Assembly: GCA_963762925.1 (NCBI GenBank)
Contig: CAVXMP010000007.1
Coordinates: 83,992 to 147,991 of the forward strand
Reading direction: 5' to 3'
DNA: 64,000 nucleotides
Source: an uncultured Acidobacteriota bacterium
GTDB taxonomy: Bacteria; Acidobacteriota; Vicinamibacteria; Vicinamibacterales; UBA2999
The notes beneath the pieces are model-generated. The model did not search any database, was not told the origin of the DNA, and saw only the letters and a list, made by a program, of their open reading frames with translations. A program made the translations under genes and the position numbers. Positions 1 to 64,000 of the stretch are shown here, piece after piece (positions within the stretch are counted from its first letter, which is position 1; every line of letters begins with the position of its first letter).

Positions 1-102
1 GATGGCCGTTTCGATCGCCATCGTAAGCGCAACGGTATACCCTGATTTGTTGCCGAACTTGATGGAAGGATCGACAACATCGCCGAACATGTCGCGTGGC
101 AC
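1..102 (-). CDS. 5' end (34 codons) of an unidentified protein; the gene runs off the left edge of the window
   Basis: GTG at 102 with GGAGGAG a few nt upstream. Reads VPRDMFGDVVDPSIKFGNKSGYTVALTMAIETAI. Too short to assign a family. Confidence 0.35.
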   Translation of the reverse strand, partial: MPRDMFGDVVDPSIKFGNKSGYTVALTMAIETAI

Positions 103-146
103 GAGCTCTCCTCCTGGCGTCGTCCGCTAAGCGGCGCAAGCCGCTG

Positions 147-176
147 ATTATAGCGAGCGTCCAAAAATACTGTCAA
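147..176 (-). promoter_or_regulatory. sigma70-like promoter (TTGACA-N18-TATAAT) for the gene starting at 102
   Basis: Reverse complement of 171-176 is TTGACA and of 147-152 is TATAAT. It sits about 45 nt upstream of the GTG at 102. Confidence 0.4.
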
Positions 177-445
177 ACGGGATTAGACACCGGATTTCGG
201 AAACTGCTCCCGGCCGCTCCCGCCACAAAGCACTGAGCCACTTGCGTGAATCGATCCACCCGGGCCCCGCTTCGTCACGAGCGGGGTGCCCGTGCTCAAG
301 GCCGCCATTCTATTGGTCCCATATAGCAAGGTCAACGGCGCGTATGGGTCGAACGCAGTTTTTCTTCGTGGTCGTGACGAGTTTTTACAAGCCGATCCGG
401 AGACTAAAGTCTCCCGCTGTGCTTCCGGTCGGCAGCGGTGTTCCC

Positions 446-2869
446 CTACGCTTCGATGCGCATCGCGTAGAACGAGCGCCACACGAAGACCATGCCGATG
501 ATGAAAAACACGACGGCCAGCGACGCAACCATAGTGCCCCCGTATTGCGCTGCGAGATAGACGCCAAGCTCGACCGCCAGCACGCCAAAGAGCGTGGTGA
601 ACTTGATCACTGGGTTCATCGCCACCGAAGACGTGTCCTTGAAGGGATCGCCGACCGTGTCGCCCACGACCGAGGCCGCGTGGAGCTCGGTGCCCTTCAT
701 CTTGAGCTCGGTCTCGACGATCTTCTTCGCGTTGTCCCAGGCGCCGCCGGCGTTGGCCATGAAGATCGCCTGGAACAAGCCGAACAGCGCGATGGAGATG
801 AGGTAGCCGATGAAGAAAAACGGTTCGGCAAACGCGAAGGCGAGCGTCGAGAAGAAGATCGCGAGAAAGATGTTGAACATCCCCTTCTGCGCGTACTGGG
901 TGCAGATCTCAACGACCTTGCGGCTGTCTTCGACCGATGCCTTCGTCGACCCTTCGAGCTTGATGTTGGCCTTGATGAATTCGACGGCACGGTAGGCGCC
1001 CGTCGTCACCGCCTGCATCGAGGCACCGGTAAACCAGTAGATCATCGAGCCGCCGGTGATGAGGCCAAGCAGGAACGGCGAGTGGAGGATCGACAGCTTC
1101 TCCATGTCGGTCGTGAGCCCCTGCGTGAGGGCCATGATGATGGCGAAGATCATCGTCGTCGCGCCGACAACCGCCGTCCCGATCAGCACCGGTTTTGCCG
1201 TCGCCTTGAAGGTGTTGCCCGCACCGTCGTTCTCTTCGAGCAGCTCCTTCGCGACCACGAAGTTGACCGGGAACCCGAACTCGCGCTGCAGTTCCTGCTC
1301 GATGCCGGGAATCTCCTCAATCTGCGAGAGCTCGTACACCGATTGCGCGTTGTCGGTGACCGGGCCGTACGAGTCGACGGCGATGGTCACCGGCCCCATG
1401 CCGAGAAAGCCGAACGCCACCAGGCCGAAGGCGAAGATCGCCGGCGCTTTCATCGTCTCGCCGAGTCCCATCGTCGAGACGAACGACGCAATCGCCATCA
1501 GGCCCATGATCGTGAGCCCGAGCCAATAGGCGCTGAAGTTGCCGGCGACGAGGCCCGACAGAATGTTGAGCGAGGCGCCGCCCTCGCGCGAGGACGTCAC
1601 GACCTCGCGCACGTGCGCGGAATGGGTCGACGTGAAGACTTTCACGAATTCCGGAATGATCGCGCCGGCCAGCGTTCCGCAGGTGATCACCGTGGACAAT
1701 TGCCACCACAGGGACGGATTGCCGCCGAGGGTCGGAATCAGCAGATACGACAGCACGTAGGTCAGGACCACGGACACGACCGAGGTCAGCCAGACGAGTG
1801 AGGTCAGCGGCGCCTCGAAGTTCATCTTGACCGCCGTCGCGTAGCGCCCGCGCGCAATCGCGTTGTTGACCAGATATGAACCGGCGGATGCCAACACCAT
1901 CATGACGCGCATCATGAAGATCCAGACGAGCAACTGGACCTGCACCGCCTGATCGGTGACCGCGAGCATGATGAACGTGATCAGCGCCACGCCGGTGACG
2001 CCGTAGGTTTCGAAGCCGTCTGCCGTGGGACCTACGGAATCGCCGGCGTTGTCGCCGGTGCAGTCCGCGATCACGCCCGGGTTGCGCGCGTCGTCCTCTT
2101 TGATCTTGAACACGACCTTCATGAGGTCGGACCCGATATCGGCAATCTTGGTAAAGATGCCGCCGGCAATACGCAGGGCCGCGGCGCCGAGCGATTCGCC
2201 AATGGCAAACCCGAGGAAGCAAACGCCCGCGTACTCGCCTGGAATAAACAGCAGGATCGCGAGCATGAAGAGCAGCTCGACTGAAATGAGCATCATGCCG
2301 ACGCTCATGCCGGCCTGCAGCGGAATGTCGCAGACGGGGAACGCCTTGCCGCGCAGACTCGCAAACGCGGTCCGTGAGTTCGCCAGCGTGTTGATTCGGA
2401 TGCCATACCACGCCACGCCGTAACTGCCGCCGATGCCGATCAAGCTGAAGAGGAGCACGATGACGATCTTGTAGGCCTCCAGTCCGGTCAGCCAGAAGTA
2501 GGCAACCATCACCGTCCCGATGAAGACTTCCAGAATCAGCAGAAACTTGCCCTGCTGCACCAGGTAGGCCTTGCACGTCTCGTAAATCAGCTCGGAGATC
2601 TCGGCCATTGAGCGATGCACGGGAAGTTTTTTGACGTTGGAGTAGGTCCACGCGCCGAAGAGCAAGCCCAGCACGCAGACCACGAGACCCGACAACAGGA
2701 TCTGATGGCCGGTCAAGCCCAGGAAATCTCCCTGGTTCAGATCGGGTAAATGGATGTTGACTTCTCCGCCCGGGCGATGGACGACAGGCGCGGGGGCGGA
2801 AGGGGGAGGAAGGCCCGGTGGCTGCGCCGCCAGCGCCGACGCCACGCATCGGGGAAAACGCAAACACAA
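446..2869 (-). CDS. hppA: membrane-bound proton-translocating pyrophosphatase (H+-PPase)
   Basis: 807-codon polytopic ORF with H+-PPase signatures GDNAGDSVGPTADGFETY and GDTVGDPFKDTSSVAMNPVIKF. The first ~40 codons (from TTG 2869) look non-native, so the true start is probably nearer 2720-2760. Confidence 0.93.
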   Translation of the reverse strand: MCLRFPRCVASALAAQPPGLPPPSAPAPVVHRPGGEVNIHLPDLNQGDFLGLTGHQILLSGLVVCVLGLLFGAWTYSNVKKLPVHRSMAEISELIYETCKAYLVQQGKFLLILEVFIGTVMVAYFWLTGLEAYKIVIVLLFSLIGIGGSYGVAWYGIRINTLANSRTAFASLRGKAFPVCDIPLQAGMSVGMMLISVELLFMLAILLFIPGEYAGVCFLGFAIGESLGAAALRIAGGIFTKIADIGSDLMKVVFKIKEDDARNPGVIADCTGDNAGDSVGPTADGFETYGVTGVALITFIMLAVTDQAVQVQLLVWIFMMRVMMVLASAGSYLVNNAIARGRYATAVKMNFEAPLTSLVWLTSVVSVVLTYVLSYLLIPTLGGNPSLWWQLSTVITCGTLAGAIIPEFVKVFTSTHSAHVREVVTSSREGGASLNILSGLVAGNFSAYWLGLTIMGLMAIASFVSTMGLGETMKAPAIFAFGLVAFGFLGMGPVTIAVDSYGPVTDNAQSVYELSQIEEIPGIEQELQREFGFPVNFVVAKELLEENDGAGNTFKATAKPVLIGTAVVGATTMIFAIIMALTQGLTTDMEKLSILHSPFLLGLITGGSMIYWFTGASMQAVTTGAYRAVEFIKANIKLEGSTKASVEDSRKVVEICTQYAQKGMFNIFLAIFFSTLAFAFAEPFFFIGYLISIALFGLFQAIFMANAGGAWDNAKKIVETELKMKGTELHAASVVGDTVGDPFKDTSSVAMNPVIKFTTLFGVLAVELGVYLAAQYGGTMVASLAVVFFIIGMVFVWRSFYAMRIEA

Positions 2870-2899
2870 ACAGGCAGATTTGGAGGATTCGATTTATCA

Positions 2900-3490
2900 T
2901 CAGCTCACGTTACGCACGTCGTCTGGCAGCGCCATGCCGCCAGTCAGAAAAATCCGAATGCCTTCTTCGACCGACAGGTCGGGAAAGCTCGCTTGTTCAC
3001 GCGGAAACACCACGATATCGCCGAGATATAAGTGGTTGGTCGGCACATAGACGGCCACGACGTGCTCCGGTCCACGACCGCGGTCGAGCACGAACTCCTT
3101 GGTGAGAAAGCCGAGGAGCATGCCGCGCCGCGGGTCTTCGACGAGCACGACTTTCTTGAAGCCTGCCTCATTATCCGGTGCAAACGCGGCCACAAGCTGC
3201 TTGACCGGTGAGTATATGGTCTTGAACACCGGCACCTGAAGCAGGTAGTACTCGGTTCGTTGCAGGACGCGCTTGCCGACTATGTTGGTTGCCGCCACTC
3301 CCACGACGAGGATGATGCCGGCCGTGATCAGCACGCCAAGACCAGGCACCTCGCGTCCGAGCAGTCGCACCGAGAGTGGCCTGGTCGCATCGTCAATAAA
3401 CCGAAATGTCCAGACCAGCGCCGCGACACTGATGACGAGGGGGACCGTCACGAAAAAGCCGGTGATGAAGGTTCGCCGCAACCAACTCAC
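2900..3490 (-). CDS. DUF502 family membrane protein
   Basis: 196 aa. N-terminal MSWLRRTFITGFFVTVPLVISVAALVW plus a second TM and a conserved C-terminal core typical of DUF502. 4-nt overlap with the uppP stop. Confidence 0.75.
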   Translation of the reverse strand: MSWLRRTFITGFFVTVPLVISVAALVWTFRFIDDATRPLSVRLLGREVPGLGVLITAGIILVVGVAATNIVGKRVLQRTEYYLLQVPVFKTIYSPVKQLVAAFAPDNEAGFKKVVLVEDPRRGMLLGFLTKEFVLDRGRGPEHVVAVYVPTNHLYLGDIVVFPREQASFPDLSVEEGIRIFLTGGMALPDDVRNVS

Positions 3491-4290
3491 GACATCAACC
3501 AGACTGCCGCGACCGCAGCAAGCGCGAAGCGATAGATCGCAAACACGGTCAGCGAGTGGTTGGCCAGATACTTGAGGAAGAATTTGATCGTCAAGTAGCC
3601 GATGACGCCAGAGAAAATCAACCCCACGGCAAACAGCATCGCGGGGAGCTCAAGGGTGCCCATCTCGACAACGTCCAGCGTTTCCTTGGCCGCCGCGGCA
3701 AGAACGGCAGGCAGGCTCATCAAAAAAATGAAGCGCGCCGCTCCGGGGCGCCTGAGGCCGAGAAGAAGTGCGACGGTAAGCGTTGCCCCGGATCGGGACA
3801 CGCCGGGGACGAGCGCCGCCGCCTGGGCCGCGCCCAGCGCGAGCGCTTCCCAATACGCAATCGTGTTTTCATCGCGACTGTGACTCCCCAGCCATTCGGC
3901 CATCAGCAACCCCACACCCCCTACAGCCAGCGCCACAGCGACAACCTTTGGATCGCGCAACCCTTCGAGCGAGTCGCCGAACGCGAGGACGACGACCACC
4001 ACCGGGAGCGTTCCCACGACGATCAGGCGAAGGAGTCGCTCCGATTCGCCGTCGCGAAAGGTCGCCGCACCGACCGCGCCTCGAGCCATCGCCACGAGAT
4101 CGCGGTGGAAATACGCGACGATCGCCAGCAGCGTCCCGACATGGCACGCAACATCGAACGCGAGTCCATAACGGCCCGCGTCCCATCCGAAAAACGCGCG
4201 AGCGAGAATGAGATGACCCGAACTCGAGACCGGGAGAAACTCCGTCACTCCCTGCACGATGCCAAGCAGCGCCGCATCCAGCAGATTCAC
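3487..4290 (-). CDS. uppP: undecaprenyl-diphosphate phosphatase
   Basis: 267 aa. GVTEFLPVSSSGHL and PGVSRSGATL motifs of the UppP/BacA family; polytopic. Confidence 0.93.
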   Translation of the reverse strand: MNLLDAALLGIVQGVTEFLPVSSSGHLILARAFFGWDAGRYGLAFDVACHVGTLLAIVAYFHRDLVAMARGAVGAATFRDGESERLLRLIVVGTLPVVVVVLAFGDSLEGLRDPKVVAVALAVGGVGLLMAEWLGSHSRDENTIAYWEALALGAAQAAALVPGVSRSGATLTVALLLGLRRPGAARFIFLMSLPAVLAAAAKETLDVVEMGTLELPAMLFAVGLIFSGVIGYLTIKFFLKYLANHSLTVFAIYRFALAAVAAVWLMS

Positions 4291-4297
4291 AACGCGA

Positions 4298-5257
4298 CTA
4301 CGTCGTCGCCTTGCGCCCGCCGGGAGGGGCTTTCGCCGCTGCTGTGGCGCGGCTCCGCGCCTGCTTGCCGCTCAACAGGATGGCGATAGCCGCCGCAATG
4401 AAGACGGTGGAGTAGGTGCCGCTGATGATGCCGACCAGCATCGTGAACGCAAAGCCTCGCAGCACTTCGCCGCCGAAGACGAAGAGCGCGAGCACGGCCA
4501 GGAACGTGGTGCCGGCGGTGATGATGGTGCGGCCCAGCGTCTGGTTGACGCTTAGATTGACGATGTGCTCGAGCGATTCGCGCCGCATGCTTCGGAGATT
4601 CTCGCGCACGCGATCGAAAATCACGATCGTGTCGTTGACGGAGTAGCCGGTGATGGTCAGGATCGCCGCCACCACGTTGAGCGACAGGTCGTACCCGAAA
4701 AATGCGAGGAAGGCGATCGTCACGAGCACATCGTGCAGGGTCGCCGCGATCGCGCCGACCGCGAATGCGAAGCGGAAGCGGAAGGCAATGTACGCCGTAA
4801 TGCCGAGAATAGAGGCGAGCGTCGCGTAAATCCCCTTTTTCTGCAGATCGCGGCCGATGACTGGGCCAACGAGCTCCTGACTCAGCACCTCGAACTTGCC
4901 GAGGTTCGCTTGCTGAATGGCGCTGACGACGGTTTGCGCACCTTGTTCGAGGCTGGCGCCCTCCTCTGCCGCGCCCGCCTGGGGCAGCCGGATCAGCCAG
5001 GAACGCTCAGACGGATCGCCGTAAGGCTGAATCACTTTGTCGCCTGGAATGTTCGAGAGCGCCGAGCGAACTGCATCCTCGCGGACGTCTTGCTCGAACT
5101 TGATCACCATCAGCGTGCCGCCGGAGAAATCGATGCCGAGCGGCATGCCGCCCGTGGCGATCCGGACAACTCCGGCGATGATGATGAGCGCCGAGAAAGC
5201 AATCGCGTGCCAGCGCCAGCGAATGAAGTTGTAGTTGGTGTTATGAAGAATCTGCAT
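4298..5257 (-). CDS. secF: protein translocase subunit SecF
   Basis: 319 aa. SecF-type N-terminal TM, periplasmic loop and C-terminal 5 TM. 1-nt overlap with the secD stop. Confidence 0.92.
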   Translation of the reverse strand: MQILHNTNYNFIRWRWHAIAFSALIIIAGVVRIATGGMPLGIDFSGGTLMVIKFEQDVREDAVRSALSNIPGDKVIQPYGDPSERSWLIRLPQAGAAEEGASLEQGAQTVVSAIQQANLGKFEVLSQELVGPVIGRDLQKKGIYATLASILGITAYIAFRFRFAFAVGAIAATLHDVLVTIAFLAFFGYDLSLNVVAAILTITGYSVNDTIVIFDRVRENLRSMRRESLEHIVNLSVNQTLGRTIITAGTTFLAVLALFVFGGEVLRGFAFTMLVGIISGTYSTVFIAAAIAILLSGKQARSRATAAAKAPPGGRKATT

Positions 5258-6816
5258 TAGATGCTCAGCTTCGCCGTGGGCTGCCGGCGCGCCAGGGCCA
5301 GCTCAAAGAGGGTGCGCGACACAAAGACGGCGGTGAACACGTTGGACAGCAGGCCGATGGTGAGGGTCATCGCAAAGCCGCGGATTGGCCCGGTGCCGAA
5401 CTGGAACAGGAACGCGGCCGCGATGAGCGATGCCACATGCGTGTCGAGAATGGTGAGGAACACACGATCGAAGCCGGCGGCCACGGCCTGTCGCGGCCCC
5501 TTCGCCGTCTGGAGTTCTTCCTTGATGCGCTCGAAGATCAAGACGTTCGAATCGACGCCCATACCAATCGTCAGAATGAACCCCGCGATGCCTGGGAGCG
5601 TCATCGTCGCGCCGATATAGGCCATCAACCCGAGCAGAAGAATCAGGTTGACCACAATCGACACGAGCGCGTTGATGCCCGACAGCTTGTAATACGTGAC
5701 CAGAAACAACATGACGAAGACGAGCCCGCCGATTGACGCCAGCACACCAGCGCGAATTGATTCCTGTCCGAGCGTCGCGCCAACGGTCCGCTCTTCGAGG
5801 TAGGTCAGGTTCGCGGGCAGCGCGCCCGAACGCAGCTTCAGCGCGAGATCCGCGGCTTCTTCTTGGGTGTAGTTGCCGGTGATTTGACCTTCGTCGTTAA
5901 TCCGCGACTCGATCCGAGGAGCCGAGACGACGCGGTTGTCGAGGACAATCGCCAGGTTTCTGTTGATGTTGTTCTGCGTGAACTGCCCGAACTTGGTCGC
6001 GCCGTCGCTCTTCATCGAGAAGCCCACGGCCGGACGGCTGTTCTGGTCGATCGACAAGCGCGCATTGCGAAGATCGCGGCCGGTGACGGCTGGCACCCGT
6101 CTGACGACGTAGTAGACCGTGGACGGGCGGTCACCCGGTGCGCCTTCGCTTGTCCCCGGCATGATTTGCAGATCGGGCGGCACGTTACCGGCGTAGGCCT
6201 GCCGGGCCGCGGCCTCATCGGAGAACGGTCCTTGTTCGACGAGTTTGAGCTCGAGCTGTGCAGTGGAGCGGATGATCTCTTTGGCGCGCGCCACGTCGGT
6301 CACGCCTGGAAGTTGGACCAGAATCTGGTCGGCACCGCTATGCCGCGCGACAATCGGCTCGGCGACGCCGAGCTCGTTGACGCGCCGCTCGATCGTCTGC
6401 AGCGCCTGCGTCACCGATTCGTCGCGCAGCTGCACGGCGATGTTCGGCCGCATCGTGAAGGTGTAGTTGCCCGCGCCAGAGGATCGGTTGTAAGTCGGCT
6501 CGATATCGGTCACTAAGCCGCGAAACGCCTGATCCTTGTCGGCCGTGACATTGTCGACGCGAAACTCGGTCGGACTCACGATGGTGACCGTCGCATCGGG
6601 AATACCCGCGGTGCGCAACTGCTCCCGCAGCCGGTCGGCTGTCGTTTCGGTCTCGAGCCGTACGGCATCCTCGGTCTGCACCCGCAGCACCAGATGCACG
6701 CCGCCTTTGAGATCGAGCCCGAGCCGGATCTTCTGGTCCGGCGGGTAAAACGCGAAAATGGCCAGCGCGACGACGCCGACGATGACAACGAGTTTCCAGC
6801 GGAGGTTCTTCGCCAT
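5257..6816 (-). CDS. secD: protein translocase subunit SecD
   Basis: 519 aa. Large periplasmic domain, then GIAGFILTIGMGVDSNVLIFERIKEE, the SecD/SecF membrane core. Confidence 0.93.
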   Translation of the reverse strand: MAKNLRWKLVVIVGVVALAIFAFYPPDQKIRLGLDLKGGVHLVLRVQTEDAVRLETETTADRLREQLRTAGIPDATVTIVSPTEFRVDNVTADKDQAFRGLVTDIEPTYNRSSGAGNYTFTMRPNIAVQLRDESVTQALQTIERRVNELGVAEPIVARHSGADQILVQLPGVTDVARAKEIIRSTAQLELKLVEQGPFSDEAAARQAYAGNVPPDLQIMPGTSEGAPGDRPSTVYYVVRRVPAVTGRDLRNARLSIDQNSRPAVGFSMKSDGATKFGQFTQNNINRNLAIVLDNRVVSAPRIESRINDEGQITGNYTQEEAADLALKLRSGALPANLTYLEERTVGATLGQESIRAGVLASIGGLVFVMLFLVTYYKLSGINALVSIVVNLILLLGLMAYIGATMTLPGIAGFILTIGMGVDSNVLIFERIKEELQTAKGPRQAVAAGFDRVFLTILDTHVASLIAAAFLFQFGTGPIRGFAMTLTIGLLSNVFTAVFVSRTLFELALARRQPTAKLSI

Positions 6817-6824
6817 AAGGTGCG

Positions 6825-8344
<1,520 letters not shown>

Positions 8345-8375
8345 TTACGAGCCGAACGCTTGCTATTATCCCTAC

Positions 8376-9538
8376 GTGAAAAAGTTGCGCGTCGGCGTCA
8401 TCTACGGCGGCCGATCGGGAGAACACGAAGTGTCGGTCGCTTCGGCCGCCTCGGTCTTCAAGCATCTCGATCGCACGCGCTACGAGCCGGTGGCGATTCG
8501 CATTGAAAAAACCGGCCGGTGGACGATTGCCGACCGGCCTCCTACCGCGCCGTCCGCGGCGGAGGTGCTCGAGCAGGCGCGCGTGCACGGTGTACGGACG
8601 ATTCGGCCTGGACGGGAAGCTGGTACCCGTCGCGCACCCGGGCGAAGAGACGCTGCTCACGTTCGAACGACGTCCGGCCGTCAAAGGTCAACACGACGTC
8701 GAGCAAACCGCCGTGACAGGCCTGGGCCTCGATGTCGTGTTCCCGGTGCTGCACGGACCGTATGGCGAGGACGGCACCGTGCAGGGCCTGCTGGAGCTAG
8801 CCAACGTGCCCTACGTCGGGTCGGGCGTCCTCGCGTCCGCTGTCGGGATGGACAAGGCGGCCATGAAAGTGATGTTCACGGCGCGCGGCCTTCCCGTCTG
8901 CGAGTGGAAGGCCTTCATCCGCACGGAGTGGGATTCGCAACGTTCTGCCGGTACTCGACCGGCTCGCTGTGCTCGGTCTCCCCGTCTTCGTCAAACCAGC
9001 GAACCTCGGATCGAGCGTGGGCATCTCGAAAGTGAAAACGGCGGCCGAGCTCGCACCCGCGATTGAGGTGGCGCTCCAGTTCGATCGCAAAGTCGTCGTC
9101 GAGGCGGCCGTGCCCGATGCGCGCGAGATCGAATGCGCCGTTCTCGGCAACGATACGCCGGAGGCGTCACTACCAGGCGAGATCATCACGGGACGTGAGT
9201 TCTACGATTACGAAGCAAAATATCTCGACGCGAGTTCGCAGACGGTGATTCCCGCGGATCTCTCGGTCGAACAAACCGCAGACATCAAACGGCTGGCGAT
9301 CGACGCGTTCCGCTCGGTCGACGCCGCCGGCATGTCGCGCGTGGACTTTCTGCTGTCGCGCACCAGCGGCACGGTTTACGTCAACGAGATCAACACCATC
9401 CCGGGCTTCACCACGATCAGCATGTACGCAAAGATGTGGGAAGCGTCCGGTCTCGCGTATCCCGCCCTCGTCGATCGCCTCATCCAACTCGCACTCGAAC
9501 GTCACGCCGAGAAGCAACGACTCCGCACCAGCCTCTAG
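8376..9538 (+). pseudogene. ddl: D-alanine--D-alanine ligase, interrupted by two +1 frame changes as sequenced
   Basis: Homology runs through three frames: [23 protein letters not shown] (frame of 8154), [31 protein letters not shown] (frame of 8503), and [18 protein letters not shown]...VNEINTIPGFT (frame of 8969). Shifts near 8600-8630 and 8940-8975. Confidence 0.88.
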
Positions 9539-9715
9539 GCACGAAGGACACGAAGGACACGAAGGACACGAAGAACTACGAAGGGCGCGAAGGGCGCGAC
9601 GCGTGCTCCGTGATCTTTCGCGGCCTTCGTGATCTTTCGCGGCCTTCGTGGCCCTTCGCGCCCTTCGTGACCCTTCGCGCCCTTCGGGACCTTCGTGTTC
9701 TACGTGCTCTACAGA
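9539..9715. repeat. simple-sequence palindromic element built on 9-nt periodic CGAAGG / CCTTCG words
   Basis: (CACGAAGGA)x3, (CGAAGGGCG)x2, (CGTGATCTTTCGCGGCCTT)x2, then complementary CCCTTCGCG / CCTTCGTG units. Starts directly after the ddl stop. Confidence 0.8.
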
Positions 9716-9817
9716 TTTTCACGCGCTGATCCGAAACGACTCACGAACCAGTGATCGCGGACTGGGGAAAATGACCAGCAATCCATGCTCGAGTTGACTC
9801 GTAGCGGTGGTTTGTGC

Positions 9818-9845
9818 TTGACATCCCATTTTTCTCATCCATAAT
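9818..9845 (+). promoter_or_regulatory. sigma70-like promoter TTGACA-N16-CATAAT upstream of micro-ORF 1
   Basis: TTGACA at 9818-9823 and CATAAT at 9840-9845, in a locally AT-rich patch. It would give a ~110 nt leader before the ATG at 9963. Confidence 0.5.
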
Positions 9846-9962
9846 CTACATCTGGTATGAGGGTGGACGGCTCAGGCCACGGGTTGTGAACGCTTGAGAC
9901 TAAGTTTTCACGACATCGCGGTCGCCACACTGGCACGAGCGCGACCCCCTTCAGGAGGAACA

Positions 9963-10019
9963 ATGGCGAAGAAGGCAAAGAAGGCGGCCAAGAAGGCCAA
10001 GAAAGCAAAGAAGAAGTAA
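9963..10019 (+). CDS. micro-ORF 1: 18-aa polycationic peptide MAKKAKKAAKKAKKAKKK
   Basis: ATG preceded by AGGAGGAACA (SD) and followed by its own intrinsic terminator. A paralogous copy 279 nt downstream differs mainly at synonymous positions. Confidence 0.6.
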   Translation: MAKKAKKAAKKAKKAKKK

Positions 10020-10032
10020 GGCCGTCTCAAAA

Positions 10033-10068
10033 GGGGCGGTTTCACCTCGTTGAACTGCCCCGCTTTTT
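10033..10068 (+). terminator. intrinsic terminator after micro-ORF 1 (also reads as a terminator on the minus strand)
   Basis: GGGGCGG-12 nt loop-CTGCCCC followed by GCTTTTT. An A-run on the 5' side makes it bidirectional. Confidence 0.7.
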
Positions 10069-10241
10069 CTCCAGCTCTCGAGCAAGAGCACAAGATTGCG
10101 CGCGCCACATCACACACGATGGCCGCGCACCGAAGCGCGAAGGGGCCGGCACACGCGAGCGGAGTGCCAGGCGGCAGATGCATCGCGGTGGCGCGGTATC
10201 TCCTTCCGCAGCAACCCAACCTGAAGGGGGGGATTAGACCA

Positions 10242-10298
10242 ATGGCGAAGAAGGCAAAGAAAGCGGCGAAGAAGGCCAAGAAGGCGAAGAAGCGCTAG
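10242..10298 (+). CDS. micro-ORF 2: 18-aa polycationic peptide MAKKAKKAAKKAKKAKKR
   Basis: ATG preceded by GAAGGGGGGG (SD-like). The stop coincides with the end of track ORF 10050..10298. Followed by its own terminator. Confidence 0.6.
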   Translation: MAKKAKKAAKKAKKAKKR

Positions 10299-10325
10299 GC
10301 CTGTCGGACCGCTGACAGATCCCAA

Positions 10326-10354
10326 GGGGGCAGAGGAAACTCTGTCCCCTTTTT
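10326..10354 (+). terminator. intrinsic terminator after micro-ORF 2
   Basis: GGGGCAGAG-GAAA-CTCTGTCCCC stem-loop followed by TTTTT. Confidence 0.7.
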
Positions 10355-10355
10355 A

Positions 10356-10482
10356 GTTTCCAGTTCCCAGTTGCGGGTTCAAAGTTGAGTGGTCAGTTAC
10401 GAGGGCCTTCGGGTATCAGGGTTCTCGGGACAACCGCATCACTGATAACTAGACTTTGAACTGGCAACTGGGAACTGGAAAC
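10356..10482. repeat. long hairpin element with CCAGTT-type tandem arms
   Basis: The 30-nt arm GTTTCCAGTTCCCAGTTGCGGGTTCAAAGT (10356-10385) is complementary at 27-28 of 30 positions to ACTTTGAACTGGCAACTGGGAACTGGAAAC (10453-10482), with a 67-nt interior. It lies between the micro-ORF 2 terminator and the stop of the convergent PPIase gene. Confidence 0.8.
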
Positions 10483-10501
10483 TCAACGTCGAAGTCTCCC
10501 G

Positions 10502-12655
10502 TCACCGTGGTCCCACCCAGTTCGTTCCATCCCACACACGGACCGTCCGAATCTGATCCCACTGCTGCAATCGATCGACCACGTCCATGCCCGAAACGAC
10601 GCGACCGAAGACGGTGTAGCGGCCGTCGAGGTGCGGCTGTGGTGAGTGCGTGATGAAAAACTGACTGCCGCCGGTGTCTTCCCAATCGAGCGCCATTCCG
10701 ACCGTGCCGCGCAGATATGGTCGCTGATTGATTTCGTCGCGGATGGTGTAGCCCGGGCCGCCTTCGCCGTCGCCGCGCGGGTCGCCGTCCTGTACGACAA
10801 AGTCCGCGACGACGCGATGAAACGGCGTCGCGCCAAGGAAGTTACGGCGCGCGAGCGACACGAAATTCGCCACCGCGCGCGGCGCATCGAGCACGGCGAG
10901 CTCGATCTGAATCATCCCTTTCTCCGTATCGATATACGCCATCGGCGAGACCGGCGGCGCGATGAGCGCCTTGAGGTCGTTCAGCTCGGGCGGGCCCGCA
11001 TCCGGCGCCGGCCGCATGTGGCTCACGTCTGCTGCCGCATCGATCCCTTTGAGCAGGGCGGCCGCGCGGACGCGCAGGGCCCAGTCGCGATCGCCCAGCG
11101 CGCGTTCGAGCAACGGCTGCGCCGTCTTCGGGTCGAGTTCGACGAGTGCCGCGAGAATCGCCGCGCGCCCCAGGTAGGTGGGGTCTTTGTCCGCCCGTTC
11201 GTACGCCTGCACCAGTGCACCCACCGCACCGGATGCCTTGATCCGGGCCAACCCCGCGGCCGCGGTCTGGCGCACGACGACATCGTCGGCGGTGAGCCGC
11301 GCGAGGAGGGCGCCCTCGGCGGTCGGCGCCTTCGTTGCGATCAGCGCGCTCAGCACGGCCGGAACGACACGGTGATCGGAATCATCGAGCATCAGCGTGA
11401 GCCGCGGTGCGGCGCGGGCCACGTCAAGCGTACCGAGAGCTGTGGCGAGCGCAGCTCGCACACTCCAGTGAGGATCCGGATCGAGGCCGGAGAGCGCCGT
11501 CACAAAGGTGTCCGCGTCGGCGCGCGCAAGGCCGGCAAACGCCGCGGCGCGGATCGCGGGCCATCGCTCCGTCAGGAGATCGACAAACAGATCGGCGAGG
11601 CGTGCATCGCCCAACAAGCCAAGCGCGGTGACCGCCTCGAGTCGCAGGTTCGCGTCCGTCTTCGCCGAGGTCAACAGCTTCGTGAGTGGATCGACGGCTT
11701 GTGACGCGCGCAGCAGGCCCAGCGCGCGCGCTGCCTGAACTCGGACCGGCGTCGGTTCGTCCGCCTTCGCGACGACGGCCGTGAGCGGTTCGATCGCGCG
11801 CTCCTCCTTGATCGCCCCGAGGCCGCGCGCCGCAAACGCACGCGTGAGCGCTCCATCGCCCTGCAACAACGTCAGCAGGACCGGACCTGCCTTGGGATCG
11901 CCGACTCGCTGAAACGAGTACGCCACCGGCCACCAGCGGCTCACCGGTTGACCAGCGCCGTTGAGGAGGACAGACGCGAGTGATTCGTATGCCGACAACC
12001 GCACGAGCGCATACATCCCGAGGCGCACGGCTTCAACCGCCGCTGATTTCGGGTATTCGAGGTCGTCGGGCGCAATACCCTCGAGCACACCGGTGCGCAC
12101 ATGCGGTGCGATCATCGCGGCGATCGCCGCGGCGGCCGGCTTATGCACGATCAGCCCGAGACCCTCGGCCGCGCGCCCTTGCACGAGTGGGTCCGGATCG
12201 GCGAGCGCCGCAGTGAGCGCGTCGGCGGCAGCGGGCCGTCCAATAAGTCCCAGCGCAAACGCAGCCATCTGACGCACTTCGGGATCGGTCTCGCGCCCGA
12301 GGAGCGCGGCCAGCGGCGGGATCCCCTCCTCCAGGCGCACGCGTCCGATCGCCAGCGCGGCGCGCCGGCGGATGCGCGGGACTTCGTCCTCGAGGAGCGC
12401 GATTAGATCGGGCGACGGCGGCTGCGCCACGACCACGGGCGCGCGTCCGCGGCTGGGCGGCACGACAGGTGGGGGCGGCGCTTCTGGTGCCGGCAGACGC
12501 AACACACGGTCCTGCTCCAGCCGGAGAATCCACGCCATGTTCTCGTCGAATGTGCGCACGAGTCGTGGCGGCGTCACCACAGGCGGAGGTGCGCTGGAAC
12601 ATGCGGGAAGCATCACCAGCAGCACCGCGCTACAGACAAGGCGTGAGCGGTTCAT
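10502..12655 (-). CDS. lipoprotein with N-terminal HEAT-repeat array fused to a C-terminal cyclophilin-type peptidyl-prolyl isomerase
   Basis: Lipobox MLPAC at the N-terminus. About 480 aa of degenerate HEAT/PBS-lyase-like repeats (..VR.AAA.ALG....A...L...L.D.). The C-terminus FHRVVADFVVQDGDPRGDGEGGPGY...GGSQFFITHSPQPHLDGRYTVFGRV is a cyclophilin. Confidence 0.85.
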   Translation of the reverse strand: MNRSRLVCSAVLLVMLPACSSAPPPVVTPPRLVRTFDENMAWILRLEQDRVLRLPAPEAPPPPVVPPSRGRAPVVVAQPPSPDLIALLEDEVPRIRRRAALAIGRVRLEEGIPPLAALLGRETDPEVRQMAAFALGLIGRPAAADALTAALADPDPLVQGRAAEGLGLIVHKPAAAAIAAMIAPHVRTGVLEGIAPDDLEYPKSAAVEAVRLGMYALVRLSAYESLASVLLNGAGQPVSRWWPVAYSFQRVGDPKAGPVLLTLLQGDGALTRAFAARGLGAIKEERAIEPLTAVVAKADEPTPVRVQAARALGLLRASQAVDPLTKLLTSAKTDANLRLEAVTALGLLGDARLADLFVDLLTERWPAIRAAAFAGLARADADTFVTALSGLDPDPHWSVRAALATALGTLDVARAAPRLTLMLDDSDHRVVPAVLSALIATKAPTAEGALLARLTADDVVVRQTAAAGLARIKASGAVGALVQAYERADKDPTYLGRAAILAALVELDPKTAQPLLERALGDRDWALRVRAAALLKGIDAAADVSHMRPAPDAGPPELNDLKALIAPPVSPMAYIDTEKGMIQIELAVLDAPRAVANFVSLARRNFLGATPFHRVVADFVVQDGDPRGDGEGGPGYTIRDEINQRPYLRGTVGMALDWEDTGGSQFFITHSPQPHLDGRYTVFGRVVSGMDVVDRLQQWDQIRTVRVWDGTNWVGPR

Positions 12656-13779
12656 GCGATTGTCACGTCCGCGGTTTCGAGCGCGACCATCCGCTCCGTC
12701 GCGCGGTCAACGCGCTCGGACACGATGGTCACGCCGATGCCAGGCGCCTCGGGAACGGCAATCGTTCCGTCGTGCGCCACCTCGATCGCCGGCTCGATCA
12801 AATCGGGCTGGTAGTAGCGCTTGCTCGCCGCAATGTCGCCCGGCAGTAAAAAGTTTGGCAGGCTCGCGAGGTGGATGTTGTGCGCGCGTCCGATGCCGGT
12901 TTCGAGCATGCCGCCGTGCCACACCGGGATGCCGTGCTCGGCGCACAAATCGTGCAGCTGGATGGACTCGCGGTGACCGCCGACGCGGCCCGGTTTGATG
13001 TTGATGATCTTGCAGGCGCCCATGCGAATCGCGTCGCGCGCGATCCGCACTGTGTGAATCGATTCGTCGAGGCAGATCGGCGTCCGAATCGCCTGCTGCA
13101 ACTCGACATGGTCGCTGACATCGTCGTAGTCGAGCGGCTGCTCGATCATCATCAGGGCATGCGCGTCGAGGCGGGCGAGGTGCGGCGCGTCCGCAAGCGT
13201 ATACGCGGCATTCGCATCGACCATCAGCGGCACCGCGCCGAATCGCTGTCGCACCATGTCCACCGCTTCGAGATCCCAGCCGGGCTTCACCTTAATCTTG
13301 ATCCGCTGATAGCCCGCCGAGAGCTCGTGCTCGATTTTTGACGCGAGTTGGTCGAGCGAATCCTGAATGCCGATCGACACGCCCGATGCAATCCTCGCGC
13401 GGGTCCCGCCGAGAATGCGTGCGAGTGGCTGACCAAGCGATCGCGCATAGAGATCCCAGGCCGCCATTTCGACAGCGGCCTTCGCCATGTTGTGGCCGCG
13501 AATACCGCGCAGTGCCGGGAAGATGTCGCGTGGGTGCTCGAAGGTGACGCCGAGCACACGCGGCGCGATGAATCCCGTGATGATGTGCCAAGCCGTTTCC
13601 GTTGTCTCGGAGCTGTAATACGGATTGGCCTCGGCGACCGCTTCCCCCCACCCTTCATGGCCGTCGCCGGTGAGCCGCACGAGCAGAAACGCCCGATCGT
13701 AGGACCGCCCAAAGCTGGTTTCAAAGAAACTCACGAGCGGGAGGCGACAGAGGCGCAGCTCGAGGCGATCGATACGCAC
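12652..13779 (-). CDS. menC: enolase-superfamily enzyme, o-succinylbenzoate synthase / N-acylamino-acid racemase type
   Basis: 375 aa. KIKVKPGWD, MVDANAAY, IEQPL and CLDES blocks (metal ligands of the OSBS/NAAAR subgroup). GTG start. The menC assignment is tentative. Confidence 0.75.
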   Translation of the reverse strand: MRIDRLELRLCRLPLVSFFETSFGRSYDRAFLLVRLTGDGHEGWGEAVAEANPYYSSETTETAWHIITGFIAPRVLGVTFEHPRDIFPALRGIRGHNMAKAAVEMAAWDLYARSLGQPLARILGGTRARIASGVSIGIQDSLDQLASKIEHELSAGYQRIKIKVKPGWDLEAVDMVRQRFGAVPLMVDANAAYTLADAPHLARLDAHALMMIEQPLDYDDVSDHVELQQAIRTPICLDESIHTVRIARDAIRMGACKIINIKPGRVGGHRESIQLHDLCAEHGIPVWHGGMLETGIGRAHNIHLASLPNFLLPGDIAASKRYYQPDLIEPAIEVAHDGTIAVPEAPGIGVTIVSERVDRATERMVALETADVTIA

Positions 13780-13864
13780 AGGAATGTCAAAACGATACCA
13801 CGCGGTCTTGCGCCTTCCCGCAGCTGGACGGGGATTGGCGAAAGCCCCGCCGCTACAATGAGGC

Positions 13865-14524
13865 GTGCCGTTTCGCTACATCGCCATCGAAGGGCCGATT
13901 GCCGTGGGCAAAACGCGTCTGGCGGCACGGCTGGCCAGCCGGATCGACGGCGCCACACTCCTCGAGAACGCCGATAACCCCTTTCTATCCGATTTCTACA
14001 ACGAACGGCCCGGCGCCGCACTTCAAGCGCAGCTCTTCTATCTGCTCAACCGTCATCGTCAGTTGATGGACATGCGGCAAGCGGATCTGTTCCGCCACAC
14101 CATGGTCTGCGACTTTCTGTTCGACAAGGACAAGATCTTCGCCTACCTCAATCTCGATGACAACGAGCTCTTCATCTATCAACGTCTCTACGAACTGCTC
14201 GCGCGCGACATCGCGTCGCCGGATCTCGTCGTCTATCTTCAAGCGCCCGTCGACGTCCTGCTGCGCCGCCTCAAGTCCTCGAGGTCGCGGACCGAAGATC
14301 GGGAACACGACGTCCCGGAACCCGACGCGGAGTACCTGCGCGAATTGAATGAGGCCTATCAACACTTCTTCTTTCACTACACCGCGACGCCGCTCCTGGT
14401 CGTCGAGACATCACAGTTCGATCCCGACGATGACGACGCGTTGGGCGATCTGGTGCGCCAGATTGCCGGCATGGCCAAGGGCACGCGCTATTACGTGCCG
14501 CGCACCCGCGGTGAGGTAAGCTGA
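13865..14524 (+). CDS. deoxynucleoside kinase
   Basis: 219 aa. P-loop IAIEGPIAVGKTRLA, then the ERS/DRY-type blocks of the dNK family. GTG start. Confidence 0.8.
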   Translation: MPFRYIAIEGPIAVGKTRLAARLASRIDGATLLENADNPFLSDFYNERPGAALQAQLFYLLNRHRQLMDMRQADLFRHTMVCDFLFDKDKIFAYLNLDDNELFIYQRLYELLARDIASPDLVVYLQAPVDVLLRRLKSSRSRTEDREHDVPEPDAEYLRELNEAYQHFFFHYTATPLLVVETSQFDPDDDDALGDLVRQIAGMAKGTRYYVPRTRGEVS

Positions 14525-14528
14525 CGAG

Positions 14529-15434
14529 ATGGCTTGGTTCAAGAAAGCGCGCAAGCCGATTGCCGCGCCGGACAAGACAAGCCGGGTGCCCGAGGGGCTC
14601 TGGGTGAAGTGCCCAGAGTGCGATGCGATCATCTACACGAAGGATCTCGTCAAAAATCTCGGTGTCTGCGCCAAGTGCTCACACCACTTCCGCCTGACCG
14701 CCCTGGAGCGGCTCAAGTCGCTGTTTGACGACGAAGAGTTCGTCGAGATGGATCGGAATCTCCGCTCGAACGATCCGATCAATTTCACCGACACCAAGCC
14801 GTACAGCAAGCGGCTTGCCGCGAGTCAGGCCACCACTGGCCTCGCCGACGCGATCATCACCGGCGTGGGGCGGCTCAACGGCATCGAGACGGTCGTCGCC
14901 GCCATGGAGTACACCTTCATCGGCGGAAGCCTGGGCGTCGTGATGGGTGAAAAGATCGTTCGCGGAATCGAAGTGGCGCTTGCCCGTCAGCTCCCCGTGG
15001 TCATCGTGTCGTGCTCCGGCGGCGCGCGCATGATGGAAGGGGCGCTCTCACTGATGCAGATGGCCAAGATCTCCGCGGCACTCGCGCGGCTCGATCGGGC
15101 GCGGCTGCCCTACGTGTCCGTCCTCACCGATCCCACCACAGGCGGTGTCACCGCAAGTTTCGCCATGCTGGGCGACTTGAACATCGCGGAGCCGAAAGCG
15201 CTCATCGGCTTCGCCGGACCGCGGGTCATCGAGCAGACCATCCGTCAGAAGCTGCCCGAGGGCTTTCAACGCAGCGAATTTCTGATCGAACACGGCATGC
15301 TCGACCTCGTGGTGGATAGGCGTGAGCTCAAAGCGACCATCGCGCGAGCGCTCACGTTCATGGGGGCGCAAGCGACGGCAGTCGCGGCCACCGGCGTGGC
15401 GCCTCAGGCCGCGGAGCGGCCCGGTGACGCGTGA
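14529..15434 (+). CDS. accD: acetyl-CoA carboxylase carboxyltransferase beta subunit
   Basis: N-terminal C4 zinc ribbon CPECDAIIY...CAKCSHHFRL, then a carboxyltransferase domain (GGARMMEG, GFAGPRVIEQT). Confidence 0.93.
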   Translation: MAWFKKARKPIAAPDKTSRVPEGLWVKCPECDAIIYTKDLVKNLGVCAKCSHHFRLTALERLKSLFDDEEFVEMDRNLRSNDPINFTDTKPYSKRLAASQATTGLADAIITGVGRLNGIETVVAAMEYTFIGGSLGVVMGEKIVRGIEVALARQLPVVIVSCSGGARMMEGALSLMQMAKISAALARLDRARLPYVSVLTDPTTGGVTASFAMLGDLNIAEPKALIGFAGPRVIEQTIRQKLPEGFQRSEFLIEHGMLDLVVDRRELKATIARALTFMGAQATAVAATGVAPQAAERPGDA

Positions 15435-16746
15435 CGACGTACTCGAGCGACTGCGCGCGCTCGAACAATTCGGCATCAAACTCGGCCTCGACAATATTCG
15501 AACGCTCCTTCGCGCGCTGCAGCACCCGCAGAGCACATACCAGTGCATTCATGTCGCCGGCACCAACGGCAAAGGTTCTGTCAGCGCGATGGTCGAGCGC
15601 GGATTGCGCGCCGCAGGACACCGCACCGGCCGATACACCTCCCCGCATTTAACCGACATTGAGGAACGTGTCGCGATCGACGGCACCGCGGTATCGCGTG
15701 ACGCGTTCCGTGCGGCCGCAACAGATGTGCTCGATACGGTCGAGCGGCTGCGCGCGACCGGAGCGCTCCAGATCTCGCCCACGTTTTTTGAAGTCACGAC
15801 CGCGATCGCCTTCGAGACTTTTCGTCGCGCGCAGGTCGACACGGCGGTCGTCGAGGTCGGTCTCGGCGGCCGCTTCGATGCCACCAATGTGATCGTGCCC
15901 GCTGTGGGCGCGATCACCTCGATTGCGTTCGACCACGAGCGCCATCTCGGGAACTCGCTGGCGAGTATTGCGTACGAGAAAGCCGGCATCCTGAAATCCG
16001 CGCTGCCGGTGATCATCGGAGAGTTGCCTGGTGAGGCACGCGCCGTGATCCAGACGGTCGCGGAACAAGAGGGCGCGCGATTGATCGAGGCGTCGCCGCG
16101 CCTCGTGCATGCCATGTCGCTCGACCGTGGCCGCGCCATCATCGGCGTCACGACGCCGGTTCGCCGCTATGACGGCCTGCGGCTGGCGTTGGGCGGAGCC
16201 CACCAGATTGCCAACGCCGTGATCGCGATTCGCGTGTTGGAAACGGCCGCGGCCGCCGGGATCGACGTGACCAACGACGACATCGGCGTCGGCGTCACCG
16301 ACGCCGAATGGCCGGCCCGCCTCGAATGGTTGCAGGCAGCTCAGGGTGGAGCGGTCCTTCTCGATGCGGCCCATAATCCCGCCGGCGCAGAAGCCCTCGC
16401 GACCTATCTCGCGGACGCCGGGGTCGCGCCGCTGCCCATCGTCCTGGCGGTGATGTCCGACAAGGACGTCACGGGTATCGTGCGGGCACTCGCTCCGTAC
16501 GCGTCGGAGTTTGTCGCCACCACTGTTGCCGGCGCGCGCGCGCTGAGGCCGGACGAGCTCGCAGCCGCGATCCAGGCGGTGACGCCGACCGTCCGCGTTG
16601 TGCCATGTAGCGATGCCGTCGAGGCAATCGATGTCGCACGCCACAACCACCGCGCGATCGTCGTGGCCGGATCGATCTATCTCGTGGGCCCGATCCGCAC
16701 GCATCTTCTCACCGCCGGTGCGCGAGGATTACCCGAACCCCCATGA
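15424..16746 (+). CDS. folC: bifunctional folylpolyglutamate synthase / dihydrofolate synthase
   Basis: HVAGTNGKGS P-loop and Mur-ligase fold. Start moved to GTG 15424 (VTRDDVLERL...), overlapping the accD stop; the upstream 34 codons of the track ORF lie inside accD. Confidence 0.9.
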   Translation: MTRDDVLERLRALEQFGIKLGLDNIRTLLRALQHPQSTYQCIHVAGTNGKGSVSAMVERGLRAAGHRTGRYTSPHLTDIEERVAIDGTAVSRDAFRAAATDVLDTVERLRATGALQISPTFFEVTTAIAFETFRRAQVDTAVVEVGLGGRFDATNVIVPAVGAITSIAFDHERHLGNSLASIAYEKAGILKSALPVIIGELPGEARAVIQTVAEQEGARLIEASPRLVHAMSLDRGRAIIGVTTPVRRYDGLRLALGGAHQIANAVIAIRVLETAAAAGIDVTNDDIGVGVTDAEWPARLEWLQAAQGGAVLLDAAHNPAGAEALATYLADAGVAPLPIVLAVMSDKDVTGIVRALAPYASEFVATTVAGARALRPDELAAAIQAVTPTVRVVPCSDAVEAIDVARHNHRAIVVAGSIYLVGPIRTHLLTAGARGLPEPP

Positions 16747-16778
16747 TATTCTCGTGCGAACGTCCGCAGTTTTCCTGA

Positions 16779-19067
16779 ATGCACGTGCGACATCTCCGAG
16801 GCCCGTTTGTTTTGCTGTCGCTCATGGTGTGCGCGGGCACAGCAACGGCGCAGTCTATTCCGGGCTGGGAAACGAAACAGTTTGCGATGGAGCGGCTCGA
16901 CGCCGAGCGCGTGCGTTTGATGCGTGAGGTCGAGGTCACCGGTGTCGGTGCGAATGCCGGGCAGCAGATCTTTGCCGACGATCTGCTCTGGAACATCCGC
17001 ACGGGCGAGCTCAGCGCCGAAGGCAACGTCCTGCTCGTGTCGCCGACCGGCCGCATCGCCTCTGAGCGCGCGGTGTTCAACACGAAGAACGGCCTCGGGA
17101 CGTTCTATACGGCGTCGGGCACGGCATCGCTGGGCGCGCGCGGGGCGCAAGACCGCAGCATGTTCGGGACGCTCGAGCCCGACGTGATGTTCTACGGCCG
17201 GACCATCGAGAAAATTGGCGACGATCGGTATCGCATCACCAGCGGTGGCTTCACGTCGTGCGCGCAGCCCACGCCGCGTTGGGAGATCGTCAGCGGGAAG
17301 GCGACGATCGATCTCGAGGATTACGCAGTCCTCCGCAATGCCGTGATCCGTGTCAAGAACGTGCCGGTCTTCTACCTGCCCATCCTCTACTACCCGATTC
17401 AGAGTGATGACCGTGCCACCGGTTTTTTGATGCCGAGTTATGGCAACTCGAGTTACCGGGGTCATTCGATCAGCAACGCATTTTTCTGGGCCATCAACCG
17501 GAGCCAGGATCTCACGCTGTTTCACGACTGGATGTTTACCAAGGGACAGGGGTACGGGACGGAATACCGTTACACGAGGGGCGCGGGTTCAGATGGGCAG
17601 ATCCGTGTCTATCGCTTGTCCGAGAACGACACAAACCTCGACACCGGCGGGGGAACCGTCGCACAGGACGCGCGCCGCAGCCTGGAGCTGCGTGGAAATC
17701 TGACGCAGCCGCTGCCTGGCAGCTTCCGCGCGTACGGGCGGCTGGATTATTTTTCCAACGTGGCCACCAAGCAGTTGTACCAGCAGGATTTCAACACCGC
17801 ATCGAACAGCACGCGCACGCTGAGTGTGGGCATGAGCGGCGCGTTGAAGACGCTCTCGCTCAGCGCCATCGCCACGCGCTCAGAGACGTTTTATGATGAA
17901 TCGACCTCCTATGTGAGCGGCACCATGCCGTCGGTCACGGCATCGCTCTCGAGCCGCCAATTCGGCAATCTCCCCTTATTCGGGGCGGTGCAAAGCGATA
18001 TTTCGAACACGCTTTATGAAACGAAAGCCGGCGAGGTGACGACCGACAGCGGCCTCTGGCGCATGGAGGTGTGGCCGACACTACGCGCGCCGGTGGTGAA
18101 ACTGCCCTTTCTCACCGTCAACGGCACATTGTCCTGGCGCTACACGCATTTCACCGAGCGCCTCGTCAATGGCGTGCAGGTTCCGATCGGCGTCGACCGC
18201 AAGTACTTCGATCTGGGCGCCGAAGTGGCGGGACCCGTGTTCAACCGCGTGTTCGCGCCCAGCCGCGAGTCCGCCCGGCGCATCAAACACGTGTTCGAAC
18301 CGTTCGTGGGCATACACCGCATCACCGACACACCGGAACGCAATGCGATTCCGATCACTGGCGGCAACGACTACGTCTTCGGCGGGAACGGCACGATCAA
18401 CTACGGGTTCAACAACCGCATCATCATGCGGCCTCCGCCGCCGGAGGGCGAGGGTGCGTCGGCAGCGCAGTCGGCCCCCCGCGAGCTGGTCTTCGTCGGC
18501 CTGCAGCAAAGCTATTACACCGATGCCGATGCCAGCCAGTTCGATCCCTCCTACCCCTCGAGTTATCTCTCGCGTGCGGGTCGCTATTCACCCTGGTTGC
18601 TGACGGTTCGCGGCGCACCGGCGCGAATCGTGTCAACGGATTTTCGGCTCGAGTACGACACGACGTCGGCGATCAATCGCCTCCAGGGACTCGCGCTCAA
18701 CGGTACTGTGAATACCAGGCACGTGCAGGCGAGTGGCGGCTGGAGCCATCGGCGGTTCGACGCCAACAATGCGACCAGCTTCATCCAGTCATCAACAACG
18801 GTGAGCACCTCGACCAACACGCTTGGCGGCACCTTCTCGTTCAACTACGACATTCAGCGCTCGAGTCTGTTGCAGCATCGCTGGACCGGCTTTTACAACG
18901 CCCAGTGCTGCGGGGTCGTCGTCGAGTACCAGGAGTACAACTTTGCCGGCGGGGATCCGCGCTTTCTCGTACCTAAAGACCGGCGCTTCAATCTGTCGTT
19001 CAGCCTCGCCGGCGTCGGGAGTTTCTCAAATCTGTTCGGTGCGTTCGGCGGCATGGGTGGACGGTGA
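16779..19067 (+). CDS. lptD: LPS-assembly outer-membrane protein LptD (OstA family)
   Basis: 762 aa. Signal peptide MHVRHLRGPFVLLSLMVCAGTATAQS, an OstA-like N-terminal domain, and a long aromatic-rich beta-barrel-like C-terminal region. Confidence 0.7.
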   Translation: MHVRHLRGPFVLLSLMVCAGTATAQSIPGWETKQFAMERLDAERVRLMREVEVTGVGANAGQQIFADDLLWNIRTGELSAEGNVLLVSPTGRIASERAVFNTKNGLGTFYTASGTASLGARGAQDRSMFGTLEPDVMFYGRTIEKIGDDRYRITSGGFTSCAQPTPRWEIVSGKATIDLEDYAVLRNAVIRVKNVPVFYLPILYYPIQSDDRATGFLMPSYGNSSYRGHSISNAFFWAINRSQDLTLFHDWMFTKGQGYGTEYRYTRGAGSDGQIRVYRLSENDTNLDTGGGTVAQDARRSLELRGNLTQPLPGSFRAYGRLDYFSNVATKQLYQQDFNTASNSTRTLSVGMSGALKTLSLSAIATRSETFYDESTSYVSGTMPSVTASLSSRQFGNLPLFGAVQSDISNTLYETKAGEVTTDSGLWRMEVWPTLRAPVVKLPFLTVNGTLSWRYTHFTERLVNGVQVPIGVDRKYFDLGAEVAGPVFNRVFAPSRESARRIKHVFEPFVGIHRITDTPERNAIPITGGNDYVFGGNGTINYGFNNRIIMRPPPPEGEGASAAQSAPRELVFVGLQQSYYTDADASQFDPSYPSSYLSRAGRYSPWLLTVRGAPARIVSTDFRLEYDTTSAINRLQGLALNGTVNTRHVQASGGWSHRRFDANNATSFIQSSTTVSTSTNTLGGTFSFNYDIQRSSLLQHRWTGFYNAQCCGVVVEYQEYNFAGGDPRFLVPKDRRFNLSFSLAGVGSFSNLFGAFGGMGGR

Positions 19068-19112
19068 TGACGCCGAACCGTCAGTGCCCGGGATAAGATT
19101 GTTGGCTGCTCG

Positions 19113-20180
19113 ATGAAAGGTCTGATTCTCAGCGGCGGCAAGGGCACTCGTCTGCGCCCGCTCACCTACACGAGCGCCAAGCAGCTGGTTCCCGTCGCCA
19201 ACAAGCCGATCTTCTTCTACGGTGTCGAAGCACTCGTCGAAGCTGGTATCCGCGATATCGGTGTCGTGGTGGGCGACACCCAGGCGGAGATCCGCGCCGC
19301 GCTTGGTGACGGGTCACGTTTCGGCGCACACATTACCTACATTGAGCAGGACGCGCCGCGCGGATTGGCACACGCGGTCCTGATCAGCGAGCCGTTCATC
19401 GGTGGTCAGCCATTCGTGATGTACCTTGGCGACAACCTGCTCAACAAAGGCATCGTGCCCTTTGTCGATCAGTTCGTGCGGGAACAGCCGGCGGCTCAGA
19501 TTCTCTTGACCGCCGTGCCCGACCCGCAGATGTTCGGCGTCGCCGAGCTCGTCGACGGCAAAGTCACGCGCCTCACCGAAAAGCCCAAGCAGCCGCGCAG
19601 TAATTTGGCGCTCGTGGGCGTCTACATGTTCGGCCCGCAGATCTTCGACTCGGTGAAGCGCATCAAGCCGAGTTTTCGGCAGGAGCTCGAAATCACCGAC
19701 GCGATACAGGATTTAATCGACCACGGCCTCACCGTGACGCCGCACCTTGTGGATGGCTGGTGGAAAGATACCGGCAAGCTGGAGGACATGCTCGAAGCCA
19801 ACCGACTCGTGCTCGACACGTTTGAACGGCGTATCGAAGGCACCTGCGACGCCGAGTCGCGCGTCGAGGGGAAAGTGATTATCGAAGCCGGCGCGATCAT
19901 CGAGCACTCGGTGGTACGAGGCCCGGCGATCATCGGCGCGCGCGCGCGGATTACACACGCGTACGTCGGCCCCTTTACCTCGATCATGAACGACGTCACC
20001 ATCCGCGAGTCGGAAATCGAGCACAGCATCGTGCTCGAAGGATCGGTCATTCAGGATCTCGGCACACGGGTGGCCGACAGCCTGATCGGCAAGAACGTCA
20101 AGATCACGAGGCTGCCGCTCAAACCGTCGGCGTATCGCTTCATGCTGGGCGACAACTCCGAGGTGTGGATTCGGTGGTGA
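19113..20180 (+). CDS. rmlA: glucose-1-phosphate thymidylyltransferase, long form (nucleotidyltransferase + left-handed beta-helix)
   Basis: MKGLILSGGKGTRLRPLTYTSAKQLVPV (GxGTRLxPLT) and C-terminal hexapeptide repeats. Intact. Confidence 0.85.
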   Translation: MKGLILSGGKGTRLRPLTYTSAKQLVPVANKPIFFYGVEALVEAGIRDIGVVVGDTQAEIRAALGDGSRFGAHITYIEQDAPRGLAHAVLISEPFIGGQPFVMYLGDNLLNKGIVPFVDQFVREQPAAQILLTAVPDPQMFGVAELVDGKVTRLTEKPKQPRSNLALVGVYMFGPQIFDSVKRIKPSFRQELEITDAIQDLIDHGLTVTPHLVDGWWKDTGKLEDMLEANRLVLDTFERRIEGTCDAESRVEGKVIIEAGAIIEHSVVRGPAIIGARARITHAYVGPFTSIMNDVTIRESEIEHSIVLEGSVIQDLGTRVADSLIGKNVKITRLPLKPSAYRFMLGDNSEVWIRW

Positions 20181-20192
20181 GGATGCCGCGAC

Positions 20193-21222
20193 ATGCGTGA
20201 GGTGCTCGTCACAGGCGGCGCCGGTTTCATCGGCAGTAACTTCGTGCGCCACGCGCTGCACCAGCACGCCGATTGGCGCGTGACCACACTCGACAAACTG
20301 ACCTACGCCGGGCGGCGCGAGAATCTCCACGATGTGATGGACCATCCGCGGCACCTCTTCGTGCACGGCGATATCTGCGACGCAGTGTCGCCGCGCCTCT
20401 CGTCGAGCAATCGAACATCGTCGTCCATTTCGCCGCCGAGACGCACGTCGATCGCTCGTTCATGGCCGCCGGGGTGTTCCTCAGGACCGACATCGAAGGG
20501 ACGTTCGTCCTGCTCGAGGCGGCCCGGCGTGCCAAAGCCAGCTCGAGCGATTCGTGCAGATTTCGACCGACGAAGTTTACGGCAGCGTCGCGAGAGGCGA
20601 GAGCAAGGAGACCGACGAACTGCGTCCGGCGAACCCATATTCCGCGAGCAAGTGCGGCGCCGACCGGCTGGCCTACAGTTATTTCGCTACCTACAACGTG
20701 CCTGTGGTCGTCACGCGGGCGTCCGAACAATTACGGCCCGTATCAGTTCCCGGAGAAAATTATTCCTCTCTTCGTCACCAATCTTCTCGACAACATTCCG
20801 GTGCCACTCTACGGCGACGGCGGCAACGTGCGCGACTGGCTGCACGTGCTCGATCACTGCCGCGCGCTCGACTGCGTGATCGAGCGCGGCACGAACGGTG
20901 AGGTGTACAACATCGGCGGCGGCAACGAGGTGAAAAATGTCGATTTGACCCACCAAATCCTGGAACTCCTTCAGAAGCCCACGTCGCTCATCACACCGGT
21001 GCAGGACCGGCAAGGTCACGATCGCCGCTATGCGCTCGACACCACCAAGCTGCGCGCGCTTGGCTGGCACACGCTGGAGTCCTTCGGCGAAGCATTAGCG
21101 GAAACCGTCGATGGTACCGCGAGAACGAGTGGTGGTGGCGGCCGATCAAAGAACGGAATCCCGCGTTCACTGCCTATTACGACGCGCAATACGGTGGACG
21201 GGCACGAGCCCGGGACCTGTAG
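20193..21222 (+). pseudogene. rmlB: dTDP-glucose 4,6-dehydratase, at least 4 frameshifts as sequenced
   Basis: VLVTGGAGFIGSNF, VVHFAAETHVDRS, QISTDEVYG, PYSASKCGADRL (YxxxK), NNYGPYQFPEKIIPLF and WYRENEWWWRPIK are found in alternating frames. Shifts near 20388, 20540, 20725 and 21115. Confidence 0.88.
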
Positions 21223-21237
21223 CCGTCGCGACCTGAC

Positions 21238-22190
21238 ATGTCCCGCCCTGTCCTCGTTACCGGCGCCGCCGGGTTCGCCGGCGGCCATCTGCTTGAACAG
21301 CTGGAGCGTGACAGGGAGCCGATGGTCGCCTGGAGCCGAAGGCGCTGCCGGCGTCGCCGAACGGTGTGCGCTGGATGCGGGTCGACCTGCTCGATCGATT
21401 CGGCGGTGGCACGGGCGCTCGAGGAGGTCGACGCCGCGGCCGTCTATCACCTGGCCGGCTCGGCACACGTCGCACAGTCGTGGCACGATACCTTTGGCAC
21501 CTTCCAAGGCAACGTGCTCGCCACGCATCATCTGTTCGAAGGCCTGCGCGGCAATCAGGCCAGGCCCCGCGTCCTGGTCGCCTGCAGCGCCTACGTGTAC
21601 GCACCGCAACCGCGGCCGATTCGGGAAAACGATGAAGTCCGGCCGGCGAGCCCGTACGCGACAAGCAAGCTCGCGGTTGAAATGTTGGCGGAGCGGGCGT
21701 GGCAGGAAGACGGTATTCCTGTGATCATCGCGCGCGCCTTCAATCACATCGGACCGCGACAGGATCCGTCCTTTGTGGCGGCAAGCATCGCGCGCCAGAT
21801 CGCGCTGATCGAAGCCGGCCGGTTCGAGCCCGTGCTCACGCTCGGCAATCTCGAGCCGAAGCGAGACCTGACGGACGTGCGCGACACCGTTCGGGCCTAC
21901 ACGGCGCTGCTGGATCGCGGCGAGCCCGGGCAGCCGTACAACGTGTGTTCCGGCCGCGCGATCGCCGTCGGCGAGCTCGTCACGCGCTGGTCACTCGCGC
22001 GCGGAAACAAGTGCGCATCGAGCAGGATCCGCTCGCTTTCGGCCAAACGATCCTCCGCTCCTGGTCGGCGACCACAGCCGCATCACCGCGGAGACCGGCT
22101 GGACTCCCGTATTCCCTTCGAGCAGACCGTTCACGATCTCCTCCATTACTGGCGGGCCACATCCACACGGTGTCGTGCGGCGACGGTGAC
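21238..22190 (+). pseudogene. NAD-dependent sugar epimerase/dehydratase (GDP-mannose dehydratase / Rmd-reductase-like), at least 5 frameshifts
   Basis: VLVTGAAGFAGGHL, RWMRVDLLDR, SPYATSKLAVE (YxxxK), RAFNHIGPRQ, VRIEQDPLAF, RPNDPPLLVGDHSRITAETGWTP and FEQTVHDLLHYWR are spread over all three frames. The 3' end is uncertain. Confidence 0.75.
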
Positions 22191-22226
22191 GCTATTCCGA
22201 CTCGCCGTCAAATCGTCCACGCGGCC

Positions 22227-22765
22227 ATGGCGGTTGCGGTGCTCTTGTAGCTCAGTGGCCGGAAGCCGCCGCGCTCGCCATCGCGGCACTGGCCTTCAAC
22301 GCGTTCGCCTTACCGAGGGTTGCGCCGGGGATCATGCGCGAGACCGACGCGCCCGGAGCAAGGAGCGGCATCCTCTTATACCCGTCTCCGTGCTCGCGCT
22401 GGTCCTCACCTTCCGGGAAAGACTCGACATTGTTGCTGGAGCCTGGGCCATCATGGCATTCGGCGACGGCTTCGCGACGGTGGCGGGTACCACGATGAAT
22501 GGCGCGCGGTTGCCGTGGAATCCACGTAAGTCGTGGAATGGACTGCTGGCGTTTGTCGTGGCAGGGTCAGTCGGCGGCGTCGCGCTGATGATGTGGGTTG
22601 CACCGGCGATTTCGCCGATGCCGGCACACGCCTTCGTGGTCGTTGCGCCGATCGTCGCGGCCATCGTCGCGGGGTTCGTCGAGACGATTCCCATTCGGCT
22701 CGACGACAACATCTCGGTGCCCGCAACCGCCGGCGCCGTCCTGTGGTTAGCGGGACAGGTTGATC
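22227..22765 (+). pseudogene. CTP-dependent polyprenol kinase family membrane protein (dolichol/phytol kinase VTE5-like), frameshifted
   Basis: MAVAVLL..AQWPEAAALAIAALAFNAF... and the catalytic-block-like AIMAFGDGFATVAGTTMNGARLPWNPRKSWNGLLAFVVAGSVGG. At least 2 frame changes (about 22246 and 22385). May be fused to the next gene. Confidence 0.55.
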
Positions 22766-23571
22766 AAGCCGCGCTCGCGGTGGCGCGACGTGCTGGGCGG
22801 CGTCGTCGTCAGCCTGCCGGTTGCCCTTATGGCGTGGCGCGCCGGTGCGGTGACGCGGGGTGGCGCAGACCGCGGGGTTTATTTGCGCGGTGCTCGTATA
22901 CCTCGGTGGCTATCCTCGCGGGACATCGCCGTGTTGGGTGTCGCGCTCATCCTGACGATTGCGGCGTCGCGGATGGGCCGCGCCGCAAACAGGCATTGCG
23001 ATTGCGGAGGAACGAACGGGCAGCGCGGCACGGGAACGTCGTCGCCAATTGTGGCGTGGGGCGATCGCCGGTGTGATGCCGCGCTGTCGAGCGAATGGTC
23101 GGGCGAGGCGGGCGCCGCTGATGGTCGTCGCAGCGATCGCCGCCGGCGCAAGCGACACGGTGGCGAGTGAGATCGGCAAAGCGTATGGTGGTCAACCACG
23201 AGCCTTTCCGACGTTTCGGCGGCGCCGGCAGGAACGCCCGGTGCCGTCAGCATCGTTGGAACACTCTCAGGGATGGCTGCCGCCGCGCTCATCGCCTGGC
23301 CCGCATTCGTGCTATGGCTGCTACCCGGTGGATCGTCTGCCGCTCATCGTGGCCGCGTGCACGCTCGGGGCGTTCGCCGAAAGCGCACTGGCATCGAAGT
23401 TCGAGCCGGCCGGGTATCCTCGACAACAACACGCTGAATTTTCTGAACACCGCAGCGGCGGCGGCTGCGGCCGTGTGGTGGATCGCTCGCTGGACGGGAC
23501 ACTCTTCGCGCACGTTCCAGTTGCGCGGTACACCGTCAGAGCCATTGACAGGCGAACAAAAAGCGAAATAA
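22760..23571 (+). pseudogene. DUF92 (TMEM19 / VTE6-like) integral membrane protein, many frameshifts
   Basis: Pieces AWRAGAVTRGGA, NVVANCGVGAIAG, AAIAAGASDTVASEIGKAYGG, PAGTPGAVSIVGTLSGMAAAALIA, ACTLGAFAESALAS and NNTLNFLNTAAAAAAAVWW match the DUF92 consensus but sit in alternating frames (at least 8 shifts). Confidence 0.6.
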
Positions 23572-24546
23572 TGAGACTGGGACGTTTTCCCGTGGAAGAA
23601 ACACCGCTTTTGTTTGACCTCGGTCCGCGCCTGCATGACGACGCGCGACGTCGCGCGTCGGTAAAGGAGGGCGGTGCCGCGGCGCTCACCGAGGCCGAGC
23701 GCCGCGCCGACCAGGCCTCCTACCAGGAGATTCGCTGCCGCTCCGCGCTCAACAGCGTCAAAGGCATGCCGTTCAACTGGACGCTCAACCCGTACCGCGG
23801 CTGCACGCACGGCTGTCACTACTGCTTCGCGCGCAGGTACCAGGAACAGTTGGAAATGGGCGCGGGCGACGAGTTCGCTTCAGTCATTTTCGTCAAGGTC
23901 AACTTCGTCGACGTGTTGCGCAAGGAACTCGACCATCCGAAATGGACACGCGAGCAGGCCGCGCTCGGCACGGCGACCGATCCGTACCAACCGATCGAAG
24001 GACACTACAAGCTGTCGCGCCGGACACTTCAGGCGCTCGTTGACGGCAAGACGCCCGTGGGCATCGTGACCAAGGGCCCCATGATCGTGCGCGACATCGA
24101 TGTCCTTCAGGACCTTGGCAAGGTCGCGGGGGCGACCGTCTACCTCAGCGTGCCGACAACCGACGACTTCGCGTGGCGCACGCTGGAGCCCGGCACCGCG
24201 TCGCCCTTGCAGCGTCTGCGCGCGGTGCGAGCGCTCGTCGACGCCGGCATCGAGGCCGGCGTGCTCATGAATCCGCTGGTGCCAGGTTTCTCAACCGCGC
24301 CTGCAAAACTCGAAGCCACCGTCAAGGCGATCGCGGATCACGGAGCGCGCTTCGTCGGCTCGAACCCGATGTTCCTCGAAGGCGGCACGCGCGATCACTT
24401 CATGCGCTTTCTGCAGCAGGAGTTTCCGGCGATGGTCGAACACTACGATCAGTCTGTACGCCGCCAAGTATCTGCCAAGGGATTATCGCGACCGCGTGCA
24501 GAAGACCGTTGCGCATGTTGAAAACGCGCTACGGACTGGGGAATAG
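23571..24546 (+). pseudogene. Rv2578c-type radical SAM protein, one frameshift near the 3' end
   Basis: YRGCTHGCHYCFAR (CxxxCxxC). The ATG overlaps the DUF92 stop (TAATG). After ...VEHYDQ the frame changes (about 24460) and continues LYAAKYLPKDYRDRVQKTVAHVENALRTGE to TAG 24544-24546. Confidence 0.8.
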
Positions 24547-24639
24547 GAAGCGGGGAGACGAGGACAACAACCCACCCAAGGCGCCGGCCTCAGCATGTAT
24601 CACTGAGCGCCAGACGTCCCAGGGCGAGCTGCGCTGGAG

Positions 24640-26938
24640 CTAGGCCGTGCCCGCGACGGGCATTGCCTCTGCCGCCGAGTTGCCGACCGCCGCAGTGACG
24701 ACAATTTCGCCGTTCACGACGTCGACGGAGAACCCCTCGGCAGTGCCCCAGATCTGGCTGAGCGGAATCTTGATGCGGTCGTCAATCACACGCTTGAGAA
24801 AGCGCGCCCCATACGCGACGCTGTGTCCTTCGCGAACCAGCGCGGCGATAGCGAGCGGCGAAATCGTGAGCGCCTTGCCGCGTGCCAGCGCCGTTGCGCA
24901 CAGCCGATCGAGCTGAATCTCGGCGATACGCGCCGCTTCGTCGGTCGTCAGCGGCGAGAACACAATCACTTCGTCCAGCCGGTTGCGGAACTCCGGTGTG
25001 AACCGGCGCTCGAGCTCACGGATCACGTCGCCGCGCACGTCTTCGATGCGAACTTGCCTGATCACGGAACCCAAGCGGACTCGATAGCTTGCGGAAGTGC
25101 TCGGCGCCGAGATTGGACGTCATGATCACGACCGCGTCGCTCAGGTAGGCGCGGCGGCCGCGTCCATCGGTCAGCCAACCTTCATCGAAGGCCTGCAGGA
25201 ACAAGTTGAGGATCGACGGATTCGCTTTCTCGATTTCGTCGAGCAGCACCACCGAGTACGGATTGTCGCGGAGCTGGTTGGTGAGAATGCCTCCGCGTTC
25301 GGATCCGACAATGCCGCGCGGCATGCCAATCAGCTTTTCGACAGCGGCAGTCCCTTCCTGGAACTCCGACATGTCGATGCGGATCATCTTCTTGTCGTCG
25401 CCGAAGAGAAACTCCGCGAGTGCTTTGGCCAGCTCCGTCTTGCCCACGCCGGTCGGTCCGAGGAACAGCAGGACACCGTCGGGACGGTCGAAGCCATCTT
25501 TCAGCGGACCCTTGTTGAGGACCATGCGTCGCGCCAGGGCGCGAATCGCTTCGCGCTGGCCGATAACCCGCCGCCCGAGGTCTTCTTCGAGTTCGCGGAA
25601 GCGCGCCCCGACGTCGCGAAAGACCATATCCTGCGGAATCCGCGCGTCGTCGGCGACAACCGCGACGACATCAGCCGCTTCCACCTTCGGTCGCTTGCCG
25701 ATTTCCGCCCGGACCGATGCCGTATCGAGCCAGCCGATCGCCTTGTCGGGAAGACGGAGGTGCCGCTGATAACGGGCGGACAGGGTCAATGCCATGTCGA
25801 TGGCATCGTCTTGAATCTGGACGGAATAGTTCTGCTCGAATCGCGGACGGAGCCGCTGGAGGATCGTGCGCGCCTCGGCCAGCGCCGGCTCGGGAATCGA
25901 GACGACGCGGAAGCGGCGTGCAAGTGCTTCGTCTTCCGCGATGTGCTGCTTGTACTCGCTGCGCGTCGTGGCGCCGATGATTCGCACCTCGCCGCGTGCG
26001 AGCACCGACTTGAACACGTTGGCGGCATCCGAGGGTGCGCCCAGGGCCGAGCCCGCGCCGACCATGGTGTGCGCTTCGTCGATGAACAGCAGGTAATTCG
26101 GGCGCTCACGCACTTCTCGCAGCACGTTCTGAATGCGATCCTCGAACATGCCGCGCAGCATGGTGCCGGCAACGAGCGCGTTCATCTGCAGGTTGAGCAC
26201 TTGACAGTCGCGAAGCTGCGCCGGCACGCTGTTTGGCTCGAGCTCGATACGTCTTGCCAGGGCTTCGGCGACGGCCGTTTTACCCACGCCGGGCTCACCA
26301 AGCAGCATCACCGAGTTGGCGCGCTCACGGTGGCAGAGGATCTCGAGAATTTGCTGCAGCTCAGTCTCGCGGCCGAACACCGGCGGCAGCTTGTCCTGGC
26401 GCGCGAGCAGATTGAGATTGACGGCAAACTGGCGGAGGAATGGCGGCAGCTCGTAGCGTTTGCGTAACTTCTCGTCTCGAAGTTCGACGTCGCGGACCAC
26501 CGTGAGAAGCCGCGCGATGACCGTGACGCCGTCCGTCCCATAACGCTTGAGGACCAGGACGGGCCCGCTCTGGTGTTCTTCGAGGATGGAGACGAAGAGA
26601 TCAAACGATTCCGCCTGTTCACGACCGGCATTGACCGCCGACTGTATCGAGCGGCGAAGCAATTCCTGGGTGAGCTCGGTCGCGCGTAGGGTGCCCGTGG
26701 CAAGCTGCGGCACTGTCTGGAGACCGGCGGCGACGCTATTGAGCACGTCATCCGGGTTCACATTGAGATCCCGCATGATCCGTGCGTACAGGGTCCACTC
26801 GACCTGAGCAAACGCGATAAACAGGTGTTCGCTGGTCAGCAAATCCTGGCCGCGCCGACGCGCTTCGTCTTCGGCGCGTGTAATCACTCGCTGGGCGGCG
26901 TCGGTCAGTTTCGAGAGGTCGAGTTCAAGATTTTCCAC
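24640..26938 (-). pseudogene. ClpA/ClpC-type AAA+ chaperone (Clp_N + two AAA modules), one frameshift
   Basis: Clp_N repeats, D1 LLGEPGVGKTAVAE, D2 FLGPTGVGKTELAK, and a PLGF loop. The 640-aa and 144-aa track ORFs join near 25060-25075. GTG start. Confidence 0.88.
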
Positions 26939-27240
26939 CGGTTCGCAGAACTCCTTGTGCGTGTTTCGGTACTGAACCGTAGAGCAATTCCGGGGCCAAC
27001 CCCGACAATGGCCAACCTACGCGTTATCAACGACTTGAACGGCCCAAGGGCGGTGGATTTCCTGCGGACCGTTGTGTCGAGGTTACAGAAGTGTAATGAC
27101 CAGGTACCAAAATTGCGCGCTCTTGGACGCCGTGCAGTCGCGGGCAATTGCGTCGCGGGCCTGCCACGGATTGGCACTCGCAACCGTGAGACCGGACACG
27201 TTTTGCGCGGGTCATGTGCCAAAGCAAGCACCCCCGCGGC

Positions 27241-28398
27241 CTACGACACCGCGCCGTCGCCGGTAAGTTTCGCCAGGAGCACGGCCAGCAGCGCCGCGCG
27301 CGGCACCAGTTCGGGGATGAGGACGTGCTCGTGCAGCGCATGCGCACCGTCGCCCAACGCGCCAAGGCCGTCGAGGGTGGGAATGCCGAGCGCCGCGCAG
27401 AAGTTCCCGTCTGACCCGCCGCCAGTGCTTCCTTCGGTGATATCCAGATTGAGGTCGTGCCCGGCCGCCCGCGCAAGCTCGAAGAGGCGGGCGACTCCGG
27501 GCGTGCGTTCCATCGGCGGCCGGCCAAATCCGCCTGAAATTTCCAGTCGCGTGCCTTTGAGGTGCGGCGTCAGCCCGCGGATCGCCGTATCTATACGCTT
27601 GGCATCGGCGGCGGTTGGCGCCCGAGCGTCAATGCGCCCGCGGGCATGCTCGGCGACGACGTTGGTGCGCGTGCCCCCGCTCACAAGACCGACGTTGACC
27701 GACACGCCGCGTTCGAGATCCTGCAGCGTCTCGATCGCGAGAATCTGACGCGCAAGCTCGCCAATCGCGCTGGCGCCCTTCCCAGGATCGACTCCCGCAT
27801 GCGCGGGCACGCCGTGCACGATGAGGTCGTAATCGCCGCATCCTTTGCGGCGCGTCTTCAGCGCGCCGCCGGGTAGCGCGGGCTCGAGGACGAGGACCGC
27901 CTCGCTGCGTGCGGCCTCGGTTTCAAGCAGCGCCCGCGACGTCGCGCTGCCGGTCTCTTCGTCCGTGGTCCAGAGCATCACGATGCGAGCATCTTGCGGC
28001 GGCGCGCATGCGAGCAGCGCGCGCGTGGCCAACATGCCCAACGCAATGCCGGCCTTCATGTCGAATGTGCCGGGGCCCGTCAGTCGATCGCCATTCCGGC
28101 GCAGCGGCATGCGCTCGAGCTGGCCAACATTCCAGACCGTGTCGAAGTGGCCAAGGAGCATCACCTGACGGGCGCCGCTGCCAAATTGGGCGCGCAGGTG
28201 ATCACCTGCGGCCGTTGCACGAATCGGCGTCACCTGTGCACCAAGCGCGGTGAGACGCCCCGCGAGTTCCTCCCCGCAGCGATCGACAGCGGCTTTGTCG
28301 TCGGTAGGCGACTCGATGCGGACAAGCGACTCGATCGTGTCGAGCAGCCATGGCTCCTGCGACGCGCAAAAATCACGGAGTTCGGCGGCACGTGTCAT
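27241..28398 (-). CDS. M20 family metallopeptidase (carboxypeptidase G2 / acetylornithine deacetylase-like)
   Basis: 385 aa. HFDTVW, TTDEETGS and a dimerisation insert typical of M20/M25/M40. Confidence 0.85.
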   Translation of the reverse strand: MTRAAELRDFCASQEPWLLDTIESLVRIESPTDDKAAVDRCGEELAGRLTALGAQVTPIRATAAGDHLRAQFGSGARQVMLLGHFDTVWNVGQLERMPLRRNGDRLTGPGTFDMKAGIALGMLATRALLACAPPQDARIVMLWTTDEETGSATSRALLETEAARSEAVLVLEPALPGGALKTRRKGCGDYDLIVHGVPAHAGVDPGKGASAIGELARQILAIETLQDLERGVSVNVGLVSGGTRTNVVAEHARGRIDARAPTAADAKRIDTAIRGLTPHLKGTRLEISGGFGRPPMERTPGVARLFELARAAGHDLNLDITEGSTGGGSDGNFCAALGIPTLDGLGALGDGAHALHEHVLIPELVPRAALLAVLLAKLTGDGAVS

Positions 28399-28421
28399 AG
28401 AGGCGGTTCTATAATAATTTC

Positions 28422-28967
28422 GTGCGCCACCGGCAGTTCGCCGCTCTTTTCGTCGGTTTGATCACCTTGACGGCCTGGCTTGCGGCACAAACGCCGCAGC
28501 CGTTTCCGAAACCAGTGCAAACACCCGCGCGTCCGTCGGCGCCGCAGCCGGCGGTGCCAACGACCGGAGCGCCGCGTCCGTCACAGGGCAACCCGAGTGA
28601 CGCGCCAAATCAGGAAACCTTGGGAGTGCCGATTTATCCCGGCGCTCAGTTCATCGCCTCCTACGACGCCGGGCGCGGGCAACGCTTCTACCTGTTCGGC
28701 GTCGCCTCGCCGTTTGCCGAGATGGTGCTGTATTACCGGACGGCGCTCAAACAGAAGGGGGAGGAGCTCTTTGCATCGCCGCCGACGCATCAATTCGAGA
28801 TCGGACGTTATCGCGAAGAGACGATGGCGTTTCACCCCAGCGTGACGATCAAGGACTATACGTGGGGAGGCTCGGCTGGCTATCCGAACCCCAAACGCGG
28901 CGTGCAACCGGAGCGCTTTCCGACGCTGATTCAGGTTGTCCCCGTACCGCCAGGGGCAGAGCCCTAA
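28422..28967 (+). CDS. secreted hypothetical protein (signal peptide, Pro-rich linker, ~110-aa globular domain)
   Basis: MRHRQFAALFVGLITLTAWLAAQ signal, then a PQP/PAP-rich stretch. No family recognised. GTG start 6 nt after a TATAAT. Confidence 0.6.
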   Translation: MRHRQFAALFVGLITLTAWLAAQTPQPFPKPVQTPARPSAPQPAVPTTGAPRPSQGNPSDAPNQETLGVPIYPGAQFIASYDAGRGQRFYLFGVASPFAEMVLYYRTALKQKGEELFASPPTHQFEIGRYREETMAFHPSVTIKDYTWGGSAGYPNPKRGVQPERFPTLIQVVPVPPGAEP

Positions 28968-29009
28968 ATTTGGCGATATGGAAAATCCCAAATCTCCATA
29001 TCGCCAAAT

Positions 29010-29010
<1 letters not shown>
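28967..29010. terminator. bidirectional terminator hairpin shared by convergent genes
   Basis: Perfect 16-bp stem AATTTGGCGATATGGA / TCCATATCGCCAAATT with a 12-nt loop. It overlaps the TAA of 28422..28967 and the stop of thiC. AT-rich against a GC-rich background. Confidence 0.7.
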
Positions 29011-30712
<1,702 letters not shown>

Positions 30713-30746
30713 GCCTCATCATACACGCGGCGGGGCGCCATCTCGC

Positions 30747-30830
30747 TCAGGTGTCAGGTGTCAGGTGTCAGGTTGCGTTTCGCAATCGGCGTAATTACTG
30801 ACACCTGATCCCTGATACCTGGCACCTAGG
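30747..30830. repeat. hairpin element: (CAGGTGT)x3 arm, AATTACGCCGATTG core, complementary CTGACACCTGAT.. arm
   Basis: TCAGGTGTCAGGTGTCAGGTGTCAGG ... CGCAATCGGCGTAATTA ... CTGACACCTGATCCCTGATACCTGGCACC. Located downstream of the rlmI stop and upstream of the thiC riboswitch. Confidence 0.8.
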
Positions 30831-30896
30831 CTAGGTTGCGAGTTACACACGCCGCAGAGGAGCGAGGCTGCCACACTCCTAGGCTCAAGTTAAAGG

Positions 30897-32060
30897 TCAG
30901 GCGAGCCGGCGCAGAATGAAGCACTTCAAATAATACGTTTCCGGCACACCGAGCAGCACGGGATGATCGCGGCCCTGCATGCGCTTCTCCACCACCGTAA
31001 CCGGCACGTGGCTATCGACTGACGCTTCGTGGATGATTTCCGCGAAGGTCGCTTCGTTGACGTTGTACGAGCAACTGCAGGTGATCAGATACCCGCCTCG
31101 ATTCAGCAGGCGCAGCGCCCGCAGGTTGATGTCCTTGTAGCCGGCCAGCGCTTTGGGAATCGACGCTTTGTTTTTGGCGAACGCGGGCGGATCGAGCACG
31201 ATGGTGTCGAAGCGATCTCCCGATTTCTCCAGCACCCGAAGCTCGTCGAACACATTGGCCTCGCGCGCGTCAAGGTTCGTGAGCGCGTTGCGGCTGGCAT
31301 TTTTCACGATATGGGCGACCGCATCGGCCGAGCTGTCGATCGCTTCTACTCGCTCCGCATGACGCGCCAACCGGAGCGCGAAGCCGCCGTTGTAGCTGAA
31401 GCAGTCGAGCACGCGGCCGCGCGCATAAAGCGAGGCGGCCTCACGATTCTCACGCTGATCGAGGAAGAGACCGGTCTTCTGGCCCTTCCACGGGTCGACT
31501 TCGTATTCCACCGGCCCCTCGCGCGCGGTGATGTGCTCAGGGACGTCGCCGTGAAGCACGGCGACGCGCTGCTCCAAGCCTTCGAGCACGCGCACGCGAG
31601 GATCATTACGCGCCAGCACGCCGCGCGCGCCGGTGAGTTCCACGAGGATTGGCACGAGCGTCGGGAGCAGTCGATCGGTCGACTGCGCAAGCGCCTGAAC
31701 CACGAGGTAATCACCGTAGCGATCGACGATGAACGAAGGGATGAGATCGGCTTCGGCGTGAACCAGGCGATACGCCGATGCGTCAATCTTCAGCGACTCG
31801 CGAAACGCGATCGCCGCCTGCAACCGCGCGCGCCAGAACGCGGCGTCGACGCCGACCTCGCCGCGTGCGATCAGGCGGAGCGTAATTTGCGATTGATCGC
31901 TGAAGAAGGCACGCCCCAACACCCGCTGCCGCTGGTTGCGGACTTCCACGATATCGCCGGGTGCGGCAGCGACGTCGGCGATGTCGCTGCGGTAGATCCA
32001 GGGGTGCGCGCGTTTGACGCGTTCTTCACCGCGCGCCGTGACCGTCGCCGTCGGAGTCAT
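30897..32060 (-). CDS. rlmI: class I SAM-dependent rRNA (cytosine-C5) methyltransferase, RlmI-like (PUA + MTase)
   Basis: 387 aa. PUA-like N-terminus, VLDCFSYNGGFAL and IVLDPPAFAK methyltransferase motifs. Confidence 0.8.
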   Translation of the reverse strand: MTPTATVTARGEERVKRAHPWIYRSDIADVAAAPGDIVEVRNQRQRVLGRAFFSDQSQITLRLIARGEVGVDAAFWRARLQAAIAFRESLKIDASAYRLVHAEADLIPSFIVDRYGDYLVVQALAQSTDRLLPTLVPILVELTGARGVLARNDPRVRVLEGLEQRVAVLHGDVPEHITAREGPVEYEVDPWKGQKTGLFLDQRENREAASLYARGRVLDCFSYNGGFALRLARHAERVEAIDSSADAVAHIVKNASRNALTNLDAREANVFDELRVLEKSGDRFDTIVLDPPAFAKNKASIPKALAGYKDINLRALRLLNRGGYLITCSCSYNVNEATFAEIIHEASVDSHVPVTVVEKRMQGRDHPVLLGVPETYYLKCFILRRLA

Positions 32061-32128
32061 GAACTCGCTAGTTTACGTCCGCCCCGAGCGCGGCGCAGCC
32101 AACAACGGCGAAAGTCTCAGCATGGGCT

Positions 32129-33885
32129 TCAGTAGGGATACCGCCCAGCCTCGATCACCTCGGCGGCAATGCGACGCCGCGCACTGATGGTATCGACGCT
32201 CGGACGCGCGGCAAGACGCGTGACAGCCTCGCTCAAGCCCGACGCAGGGGCGCCGTGGGCGTGAAGCGCGGCCAGCACCTGCTTGCTCGCATGTGCCATT
32301 CGATCCGCCGCATCGCTGGCGTACACGCGCGCGATGTCCGTCGCAGTCGCCGCGCGGCCGGCTTGCCGCGTCGCGAGTTTCTCGGAGCGCGCCAACGCGC
32401 TCTCGACGGCATAGACCTCGATCATGATGTCGGCGATATGCGCGAGGACTTCCTGTTCCTCTTTCAGCCCGTCGCCGTACGCGTCGGCGGCAAAGCCGAG
32501 GCTCGCAATCGCCAGCTTCTTCGCCTCGTCTATCAGCGCATGCTCGCGAGCGAATCGCTCATCACCGGCTGGAGTCGGTTGGCGGTCCGACAACAGGCGT
32601 TGCGCGGCACTGGCGTTAAGCGGAGACTGGGGCTGCTTGAGAATTCTCGTCGGCACGATCAGGCGGTTGATCTCGTTGGTGCCCTCATAGATGCGGGTGA
32701 TGCGCGCGTCGCGATACGCGCGTTCGACGGGAAACTCACGCGAGTACCGTTGCCGCCAAATACCTGCACCGCCTCGTCCACGGCGTACGCGAGTGCCTCA
32801 CTCGTCCACACCTTGTTGATGGAACACTCGGCCGCGAACCCTTCGATGATCTTGAGGACGCGACCGCTATCGTCTGACGGCACCGCTTCGAGCGCGCGGT
32901 CGATTTCGCCAAGCGCGCGGTAAACCATGGCGTCGCCGACGTAGCTGCGCACTGCCATCTCCGCGAGCTTCTGAGCCACCAAGCCGAACTCACAGATCGG
33001 GCGGCCGAACTGCCGGCGGTTCCTGGCGTACTCAACGGAGTGGTTCAACGCCCGCTTGGCGCCGGTGATGTTGCGCGTGCCGAGCTTGACGCGTCCCAGG
33101 TTGAGGATGTTGAACGCCACTTTGTGGCCGTGGCCAATCGTGCCCAGGACGTTCTCGACCGGCACGTGCACGTCATCGAGCATCAGCGGCGTGGTCGAGG
33201 AACCGTCAAGCCCGAGCTTCACTTCGTCGCGGCCGCTCACCACGCCCATCGAGCGCTCGACGAGAAACGCCGTAAACTGTTCACCATCAATCTTCGCGAA
33301 GATCGTGAACAGATCGGCGAACGCTCCGTTGGTAATCCACATCTTCTGGCCGTTGAGCACGTAATGCCGGCCATCGGCGGTCAGCCGCGCCGTGGTGCGC
33401 GCCGCCAGCGCGTCGGAGCCGGAGTGCGGCTCGGTCAACGCGTACACACCGATCATCTCGGCGCTCGCAAGTCGCGGCAAGTAGCGCGCCTTTTGCTCCT
33501 CGTTGCCGAAGTACACGAGGGGCAGCGTGCCGATCGAGGTATGTGCGCCGAGCGAACCGGCAAACGACGGATTCGCCGCGATCTGCTCGCCGACAAACGC
33601 CGCACTGGTCTTGTCGAGGCCGAGGCCACCGTAGATCTCCGGAATCTCCAGCCGGGTCAGATCGAGCGACGCCGCTCGGCGCAGCAGCTCACGCGTGAGG
33701 TTCCAGTCGTGCGCATACAATTCCGGTTCGCGCGGCAACACCTCGTTACGCATGAACTCGGCGGCGGTTTGCCCGAACAGCTGCTGTTCTTCGGTCAGGT
33801 CTTCACGCGTGAACAGATCGTCCGCATGCAGCCGCTGAACCAGGAAGCGCCCGCCTCCAGTCAGGTCCGAAGCGTGAGTGGTCAT
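32129..33885 (-). pseudogene. long (VLCAD-like) acyl-CoA dehydrogenase with C-terminal extension, one frameshift
   Basis: Track ORFs 32659..33954 and 32129..32656 are one gene: ...VQVFGGNG|YSREFPVERAYRDARITRIYEGTNEINRLIVPTRILKQ..., with a base missing near 32750. Start set at ATG 33885 (MTTHASDL...). Confidence 0.85.
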
Positions 33886-33936
33886 GAATGCTCCAATTGA
33901 CAGTGCGACGAGCGGGTCAGTATAAGCCTCGTTGTC

Positions 33937-34710
33937 GTGCCAACTCTTACCCAATTGTTCAACCTGGCAGGTCGCGTCGCGATCGTCACCGGCGGCTCTC
34001 GAGGACTCGGCCTCGAAATGGCCGAAGGTCTGGCCGAGGCAGGCGCGTCGTTGATGCTGTGTGCGCGCCGCGCAGACTGGCTGACGCCGGCGATCGACGG
34101 TTTACGCGCCCGCGGCTTCACGGCCGATGGAATGATGTGCGACGTCTCACGCCAAGCCGATGTGCAGGCGGTGGTCGAACGAACGCGCGAGGTATTCGGC
34201 CGCTTTGACATTCTGGTCAACAACGCCGGCGTGAGTTGGGGCGCACCGGCCGAGGACATGCCTCTCGACAAATGGCGGAAGGTGATCGACATCAATCTGA
34301 CCGGTGCGTTTCTCTGTTCGCAGGCAGTCGGCCGCGAGATGCTGAAGCAGCAGTACGGCCGGATCGTCAATGTGGCGTCGGTGGCGGGCCTGCACGCGTC
34401 TGTCCATGGTCCGCATTACGCGGCCTACGCGGCCAGCAAGGCAGGCTTGATGGGCCTGACGCGTGAACTGGCGGCCTCGTGGGGGCGCCAGGGCATCCGC
34501 GTCAATGCGATCGCGCCAGGATTTTTCCATTCGCGGCTCGCCGACGCGGCCATTGCGATCGCCGAGCCGGGTATCAAGGCCACGAGCCCGATCCCGCGGG
34601 TGGGCGCCGAAGGCGAGCTCAAAGGCGTTGTCGTTTTTCTTGCCGCCGACGCCTCGAACTACATCACCGGGCAGGTCATCGTGGTCGATGGCGGGCGGAC
34701 AATCGCGTGA
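33937..34710 (+). CDS. SDR family oxidoreductase
   Basis: 257 aa. VTGGSRGLGLEMA (TGxxxGxG), NAG, and YAASKAG (YxxxK). GTG start; divergent from the ACAD gene. Confidence 0.88.
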   Translation: MPTLTQLFNLAGRVAIVTGGSRGLGLEMAEGLAEAGASLMLCARRADWLTPAIDGLRARGFTADGMMCDVSRQADVQAVVERTREVFGRFDILVNNAGVSWGAPAEDMPLDKWRKVIDINLTGAFLCSQAVGREMLKQQYGRIVNVASVAGLHASVHGPHYAAYAASKAGLMGLTRELAASWGRQGIRVNAIAPGFFHSRLADAAIAIAEPGIKATSPIPRVGAEGELKGVVVFLAADASNYITGQVIVVDGGRTIA

Positions 34711-36373
34711 GGCTTCGTCCCTGGCTCAAGCACTACGACTACTGGGTGCCCACGGAATTGCGGTGGCCACGACGGCCGCTGTCGGACATTCTCGATACGA
34801 CAGCCATCGAGATCCCGGATCGCTGCGCCACTGCGTTTCTCGGTGCGGAGCTCACCTTTCGCGACATCAAGCTGCGATCGGACCGGTTTGCGGCCGCGCT
34901 CGCCGCGAGAGCCATCCAGAAAGGCGATCGTGTCGGCATCATGCTACCGAACTGCCCGCAGTACATCATCGCGGCCTTTGGCGTCTTGCGGCTCGGCGCG
35001 ATCGTCGTCAACATCAATCCCACCTATACGGTTCCGGAGCTGCTCGGCCTCGCCAGGGATTCAGGTATTTGCGTTTTATTGACGCTCGATAGTCTTGCGT
35101 CGGTCGCACGCGCGATTTCATCCCAATCCGACGTGCGGCTCGTCATCGTGACGTCGCTCGCCGAGTACTCGTCTGCTGCCGTTGACCCACCTCGCGCCGC
35201 AGGTGCGCTGAGCCTGTCCGATTTGCTGGACGAGGGTCGCAACGCGGTACTGCCGAATACCGCGATCGCTACAGACGATGTCGCCGTCCTTCAATACACG
35301 GGCGGCACCACAGGTACGCCGAAAGGTGCGATGCTCACGCACGGAAATATTTTCGCCAACGTGGTGCAGAGCGAGACTTGGTATACCGCGCGCTGGTTCG
35401 TGGCGAGGCGCGCTACCTCATCGTGATCCCGTACTTCCACATTTACGCATTCACCGTCGGGATGATGTGCGGCACGTGGATAGGCGCGCAGCAGATCCTG
35501 ATTCCCAAATACGATGTGGAACACGTGCTTCGAGCGATACGCGACTACAACCCCACGTATTTCCCTGCCGTGCCGACCATCTTCGTATCGCTCCTCGCGC
35601 ACCCGCGCGTGACGGAATACGGCCTGGAAACAGTCGGTCGATACAACTCGGGGGGCGCACCCTGTCCGATCGAGGTGCTCGAACAGTTCGAGCAACGCGT
35701 CGGCCGGCCAATCAACCAAGGGTACGGCCTATCGGAAACGTCGCCGGTTACGCATACGCAGCCGCAACTTGCCGAGAGGAAGCCAGGCACGATCGGCCTC
35801 CCGGTGGCGGGCACCGACATCAAGGTCGTGGACGTCGAGACGGGGACACGCGAGCTACCATTCGGCGAGATCGGCGAGCTGTGTGTCGCTGGTCCCCAGG
35901 TGATGAAGGGCTACTGGAACAAGCCGGAAGAAACCGCTCAGGCGCTCCGTCGCGATGCAGATGGACGCGTCTGGTTTCATACGGGCGATGTCGCTCGGAT
36001 CGATGAGGATGGCTTCACCACAATCGTCCAACGCAAGAAAGACATGATCATCGTGGACGGATTCAATGTGTATCCCTCCGAAGTCGAGAGGGTGTTGTAC
36101 CAGCATCCCGCGGTGCGATTGTCCGCCGTCATCGGCCTGCCGCACCCGTACCACGGCGAAGTCGTGAAAGCGTGCATCGTGCTGCACAAAGACATGAAGA
36201 TGACCGTCGACGATGTTCACGCACACTGCGCCGCCAGCCTGGCGGAATACAAGAGGCCGCGCCACATCGAATTTCGTGAGGCGCTGCCAATGAGCGCCGT
36301 GGGCAAGATCCTGTACCGGGTGCTTCGTGACGAACAGGCCAATCCGAGCGACGCCGCCGCGGAGACGAAATGA
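34707..36373 (+). pseudogene. acyl-CoA synthetase (AMP-forming fatty-acid--CoA ligase), one frameshift
   Basis: GTG 34707 overlaps the SDR stop (GTGA). [41 protein letters not shown] and VGKILYR motifs. Frame change near 35385. Confidence 0.88.
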
Positions 36374-36843
36374 CGGCGAAGAAAGAGCTGCCACGAGGAG
36401 TCGCTCATTTCCGCAAAATGGCCGCAGGAAAGGTTCCGCGGACGCCCATGGGCGAGCTCCTGGGTCTCCAGTTGCTCGAAGCAGAGAAGGGTCGGGTCGT
36501 GTTCGCAGCACACGCGACCGCCGCGCATCACAACACCATGGGCATCGCGCACGGCGGGCTTGTCGCGACGCTCCTCGATTCGGCGCTCGGGTGTGCCGTC
36601 AACACGCTGTCGCCACCCGGTCGGGTCTTCACCACGCTCGAATTGAACGTGAATTTCATCAGGCCGATCACGGACGAGGTCGGACCGCTCAGGTGTGAAG
36701 CCCGCGCGCTGCATGTCGGCAAGCGCGTGGGGACCGCCGAGGGACGGGTCGTCGACAGCCGTGGCAAGCTCTACGCGCACGGGACGACAACGATGATCGC
36801 CATCGAACCGCAGCCGACCCGACGCCGGCCGCGTCGCGTGTAG
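36370..36843 (+). CDS. PaaI-family hotdog thioesterase
   Basis: 157 aa. [20 protein letters not shown] motif. 4-nt overlap with the ligase stop. Confidence 0.85.
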
Positions 36844-36924
36844 CGCCCCGGCCCGTAAGCCGCCTGCCCTGCGCGAGCGCAGCGAGTCGAAGGGTAAGCC
36901 GTGACCTCCGTCCGCGCGGGCTCG

Positions 36925-38103
36925 TCAGCCGTGCGAATTGAGCTCCATCTTCGCAATTGCCTCGAGGTGCACCTCGTCGGGACCGTCGGCAAGCCTGATC
37001 GTGCGCGCGTAGGCCCACGCGGCGGCCAGGCCAAAATCATCCGAAACGCCCCCCGCGCCGTGCGCCTGAATCGCGCGATCGATCACGCGCGCGGCCATGC
37101 GTGGGACGACGACTTTGATCATCGCGATTTCGCGGCGCGCGACCTTGTTGCCAACCGTGTCCATCAGCCGTGCAGCGTGCAGCGTGAGCAGCCGCGCCTG
37201 ATCGATCTCCAAGCGCGATTCAGCAATGCCCTGTCGCAGCATGCCCTGCTCGGCCAGCGGCTTCCCAAAGGCGACCCGCGACGTGACGCGCGCGCACATC
37301 CGCTCCAGCGCTCGTTCGGCCGAGCCGATGAGGCGCATGCAGTGATGAATCCGTCCGGGACCCAGGCGGCCCTGTGCGATCTCGAACCCGCGCCCCTCGC
37401 CGAGCAGAACGTTCGACACTGGGACACGGACGTTCTCGAACAGAATTTCCGCATGACCGTGCGGCGCGTCGTCGTACCCGTAGACCGGTAACATGCGCGT
37501 AATCGTCACGCCTGCTGACGTCATCGGCACGAGAACCATGGATTGCTGCTCGTGGCGGGCAGCAAGCGGATTGGTCTTGCCCATGAAGATCGCGACCGCG
37601 CAGCGCGGATCGCCCGCGCCGGAGATCCACCACTTGTGCCCGTTGATGACGTAGGTGTCGCCGTCTCGGACAATGCTCGACTTGATGTTGGTGGCGTCTG
37701 ACGAGGCCACATCAGGTTCGGTCATGGCGAAACACGACCGGATCTCGCCGGCGAGGAGTGGCTCGAGCCATTGCCGCCGCTGCTCCGGCGAGCCGTATCG
37801 GACAAGCACTTCCATGTTGCCCGTGTCCGGCGCGGAGCAGTTGAAGACCTCTGGCGCAAAACGGGCCGCTCGACCCATGATCTCGCAGAGCGGCGCGTAC
37901 TCGGCGTTGGTCAGGCCGGCGCCGTACTCGCTGTCCGGAAGAAAAAGGTTCCACAGGCCCGCGGCGCGTGCCTTGGCTTTGAGTTCTTGGACAATAGGTG
38001 TCGGCTGCCAGCGATCACCCTGTGCGATCTGCTGCCGGAAAACCGCCTCGTTCGGGTAGATATGCTCTTCCATGAACGCGGTGAGCCGTTGCTGTCGATC
38101 CAT
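36925..38103 (-). CDS. acyl-CoA dehydrogenase of the ACAD10/ACAD11 (FadE2-like) subgroup
   Basis: 392 aa. The N-terminus [22 protein letters not shown]...[32 protein letters not shown] is characteristic of this subgroup. Intact. Confidence 0.85.
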
Positions 38104-38156
38104 GCCGCGGATAATAGTGCACGCGCAGCCTGTGTTCGGTGAGCTGACAACTCGCC

Positions 38157-40298
<2,142 letters not shown>

Positions 40299-40302
<4 letters not shown>

Positions 40303-40760
40303 TCCGCACCATCACAGTCGCCACGCTCCACGAGTACGTCGGCCAGGAACTCGGTGTCAGCGAGTGGCTGGACATGACACAACAGCGCATCGACGGCTTC
40401 GCCGACGCCACCGACGACCGCCAGTGGATCCACGTGGATGCGGCGAGAGCGGCGGTCGAGTCTCCATTCAAGACAACGATCGCACACGGCTTCCTGACGT
40501 TGTCGCTCATCAGCATCTTGCTGCGCGACGCCGTCGCGGTCGACGGGTGCCGCATGGCGATCAACTACGGACTCAATCGCGTGCGGTTCGTCTCACCCGT
40601 TCCCGTCGGCTCGCGCATCCGTGGGCGATTTGTGCTGAGGGCAAGCGAAGACGCGGCTGATGGCGCCGTGCAAGTGACGTGGGCGACGACGGTCGAACGC
40701 GAAGGCGCGGACAAGCCGTGCTGCGTCGCCGAGTGGCTGGTGCGCTACTACCCGTCTTGA
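40299..40760 (+). CDS. MaoC-family (R)-specific enoyl-CoA hydratase / dehydratase
   Basis: 153 aa hotdog fold. DATDDRQWIHVD motif. 4-nt overlap with the fadB stop. Confidence 0.85.
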
Positions 40761-40785
40761 GGCGACTCCGTTGTCGCGCCTGGTT

Positions 40786-40862
40786 AGCCGCAGATTACGC
40801 CGATTACGCAGATTGGATTCAGTCGGCTGGCCACCAGGAGGCGCGCACCGAAAGCTGCGGCT
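40786..40862. repeat. hairpin element carrying GATTACGCCGATTACGCAGATTGGATTCAG core
   Basis: AGCCGCAG (40786-40793) pairs with CTGCGGCT (40855-40862) around the tandem GATTACGC core. Directly downstream of the MaoC stop. Confidence 0.65.
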
Positions 40863-40865
40863 TGC

Positions 40866-41010
40866 TGCTCGACCGAGCCGCGCCGGGCTTCGCCCGGCGT
40901 GTGTTGATCGAGGACGCCGCCGAAACAATGCCAGTGTGCAAGATGAGTGGCCTTGTTTCGACGGCGCCCTCGATCAACACGACGGCCGACGGCCGCGGCT
41001 CGGTCGAGCA
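40866..41010. repeat. ~145-nt imperfect palindrome (long structured hairpin)
   Basis: TGCTCGACCGAGCCGCG...TGTTGATCGAGGACGCCGCCGAAACAA / TTGTTTCGACGGCGCCCTCGATCAACA...CGCGGCTCGGTCGAGCA, with an internal CCGGGCTTCGCCCGG sub-hairpin and a 24-nt apex. Confidence 0.75.
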
Positions 41011-41091
41011 ACGATCGCGTAGTCTTTGTCATCTGTGGATGACCAGCCGCAGGTCACGCGGGCGCGACAAGCGCACCGAGCGAGTTCGTGC

Positions 41092-42177
41092 TCAGGCGCG
41101 CTGGGCTGCCGCCGCCGCCTGCTGCGCGAGGTGGGTTACGCGCATACCAAATCGCGCAAAGCGCGGATCGTCGGTCTGCCCGCGCCGGTAACGATGGAAG
41201 ATTTGCTGGATGACGACGGCAACTTTGAACAGGGCGAACGCTTCGTAGAACGGGAGTCGCGAGAGGTCGCGCCCGCTCGTTTCCGCATACCGCTCGATCA
41301 CGTCGTTGCGCGCAAACCATCCTGGACGCTCCGTCACCGACGCCAGTGCATCGTTCGGTTCGAGGCGAGTGCCGTGCGACCAATAGGCGAGCAAAATGCC
41401 GAGGTCGACGAGCGGATCACCGAGAGCACTCATCTCCCAGTCGAAAACGGCGATCAGGCGGCCCAGGTCTGAGTCGTCGAGCATCACGTTATCGAGCTTG
41501 AAATCCCCGTGGACGACCGAAGGGTGTTCAGGCTCCGGCGGTAGATGCGCGGGCAGCCACTGAACCATGGCGTCCATCTCGGGCAGGTCGTCGGTCTTCG
41601 AGCGGTCCCACCGATCGGACCATCCACGCACCTGCCGTGCAACGAAGCCAATCGGCTTACCAAGATGAGACAGACGATCACGTTCGATGTCGATGGCGTG
41701 CAGTGCTGCCAAGGTATCGACGAGCGCCGCGCTGACGCGGCGCCGTGCCTCGGGCCGATCCACCAGCGCGGGTGGCTCCTCTGTTCGGACGACCACACCA
41801 CGACGCCGTTCCATCACGTAAAAGACGGCGCCGGCCACCGCGATGTCTTCGCAGAGTACGTACGGCTCGGGTGCGAGCGGAAACACGGGATGCATGGCAG
41901 AAAGCCAGCGGTACTCGCGCGCCACGTCGTGAGCCGTAGGTGGAAGCGGACCGAATGGCGGGCGCCTCACAACCAACTCGACCTCACCAAAGCGCACTAA
42001 ATATGTGAGATTCGAATGTCCGCCGTAAAACTGTGCGACGTCCATCGCCCGGGACACGTCGAGACCCGCAATCCGATCGGTGGGCAGATGCTCGCGTAAA
42101 TAGGCGGCAACGCGCGCCCATTCGAGTTGCTCGGTGGCTCGAACGGGCCGGGCGTCTGTGGACACGCGCGGCATCAT
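41092..42177 (-). CDS. APH-type phosphotransferase family protein (ACAD10/11 N-domain-like kinase)
   Basis: 361 aa. HGDFKLDNVMLD catalytic loop and VFDWEMSALGDPLVDLG (DxD) motif. Confidence 0.85.
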   Translation of the reverse strand: MMPRVSTDARPVRATEQLEWARVAAYLREHLPTDRIAGLDVSRAMDVAQFYGGHSNLTYLVRFGEVELVVRRPPFGPLPPTAHDVAREYRWLSAMHPVFPLAPEPYVLCEDIAVAGAVFYVMERRRGVVVRTEEPPALVDRPEARRRVSAALVDTLAALHAIDIERDRLSHLGKPIGFVARQVRGWSDRWDRSKTDDLPEMDAMVQWLPAHLPPEPEHPSVVHGDFKLDNVMLDDSDLGRLIAVFDWEMSALGDPLVDLGILLAYWSHGTRLEPNDALASVTERPGWFARNDVIERYAETSGRDLSRLPFYEAFALFKVAVVIQQIFHRYRRGQTDDPRFARFGMRVTHLAQQAAAAAQRA

Positions 42178-42314
42178 ATAACCCCCCAGTTCACTTTCAT
42201 GGTCGTGTTAGACAGCTCGGTGAATTGGTAGCAACCGGCACGAAGCGAGGCCGTTCGAGCAGATGGCATCGTCAACGCGACTGAATTGAGGGGTTAAAAT
42301 GCGTCGCGTCATCC

Positions 42315-43501
42315 ATGAGAGAAGCCGTCGTGGTCGCCAGCAGCCGCACGCCGCTGACGAAGGCACACCGCGGGTCGTTCAACATGACCCGTCCCGATGA
42401 TCTCGCCGGTCATTGCATTGCCGATGTCCTGCGCAAAGTGCCGGAGCTCGATCCTGCGATAATCGAGGACGTGATCCTCGGCTGCGGCCAGCCGCATGGC
42501 CCGCAGGGGCACAACATCGCACGCGTGGCGGCGCTTCGCGCCGGACTGCCGGTCACCACGCCCGGCCTCACGGTGAACCGATTCTGCAACTCGGGCTTGC
42601 AGGCGATCGTGCAGGCCGCGCACATGGTCGTGCAGGAAGGCGCTGACGCGGTCTTCGGCGGCGGCGTTGAATCGATCTCGATGATGGTGCGCGACAGCTC
42701 CCCCAATCCGTGGGTGCAGCAGCAATATCCCGGCCTGTATATGGCGATGGGCGAAACAGCGGAAGTCGTGGCGCAGCGATACGGCATTTCGCGTGACGCC
42801 CAGGACGAACTCGCACTCATCAGTCAGCAACGCGTCGCGCGAGCGCAACACGAAGGCTTCTTCAGCGGCGAGATTGCTCCCATGCGCGTCACTCGCGCCG
42901 TGCTGGACAAGACGACCGGAGAGAAGGTCGGAGAGGAAGAATGCGTGGCTCGAGCGCGACGAGTGCAACCGTGCCGACACCACGCTCGAGGGCCTGCGAA
43001 AGTTGCGGCCCGTCTTCGACACCTCGACCGGCCGCGGCAGCGTGACGGCAGGAAACTCGTCGCAACTATCAGACGGCGCATCCGCCACGCTCGTCATGTC
43101 GTCGGAACGGGCTCAGGCGCTCGGCGTGCGAGCGGCCCTACGTCTTCCGCGGCTACGCGGTGGCGGCGTGCGAACCCGACGAAATGGGCATCGGGCCAGT
43201 GTTCGCCGTACCAAAGTTGCTGCGCAAACACGGCCTGCGCGTCGAGGACATCGGTCTGTGGGAGCTGAACGAGGCGTTCGCGTCGCAAGTCGTGTATTGC
43301 CGTGACAGGCTCGGCATTCCCATGGACCGTCTCAACATCCACGGCGGTTCGATTGCAATTGGCCACCCGTTCGGCATGACCGGCTCACGGCTCGTCGGCA
43401 CGCTGGCTAATGCAATGTCCATGCGCAAGGCGCGATACGGCGTCGTCACGATGTGCGTGGGCGGCGGTCAAGGCGCAGCGGCACTCTTCGAAGCGTGCTG
43501 A
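42315..43501 (+). pseudogene. acetyl-CoA C-acyltransferase (thiolase), two frameshifts
   Basis: NRFCNSGLQAI (Cys nucleophile), [34 protein letters not shown] and CVGGGQGAA lie in three frames. Shifts near 42945 and 43140. Confidence 0.9.
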
Positions 43502-43606
43502 ATCCATCTGCGTTATCGGCGCCATCTGCGTCCTTCTCCATCGGCGTCATCTGCGCCATCTGCGGCCGTCTCCATCGGCGCCATCTGCGTCCATCTGCGG
43601 CCTTCA
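43502..43606. repeat. three tandem ~34-35-nt units, each containing two CATCTGCG octamers
   Basis: ATCCATCTGCGTTATCGGCGCCATCTGCGTCCTT / CTCCATCGGCGTCATCTGCGCCATCTGCGGCCGT / CTCCATCGGCGCCATCTGCGTCCATCTGCGGCCTT. The 5' end is the reverse complement of the core seen at 40800-40825. Confidence 0.8.
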
Positions 43607-43610
43607 TCCA

Positions 43611-44923
43611 TCAAGCGGTGTCCTGTCCCCCCTGATCGCGCAAGGCATAGAGCGCGAGAAGGCTGATCACCGTCGTCGACAAGGCGAACACCGCGATCGC
43701 GTACGGGGTCTCGTAACGGCTATAGAGGTAGGTCGCTATCACCGGCGCGGGACCGCCGGCGGTAATCGCCGCGAGATGGTACCGAGCCCGGAACCGGTGT
43801 AGCGCCGAGAGGCGGGAAAGGCTTCCGCGATCAGCGCCGCTTGCGGACCGTATTGCAGGTCCTGGAACCAGGCATCGATCAACATCGCGAAAAAGATCAG
43901 TGCAACGACCCCGGTGCTGAGCAGACCGAAATAGGCGAAGGCCCAGAGGCCGGTGCCGATGCAGCCTACGGCCACGATTCGCTTACGCCCAAAGCGGTCG
44001 GAAAGGTACCCGGCAAGCGGCAGCATGAGAATCGACGTGATCGATCGCAGCGACAAACAGTTGAGCAGCATGGTGCGGCTCAACCCGAGGACCTGCGTGC
44101 CGTAGCTCAGAATGTAGGTGGTGAAGATGTAGTACGGCGCGAGTTGCCCGGTACGGACGAGCGTGGTCAGCGCCACGTCCCGCCAGTTATGTCGGAACAC
44201 TTCGAGGACCGGCGCCTGGACGACTTGCCCGCGCGACTTGAGCGCCGCGAAGACTGGCGACTCGAGGACACCGACGCGGATGTAAAGACCGACGAGCACG
44301 AGGATTGCGCTCGCGAGAAACGGCACCCGCCATCCCCACGCCATAAACTCGGCCTCGTCGGTGAGGCCTCCCATACCCGCGAGCGCCGAGTTGGCAAGCA
44401 TCAGGCCGAGTGGCGCGCCGAGTTGCGGAAAGCTGGTGATGAATCCGCGGAACCGCCGCGGCGCCCATTCACCCGCGATCAGCACGGAGCCGCTCCACTC
44501 GCCGCCGACGGCGAGCCCTTGAAGCGCGCGAAAAAGCGTGAGCAAGACCGCGCTCCACGAGCCGATCGCGGCATAGGATGGCACGAGCCCCACGGCCATC
44601 GTCGCCAGGCCCATCACAATCATGGTGGTGACGAGAAGCGCTTTCCTGCCAATCCGATCGCCGAAGTGGCCGAACACCGCGGCGCCAAGCGGTCGCGCCA
44701 CAAATCCCACGAAGAACGTCGAGAACGACAGGATGGTCCCGATGAACGGATCCGAGCTTGGGAAAAACAGCTTCGGAAACACGAGCGCCGCTGCCGATCC
44801 GTAGAGGAAGAAGTCGTACCACTCGATCGTGGTACCGATCGTCGACGCAATGACGGCGCGGCGAAGATGACGCTGCCGTGTGCGATCGCCGAAGTCAGAC
44901 TCGCGCGGGTCTGGGTTCGGCAT
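43611..44923 (-). pseudogene. MFS transporter, metabolite:H+ symporter (MHS) type, one frameshift near the 3' end
   Basis: IEWYDFFLYGSAAALVF signature and 12-TM pattern. After ...RRYTGSGLG the frame slips (about 43775) and continues HLAAITAGGPAPVIATYLYSRYETPYAIAVFAL... to the stop at 43611-43613. Confidence 0.85.
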
Positions 44924-46190
44924 CGATCGTTACGTCTTTGCGTTCGCTCGTCGCCAGTCGAACGCCTTTGGTTTCAGGAAGCGCCCAGACGCTGATGCCT
45001 GCAAGGATGGCAAACGGCGCGGCGAGCGCGATGCCGGCGCCGAACGTCCAGCGCGCCGCGACGAATGCAATCACCACGGGGGCAAGAAACTGCACGCCGC
45101 GTGAGAAGTTATAGATGATGCCGAGCGCCGACGCGCGCACCGAGGTCGGGAACACCTCGTTGAGGAGCGGCCCGATGCAACCCCAGTTGCCCTCGCCAAA
45201 CCCGACGAGCAGCATGAACGCAAACATCATCGACGAGTAACCGCCGGCAAACGTCCAGCCGAGCGTCACCATCAGCAAGCCGATGGCCTTGAGAATCGAG
45301 AAGGTGGTAAAGCTTGGACGCCGCCCGAAGCGGTCGCTTGCGAAGCCAAAGGCGACGTAACCGAAGAGCGATCCGATCTGATCCATCACCAGGAGCCAGG
45401 ACGATTCGCCGAGCGACAGCCCGCGCACCTGGACGAAATACGTGGGCAGCCAGATCGTCTTGAACCAGTACGCCGCCATGTTGAAGGTGGTGACCGTGGT
45501 CGCAAGCGCCGTCGTCTTCCTCAAGGCTGGACCGAGCATCTCGCCGATCACGCGAAAGGGAGAGGTCACGGCCCCCCGTGTCTTCTTGTGCAACAGCCAA
45601 ACGTCGGACTCCGGCATCTGCGATCGAATGAAGACGACCATCAGCGCGGGTAGCGCCGAGACCATGAACGTCGCGCGCCATCCGATCCACGGCGCGAGAA
45701 GGTTGCCGGCCATCGTGGCGAAAAAACGCGCGAAGGCCGATCCGCTCTGCAGGTAGGAGCCGTAGCGGCCACGCACCGCCGGGGGTACTGTTTCGCCAAC
45801 CAGCGCATGCGCGACGGCCCATTCCCCGCCAACGCCGATCCCGGTAATCGCGCGCGAGATCAACAGCGTCCAGAATCCCGTCGCGAATCCGGAGAGCAGC
45901 GTTCCCACGCAGTAGATCAGGATGGTGATCATCAGCAGCGGTTTGCGCCCGTAACGGTCCGCCAGTGAGCCGCCGAGCACGCCGCCTACGGCCGTAAACG
46001 CCAACGCCGTGCCGAGCAGCACCGACACGTCGTACTGCGAGAGCCCGAGATCCTTGGTGAGTGACGTTGAGGCAACGAGAAAGCTGAGCAGCAGCAGATC
46101 GTAGAAGTCGAACACCCACCCGATAAACGAGAAGGCGAGGATCTTTCGGTGGATCGGCAGGACCTTCGCGTTCTCACTGAGGAGCGTCAT
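44895..46190 (-). CDS. MFS transporter
   Basis: 431 aa, 12 predicted TM, and a GSLADRYGRKP (MFS loop 2-3) motif. Confidence 0.85.
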   Translation of the reverse strand: MTLLSENAKVLPIHRKILAFSFIGWVFDFYDLLLLSFLVASTSLTKDLGLSQYDVSVLLGTALAFTAVGGVLGGSLADRYGRKPLLMITILIYCVGTLLSGFATGFWTLLISRAITGIGVGGEWAVAHALVGETVPPAVRGRYGSYLQSGSAFARFFATMAGNLLAPWIGWRATFMVSALPALMVVFIRSQMPESDVWLLHKKTRGAVTSPFRVIGEMLGPALRKTTALATTVTTFNMAAYWFKTIWLPTYFVQVRGLSLGESSWLLVMDQIGSLFGYVAFGFASDRFGRRPSFTTFSILKAIGLLMVTLGWTFAGGYSSMMFAFMLLVGFGEGNWGCIGPLLNEVFPTSVRASALGIIYNFSRGVQFLAPVVIAFVAARWTFGAGIALAAPFAILAGISVWALPETKGVRLATSERKDVTIDAEPRPARV

Positions 46191-46229
46191 TGTGGATGGG
46201 CGGTGGGGATACTACCATTTGAACCGGTT

Positions 46230-47381
46230 ATGCCTGCCCTCGAAGGATTGAGAGTCATCGATCTGAGTCGCGTCCTCGCCGGGCCTTTCTGCGCCATGCT
46301 CCTCGGCGACATGGGGGCCGACGTCATCAAGATCGAAGAGCCGACCGAGGGCGACGACGCACGGATGTGGGGCCCGTTCGTCGGCTCCTGGAGTGCGTAT
46401 TTTCTCGGGGTGAACCGCAACAAACGCAGCGTCGCGCTCGATCTCAAGACTGCTGCGGGCCAGAGCCTGCTGCGCGAACTACTCGTCGGCGCCGACGTGT
46501 TCATCGAGAACATCAAGCCGGGAAGCCTCGACAAACTCGGGTTCGGCGTCGACGCGGTGCGTCGATTGAATCCACGCCTTGTGTACTGCTCGATCAGCGG
46601 CTACGGCCGCACCGGGCCGCGGCGCAACCTGACCGGCTACGACCCGGTGGTGCAGGCGGAGTCGGGGTTCATGGACATCACCGGCATGCCGGATGGACCG
46701 CCGGTGCGGACGGGCATAGCGATGACGGATTACCTCGCGGCGCTCTACGCCTTCTCGGGCATCATGGTCGCGCTACGGGAGCGTGATCGTAGCGGCCACG
46801 GTCAGCATGTCGACATTTCGCTGTTTGATTCAATTCTGTCGACGCTGTCGATGCCGGTTGGCATTTTCCAGGCAACCGGACGAAAGCCGGTGCGGTTGGG
46901 CAACGACCATTCCGCGATCGCGCCATACGAAGTACTCAACGCCGCCGATGGGATGGTGATGATCGCCGCGGCCAATGGGCGGCTGTGGACGCAGTTGTGC
47001 GCGGCCGTCGGTGTCTCGCACCTGACCGAGGATCCACGGTTCAAGACCAACACCGACCGCGTCGCCAATCGTGCCGCGCTCAAGCGAGAACTGGAGGCGG
47101 CCTTCGCGCCGTTTTCTGTCGATGCCCTCATTGAGCGGTTGCAGCGGCACGGCGTTGCTTGCGGACGCGTACGCACAGTTCCAGAGGCGCTCGACGATCC
47201 GCAGATCGAGCCGAGGCAGATGTTGATCCCGCTCGACGACCCGGAACTCGGCGGATTCAAGGTCATCGGCAACCCGATCAAGCTGTCAGACAGTCCACCC
47301 ACGCTGACTCGTCGTCCGCCGAAGCTTGGCGAACACACGGAAGAAGTTGTCGCCGAGATGCGCAATCGGACGGTCAGGTAG
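46230..47381 (+). CDS. CaiB/BaiF family (class III) CoA-transferase
   Basis: MPALEGLRVIDLSRVLAGPFCAMLLGDMGADVIKIE N-terminus and YCSISGYG. Start moved to ATG 46230. Confidence 0.88.
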   Translation: MPALEGLRVIDLSRVLAGPFCAMLLGDMGADVIKIEEPTEGDDARMWGPFVGSWSAYFLGVNRNKRSVALDLKTAAGQSLLRELLVGADVFIENIKPGSLDKLGFGVDAVRRLNPRLVYCSISGYGRTGPRRNLTGYDPVVQAESGFMDITGMPDGPPVRTGIAMTDYLAALYAFSGIMVALRERDRSGHGQHVDISLFDSILSTLSMPVGIFQATGRKPVRLGNDHSAIAPYEVLNAADGMVMIAAANGRLWTQLCAAVGVSHLTEDPRFKTNTDRVANRAALKRELEAAFAPFSVDALIERLQRHGVACGRVRTVPEALDDPQIEPRQMLIPLDDPELGGFKVIGNPIKLSDSPPTLTRRPPKLGEHTEEVVAEMRNRTVR

Positions 47382-47520
47382 GTCGGGTGGGTCTGGTGGG
47401 TCGGGTGGGTCTGGGTCGGTGGGTCGGGTGGGTCTGGTGGGGAATTACGCAGATTGAGTCTGTGTAATCCCCTACCCGACCCACCAGCCCCACCAGACCG
47501 ACCAGCCCAATCCGACCTGC
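47378..47520. repeat. hairpin element: G-rich ~18-nt tandem arm (GGGTCGGGTGGGTCTGGT), core GGGGAATTACGCAGATTGAG, C-rich complementary arm
   Basis: The left arm has ten GGG/GGGG tracts in about 70 nt. The right arm is CCCCTACCCGACCCACCAGCCCCACCAGACCGACC. It starts at the stop codon of the CoA-transferase gene. Confidence 0.85.
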
Positions 47521-47603
47521 TACACTAAAGGGTTGGTTCTATTGCCCAAAACCGTCTAGTACCGACTCGCTGGCCAGATGGCCCGCGCTACAAGGTCTTC
47601 TTC

Positions 47604-49201
<1,598 letters not shown>

Positions 49202-49202
<1 letters not shown>

Positions 49203-49312
49203 GGTCGCACGGTCGGTCTGGTAGGTCGGGTCGGTTATTACACCGATTCTGTTCAATCCGCGTAATTCCCCACCAGACCCACCAGACCTACCAGACCTAC
49301 CAGACCTCCGGG
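49202..49312. repeat. inverted copy of the 47378-47520 element
   Basis: The reverse complement reads ...GGTCTGGTGGGTCTGGTGGGGAATTACGCGGATTGAACAG...GGTGTAATAACCGACCCGACCTACCAGACCGACC. It lies between the convergent ABC-F and DinB stops. Confidence 0.85.
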
Positions 49313-49314
49313 CC

Positions 49315-49863
49315 CTATTGCGAAGGCGCCGACGACGGCGGCACGAGGCCGTTGATCCGCAGATACGTCACTAGATTGCCGTAGTGCTCGGTGTTGTGGT
49401 TGGTGTTGCTCATCAACCCTGCGGCACGGGCCTGCTTGCCTCCACCAAACGGGCCGTTGACGATTTCAACGGCTGACGCATCCGTCAACGCGGAATACGC
49501 CGCATCGCAGTAGGTCACAGAATCCTGCAACGCTTTGGCGATTGCCGCAGGCGCCGTCGCGGTCTTCTCGAAATGATCCTCCGCGAAGGGTGGCTTTTCA
49601 CCACGTGCCGCGGCACAAAACTCGTAATTGGCGCCGGCGACGTGCGCGACGATCTGCCCGTAGGTCCGAACAGTTTCCGCCGGCTTGAATCCGTACTTTG
49701 CGTCCGGCATCACCTTCGCGGCCCCCAGCATGTTGCGTTTGGCGCCGTTCCACACACTCCGCATCGCATCGCTGATGGGGTTGCCTGGTTTTTGTGGCGC
49801 CTGCGCGCCGATAGTCATCGAGAACGCAAAAACGACCAACATCGCCAGCTTCAGAACACGCAT
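49315..49863 (-). CDS. DinB-family protein with signal peptide
   Basis: Start set at ATG 49863 (GGAGG SD upstream). [22 protein letters not shown] signal, plus HVAGANYEF and [14 protein letters not shown] His motifs of the DinB/YfiT fold. Confidence 0.8.
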
Positions 49864-49903
49864 GAGAAACCTCCGGTATGCGCAATATAATTCAACAATC
49901 GCC

Positions 49904-51172
49904 ATGAATCGAAGTGCCGTGATGCAGCGCACGCTCGCCGACATCGATCCTGAGATCGCCAACGCCATCAAACACGAAACCGAACGGCAGGCGTCGGGTC
50001 TCGAATTGATCGCCTCGGAAAACTTCGTCAGCTCGGCGATTCTCGAGGCCGCCGGCTCGGTGCTCACGAACAAGTACGCGGAGGGGTATCCAGGCAAGCG
50101 GTATTACGGCGGCTGCGAGTTCGTTGACGTCGCCGAATCACTCGCCATCAGCCGTGCGAAGTCGCTCTTCGGCGCCGAACATGCCAACGTGCAGCCCCAT
50201 TCCGGCGCCCAGGCCAACATGGCGGTCTACCTCACGCTGTTGAAGCCGGGCGACACGGTGCTGGGGATGAACCTCGCGCACGGCGGGCATCTGACGCACG
50301 GGCATCCACTGAACTTCTCCGGCAAGCTGTTTACGATCGTGCCGTACGGCGTTCGCCACGACGACGAGCGCATCGACTACGAGGAGCTTGCGCGTCTTGC
50401 CGACGAGCACAAGCCGAAGATGATCGTCGTCGGTGCCAGCGCGTATGCGCGGATCATCGAGTTCGAGAAGATCGCCGAGGTCGCCAAACGCGTCGGCGCA
50501 CCGATCATGGTTGACATGGCGCACATTGCCGGTCTGGTTGCCGCCGGTGTCCATCCCAGCCCCGTGCCGCACGCGGAGTTCGTGACCAGCACGACTCACA
50601 AAACGCTTCGCGGTCCCCGCGGCGGGCTGATCCTGTGCCGGCAAACGTTCGCCAAGGATCTCGATCGCACAGTGTTCCCCGGTGTGCAGGGCGGACCGCT
50701 GATGCACATCATCGCCGCCAAGGCGGTGTGCTTCAAAGAAGCCGCGACGGCGGAATTCGCGGCCTACCAGCGCCAGGTGGTCGCCAACGCGAAGCGTCTC
50801 GCCTCGAACCTTGCGACCGCGGGATTCCGCATCGTCAGCGGCGGCACCGACAATCACCTGATGCTCGTTGATGTGTTTTCGAAGGGGCTCACGGGTAAGG
50901 TCGCCGAAGCGGCGCTTGGGAAAGCGGCGATTACCGTCAACAAGAACGCGATTCCCTTCGACCAGAATCCGCCGATGGTGGCCAGCGGCATTCGGCTCGG
51001 GACGCCGGCTGTAACCACGCGCGGCATGGGCGAACGTGAAATGGATGTCATCGCCGAATATATCGCGCGCGTTCTCGCGTCGCCTCAAGACGACACCGCA
51101 ATAGCGGGTGTGAAGGTCGAAGTCGAGCAGTTGTGCCGGAAGTTCCCCCTCTACCCAGAACGCCTGTCTTAA
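49904..51172 (+). CDS. glyA: serine hydroxymethyltransferase
   Basis: [20 protein letters not shown], and [14 protein letters not shown] (PLP lysine). The start is ATG 49904 or 49922. Confidence 0.93.
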
Positions 51173-53115
51173 GAGACCACGTCGACGAGGCATTCGCGGA
51201 CGACGGTCCGCTCGCCTGCGCGATCGAGCATTACGAGCCGCGCGACGGACAACTCGAGATGGCGCGCGCCGTCGCTGACGTCCTGGCCGACGGAGGTGTG
51301 CTCCTTGCAGAAGCAGGCACGGGCACCGGCAAAACGATGGCGTATCTGGTGCCGGCCATCCTCAGCCGCCAACGGGTGCTCGTCTCGACCGGCACGAAAA
51401 ATCTGCAGGAACAGATCTACTTCAAGGATCTTCCAGCGCTGCGGAAGGCGCTTCCGGTCAAATTCACCGCCACCTACATGAAAGGCCGCGCAAATTATCT
51501 CTGCCTGCATCGTTTCGATCAATTTCAGGCAGGCAGCCCGGTTGCCACGGCAACGATCGCGGCCTGGGCACGCTCGACGGAGACGGGCGATCGCGCCGAG
51601 CTCGACGATCTACCTGAAGATAGCGGCCTGTGGGGTGAGATCTCGGCAACCGCCGACACCTGCCTCGGAAGTGAGTGCCCGCAGTATCAGCAATGCTTCG
51701 TGACGCGCATGCGCCAGCGCGCGGCCGAATCCGACGTCGTCATTGTCAATCACCATCTCCTCTGTGCGGACGCCGCGGTGCGCCAGAGCTCGTATGGGGA
51801 AGTGATTCCCGATTGTCGGCATCTGGTGCTCGACGAAGCGCATCAGCTCGAAGACATCGCCACGCAGTACTTCGGATTGGCCGTCAGCAACTATCGTCTC
51901 GACGACCTCGTACGCGACAGTGATCGCCTCCTCGTCAGCGGCGCGATCGCGGACGATGACGGCGATGGCAGGCGCGCCATCGCCCGCGTCTCCGATCACA
52001 GCCGCGCCTTCTTCGGTGGCGTCGCGATGGCACGTCGGACGCGCGGATACGCCGGTGAGGAACGATTACGGATTGGGCCCGACTGGTTCGGCGACATCGT
52101 CGATCATGGCCTGGCGCTCGTTCGCGCCCTCGACGGTCTCGAGGCGGTGATGGCACTCGCCGGCGGCAAGTCCGGATCACCCGGTGCAGGACGTGAGAGC
52201 AATGAGGACGCGCTCACGATGGCACGGCGGGCAAGCGAGCTCCGCGACAATCTGCGTTTCATGCTCGCGGCGTCGGATGCGGCCTACGTCTACTTCGTCG
52301 AGCTGCGCGGCCGCGGCGTGTTTCTTCGCGCCGCCCCAATCGACGTCTCGTCGCTCGTCAAGGAGCTGGTCTTCGATCGCATGCGCGCGACGGTGCTGAC
52401 GTCGGCAACGCTGACCGTCGACGGATCGTTCGAATACGCGCGGACGCGTCTGGGCATCAAAAACGCCGCTGAAGTCCGCGTGCCGTCCGAGTTCGATTTC
52501 AAATCGCAGACCCTGTTGTACTTGCCACGACGCATGCCGCCGCCGAGGTCGCCGGACTTCGCCCAGGCGGCGGCGCACGAAATCACCGCGATCCTCACCC
52601 GCACACGCGGCCGTGCCTTCGTACTGTTCACCAGTTACGCGACGATGCACGCGGTCTACGAGATGGTCCTGGCGACGCTCCCGTTTCCCTTGCTGGTGCA
52701 AGGCACAGCCCCGCGAAGCGCGCTGCTCGGTCAGTTTCGGGCGACCCCGCACGCCGTTCTGTTTGCGACCTCCTCGTTCTGGCAAGGTGTCGACGTCGCC
52801 GGGGAGCAGCTGAGCTGTGTGATCATCGATAAATTGCCGTTCGCCTCGCCTGGCGATCCGATTACGGCCGCACGCATCGAAAATGTCACCGCGCTTGGCG
52901 GCGAGGCCTTCAACGACTACCAAGTGCCGCTGGCGATCCTGGCCCTGCTCCAAGGGCTCGGACGTCTGATCCGCCATCGCACCGATCGTGGCGTGCTCGC
53001 GGTGCTCGATCCGCGCTTGCGGACAATGGGCTACGGCCGGCGGTTTCTCGAGTCGTTGCCACCCGCCCCGATCGCGCAGGATCTTGGCGCAATCGAGCGA
53101 TTTTTCGCTGGATGA
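51133..53115 (+). CDS. dinG: DinG/XPD-type ATP-dependent DNA helicase with Fe-S domain
   Basis: EAGTGTGKT Walker [11 protein letters not shown] (DEAH), and four Cys ([19 protein letters not shown]). GTG 51133 is the only in-frame start, overlapping the glyA end by 40 nt. Confidence 0.82.
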
Positions 53116-53141
53116 TTTACACTGGAAGGGCAGGAGTTTGC

Positions 53142-54077
53142 ATGATGTTCAGAACGTTGCGTGCTTCGGTTCTGACCGCCCTCTTCGCGGTCGTCTTTAC
53201 GTCCGCCGCCCTCGCCCAAACGGGAATGATCAAGGGCAAAGTGGTCGACGCTCAGGGCAAACCTGTCGTCGGCGCCAAGATCACGATTGAATTCGCCGGT
53301 GGCATCAACCGCAAAATGGACTCGAAGACCGACAAGAAGGGCGAGTTCATTCAGATCGGTCTGCAGTCAGGCGCCTACAAGGTCACCGCCACCGACGACA
53401 AGCTCGGGAGCCAGACGTTCCCAGCCCAGGTCCGCGTCGGCCAGACCCAGGAAGTGAATTTCGTCCTCGCGCCCGGCGCCGGCGGCCCCGGCGACAACCC
53501 AAAAGCCGTCGAGTTGAAGAAGCTCTTCGAAGAAGGGGTCGCCGCGAGCCGCGCGAGCAACCATGACCTGGCGATTGAAAAGTTCAACGCCGCCGCGCTG
53601 ATCGTTCCCAATTGCCACGACTGCTACTACAACATCGGTTACGCGTATCTGCAGAAGAAAGACGAGAAGCAGGCCGAGGCCTCGTGGCTCAAAGCGCTGG
53701 AGGTCAAGCCGGATTACACCGAGGCATTGAACGGCCTGTCAACGCTCTACAACAACCAGAAGCGGTTTGACGAAGCCACAGCGATGAGCACGAAGGCCGC
53801 CGCTGCCGGCGGCGCCGGCGGGAGCGCGGACGCGGTCTACAACCAGGGCATCATCCTCTGGAACCAAGGCAAGATCGCCGAAGCCAAAGTGAAGTTCGAA
53901 GAGGCGCTCGCGGCCAATCCCAATCACCCCGAGTCAAACTTCCAGTTTGGCATGGCGCTGCTGAACGAAGGGAAAGTGCCTGAGGCGATCGCGGCTTTCG
54001 AGAAATATCTCACGCTTGCACCCACGGGTCAGTTTGCTGATCAAGCCAAAGGGATGCTCGCGCAGCTGAAGAAGTAG
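53142..54077 (+). CDS. secreted CarboxypepD_reg-like domain + TPR-repeat protein
   Basis: Signal MMFRTLRASVLTALFAVVFTSAALAQ, GMIKGKVVDAQGKPVVGAKITIE (Cna-B/carboxypeptidase-regulatory fold), then 4-5 TPR units. Confidence 0.75.
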   Translation: MMFRTLRASVLTALFAVVFTSAALAQTGMIKGKVVDAQGKPVVGAKITIEFAGGINRKMDSKTDKKGEFIQIGLQSGAYKVTATDDKLGSQTFPAQVRVGQTQEVNFVLAPGAGGPGDNPKAVELKKLFEEGVAASRASNHDLAIEKFNAAALIVPNCHDCYYNIGYAYLQKKDEKQAEASWLKALEVKPDYTEALNGLSTLYNNQKRFDEATAMSTKAAAAGGAGGSADAVYNQGIILWNQGKIAEAKVKFEEALAANPNHPESNFQFGMALLNEGKVPEAIAAFEKYLTLAPTGQFADQAKGMLAQLKK

Positions 54078-54107
54078 TCGCTGCCCTTTTCCAGCATTCC
54101 CCATCGG

Positions 54108-54782
<675 letters not shown>

Positions 54783-54786
<4 letters not shown>

Positions 54787-55322
54787 AAGTCACACCTCTC
54801 GACCTCCGACAGCAGCGGTTCGGGACCGTCATGCGTGGCTACGACCGCGGCGAAGTCAACGCGTTTCTTGCCGAGGCCGCGGAAGACTACGAGGGTGCTG
54901 TCCGTGAGAACGATCGCCTGCGCCAGGAGCTCACCAAAGTCGAAGCCGTCCTCAAGGAGCATCGCGGCCAGGAGATCAACCTGCGCAACACCCTGATGAC
55001 CGCGCAAAAGCTCGCCGACGATATCCGCGAGGGCGCCGGTCAGGACGCCGCACGCATTCTGCGCGAAGCCGAGAGCCGGTCGGATCTGCTGCTCAACAAG
55101 TCACAGGCGCGGCTCGAGGACGTGCAGCGCGAGATCGACGGGCTGCGCATGAAACGCCGGGAAGTGGAGACGAGCCTCGAAGGCATCATCTCGATCATCA
55201 ACAACACGATCTTGTTCGTGCGCGAACAGGACGCGGCGCATCGAGACGAAAAGATCCTCGCTTCACCGGCCGCGACAGGCGGACGCACCTGCCGCTGTCC
55301 CGCACACCATCGCGCAGCCTGA
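54783..55322 (+). CDS. DivIVA domain-containing protein
   Basis: [29 protein letters not shown] plus a coiled coil. The ATG overlaps the yggS stop (ATGA). Confidence 0.85.
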
Positions 55323-55337
55323 GGCACGGTCACAAGG

Positions 55338-55706
55338 ATGAAAACCTTTATCCAATTGGTGATCGCCGGGCTCATCATCAACGCCTCGTTTCAGGCGGCG
55401 AATTCGTACTGGAATTTCTACAGGCTGGAAGAGGAAGTCCGCGAGGAAATTCTGCACGGACGCCAGAGCAAGTTTTCCGAGCTCCATATGCGGGTGACGG
55501 AGCTCGCCGCGGAGCGCGGCATCACCGTGGAGTACGCAGACGTCGAGGTGAGTCATCGACACGCGCCGCAAGACATCGACGTGAGCTTCAGCTACATCGA
55601 CAACATCGCCTTTATTCCGCGTTTCTATATTCGCCCGTGGGCGTATGAAACAAGCGTCGGCACCCACCGTCTTCGGGCGCTGATCGTCGACGAGCGACCG
55701 CGTTAA
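55338..55706 (+). CDS. hypothetical membrane-anchored protein
   Basis: 122 aa. N-terminal TM MKTFIQLVIAGLIINASFQAA. No family recognised. Confidence 0.5.
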   Translation: MKTFIQLVIAGLIINASFQAANSYWNFYRLEEEVREEILHGRQSKFSELHMRVTELAAERGITVEYADVEVSHRHAPQDIDVSFSYIDNIAFIPRFYIRPWAYETSVGTHRLRALIVDERPR

Positions 55707-56333
55707 TCATCCCGTCTCGAGTGCAGCATTCGCCGCAGCGGCGTCTTCGCTGCTTTGTTTCTGGAGCGCATCGACATCTGCTGACGCAGAGGCCTTGAAC
55801 GCTTCATCCAGCAAACTGCCAACATTAATCCGCACATTTGCGGCGGCGCCTTTGGCGGCGGCCTCGAGCAGCCCAATGCCGACGCCCACATCGCTCGTCG
55901 CAGAGCGGTTCCCATGCTGCGCGACAACGCGGCCGAGACGCAGAGCCTCAGCGGCAGCGCGCAGCGTGTCGAGCGGCGCGATCGTCGCGGCCTTGAGCGC
56001 CTGCTGGATGGCGTCCTTCCTGGCACTCTTTTCCTGATCGGTGCCTTTTGGCAGACGATACGCGGCCATGACCTGGTTAAAGGCGTCCGCGTCTGCATCC
56101 CCGAGCCCTGCCAAGCGGTCGCGGAGGCCTGCGAGCGCCGCCCGCGCTTCGGACAGGGCAACGCGCTCGGCCTCTGCACTGCCGCGCGATTTCGCAAGGC
56201 CGCTCACCATCATCAACAATGAGACGCCCATCGCCCCCGCTATCGCTGAGGCCGTCCCCCCGCCCGGCGTCGGTTCCGGGCTCGCCAGCGCATCGAGGAA
56301 CCCCGACAACGGCTGGTCGACAAATTTAGACAT
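55707..56333 (-). CDS. cyclodeaminase/cyclohydrolase family protein (formimidoyl-THF cyclodeaminase-like)
   Basis: MSKFVDQPLSGFLDALASPEPTPGGGTASAIAGAMGVSLLMMV is typical of the FTCD C-domain. The start at 56333 overlaps the hutI stop by 8 nt. Confidence 0.82.
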   Translation of the reverse strand: MSKFVDQPLSGFLDALASPEPTPGGGTASAIAGAMGVSLLMMVSGLAKSRGSAEAERVALSEARAALAGLRDRLAGLGDADADAFNQVMAAYRLPKGTDQEKSARKDAIQQALKAATIAPLDTLRAAAEALRLGRVVAQHGNRSATSDVGVGIGLLEAAAKGAAANVRINVGSLLDEAFKASASADVDALQKQSSEDAAAANAALETG

Positions 56334-57573
56334 GTGTGATTCGACCCTTCTTGACGACATGGCGAATGACCGGCGCGCCAACGCGAACCACGTCGGCCAG
56401 GGTACCGTCGATGACCACGGCATCCATTTGCTTGCCTGATTCCAGACTCCCGATGCGATCGGCGCGGTCGAGTGACGCCGCGGCGTTGATCGTGGCGCCG
56501 ACCAGGGCTTCCTCGAGCGTCATGCCCATACCGAAACAGGCGAGCGTCATCACAAACGGCATGGAGGGACTGAACCCGCCGCCCGGGTTGACATCGGTGG
56601 CGAGTGCCACTGCCACGTCGTGTTCGATGAGCATGCGCGCAGGCGCGAACCGTCCAAGTTTGAGATAGAACGCGGCGGCCGGCAGCAGCGTCGCGACGAC
56701 GCCTGCGGCCGCCATCGCACGTGCGCCCGCGTCGTCCACAAAGATCAGGTGATCGGCCGAGTGAGCCCTCATCTCGGCCGCCAGCGCGGCGCCGCCACTC
56801 AGCGCCAGTTCGTCCGCATGCACGCGCAACTTGAAGCCGAGGCGCTTCGCGGCGCGGAAGATCGATCGCGTTTCATCGGGTGTGAAAACGCCGGATTCGC
56901 AGAACACATCACACCACTCGGCTAGTTGCTCGTGCCGGACCGCGGGCAGCATCTCCTCGATGACGAGCGCGACGTACTCCGGGCGCCGGTGCCGGTACTC
57001 GACCGGGACCTCGTGCGCACCCATGAACGTGGCGGCAAGCTCGATCGGCTGCCGCGTCGTGAGCATGCGAAGGGCACGCAGCATGCGCAGCTCGGAAGCG
57101 GTCTCCAGACCGTAACCGCTTTTCACTTCGGCGGTGGTGGTTCCGCACGCCAGCATGGCGGCCAGCCGCGGCAACGCGCCCTCCACGAGCGCCTGTTCGG
57201 TGGCCGTTCGCGTGGCGGCAACGGTTGCGACAATCCCACCGCCGCGTGCCGCGATGGAAGCGTAGGTCGCTCCGGAGAGGCGCTGCATCAGCTCGTCGCG
57301 GCGATCGCCGGCAAAGATGAGATGGGTATGGGGATCGACAAACCCGGGGACCACCGTGGCACCTCGTGCGTCAATGACGGTGGCGTCCGGCACGAGCGCG
57401 ACGTTGGCGCGGCACTGTTCCGCTGCAGCCACACAGACGATGCGCCCCTGCCAGGATGCAATCGACGCACGGGCAACAGGCGTGGCGTCACGCTGATTGG
57501 GGCCGCGGCGCGGCGCCGGCCCGGCGCAGGTGTAGATCACATCTGCGTTTTCGATAATCAGATCGGCGTTCAT
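56326..57573 (-). CDS. hutI: imidazolonepropionase
   Basis: 415 aa amidohydrolase. DPHTHLIFAG, RVHADELA and ADHLIF blocks of HutI. Confidence 0.88.
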   Translation of the reverse strand: MNADLIIENADVIYTCAGPAPRRGPNQRDATPVARASIASWQGRIVCVAAAEQCRANVALVPDATVIDARGATVVPGFVDPHTHLIFAGDRRDELMQRLSGATYASIAARGGGIVATVAATRTATEQALVEGALPRLAAMLACGTTTAEVKSGYGLETASELRMLRALRMLTTRQPIELAATFMGAHEVPVEYRHRRPEYVALVIEEMLPAVRHEQLAEWCDVFCESGVFTPDETRSIFRAAKRLGFKLRVHADELALSGGAALAAEMRAHSADHLIFVDDAGARAMAAAGVVATLLPAAAFYLKLGRFAPARMLIEHDVAVALATDVNPGGGFSPSMPFVMTLACFGMGMTLEEALVGATINAAASLDRADRIGSLESGKQMDAVVIDGTLADVVRVGAPVIRHVVKKGRITHV

Positions 57574-57881
57574 CGTCGCGGACGCGTCGTGCGAGCGTTG
57601 TCGAGCGATGAGCTGGCGCGCAGGGCGTGTTGCACAGTCTCAGCCGTGACGCCGCTGATTTTCACACGCTTTCGCCGGCTCCTGTCACCCGACACGATGA
57701 CGATATTGCGCTTGGGGATGCGGAGCAATTCGGCAAGAAACGCCACGAGCGCCAGGTTGGCTGCGCCGTCGACCGGCGCGGCCGCCAATCGAATGAGGAT
57801 CGCTCCGTCGCGAGTCCCTGCGACGGCCGTCGCGCCGGCCCGCGGGATGAGCCTGATATCAACGACGACTTCATCACTCAC
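57570..57881 (-). CDS. yggU: DUF167 (YggU) family protein
   Basis: The last 103 codons of track ORF 57570..58580, from GTG 57881: VSDEVVVDIRLIPRAGATAVAGTRDGAILIRLAAAPVDGAANLALVAFLAELL. 4-nt overlap with the hutI start. Confidence 0.8.
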   Translation of the reverse strand: MSDEVVVDIRLIPRAGATAVAGTRDGAILIRLAAAPVDGAANLALVAFLAELLRIPKRNIVIVSGDRSRRKRVKISGVTAETVQHALRASSSLDNARTTRPRR

Positions 57882-57886
57882 CGATC

Positions 57887-58569
57887 TCAATGAATCTGAT
57901 GCAGGAGCCGGCTCCAGCGGGTGGAGGTGACGACGCTGGCCAGCGACGAAATCACGCCGCCGAGCCCCTCTTGCGGCTGTCCAACCGGTGCATCGAACGA
58001 CCAGTAGATCATCAGAGCACGGCCTTTGACGTAATGTGCCGGGAGAAAGCCCCAGTAGCGACTGTCCTGCGAGTTGTCGCGGTTGTCGCCCATCATGAAG
58101 TAGTGGTCTGCGGGGACCGTGACCGGGCCGTAGCGCTCGCGCACATCGAACACCGTCGATTCGTCGCCTTCGCCCTGAGGGAACAGGTAGTGCGCGTAGG
58201 GCTCGTCGACCTTTGCGCCGTTGATGAACACCTGCCGCTGTTTGAGCTCGATGGTGTCGCCGGGCAGGCCCACCACACGCTTGATGAAATCGCGTTCTGG
58301 CTCTTCGGGAAACTTGAACACGGCGATGTCGCCGCGCTGCAACGGCCGCATCGGCAGGAGCAGCCGCTCGACGGTCGAGGCGGTCGGCGCAAAGATGAAC
58401 TTGTTGACGAGCAGGTGGTCGCCCACGAGCAGATTGGGCTCCATCGAACCGGTTGGGATCTTGAACGCTTGCACGACAAACGTGCGGATGAACAGCGCGA
58501 GAATCACGGCGACGACAATCGATTCGAAGTACTCGCGCACCGTCGATTTGTGAAAGGTCGCTTCGGCCA

Positions 58570-58570
<1 letters not shown>
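57887..58570 (-). CDS. lepB: signal peptidase I
   Basis: 227 aa. IPTGSMEPNLLVGDHLLVNKF (Ser box) and MMGDNRDNSQDSRYWGF (box E). Confidence 0.93.
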
Positions 58571-60372
<1,802 letters not shown>

Positions 60373-60394
60373 GCTGGTTCCTTTATTATGCCGT

Positions 60395-61582
60395 ATGCGT
60401 CTGGTCGTGATGCGTGCCGGCCTCCTCGTTCTCACCGCCTTGCTGCTCCTGCAACCGGGGCAGGCGCAGGAGCGGCCGAACGCGTTCATTGCGTCGATTG
60501 AAGGCGTTCAGAGCGGACGCGACAGCGCGCTCGCTCGGCTGACGCTCCTCGATGCCATGAAGAGCATCGGCGTGCCGGGCATGAGCATCGCCGTCATCAG
60601 AGACTTCGAGATCGAGTGGTCGCGAGGTTACGGGATTGCCGATGTCAGCAGCGGCGCGATGGTCGCGGCGGACACGTTGTTCCAGGCCGCGTCGATCAGC
60701 AAACCTGTTACCGCGATGGCCGTACTCAGGGCCGTGCAGGACGGTCACTTTGGCCTCGAGCAGGACGTCAACCAGTTCCTCACGTCCTGGAAGGTGCCCG
60801 CGAGCGAGGCGACAAAGCGACAGCCTGTAACGCTGCGCGGGCTCCTCAGCCACACATCGGGAACCGACGACGGCTTCGGATTCCCAGGCTATGAGCCGAA
60901 CGCACCGCGGCCGACAATCGTGCAGATTCTCAACGGCGAGAAACCGTCGAACGTCGGTCCCGTGCTCGTCACCCGGACGCCACTCACGTCCTTCAAGTAC
61001 TCGGGGGGCGGGGTCACACTCGTTCAGCTCTTGCTTACCGATGTGTTCAAGCGTCCGTTTCCTGACCTGATGCGAGACGCCGTGTTGACCCCTTTAGGGA
61101 TGAGCAGCAGCGCATACGAGCAGCCGTTATCACCAGCGCGCGACAAGCACGCGGCGCGCGGACACGGTCGCGACGGCAGTGCACGGGAGGTCAAATGGCA
61201 CGTGTACCCGGAGCTCGCCGCCGCGGGTCTGTGGACGACGGCGCCCGATCTGGCGCGCTTTGGCCTTGAACTTCAGCAGTCGCTGCTGGGTCGTTCGAAT
61301 CGGGTGCTCACGCGCGCGACGGCAATGGAGATGGCGACGCCGGTTGGCGTGGGACCGTTCGCGATCGGCATGCAGATCGCCAAGTCGGGTGAGGGATGGT
61401 ATCTGCAGCATGGCGGCTCCAACTGGGGCTTCCAGTGCACGTTGACGATTCACAAGCTCAAAGGGTACGGCTTTGCCGCGATGACCAACAGCGATTCGGG
61501 CGGGCGGTTGCTGGCGGAGCTGACAGAACGGGTGGCGGCTGCCTACAAGTGGGACACGATCGATAAGCCGTTGCCCCGATAG
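60395..61582 (+). CDS. serine hydrolase (class C beta-lactamase / PBP4*-like family)
   Basis: Signal peptide, [12 protein letters not shown] (SxxK), and a later HGG/HTSG-type block. Confidence 0.85.
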
Positions 61583-61606
61583 CGAACCGTCGCCGATGCG
61601 GTTTGG

Positions 61607-62740
61607 TTATCGCTGGTCGAGCGCTACCCAGGCCTGAGGGTACGCTGGTCCGGTGTAATCGGCGCGCGGGCGGATCAAGCGGTTATTGGCGTATTGCTCG
61701 AGGATGTGGGCGGTCCATCCCGAGACGCGGCTCACCGCAAAAATCGGCGTATAGAGATCAATCGCGATCCCCATCGTGTAATACGTCGAGGCGGAGTAGA
61801 AGTCGACGTTCGCGAAAAGCTTCTTCTCACCGCGGACGAGCCCTTCGATCCGTTCCGACATCTCGAACCACTTGGTGTTACCGGCCTTCTCGCCGAGTTC
61901 CTTCGACATCCGGCGCAGGTGCGTCGCGCGCGGATCTTCGGTGCGGTACACGCGGTGGCCGAAGCCGGAGATCTTTTCCTTGCGCGCAAACTTGTCGCGA
62001 ACGTAGCGATCGATGCGCTCAGGCGTGGCGTCCTGCCCAAGCTCGATCAGCATCTTCATCACGTCAGCGTTGGCGCCGCCGTGCAGCGGCCCTTTGAGCG
62101 TCCCGATGCCGGCGACGACCGCGGAATGAACGTCGGTGAGAGTCGCCGCGGCGACGCGCGCGGCAAACGTCGAGGCATTGAGCTCGTGATCGGCGTGCAG
62201 CGTGAGGGCGATGTCCATCGCACGCGTCTCGATCGGGCTGGGCCGCTGCCCCGTCAACATGTAAAGAAAGCTCGCCGCGTGGCCCATGGCCGGATCCGGC
62301 TGGACGATACCGCCGCCCTGTTGCATGCGCCCCCAGGTGGCGACCAGGCTCGCGATTTGTGCCGTCAGACGCACCGACTTGCGATACGACGCCGGTTGTG
62401 AGTTGTCGCTGGCATCCGGATCGTAGTGACCGAGGACCGACGTCAGCGTCCGCAGCGCGTCCATGCCGTCGGCGGCCGGCAGCATTTTCATGAAGCGAAT
62501 CACCGATTCGGGAAGCGCGCGATGCGCAGCGAGCTGCGACTGCAAATCGCCCAGCTCGGCGCGATTCGGTAAGCGCCCGTGCCACAGCAGGTAGCAGGTT
62601 TCTTCGAAGGTGGCGAAGCGCGCCAGGTCGTGAATGTCGTACCCGCGATACGCGAGCACGCCGCGATCTCCGTCGAGGAAACAAATCGCGGAGGTTGTTG
62701 CGACGACGTCCTGGAGACCAGCTTTTGCTTCGACGCTCAT
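61607..62740 (-). CDS. gltA: citrate (or 2-methylcitrate) synthase
   Basis: 377 aa. GFGHRVYRTEDPR citrate-synthase signature and LHADHELNAST. Confidence 0.88.
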   Translation of the reverse strand: MSVEAKAGLQDVVATTSAICFLDGDRGVLAYRGYDIHDLARFATFEETCYLLWHGRLPNRAELGDLQSQLAAHRALPESVIRFMKMLPAADGMDALRTLTSVLGHYDPDASDNSQPASYRKSVRLTAQIASLVATWGRMQQGGGIVQPDPAMGHAASFLYMLTGQRPSPIETRAMDIALTLHADHELNASTFAARVAAATLTDVHSAVVAGIGTLKGPLHGGANADVMKMLIELGQDATPERIDRYVRDKFARKEKISGFGHRVYRTEDPRATHLRRMSKELGEKAGNTKWFEMSERIEGLVRGEKKLFANVDFYSASTYYTMGIAIDLYTPIFAVSRVSGWTAHILEQYANNRLIRPRADYTGPAYPQAWVALDQR

Positions 62741-62752
62741 AAAGAACCGTTC

Positions 62753-62808
62753 GGCTTAGGGCTTAGGGCTTAGGGCCTACGTAAGCCGTAAGCCGTGCGC
62801 CGTAAGCC
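62753..62808. repeat. hairpin element: (GGCTTAG)x3 arm and complementary (TAAGCCG) arm
   Basis: GGCTTAGGGCTTAGGGCTTAGGGCCTACGTAAGCCGTAAGCCGTGCGCCGTAAGCC. Sits between the GT2 stop (62810) and the citrate synthase start (62740). Confidence 0.8.
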
Positions 62809-62809
62809 A

Positions 62810-64000
62810 TCAGGCTTCCTTCTGGGCGACCTGGACCACCGTGTCGTCGGCGTACTGCTGGAAGATCGAGAGCAGGCCGGTATACAGAAATCCCACCTGG
62901 AAGAGCATCAGGAACGGCACGGTCGCGTAGATGCCGTTGGCCATCGCGTAAAACAGGGTGGCCGTGAAATAGAGCCCGAGCGCCACTTCGATCATCGGTT
63001 GCAGCGCAACCGACTGGCGGTATCTTCTTGCCCTTCCACTCATCGCTTCGCCCTTCGATGTGGTACTTGGGCGTGCGCTCGAAGGCGCTGGGTTTGTGGA
63101 AAAGGGCCTCGAAGACGGCTTTCGTATTGTTCACGGCCAGGCCAATGCCAATCGACATCAGCAACGGCAGGTAGCGCAGCCGGTCGGTCCATGTGTGCGG
63201 GTACAGCTCGCGCTGACACACCATATAGAAATTCGCGACTGATGCGGTCGCGGCGAAAAACAGCGGTACGTCGATGAGGAGCATCTCGTACCAACCCATG
63301 TTGTAGCGGATGACCATCGAGGGCGCTAACAACAGCGACAACACGCACATCAGCGGGTAGTTGAAATTCGCCGACAGATGAAAGAACGCTTCCGCTTTGA
63401 CCCGCAGCGGCAGGTCCGACTGCAGGATGCGCGGCATCAGCTTCAGGAACGTCTGAATCGATCCCTTTGCCCACCGATGCTGCTGCGATTTGAACGCGTT
63501 CATCTCCACCGGCAATTCCGCCGGCGCCACGTGGTCGGGCAGGAAGATGAACTGCCAGCCGCGCAGCTGCGCTCGATAACTGAGATCGAGATCTTCGGTC
63601 AACGTGTCGTGTTGCCACCCGCCGGCATCCACAATCGCCGCGCGCCGCCAGACGCCCGCGGTCCCATTGAAGTTGAAGAAACACCCGCCACGATTACGCC
63701 CACCATGCTCGAGCACGAAATGCGCGTCGAGGAGGATCGCCTGGATCTTCGTGAGGAGCGAATAGTCCTCGTTGATGTGCCCCCACCGTGTCTGCACCAT
63801 CGCCACCTTGTCGGCGGCAAAATGGTGAATCGTGCGCATCAGGAAATCGGGCTGTGGGCTGAAGTCGGCGTCGAAGATTGCGATGAACTCACCCTTCGCG
63901 GTCCGCATCGCTTCGTCGAGCGCGCCGGCTTTGTAGCCATGCCGGTCGGTCCGGTGAATGTACTTGATGTCGATGCCCTGCACCGAGTAGCGGCGCACGG
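62810..64000 (-). pseudogene. processive family-2 glycosyltransferase (cellulose/hyaluronan-synthase-like), 5' end outside the window, one frameshift
   Basis: FDADF, TEDLDLSYR and QQHRWAKG (QxxRW), followed by C-terminal TMs. Track ORFs 62763..63998 and 62810..63043 join near 63035. Confidence 0.85.

Follow-up and report, generated by a model that had tools for sequence, protein, structure and literature searches.

Tandem 18-codon Lys/Ala micro-ORFs behind a conserved structured leader point to an unannotated lysine-rich family in Vicinamibacteria-type Acidobacteriota

Two adjacent micro-ORFs in the genome of an uncultured Vicinamibacterales bacterium encode nearly identical 18-residue Lys/Ala peptides, and sequence comparison indicates that these peptides are the shortest members of an unannotated, clade-specific lysine-rich family of Vicinamibacteria-type Acidobacteriota. 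What is new here is that the promoter and the structured 5' leader are better conserved than the peptide, and that one leader is common to Lys-rich ORFs of variable length and constant charge density. We give somewhat better than an even chance to the overall reading that the locus is a self-contained unit for polyanion-binding Lys/Ala peptides, similar to histone H1 tails and lying at the miniature end of a clade family. Within the window (the whole 64-kb stretch of DNA that was analysed), the unit comprises the following features:

9818..9845, plus strand: sigma-70-type promoter, TTGACA-N16-CATAAT, scoring 11/12
9846..9962, plus strand: 5' leader 1, ~110 nt, of which the first ~25 nt (CTACATCTGGTATGAGGGTGG) are invariant
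9870-9873/9937-9940 (GCUC/GAGC), 9875-9881/9917-9923, 9924-9926/9932-9934 and 9858-9865/9946-9953, plus strand: predicted helices of leader 1
9953..9958, plus strand: SD of ORF1, AGGAGG, 4 nt before the ATG, read from the sequence
9963..10019, plus strand: micro-ORF 1, 18 codons from ATG to TAA, product MAKKAKKAAKKAKKAKKK
10020..10028, plus strand: candidate antiterminator arm GGCCGTCTC, which adjoins the ORF1 stop and is able to base-pair with the T1 5' arm
10033..10068, plus strand: hairpin T1, GGGGCGGTT/GAACTGCCCC, with a stem (10033-10041/10053-10061) and an 11-nt loop, then GC and the T-run TTTTT (10064-10068)
10145..10197, plus strand: long irregular hairpin of leader 2, with invariant GAGTGCCAGGCGGCAG at 10162-10177
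10145-10148/10194-10197, 10154-10156/10185-10187, 10159-10161/10179-10181 and 10165-10168/10173-10176, plus strand: predicted helices of leader 2
10215..10234, plus strand: CCCAACC/G-run hairpin, in which 10215-10221 pairs with 10226-10232, overlapping the extended SD2 GAAGGGGGGGAT (10223-10234)
10242..10298, plus strand: micro-ORF 2, 18 codons from ATG to TAG, product MAKKAKKAAKKAKKAKKR, ending in ...KKR
10324..10355, plus strand: intrinsic terminator T2, with a 12-pair stem (10324-10351), a GAAA loop and a T-run, called by the terminator scan; end of the unit

Both tandem Lys/Ala ORFs, which were described in an earlier note on this DNA, can be read directly from the sequence, and no other ORF of 8-70 codons in the 64-kb window, whichever the strand, reaches 30% Lys. 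Each peptide contains 11 basic residues out of 18 and no acidic residue; ORF1 uses 11 Lys codons and ORF2 uses 10 Lys codons plus one Arg codon, with 6 Ala among the 18 codons of each, and both copies without the initiator Met share the core AKKAKKAAKKAKKAKK(K/R). The ORFs differ at 8 of 57 nt. The earlier count of four synonymous differences holds, but they fall in codons 7, 9, 14 and 15, not 7, 9, 13 and 14. A repeat search recovered the two ORFs as a single 69-nt direct repeat with 84% identity (9958-10026 and 10237-10305), so the copies cease to resemble each other ~5 nt before the ATG and ~7 nt after the stop. The reported loss of similarity outside the ORFs is therefore true of the two copies, whereas across species the flanking leaders are conserved at least as well as the ORFs. 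Each ORF is preceded by a purine-rich SD, as had been proposed: AGGAGG for ORF1, whose GGAG is invariant in all aligned leaders, and the G-run GAAGGGGGGGAT for ORF2.

In 35 species-level Vicinamibacterales-type genomes, the same tandem pair recurs in an equivalent neighbourhood, with ddl on one side and a convergent HEAT-repeat cyclophilin gene on the other; the flanking proteins share 58-85% identity with those of the window. The module is self-contained: no gene lies downstream on its strand, 33 loci have a convergent gene next to it, and in two loci (L012 and L028) it has the opposite orientation although its neighbours are unchanged, which bears out the view that the ORFs are not attenuator leaders of a following gene. 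At least 120 metagenome contigs contain the leader motif (ATCTNGTATGAGGGNGNNNNGCTCAG), and wherever the contig reaches far enough (102/102), a Lys-rich ORF stands behind the leader: two micro-ORFs in 71, one in 17 and a long form in 14. Some lineages possess a single micro-ORF and a terminator and nothing else. Stand-alone Lys-rich micro-ORFs with an SD and a terminator occur in two loci, L033 and L040. The free-standing version is found beyond the genome of the window and is not duplicated in every lineage, the copy number being one or two. The peptide pattern had no copy in the viral contigs searched.

In orthologous loci, the same leader precedes Lys-rich ORFs of 13 to 74 residues in one or two copies; the products have 13-22 residues in most lineages, and long forms of 35-74 aa with AKKAVKK and PAAKK repeats occur in syntenic loci. 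The 62 distinct peptides are composed of 53% K and 29% A and use only K, A, G, T, V, R, S and P, with D, E, hydrophobic or aromatic residues in none of them (0/62). The basic fraction is 0.56 in short and long forms alike, and the A/G/T/V spacer residues are shuffled among orthologous loci. Members have in common an N-terminal MAKK, a C-terminal KK(R/K), and an orthologous promoter and 5' leader, although the statement that all begin with MAKK is true partly by construction, since the broad-set ORFs were gathered through an ATGGCNAAR start filter. Selection appears to keep the charge density and the lack of acidic and hydrophobic residues, and not the length, order or copy number.

The substitution patterns make the ORFs look translated. 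Among 14 distinct 54-nt orthologues of ORF2, 233 of the 246 pairwise codon differences are synonymous in the ORF frame, compared with 0-70% in the other five frames; across the ORF2 groups, the in-frame value is 95-100% and each other frame is lower. Variable sites of ORF2 at codon positions 1/2/3 number 1/0/7, and all four bases are found at Ala third positions of orthologous ORFs. The ATG and stop are kept throughout, lengths differ solely by multiples of three, and ORF1, present at the same position in 34 genome loci, shows mostly synonymous changes and in-frame indels only. The number of open in-frame codons upstream of the ATG ranges from 1 to 110 among loci, i.e., an extension is not conserved. 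The synonymous-only-in-frame pattern, the in-frame indels and the retained starts and stops agree with the earlier proposal of selection on the peptide. The frameshifts and the RNA structure across the ORFs that might have spoken against it are not seen: the frame is kept in every orthologous locus, and no predicted helix involves the ORF bodies. However, the further statement that the peptide rather than the RNA is under selection is incomplete, because the promoter, the structured 5' leader and the inter-ORF hairpin either stay invariant or covary between species.

The promoter suggested ahead of copy 1 is indeed near-consensus and is the only promoter-like site that a promoter scan found in 9400-10700, and neither of its hexamers varies among 33 orthologous loci. 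Some 24 nt upstream of the promoter there is a second TTGACT (9794-9799). For leader 1, RNAalifold analysis of 32 sequences revealed compensatory changes at 3 pairs, and a covariance model matched 99 of the 100 sources searched. In the covariance-model alignment used for the broad comparison, in which the middle of the leader is variable, 83.8% of cells pair, compared with 27-60% for slid partners, and covariation scores 0.118 versus at most 0.028; for helix 9858-9865/9946-9953, the paired share of cells in this broad set is only 71%. The promoter and structured leader 1 are as conserved as the peptide, or more so. Breaks 20-24 nt upstream of the leader motif in several metagenome contigs were considered as transcript starts and rejected, as they lie inside the promoter spacer and look like assembly breakage within a conserved segment. 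In addition, a functional role is unsupported for pairing of CCCCCTTCAGG (before SD1) with CCTGAAGGGGG (SD2), which are perfect complements in the window; this long-range pairing was rejected because T-to-A changes in one subgroup and T-to-C changes in three loci (L021, L031 and L039) are uncompensated.

Hairpins with T-runs begin 14 nt past the stop of ORF1 and 26 nt past that of ORF2. T1 folds at -18.2 kcal/mol and shows no covariation, since both of its arms are invariant (33 species). Its earlier description as a canonical terminator has to be given up: the loop has 11 nt, 2 nt separate the stem from the T-run, and the terminator scan did not call it, while in relatives the T-run is merely CCTTTTC after a 3-nt spacer. 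T1 is terminator-like and probably leaky. The second terminator is a canonical intrinsic one, as stated previously, with 12 pairs and a T-run; in relatives, its stem sequence varies, 10-14 pairs and a T-run are always present, and no sequence past T2 is conserved across species. The alternative hairpin formed by GGCCGTCTC with the 5' arm of T1 reaches -13.0 kcal/mol in the window, whereas shuffled spacers give -8.0 (z -2.66, p 0.003), and p<=0.05 was obtained in 48% of 29 close relatives. In the broad set, the median z is -0.49, with p<=0.05 in 24% for T1 and 5% for T2, and a function of GGCCGTCTC as an antiterminator arm is suggestive only.

In leader 2, 97.9% of cells of the long irregular hairpin pair, compared with 37-60% when slid, with compensatory changes at four pairs in two helices, and GTGCCAGGCGGCA occurs in 81 of 105 inter-ORF regions. 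The CCCAACC/G-run hairpin is invariant in sequence and paired in all cells across 33 species, and a G-run SD is found in ~70 of the 105 regions. A promoter of its own for ORF2 was rejected: a sigma-70-like site is present in just 1 of the 105 inter-ORF regions, so ORF2 probably relies on read-through of T1.

Padded or slightly longer forms of the micro-peptides had no match in Pfam and NCBIfam at E up to 10, ribosomal families included, and neither the micro-peptides nor the long forms reached the cut-offs of histone H1-like families (PF07382, NF038052 and NF038053). The nearest profiles of the long forms are Hc2 (PF07382) and NF038053, and these matches are sub-threshold and compositional, the best long form scoring 13.7 bits against a cut-off of 40 and 12.6 against a cut-off of 80, respectively. 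Rfam 15, searched over 9000-11000 at a permissive threshold, gave no family match to the unit; the matches in this interval are plant microRNA models on hairpins at 9539-9707 and 10362-10476, far below gathering scores and outside the unit. With no match in Pfam, NCBIfam or Rfam, the impression that the ORFs belong to no described family is upheld. A homologous-protein search with a 43-aa long form yielded 5283 word candidates, of which not one passed E<=0.01, a search defeated by low complexity. Ten exact sequences (forms of 22-60 aa from relatives and the 41-aa in-frame extended ORF of the window) are absent from a collection of 15 billion proteins, in line with the earlier statement that gene callers miss these ORFs. 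A full-text literature search with the peptide string and related terms found no description; GMSC-type catalogues, which call ORFs of at least 30 nt, may list such peptides undescribed (PMC11364881).

Low-complexity Lys/Ala repeats are shared between the present family and H1-like proteins or tails, including Chlamydia Hc1 and Hc2, Pseudomonas AlgP and the C-terminal KPAA region of PhaF, the mycobacterial HupB and Ku PAKKA tails, and the Burkholderia H1-like protein. In H1-like systems, Lys/Ala repeats with Pro or Val are disordered and polyanion-binding, and the number and length of the repeats vary freely among relatives, as in Hc2 (PMC2848022) and PhaF (PMC12818456). Precedents for disordered Lys/Ala(Pro) repeats of variable number that bind RNA, DNA or polyphosphate structures are the KPAA repeats of PhaF (PMC12818456), AlgP (PMC9239181), Hc2 (PMC2848022) and the PAKKA repeats of Ku (PMC3553676). 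However, the known H1-like proteins are either 100-350 residues long or tails attached to folded domains, whereas the products here mostly have 13-22 residues, stand alone and are often tandem, and come with an invariant promoter and a structured leader peculiar to the family. Because the sequences are composition-driven, homology to H1-like proteins cannot be shown. Of the two analogies drawn in the earlier note, that with AKKA-type nucleoid-binding tails fits better, given the AKKAVKK/PAAKK repeats of the long forms, and that with bTHX, bS22 and bL37 fits poorly, given products of 13-74 residues, shuffled spacers and a variable copy number. The 5' UTRs of abundant small nucleic-acid-binding proteins, such as cspA and the autoregulated ribosomal-protein leaders, are long, conserved and structured, like the present leader of ~110 nt, which is better conserved than the coding sequence, but have no sequence or Rfam relationship to it.

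It is unlikely that the peptides are ribosome-bound microproteins seated in a defined rRNA pocket, with the leaders as autoregulatory rRNA mimics. Like bTHX, bS22, bL37 and eL41, they are very short, very basic and readily missed by gene callers, and their size, extreme basicity and strong expression signals would suit that role; a structured conserved leader stands before each ORF, and ribosomal-protein operons likewise carry structured autoregulatory leaders, while yeast eL41 also comes from two genes, with identical peptides. Yet those proteins have a fixed length and specific conserved residues, and a family of 13-74 residues has neither. The shuffled A/G/T/V spacers and the one or two copies also misfit a fixed pocket, no aromatic or hydrophobic anchor occurs in the 62 peptides, and no ribosomal model matched at E up to 10. 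Variable length at constant charge density argues against a fixed ribosomal pocket and against an attenuator alike. Slightly less probable again is that the ORFs serve as regulatory leader peptides with an irrelevant product, the movement of ribosomes over the Lys/Ala codons sensing charged tRNA or translation capacity and setting termination at the following hairpin. As in hisL, pheL, thrL and trpL, the ORFs are short and codon-enriched, two codon families dominating each, and a terminator-like hairpin with a T-run follows closely. The pairing of the post-ORF1 segment with the T1 5' arm exceeds shuffles in the window and in about half of the 29 relatives, the arms of T1 are invariant and the stems of T2 free, as expected if T1 has two partners, and the scarcity of ORF2 promoters makes T1 read-through probable. 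In contrast to these attenuators, there is no regulated gene downstream, the neighbour is convergent and the module invertible; lineages with a lone micro-ORF and terminator exist, and the same leader precedes Lys-rich ORFs of 35-74 aa, which are not leader peptides. In the broad set, moreover, the alternative hairpin does not outperform shuffles and T2 behaves similarly, and such a mechanism could at most tune ORF2 inside the unit.

We regard as very improbable a non-coding RNA (an sRNA or a protein/30S sponge) in which purine-rich AAGAAGGC repeats act as RNA and the ORFs are incidental. Conservation of the leaders and hairpins is high, with covariation in part, and the transcript bears several G-rich SD-like elements; against this stand period-3 substitutions that are synonymous in the +0 frame only, four bases at Ala third positions, in-frame indels, and an ATG, a stop and an SD in every locus with the frame kept up to 74 codons. 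The ORF bodies also lie outside all predicted helices, and Rfam gave no family match, spurious hairpin matches outside the unit aside. The chance of a gene on the opposite strand is negligible. The window does contain a 123-aa minus-strand ORF (9908-10279), whose Phe/Ala-rich ends mirror the Lys/Ala repeats, but this candidate was refuted: the minus strand has stops in all three frames across the unit in 29 of 33 evaluable orthologous loci, the window included, its substitutions are largely non-synonymous, and the promoter, SDs and T-runs are all on the plus strand.

Under the preferred reading, a self-contained unit for polyanion-binding peptides, the order would be promoter, structured leader 1, ORF1, leaky T1, structured leader 2, ORF2 and strong T2, yielding two copies of an 18-residue Lys/Ala peptide. 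Transcription of ORF2 would depend on reading through T1, to a degree that ORF1 translation may modulate, the dosage would be set post-transcriptionally through the leaders, possibly in an autoregulatory manner, and the unit is probably highly expressed. The peptides would bind DNA, RNA, ribosomes or polyphosphate electrostatically, like a free histone-H1-type tail; electrostatic polyanion binding is most likely because charge density is kept while length, order and copy number vary. An 18-residue peptide may nonetheless be too weak a binder, or be degraded too fast, to serve as a structural polycation, and the RNA could carry part of the function, since the leaders are more conserved than the peptide. 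A bolder version, possible but rather doubtful, is that the products are encoded polyamine-like molecules and the shortest stand-alone polycations known to bind the nucleoid, ribosomes or polyphosphate. They would be abundant and riboregulated, with their dosage governed in evolution by gene length and copy number, and in the cell by the conserved leader RNA and a translation-sensitive, leaky T1 separating the ORFs.

Vicinamibacteria are among the most abundant soil bacteria, and few intergenic modules close to ddl are as well conserved in the clade as this unit, yet gene callers overlook it and Pfam, NCBIfam and Rfam have no entry for it. Its micro-ORFs illustrate that such genes are verifiable by synteny, frame-specific substitutions and a shared leader where low complexity defeats protein searches. 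As a candidate regulatory RNA, the invariant leader is of interest in itself. Provided that the peptides are made, they would constitute a minimal natural system for charge-only action of 13-22 residues on DNA, RNA, ribosomes or polyphosphate, and would show a trade of protein length against gene copy number.

The two tandem Lys/Ala micro-genes are real and conserved, and both are present where the earlier note had placed them, within a 960-nt gap between ddl and a convergent cyclophilin-type gene. No other ORF of 8-70 codons in the 64-kb window (63% G+C), whichever its strand, reaches 30% lysine, and a repeat search returns the pair as a single 69-nt direct repeat (9958-10026 and 10237-10305, 84% identity). 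The locus is arranged as follows:

Further upstream, minus strand: tgt and yajC
Ending at 9538, plus strand: ddl, D-Ala-D-Ala ligase, the upstream neighbour
9818-9845, plus strand: promoter-like site TTGACA-N16-CATAAT
ATG 9963-TAA 10019, plus strand: ORF1, encoding MAKKAKKAAKKAKKAKKK
10033-10061, then TTTTT at 10064-10068, plus strand: T1, a hairpin with a T-run
ATG 10242-TAG 10298, plus strand: ORF2, encoding MAKKAKKAAKKAKKAKKR
10324-10351 and a T-run, plus strand: T2, a canonical terminator
10502-12655, minus strand: HEAT-repeat cyclophilin-type prolyl isomerase gene, convergent, downstream
Further downstream of the unit: an enolase-superfamily gene

ORF1 and ORF2 differ at 8 of 57 nt, through synonymous changes, a K-to-R exchange at codon 18 and different stop codons (TAA and TAG); the earlier note was right that the four changes are synonymous and about codons 7 and 9, but the remaining two fall in codons 14 and 15, not 13 and 14. 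The promoter it had described is matched with a score of 11/12 and is the sole promoter-like site in 9400-10700, where shuffled sequences give 0.2. Of the two terminators it called canonical, T2 holds, whereas T1 has an 11-nt loop and received no call in the terminator scan. A second TTGAC(T/A) motif (9794-9799), approximately 24 nt 5' of the -35 hexamer, recurs in most relatives whose alignment extends there; it may serve as an additional promoter or bind a factor.

Between the ddl stop and the promoter lies a long imperfect hairpin (9539-9707; 57-nt arms, 82% complementary) made of tandem 9-nt (CACGAAGGA) and 19-nt units, which produces spurious Rfam matches to plant microRNAs. A second long inverted repeat (10352-10486; 53-nt arms, 81% complementary) separates T2 from the stop of the cyclophilin gene, and the region 3' of T2 is without conservation among relatives. 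Compared with the intact orthologue at L001, a matched locus in another genome, the window's ddl (8154-9538) is split over three reading frames by two frameshifts, near 8615-8623 and 8931-8957, and split neighbouring genes also occur in several related long-read metagenome-assembled genome (MAG) loci (L008, L021, L036). These splits are likely assembly indel errors; alternatively, the window's ddl may be a pseudogene.

A degenerate DNA pattern covering residues 1-14 was run against 185,579 species, each represented by a single genome, and matched 40 loci, including 35 in Acidobacteriota or Vicinamibacterales MAGs. All 35 share the order yajC, tgt, ddl, micro-ORFs, cyclophilin gene and enolase-family gene, with flanking proteins only 58-85% identical to those of the window. 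In a relaxed scan, both micro-ORFs were found in each of the 33 loci uncut by a contig end, encoding peptides of 14-22 residues that consist of K and A, occasionally with S, T or V, and finish in K or R. Two close relatives (L012:6340-6920 and L028:4119-4700) carry the entire promoter-to-T2 module in the opposite orientation between the same ddl and cyclophilin neighbours, indicating that its function does not depend on the flanking genes and that neither orientation gives it a downstream gene; in the window, too, no plus-strand gene follows ORF2, as had been noted. In L001, L003 and L009, ddl and the module are separated by an extra 1.3-1.6 kb (at L001:5880-6950 it holds an additional ORF with a lipoprotein-like N-terminus), so the module need not directly adjoin ddl. 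Loci labelled Acidimicrobiia (L011), Bifidobacteriaceae (L014) and Ca. Sulfopaludibacter (L026) carry the module and, where they extend to them, the flanking genes as in Vicinamibacterales; these contigs are probably mis-binned or their MAG labels wrong.

Comparison of these sequences gives good support for translation of ORF1 and ORF2 in the annotated frame, which we consider very likely. In the 23 18-codon orthologues of ORF2, variable sites number 1 at the first, 0 at the second and 7 at the third codon position, and within the main ORF2 groups 95-100% of pairwise codon differences are synonymous in the annotated frame, against 0-70% in the other five. ORF1 shows more amino-acid change, as K/A rearrangements and K/R exchange. 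Orthologous loci had been proposed as a test of coding through frameshifts; their length differences are always multiples of three, and every orthologue keeps the ATG and ends in TAA or TAG. This pattern upholds the suggestion of selection on the peptide. The open in-frame stretch 5' of the ATG varies from 1 to 110 codons across loci, which identifies the ATG as the start. A 123-aa ORF on the opposite strand of the window is unconserved, with stops in all three minus frames in 29 of 33 evaluable loci. Another ATG, approximately 4-10 nt from where transcription is predicted to begin and within the invariant GGTATGAGGG, opens a 10-codon ORF (9856-9888) ending in a conserved TTGTGA. Truncation to 3 codons by TAA in several relatives and variable sites without a codon-position pattern rule it out as a conserved peptide; it may instead represent a leaderless-type mini-ORF or a Shine-Dalgarno-like (SD-like) standby site.

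In an alignment of 33 loci, the two copies have nothing in common outside the ORFs, so the earlier remark that similarity disappears there applies between copies; across species, however, each flank is strongly conserved. The promoter hexamers, the first ~45 nt of the transcript, the 16-nt block GAGTGCCAGGCGGCAG (10162-10177) and AACCCAACCTGAAGGGGGGGAT 5' of ORF2 are invariant or nearly so, and the arms of T1 never vary. The T2 stems vary freely between species, like plain terminators. Leader 1, the RNA 5' of ORF1, has a predicted multi-helix fold with compensatory changes, and its covariance model found the leader in 99 of 100 sources. Pairing in the model's alignment extends to 83.8% of cells (27-60% when partners are slid), with a covariation score of 0.118 compared with a maximum of 0.028; both figures are biased towards the structure by the fit of the alignment to the model. 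In leader 2, two helices of a long irregular hairpin (10145-10197) show compensatory changes, and an invariant predicted hairpin pairs the G-run SD sequence with CCCAACC. No Rfam family matches the RNA of the unit. The leaders suggest post-transcriptional control of the unit, and, by analogy with the leaders of ribosomal-protein and cold-shock genes, the peptide might plausibly regulate its own synthesis through them.

At least 120 loci in metagenome contigs match the invariant leader motif. Among the matches listed, all 102 contigs extending far enough have a Lys-rich ORF approximately 90 nt 3' of the leader: two tandem micro-ORFs in 71 (13-22 aa), one micro-ORF in 17 (16-23 aa) and a long ORF in 14 (35-74 aa), with two long ORFs each in L138 and L153. 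MAKKAAKGGKKKAAKKR and MAKKKATKKKAVKKAVKKAVKKVAKKVAKKVAKKAAKKGGKKR are typical micro and long forms, respectively. Gene order is unchanged around the long forms, and the flanks have diverged a little further (median identity 65% versus 70% over the C-terminal part of ddl). After Met, the 62 distinct peptides comprise 53% K, 29% A, 5% G, 4% T, 4% V and 4% R; none contains acidic, aromatic or large hydrophobic residues, all but one end in KKR or KKK, and the common MAKK start is partly imposed by the ORF filter used. The basic fraction is 0.56 in short and long forms alike. Ten forms looked up in a 15-billion-protein collection were all absent. Many contigs (L057, L081, L092, L106 and others) stop 20-24 nt 5' of the leader motif, in the promoter spacer, which looks like assembly breakage at a segment common to co-occurring strains.

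The same 14-residue start, MAKKAKKAAKKAKK, occurs in three settings beyond the Acidobacteriota loci:

L033:6204-6290, Phycisphaerae MAG: stand-alone Lys/Ala micro-ORF, 28 aa
L040:7544-7618, minus strand, unclassified MAG: stand-alone Lys/Ala micro-ORF, 24 aa
L002, L006 and L035, Bacteroidia and Cyclobacteriaceae MAGs: Lys-rich H1-like proteins, 82-98 aa, with the identical start

The two micro-ORFs lie in unrelated contexts, one adjoining a ParA-like gene (L033) and the other 3' of a TTGACT-N17-TAGGCT site (L040). Both have strong AGGAGGTGA-type SDs and terminator-like hairpins; free-standing Lys/Ala micro-genes therefore also exist outside Acidobacteriota. A search of viral contigs found none.

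A sigma-70-like promoter is present in just 1 of 105 inter-ORF regions, and transcription of ORF2 therefore probably depends on polymerase reading through the weak T1. In the window, the 9 nt 3' of the ORF1 stop (GGCCGTCTC) are predicted to pair with the T1 5' arm, forming an alternative hairpin of -13.0 kcal/mol versus -8.0 kcal/mol for shuffled spacers (z -2.66, p 0.003). This hairpin reaches p<=0.05 in about half of 29 close relatives, but the effect vanishes in the broader metagenome set (median z -0.49); translation-sensitive read-through of T1 is thus possible in the window's subclade, but only suggestive. Such read-through cannot be what the unit exists for, since a single micro-ORF and nothing else is present in some lineages. 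Leader-peptide attenuators, which the earlier note had already set aside, fit poorly, since the module lacks a target gene, occurs in both orientations and has long forms as well.

Charge density, the absence of anchoring residues, strong expression signals and the leader are conserved across the family, whereas its members differ in length, order of residues and copy number. Ribosomal micro-proteins in a fixed pocket, a likeness raised earlier, fit this pattern less well, because these three properties vary and no anchoring residue is present. The likeness to nucleoid-binding tails fares better, given the Lys-rich long forms that orthologous loci carry behind the same leader. From the conservation pattern we infer that the peptides, as polycations, would act on a polyanion through their charge, in the manner of histone H1-type tails. 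The Lys/Ala(Pro) disordered region of PhaF binds RNA and activates translation (PMC12818456). Those of AlgP and Hc2 are reported to organise polyphosphate granules (PMC9239181) and bind DNA (PMC2848022), respectively, and the PAKKA repeats of Ku are reported to bind DNA (PMC3553676). Repeat number differs widely among relatives of these proteins, which parallels the variable length within the present family.

No published description of the Lys/Ala micro-gene unit was found, and the only profile matches are weak, compositional ones of the long forms to histone H1-like families, in line with the view that no described family covers it. The bacterial Lys-rich, H1-tail-like polycation is already known as a kind; what is new is the micro-size, the tandem stand-alone arrangement with a dedicated invariant promoter and leader, and the continuum of length and copy number across the family.
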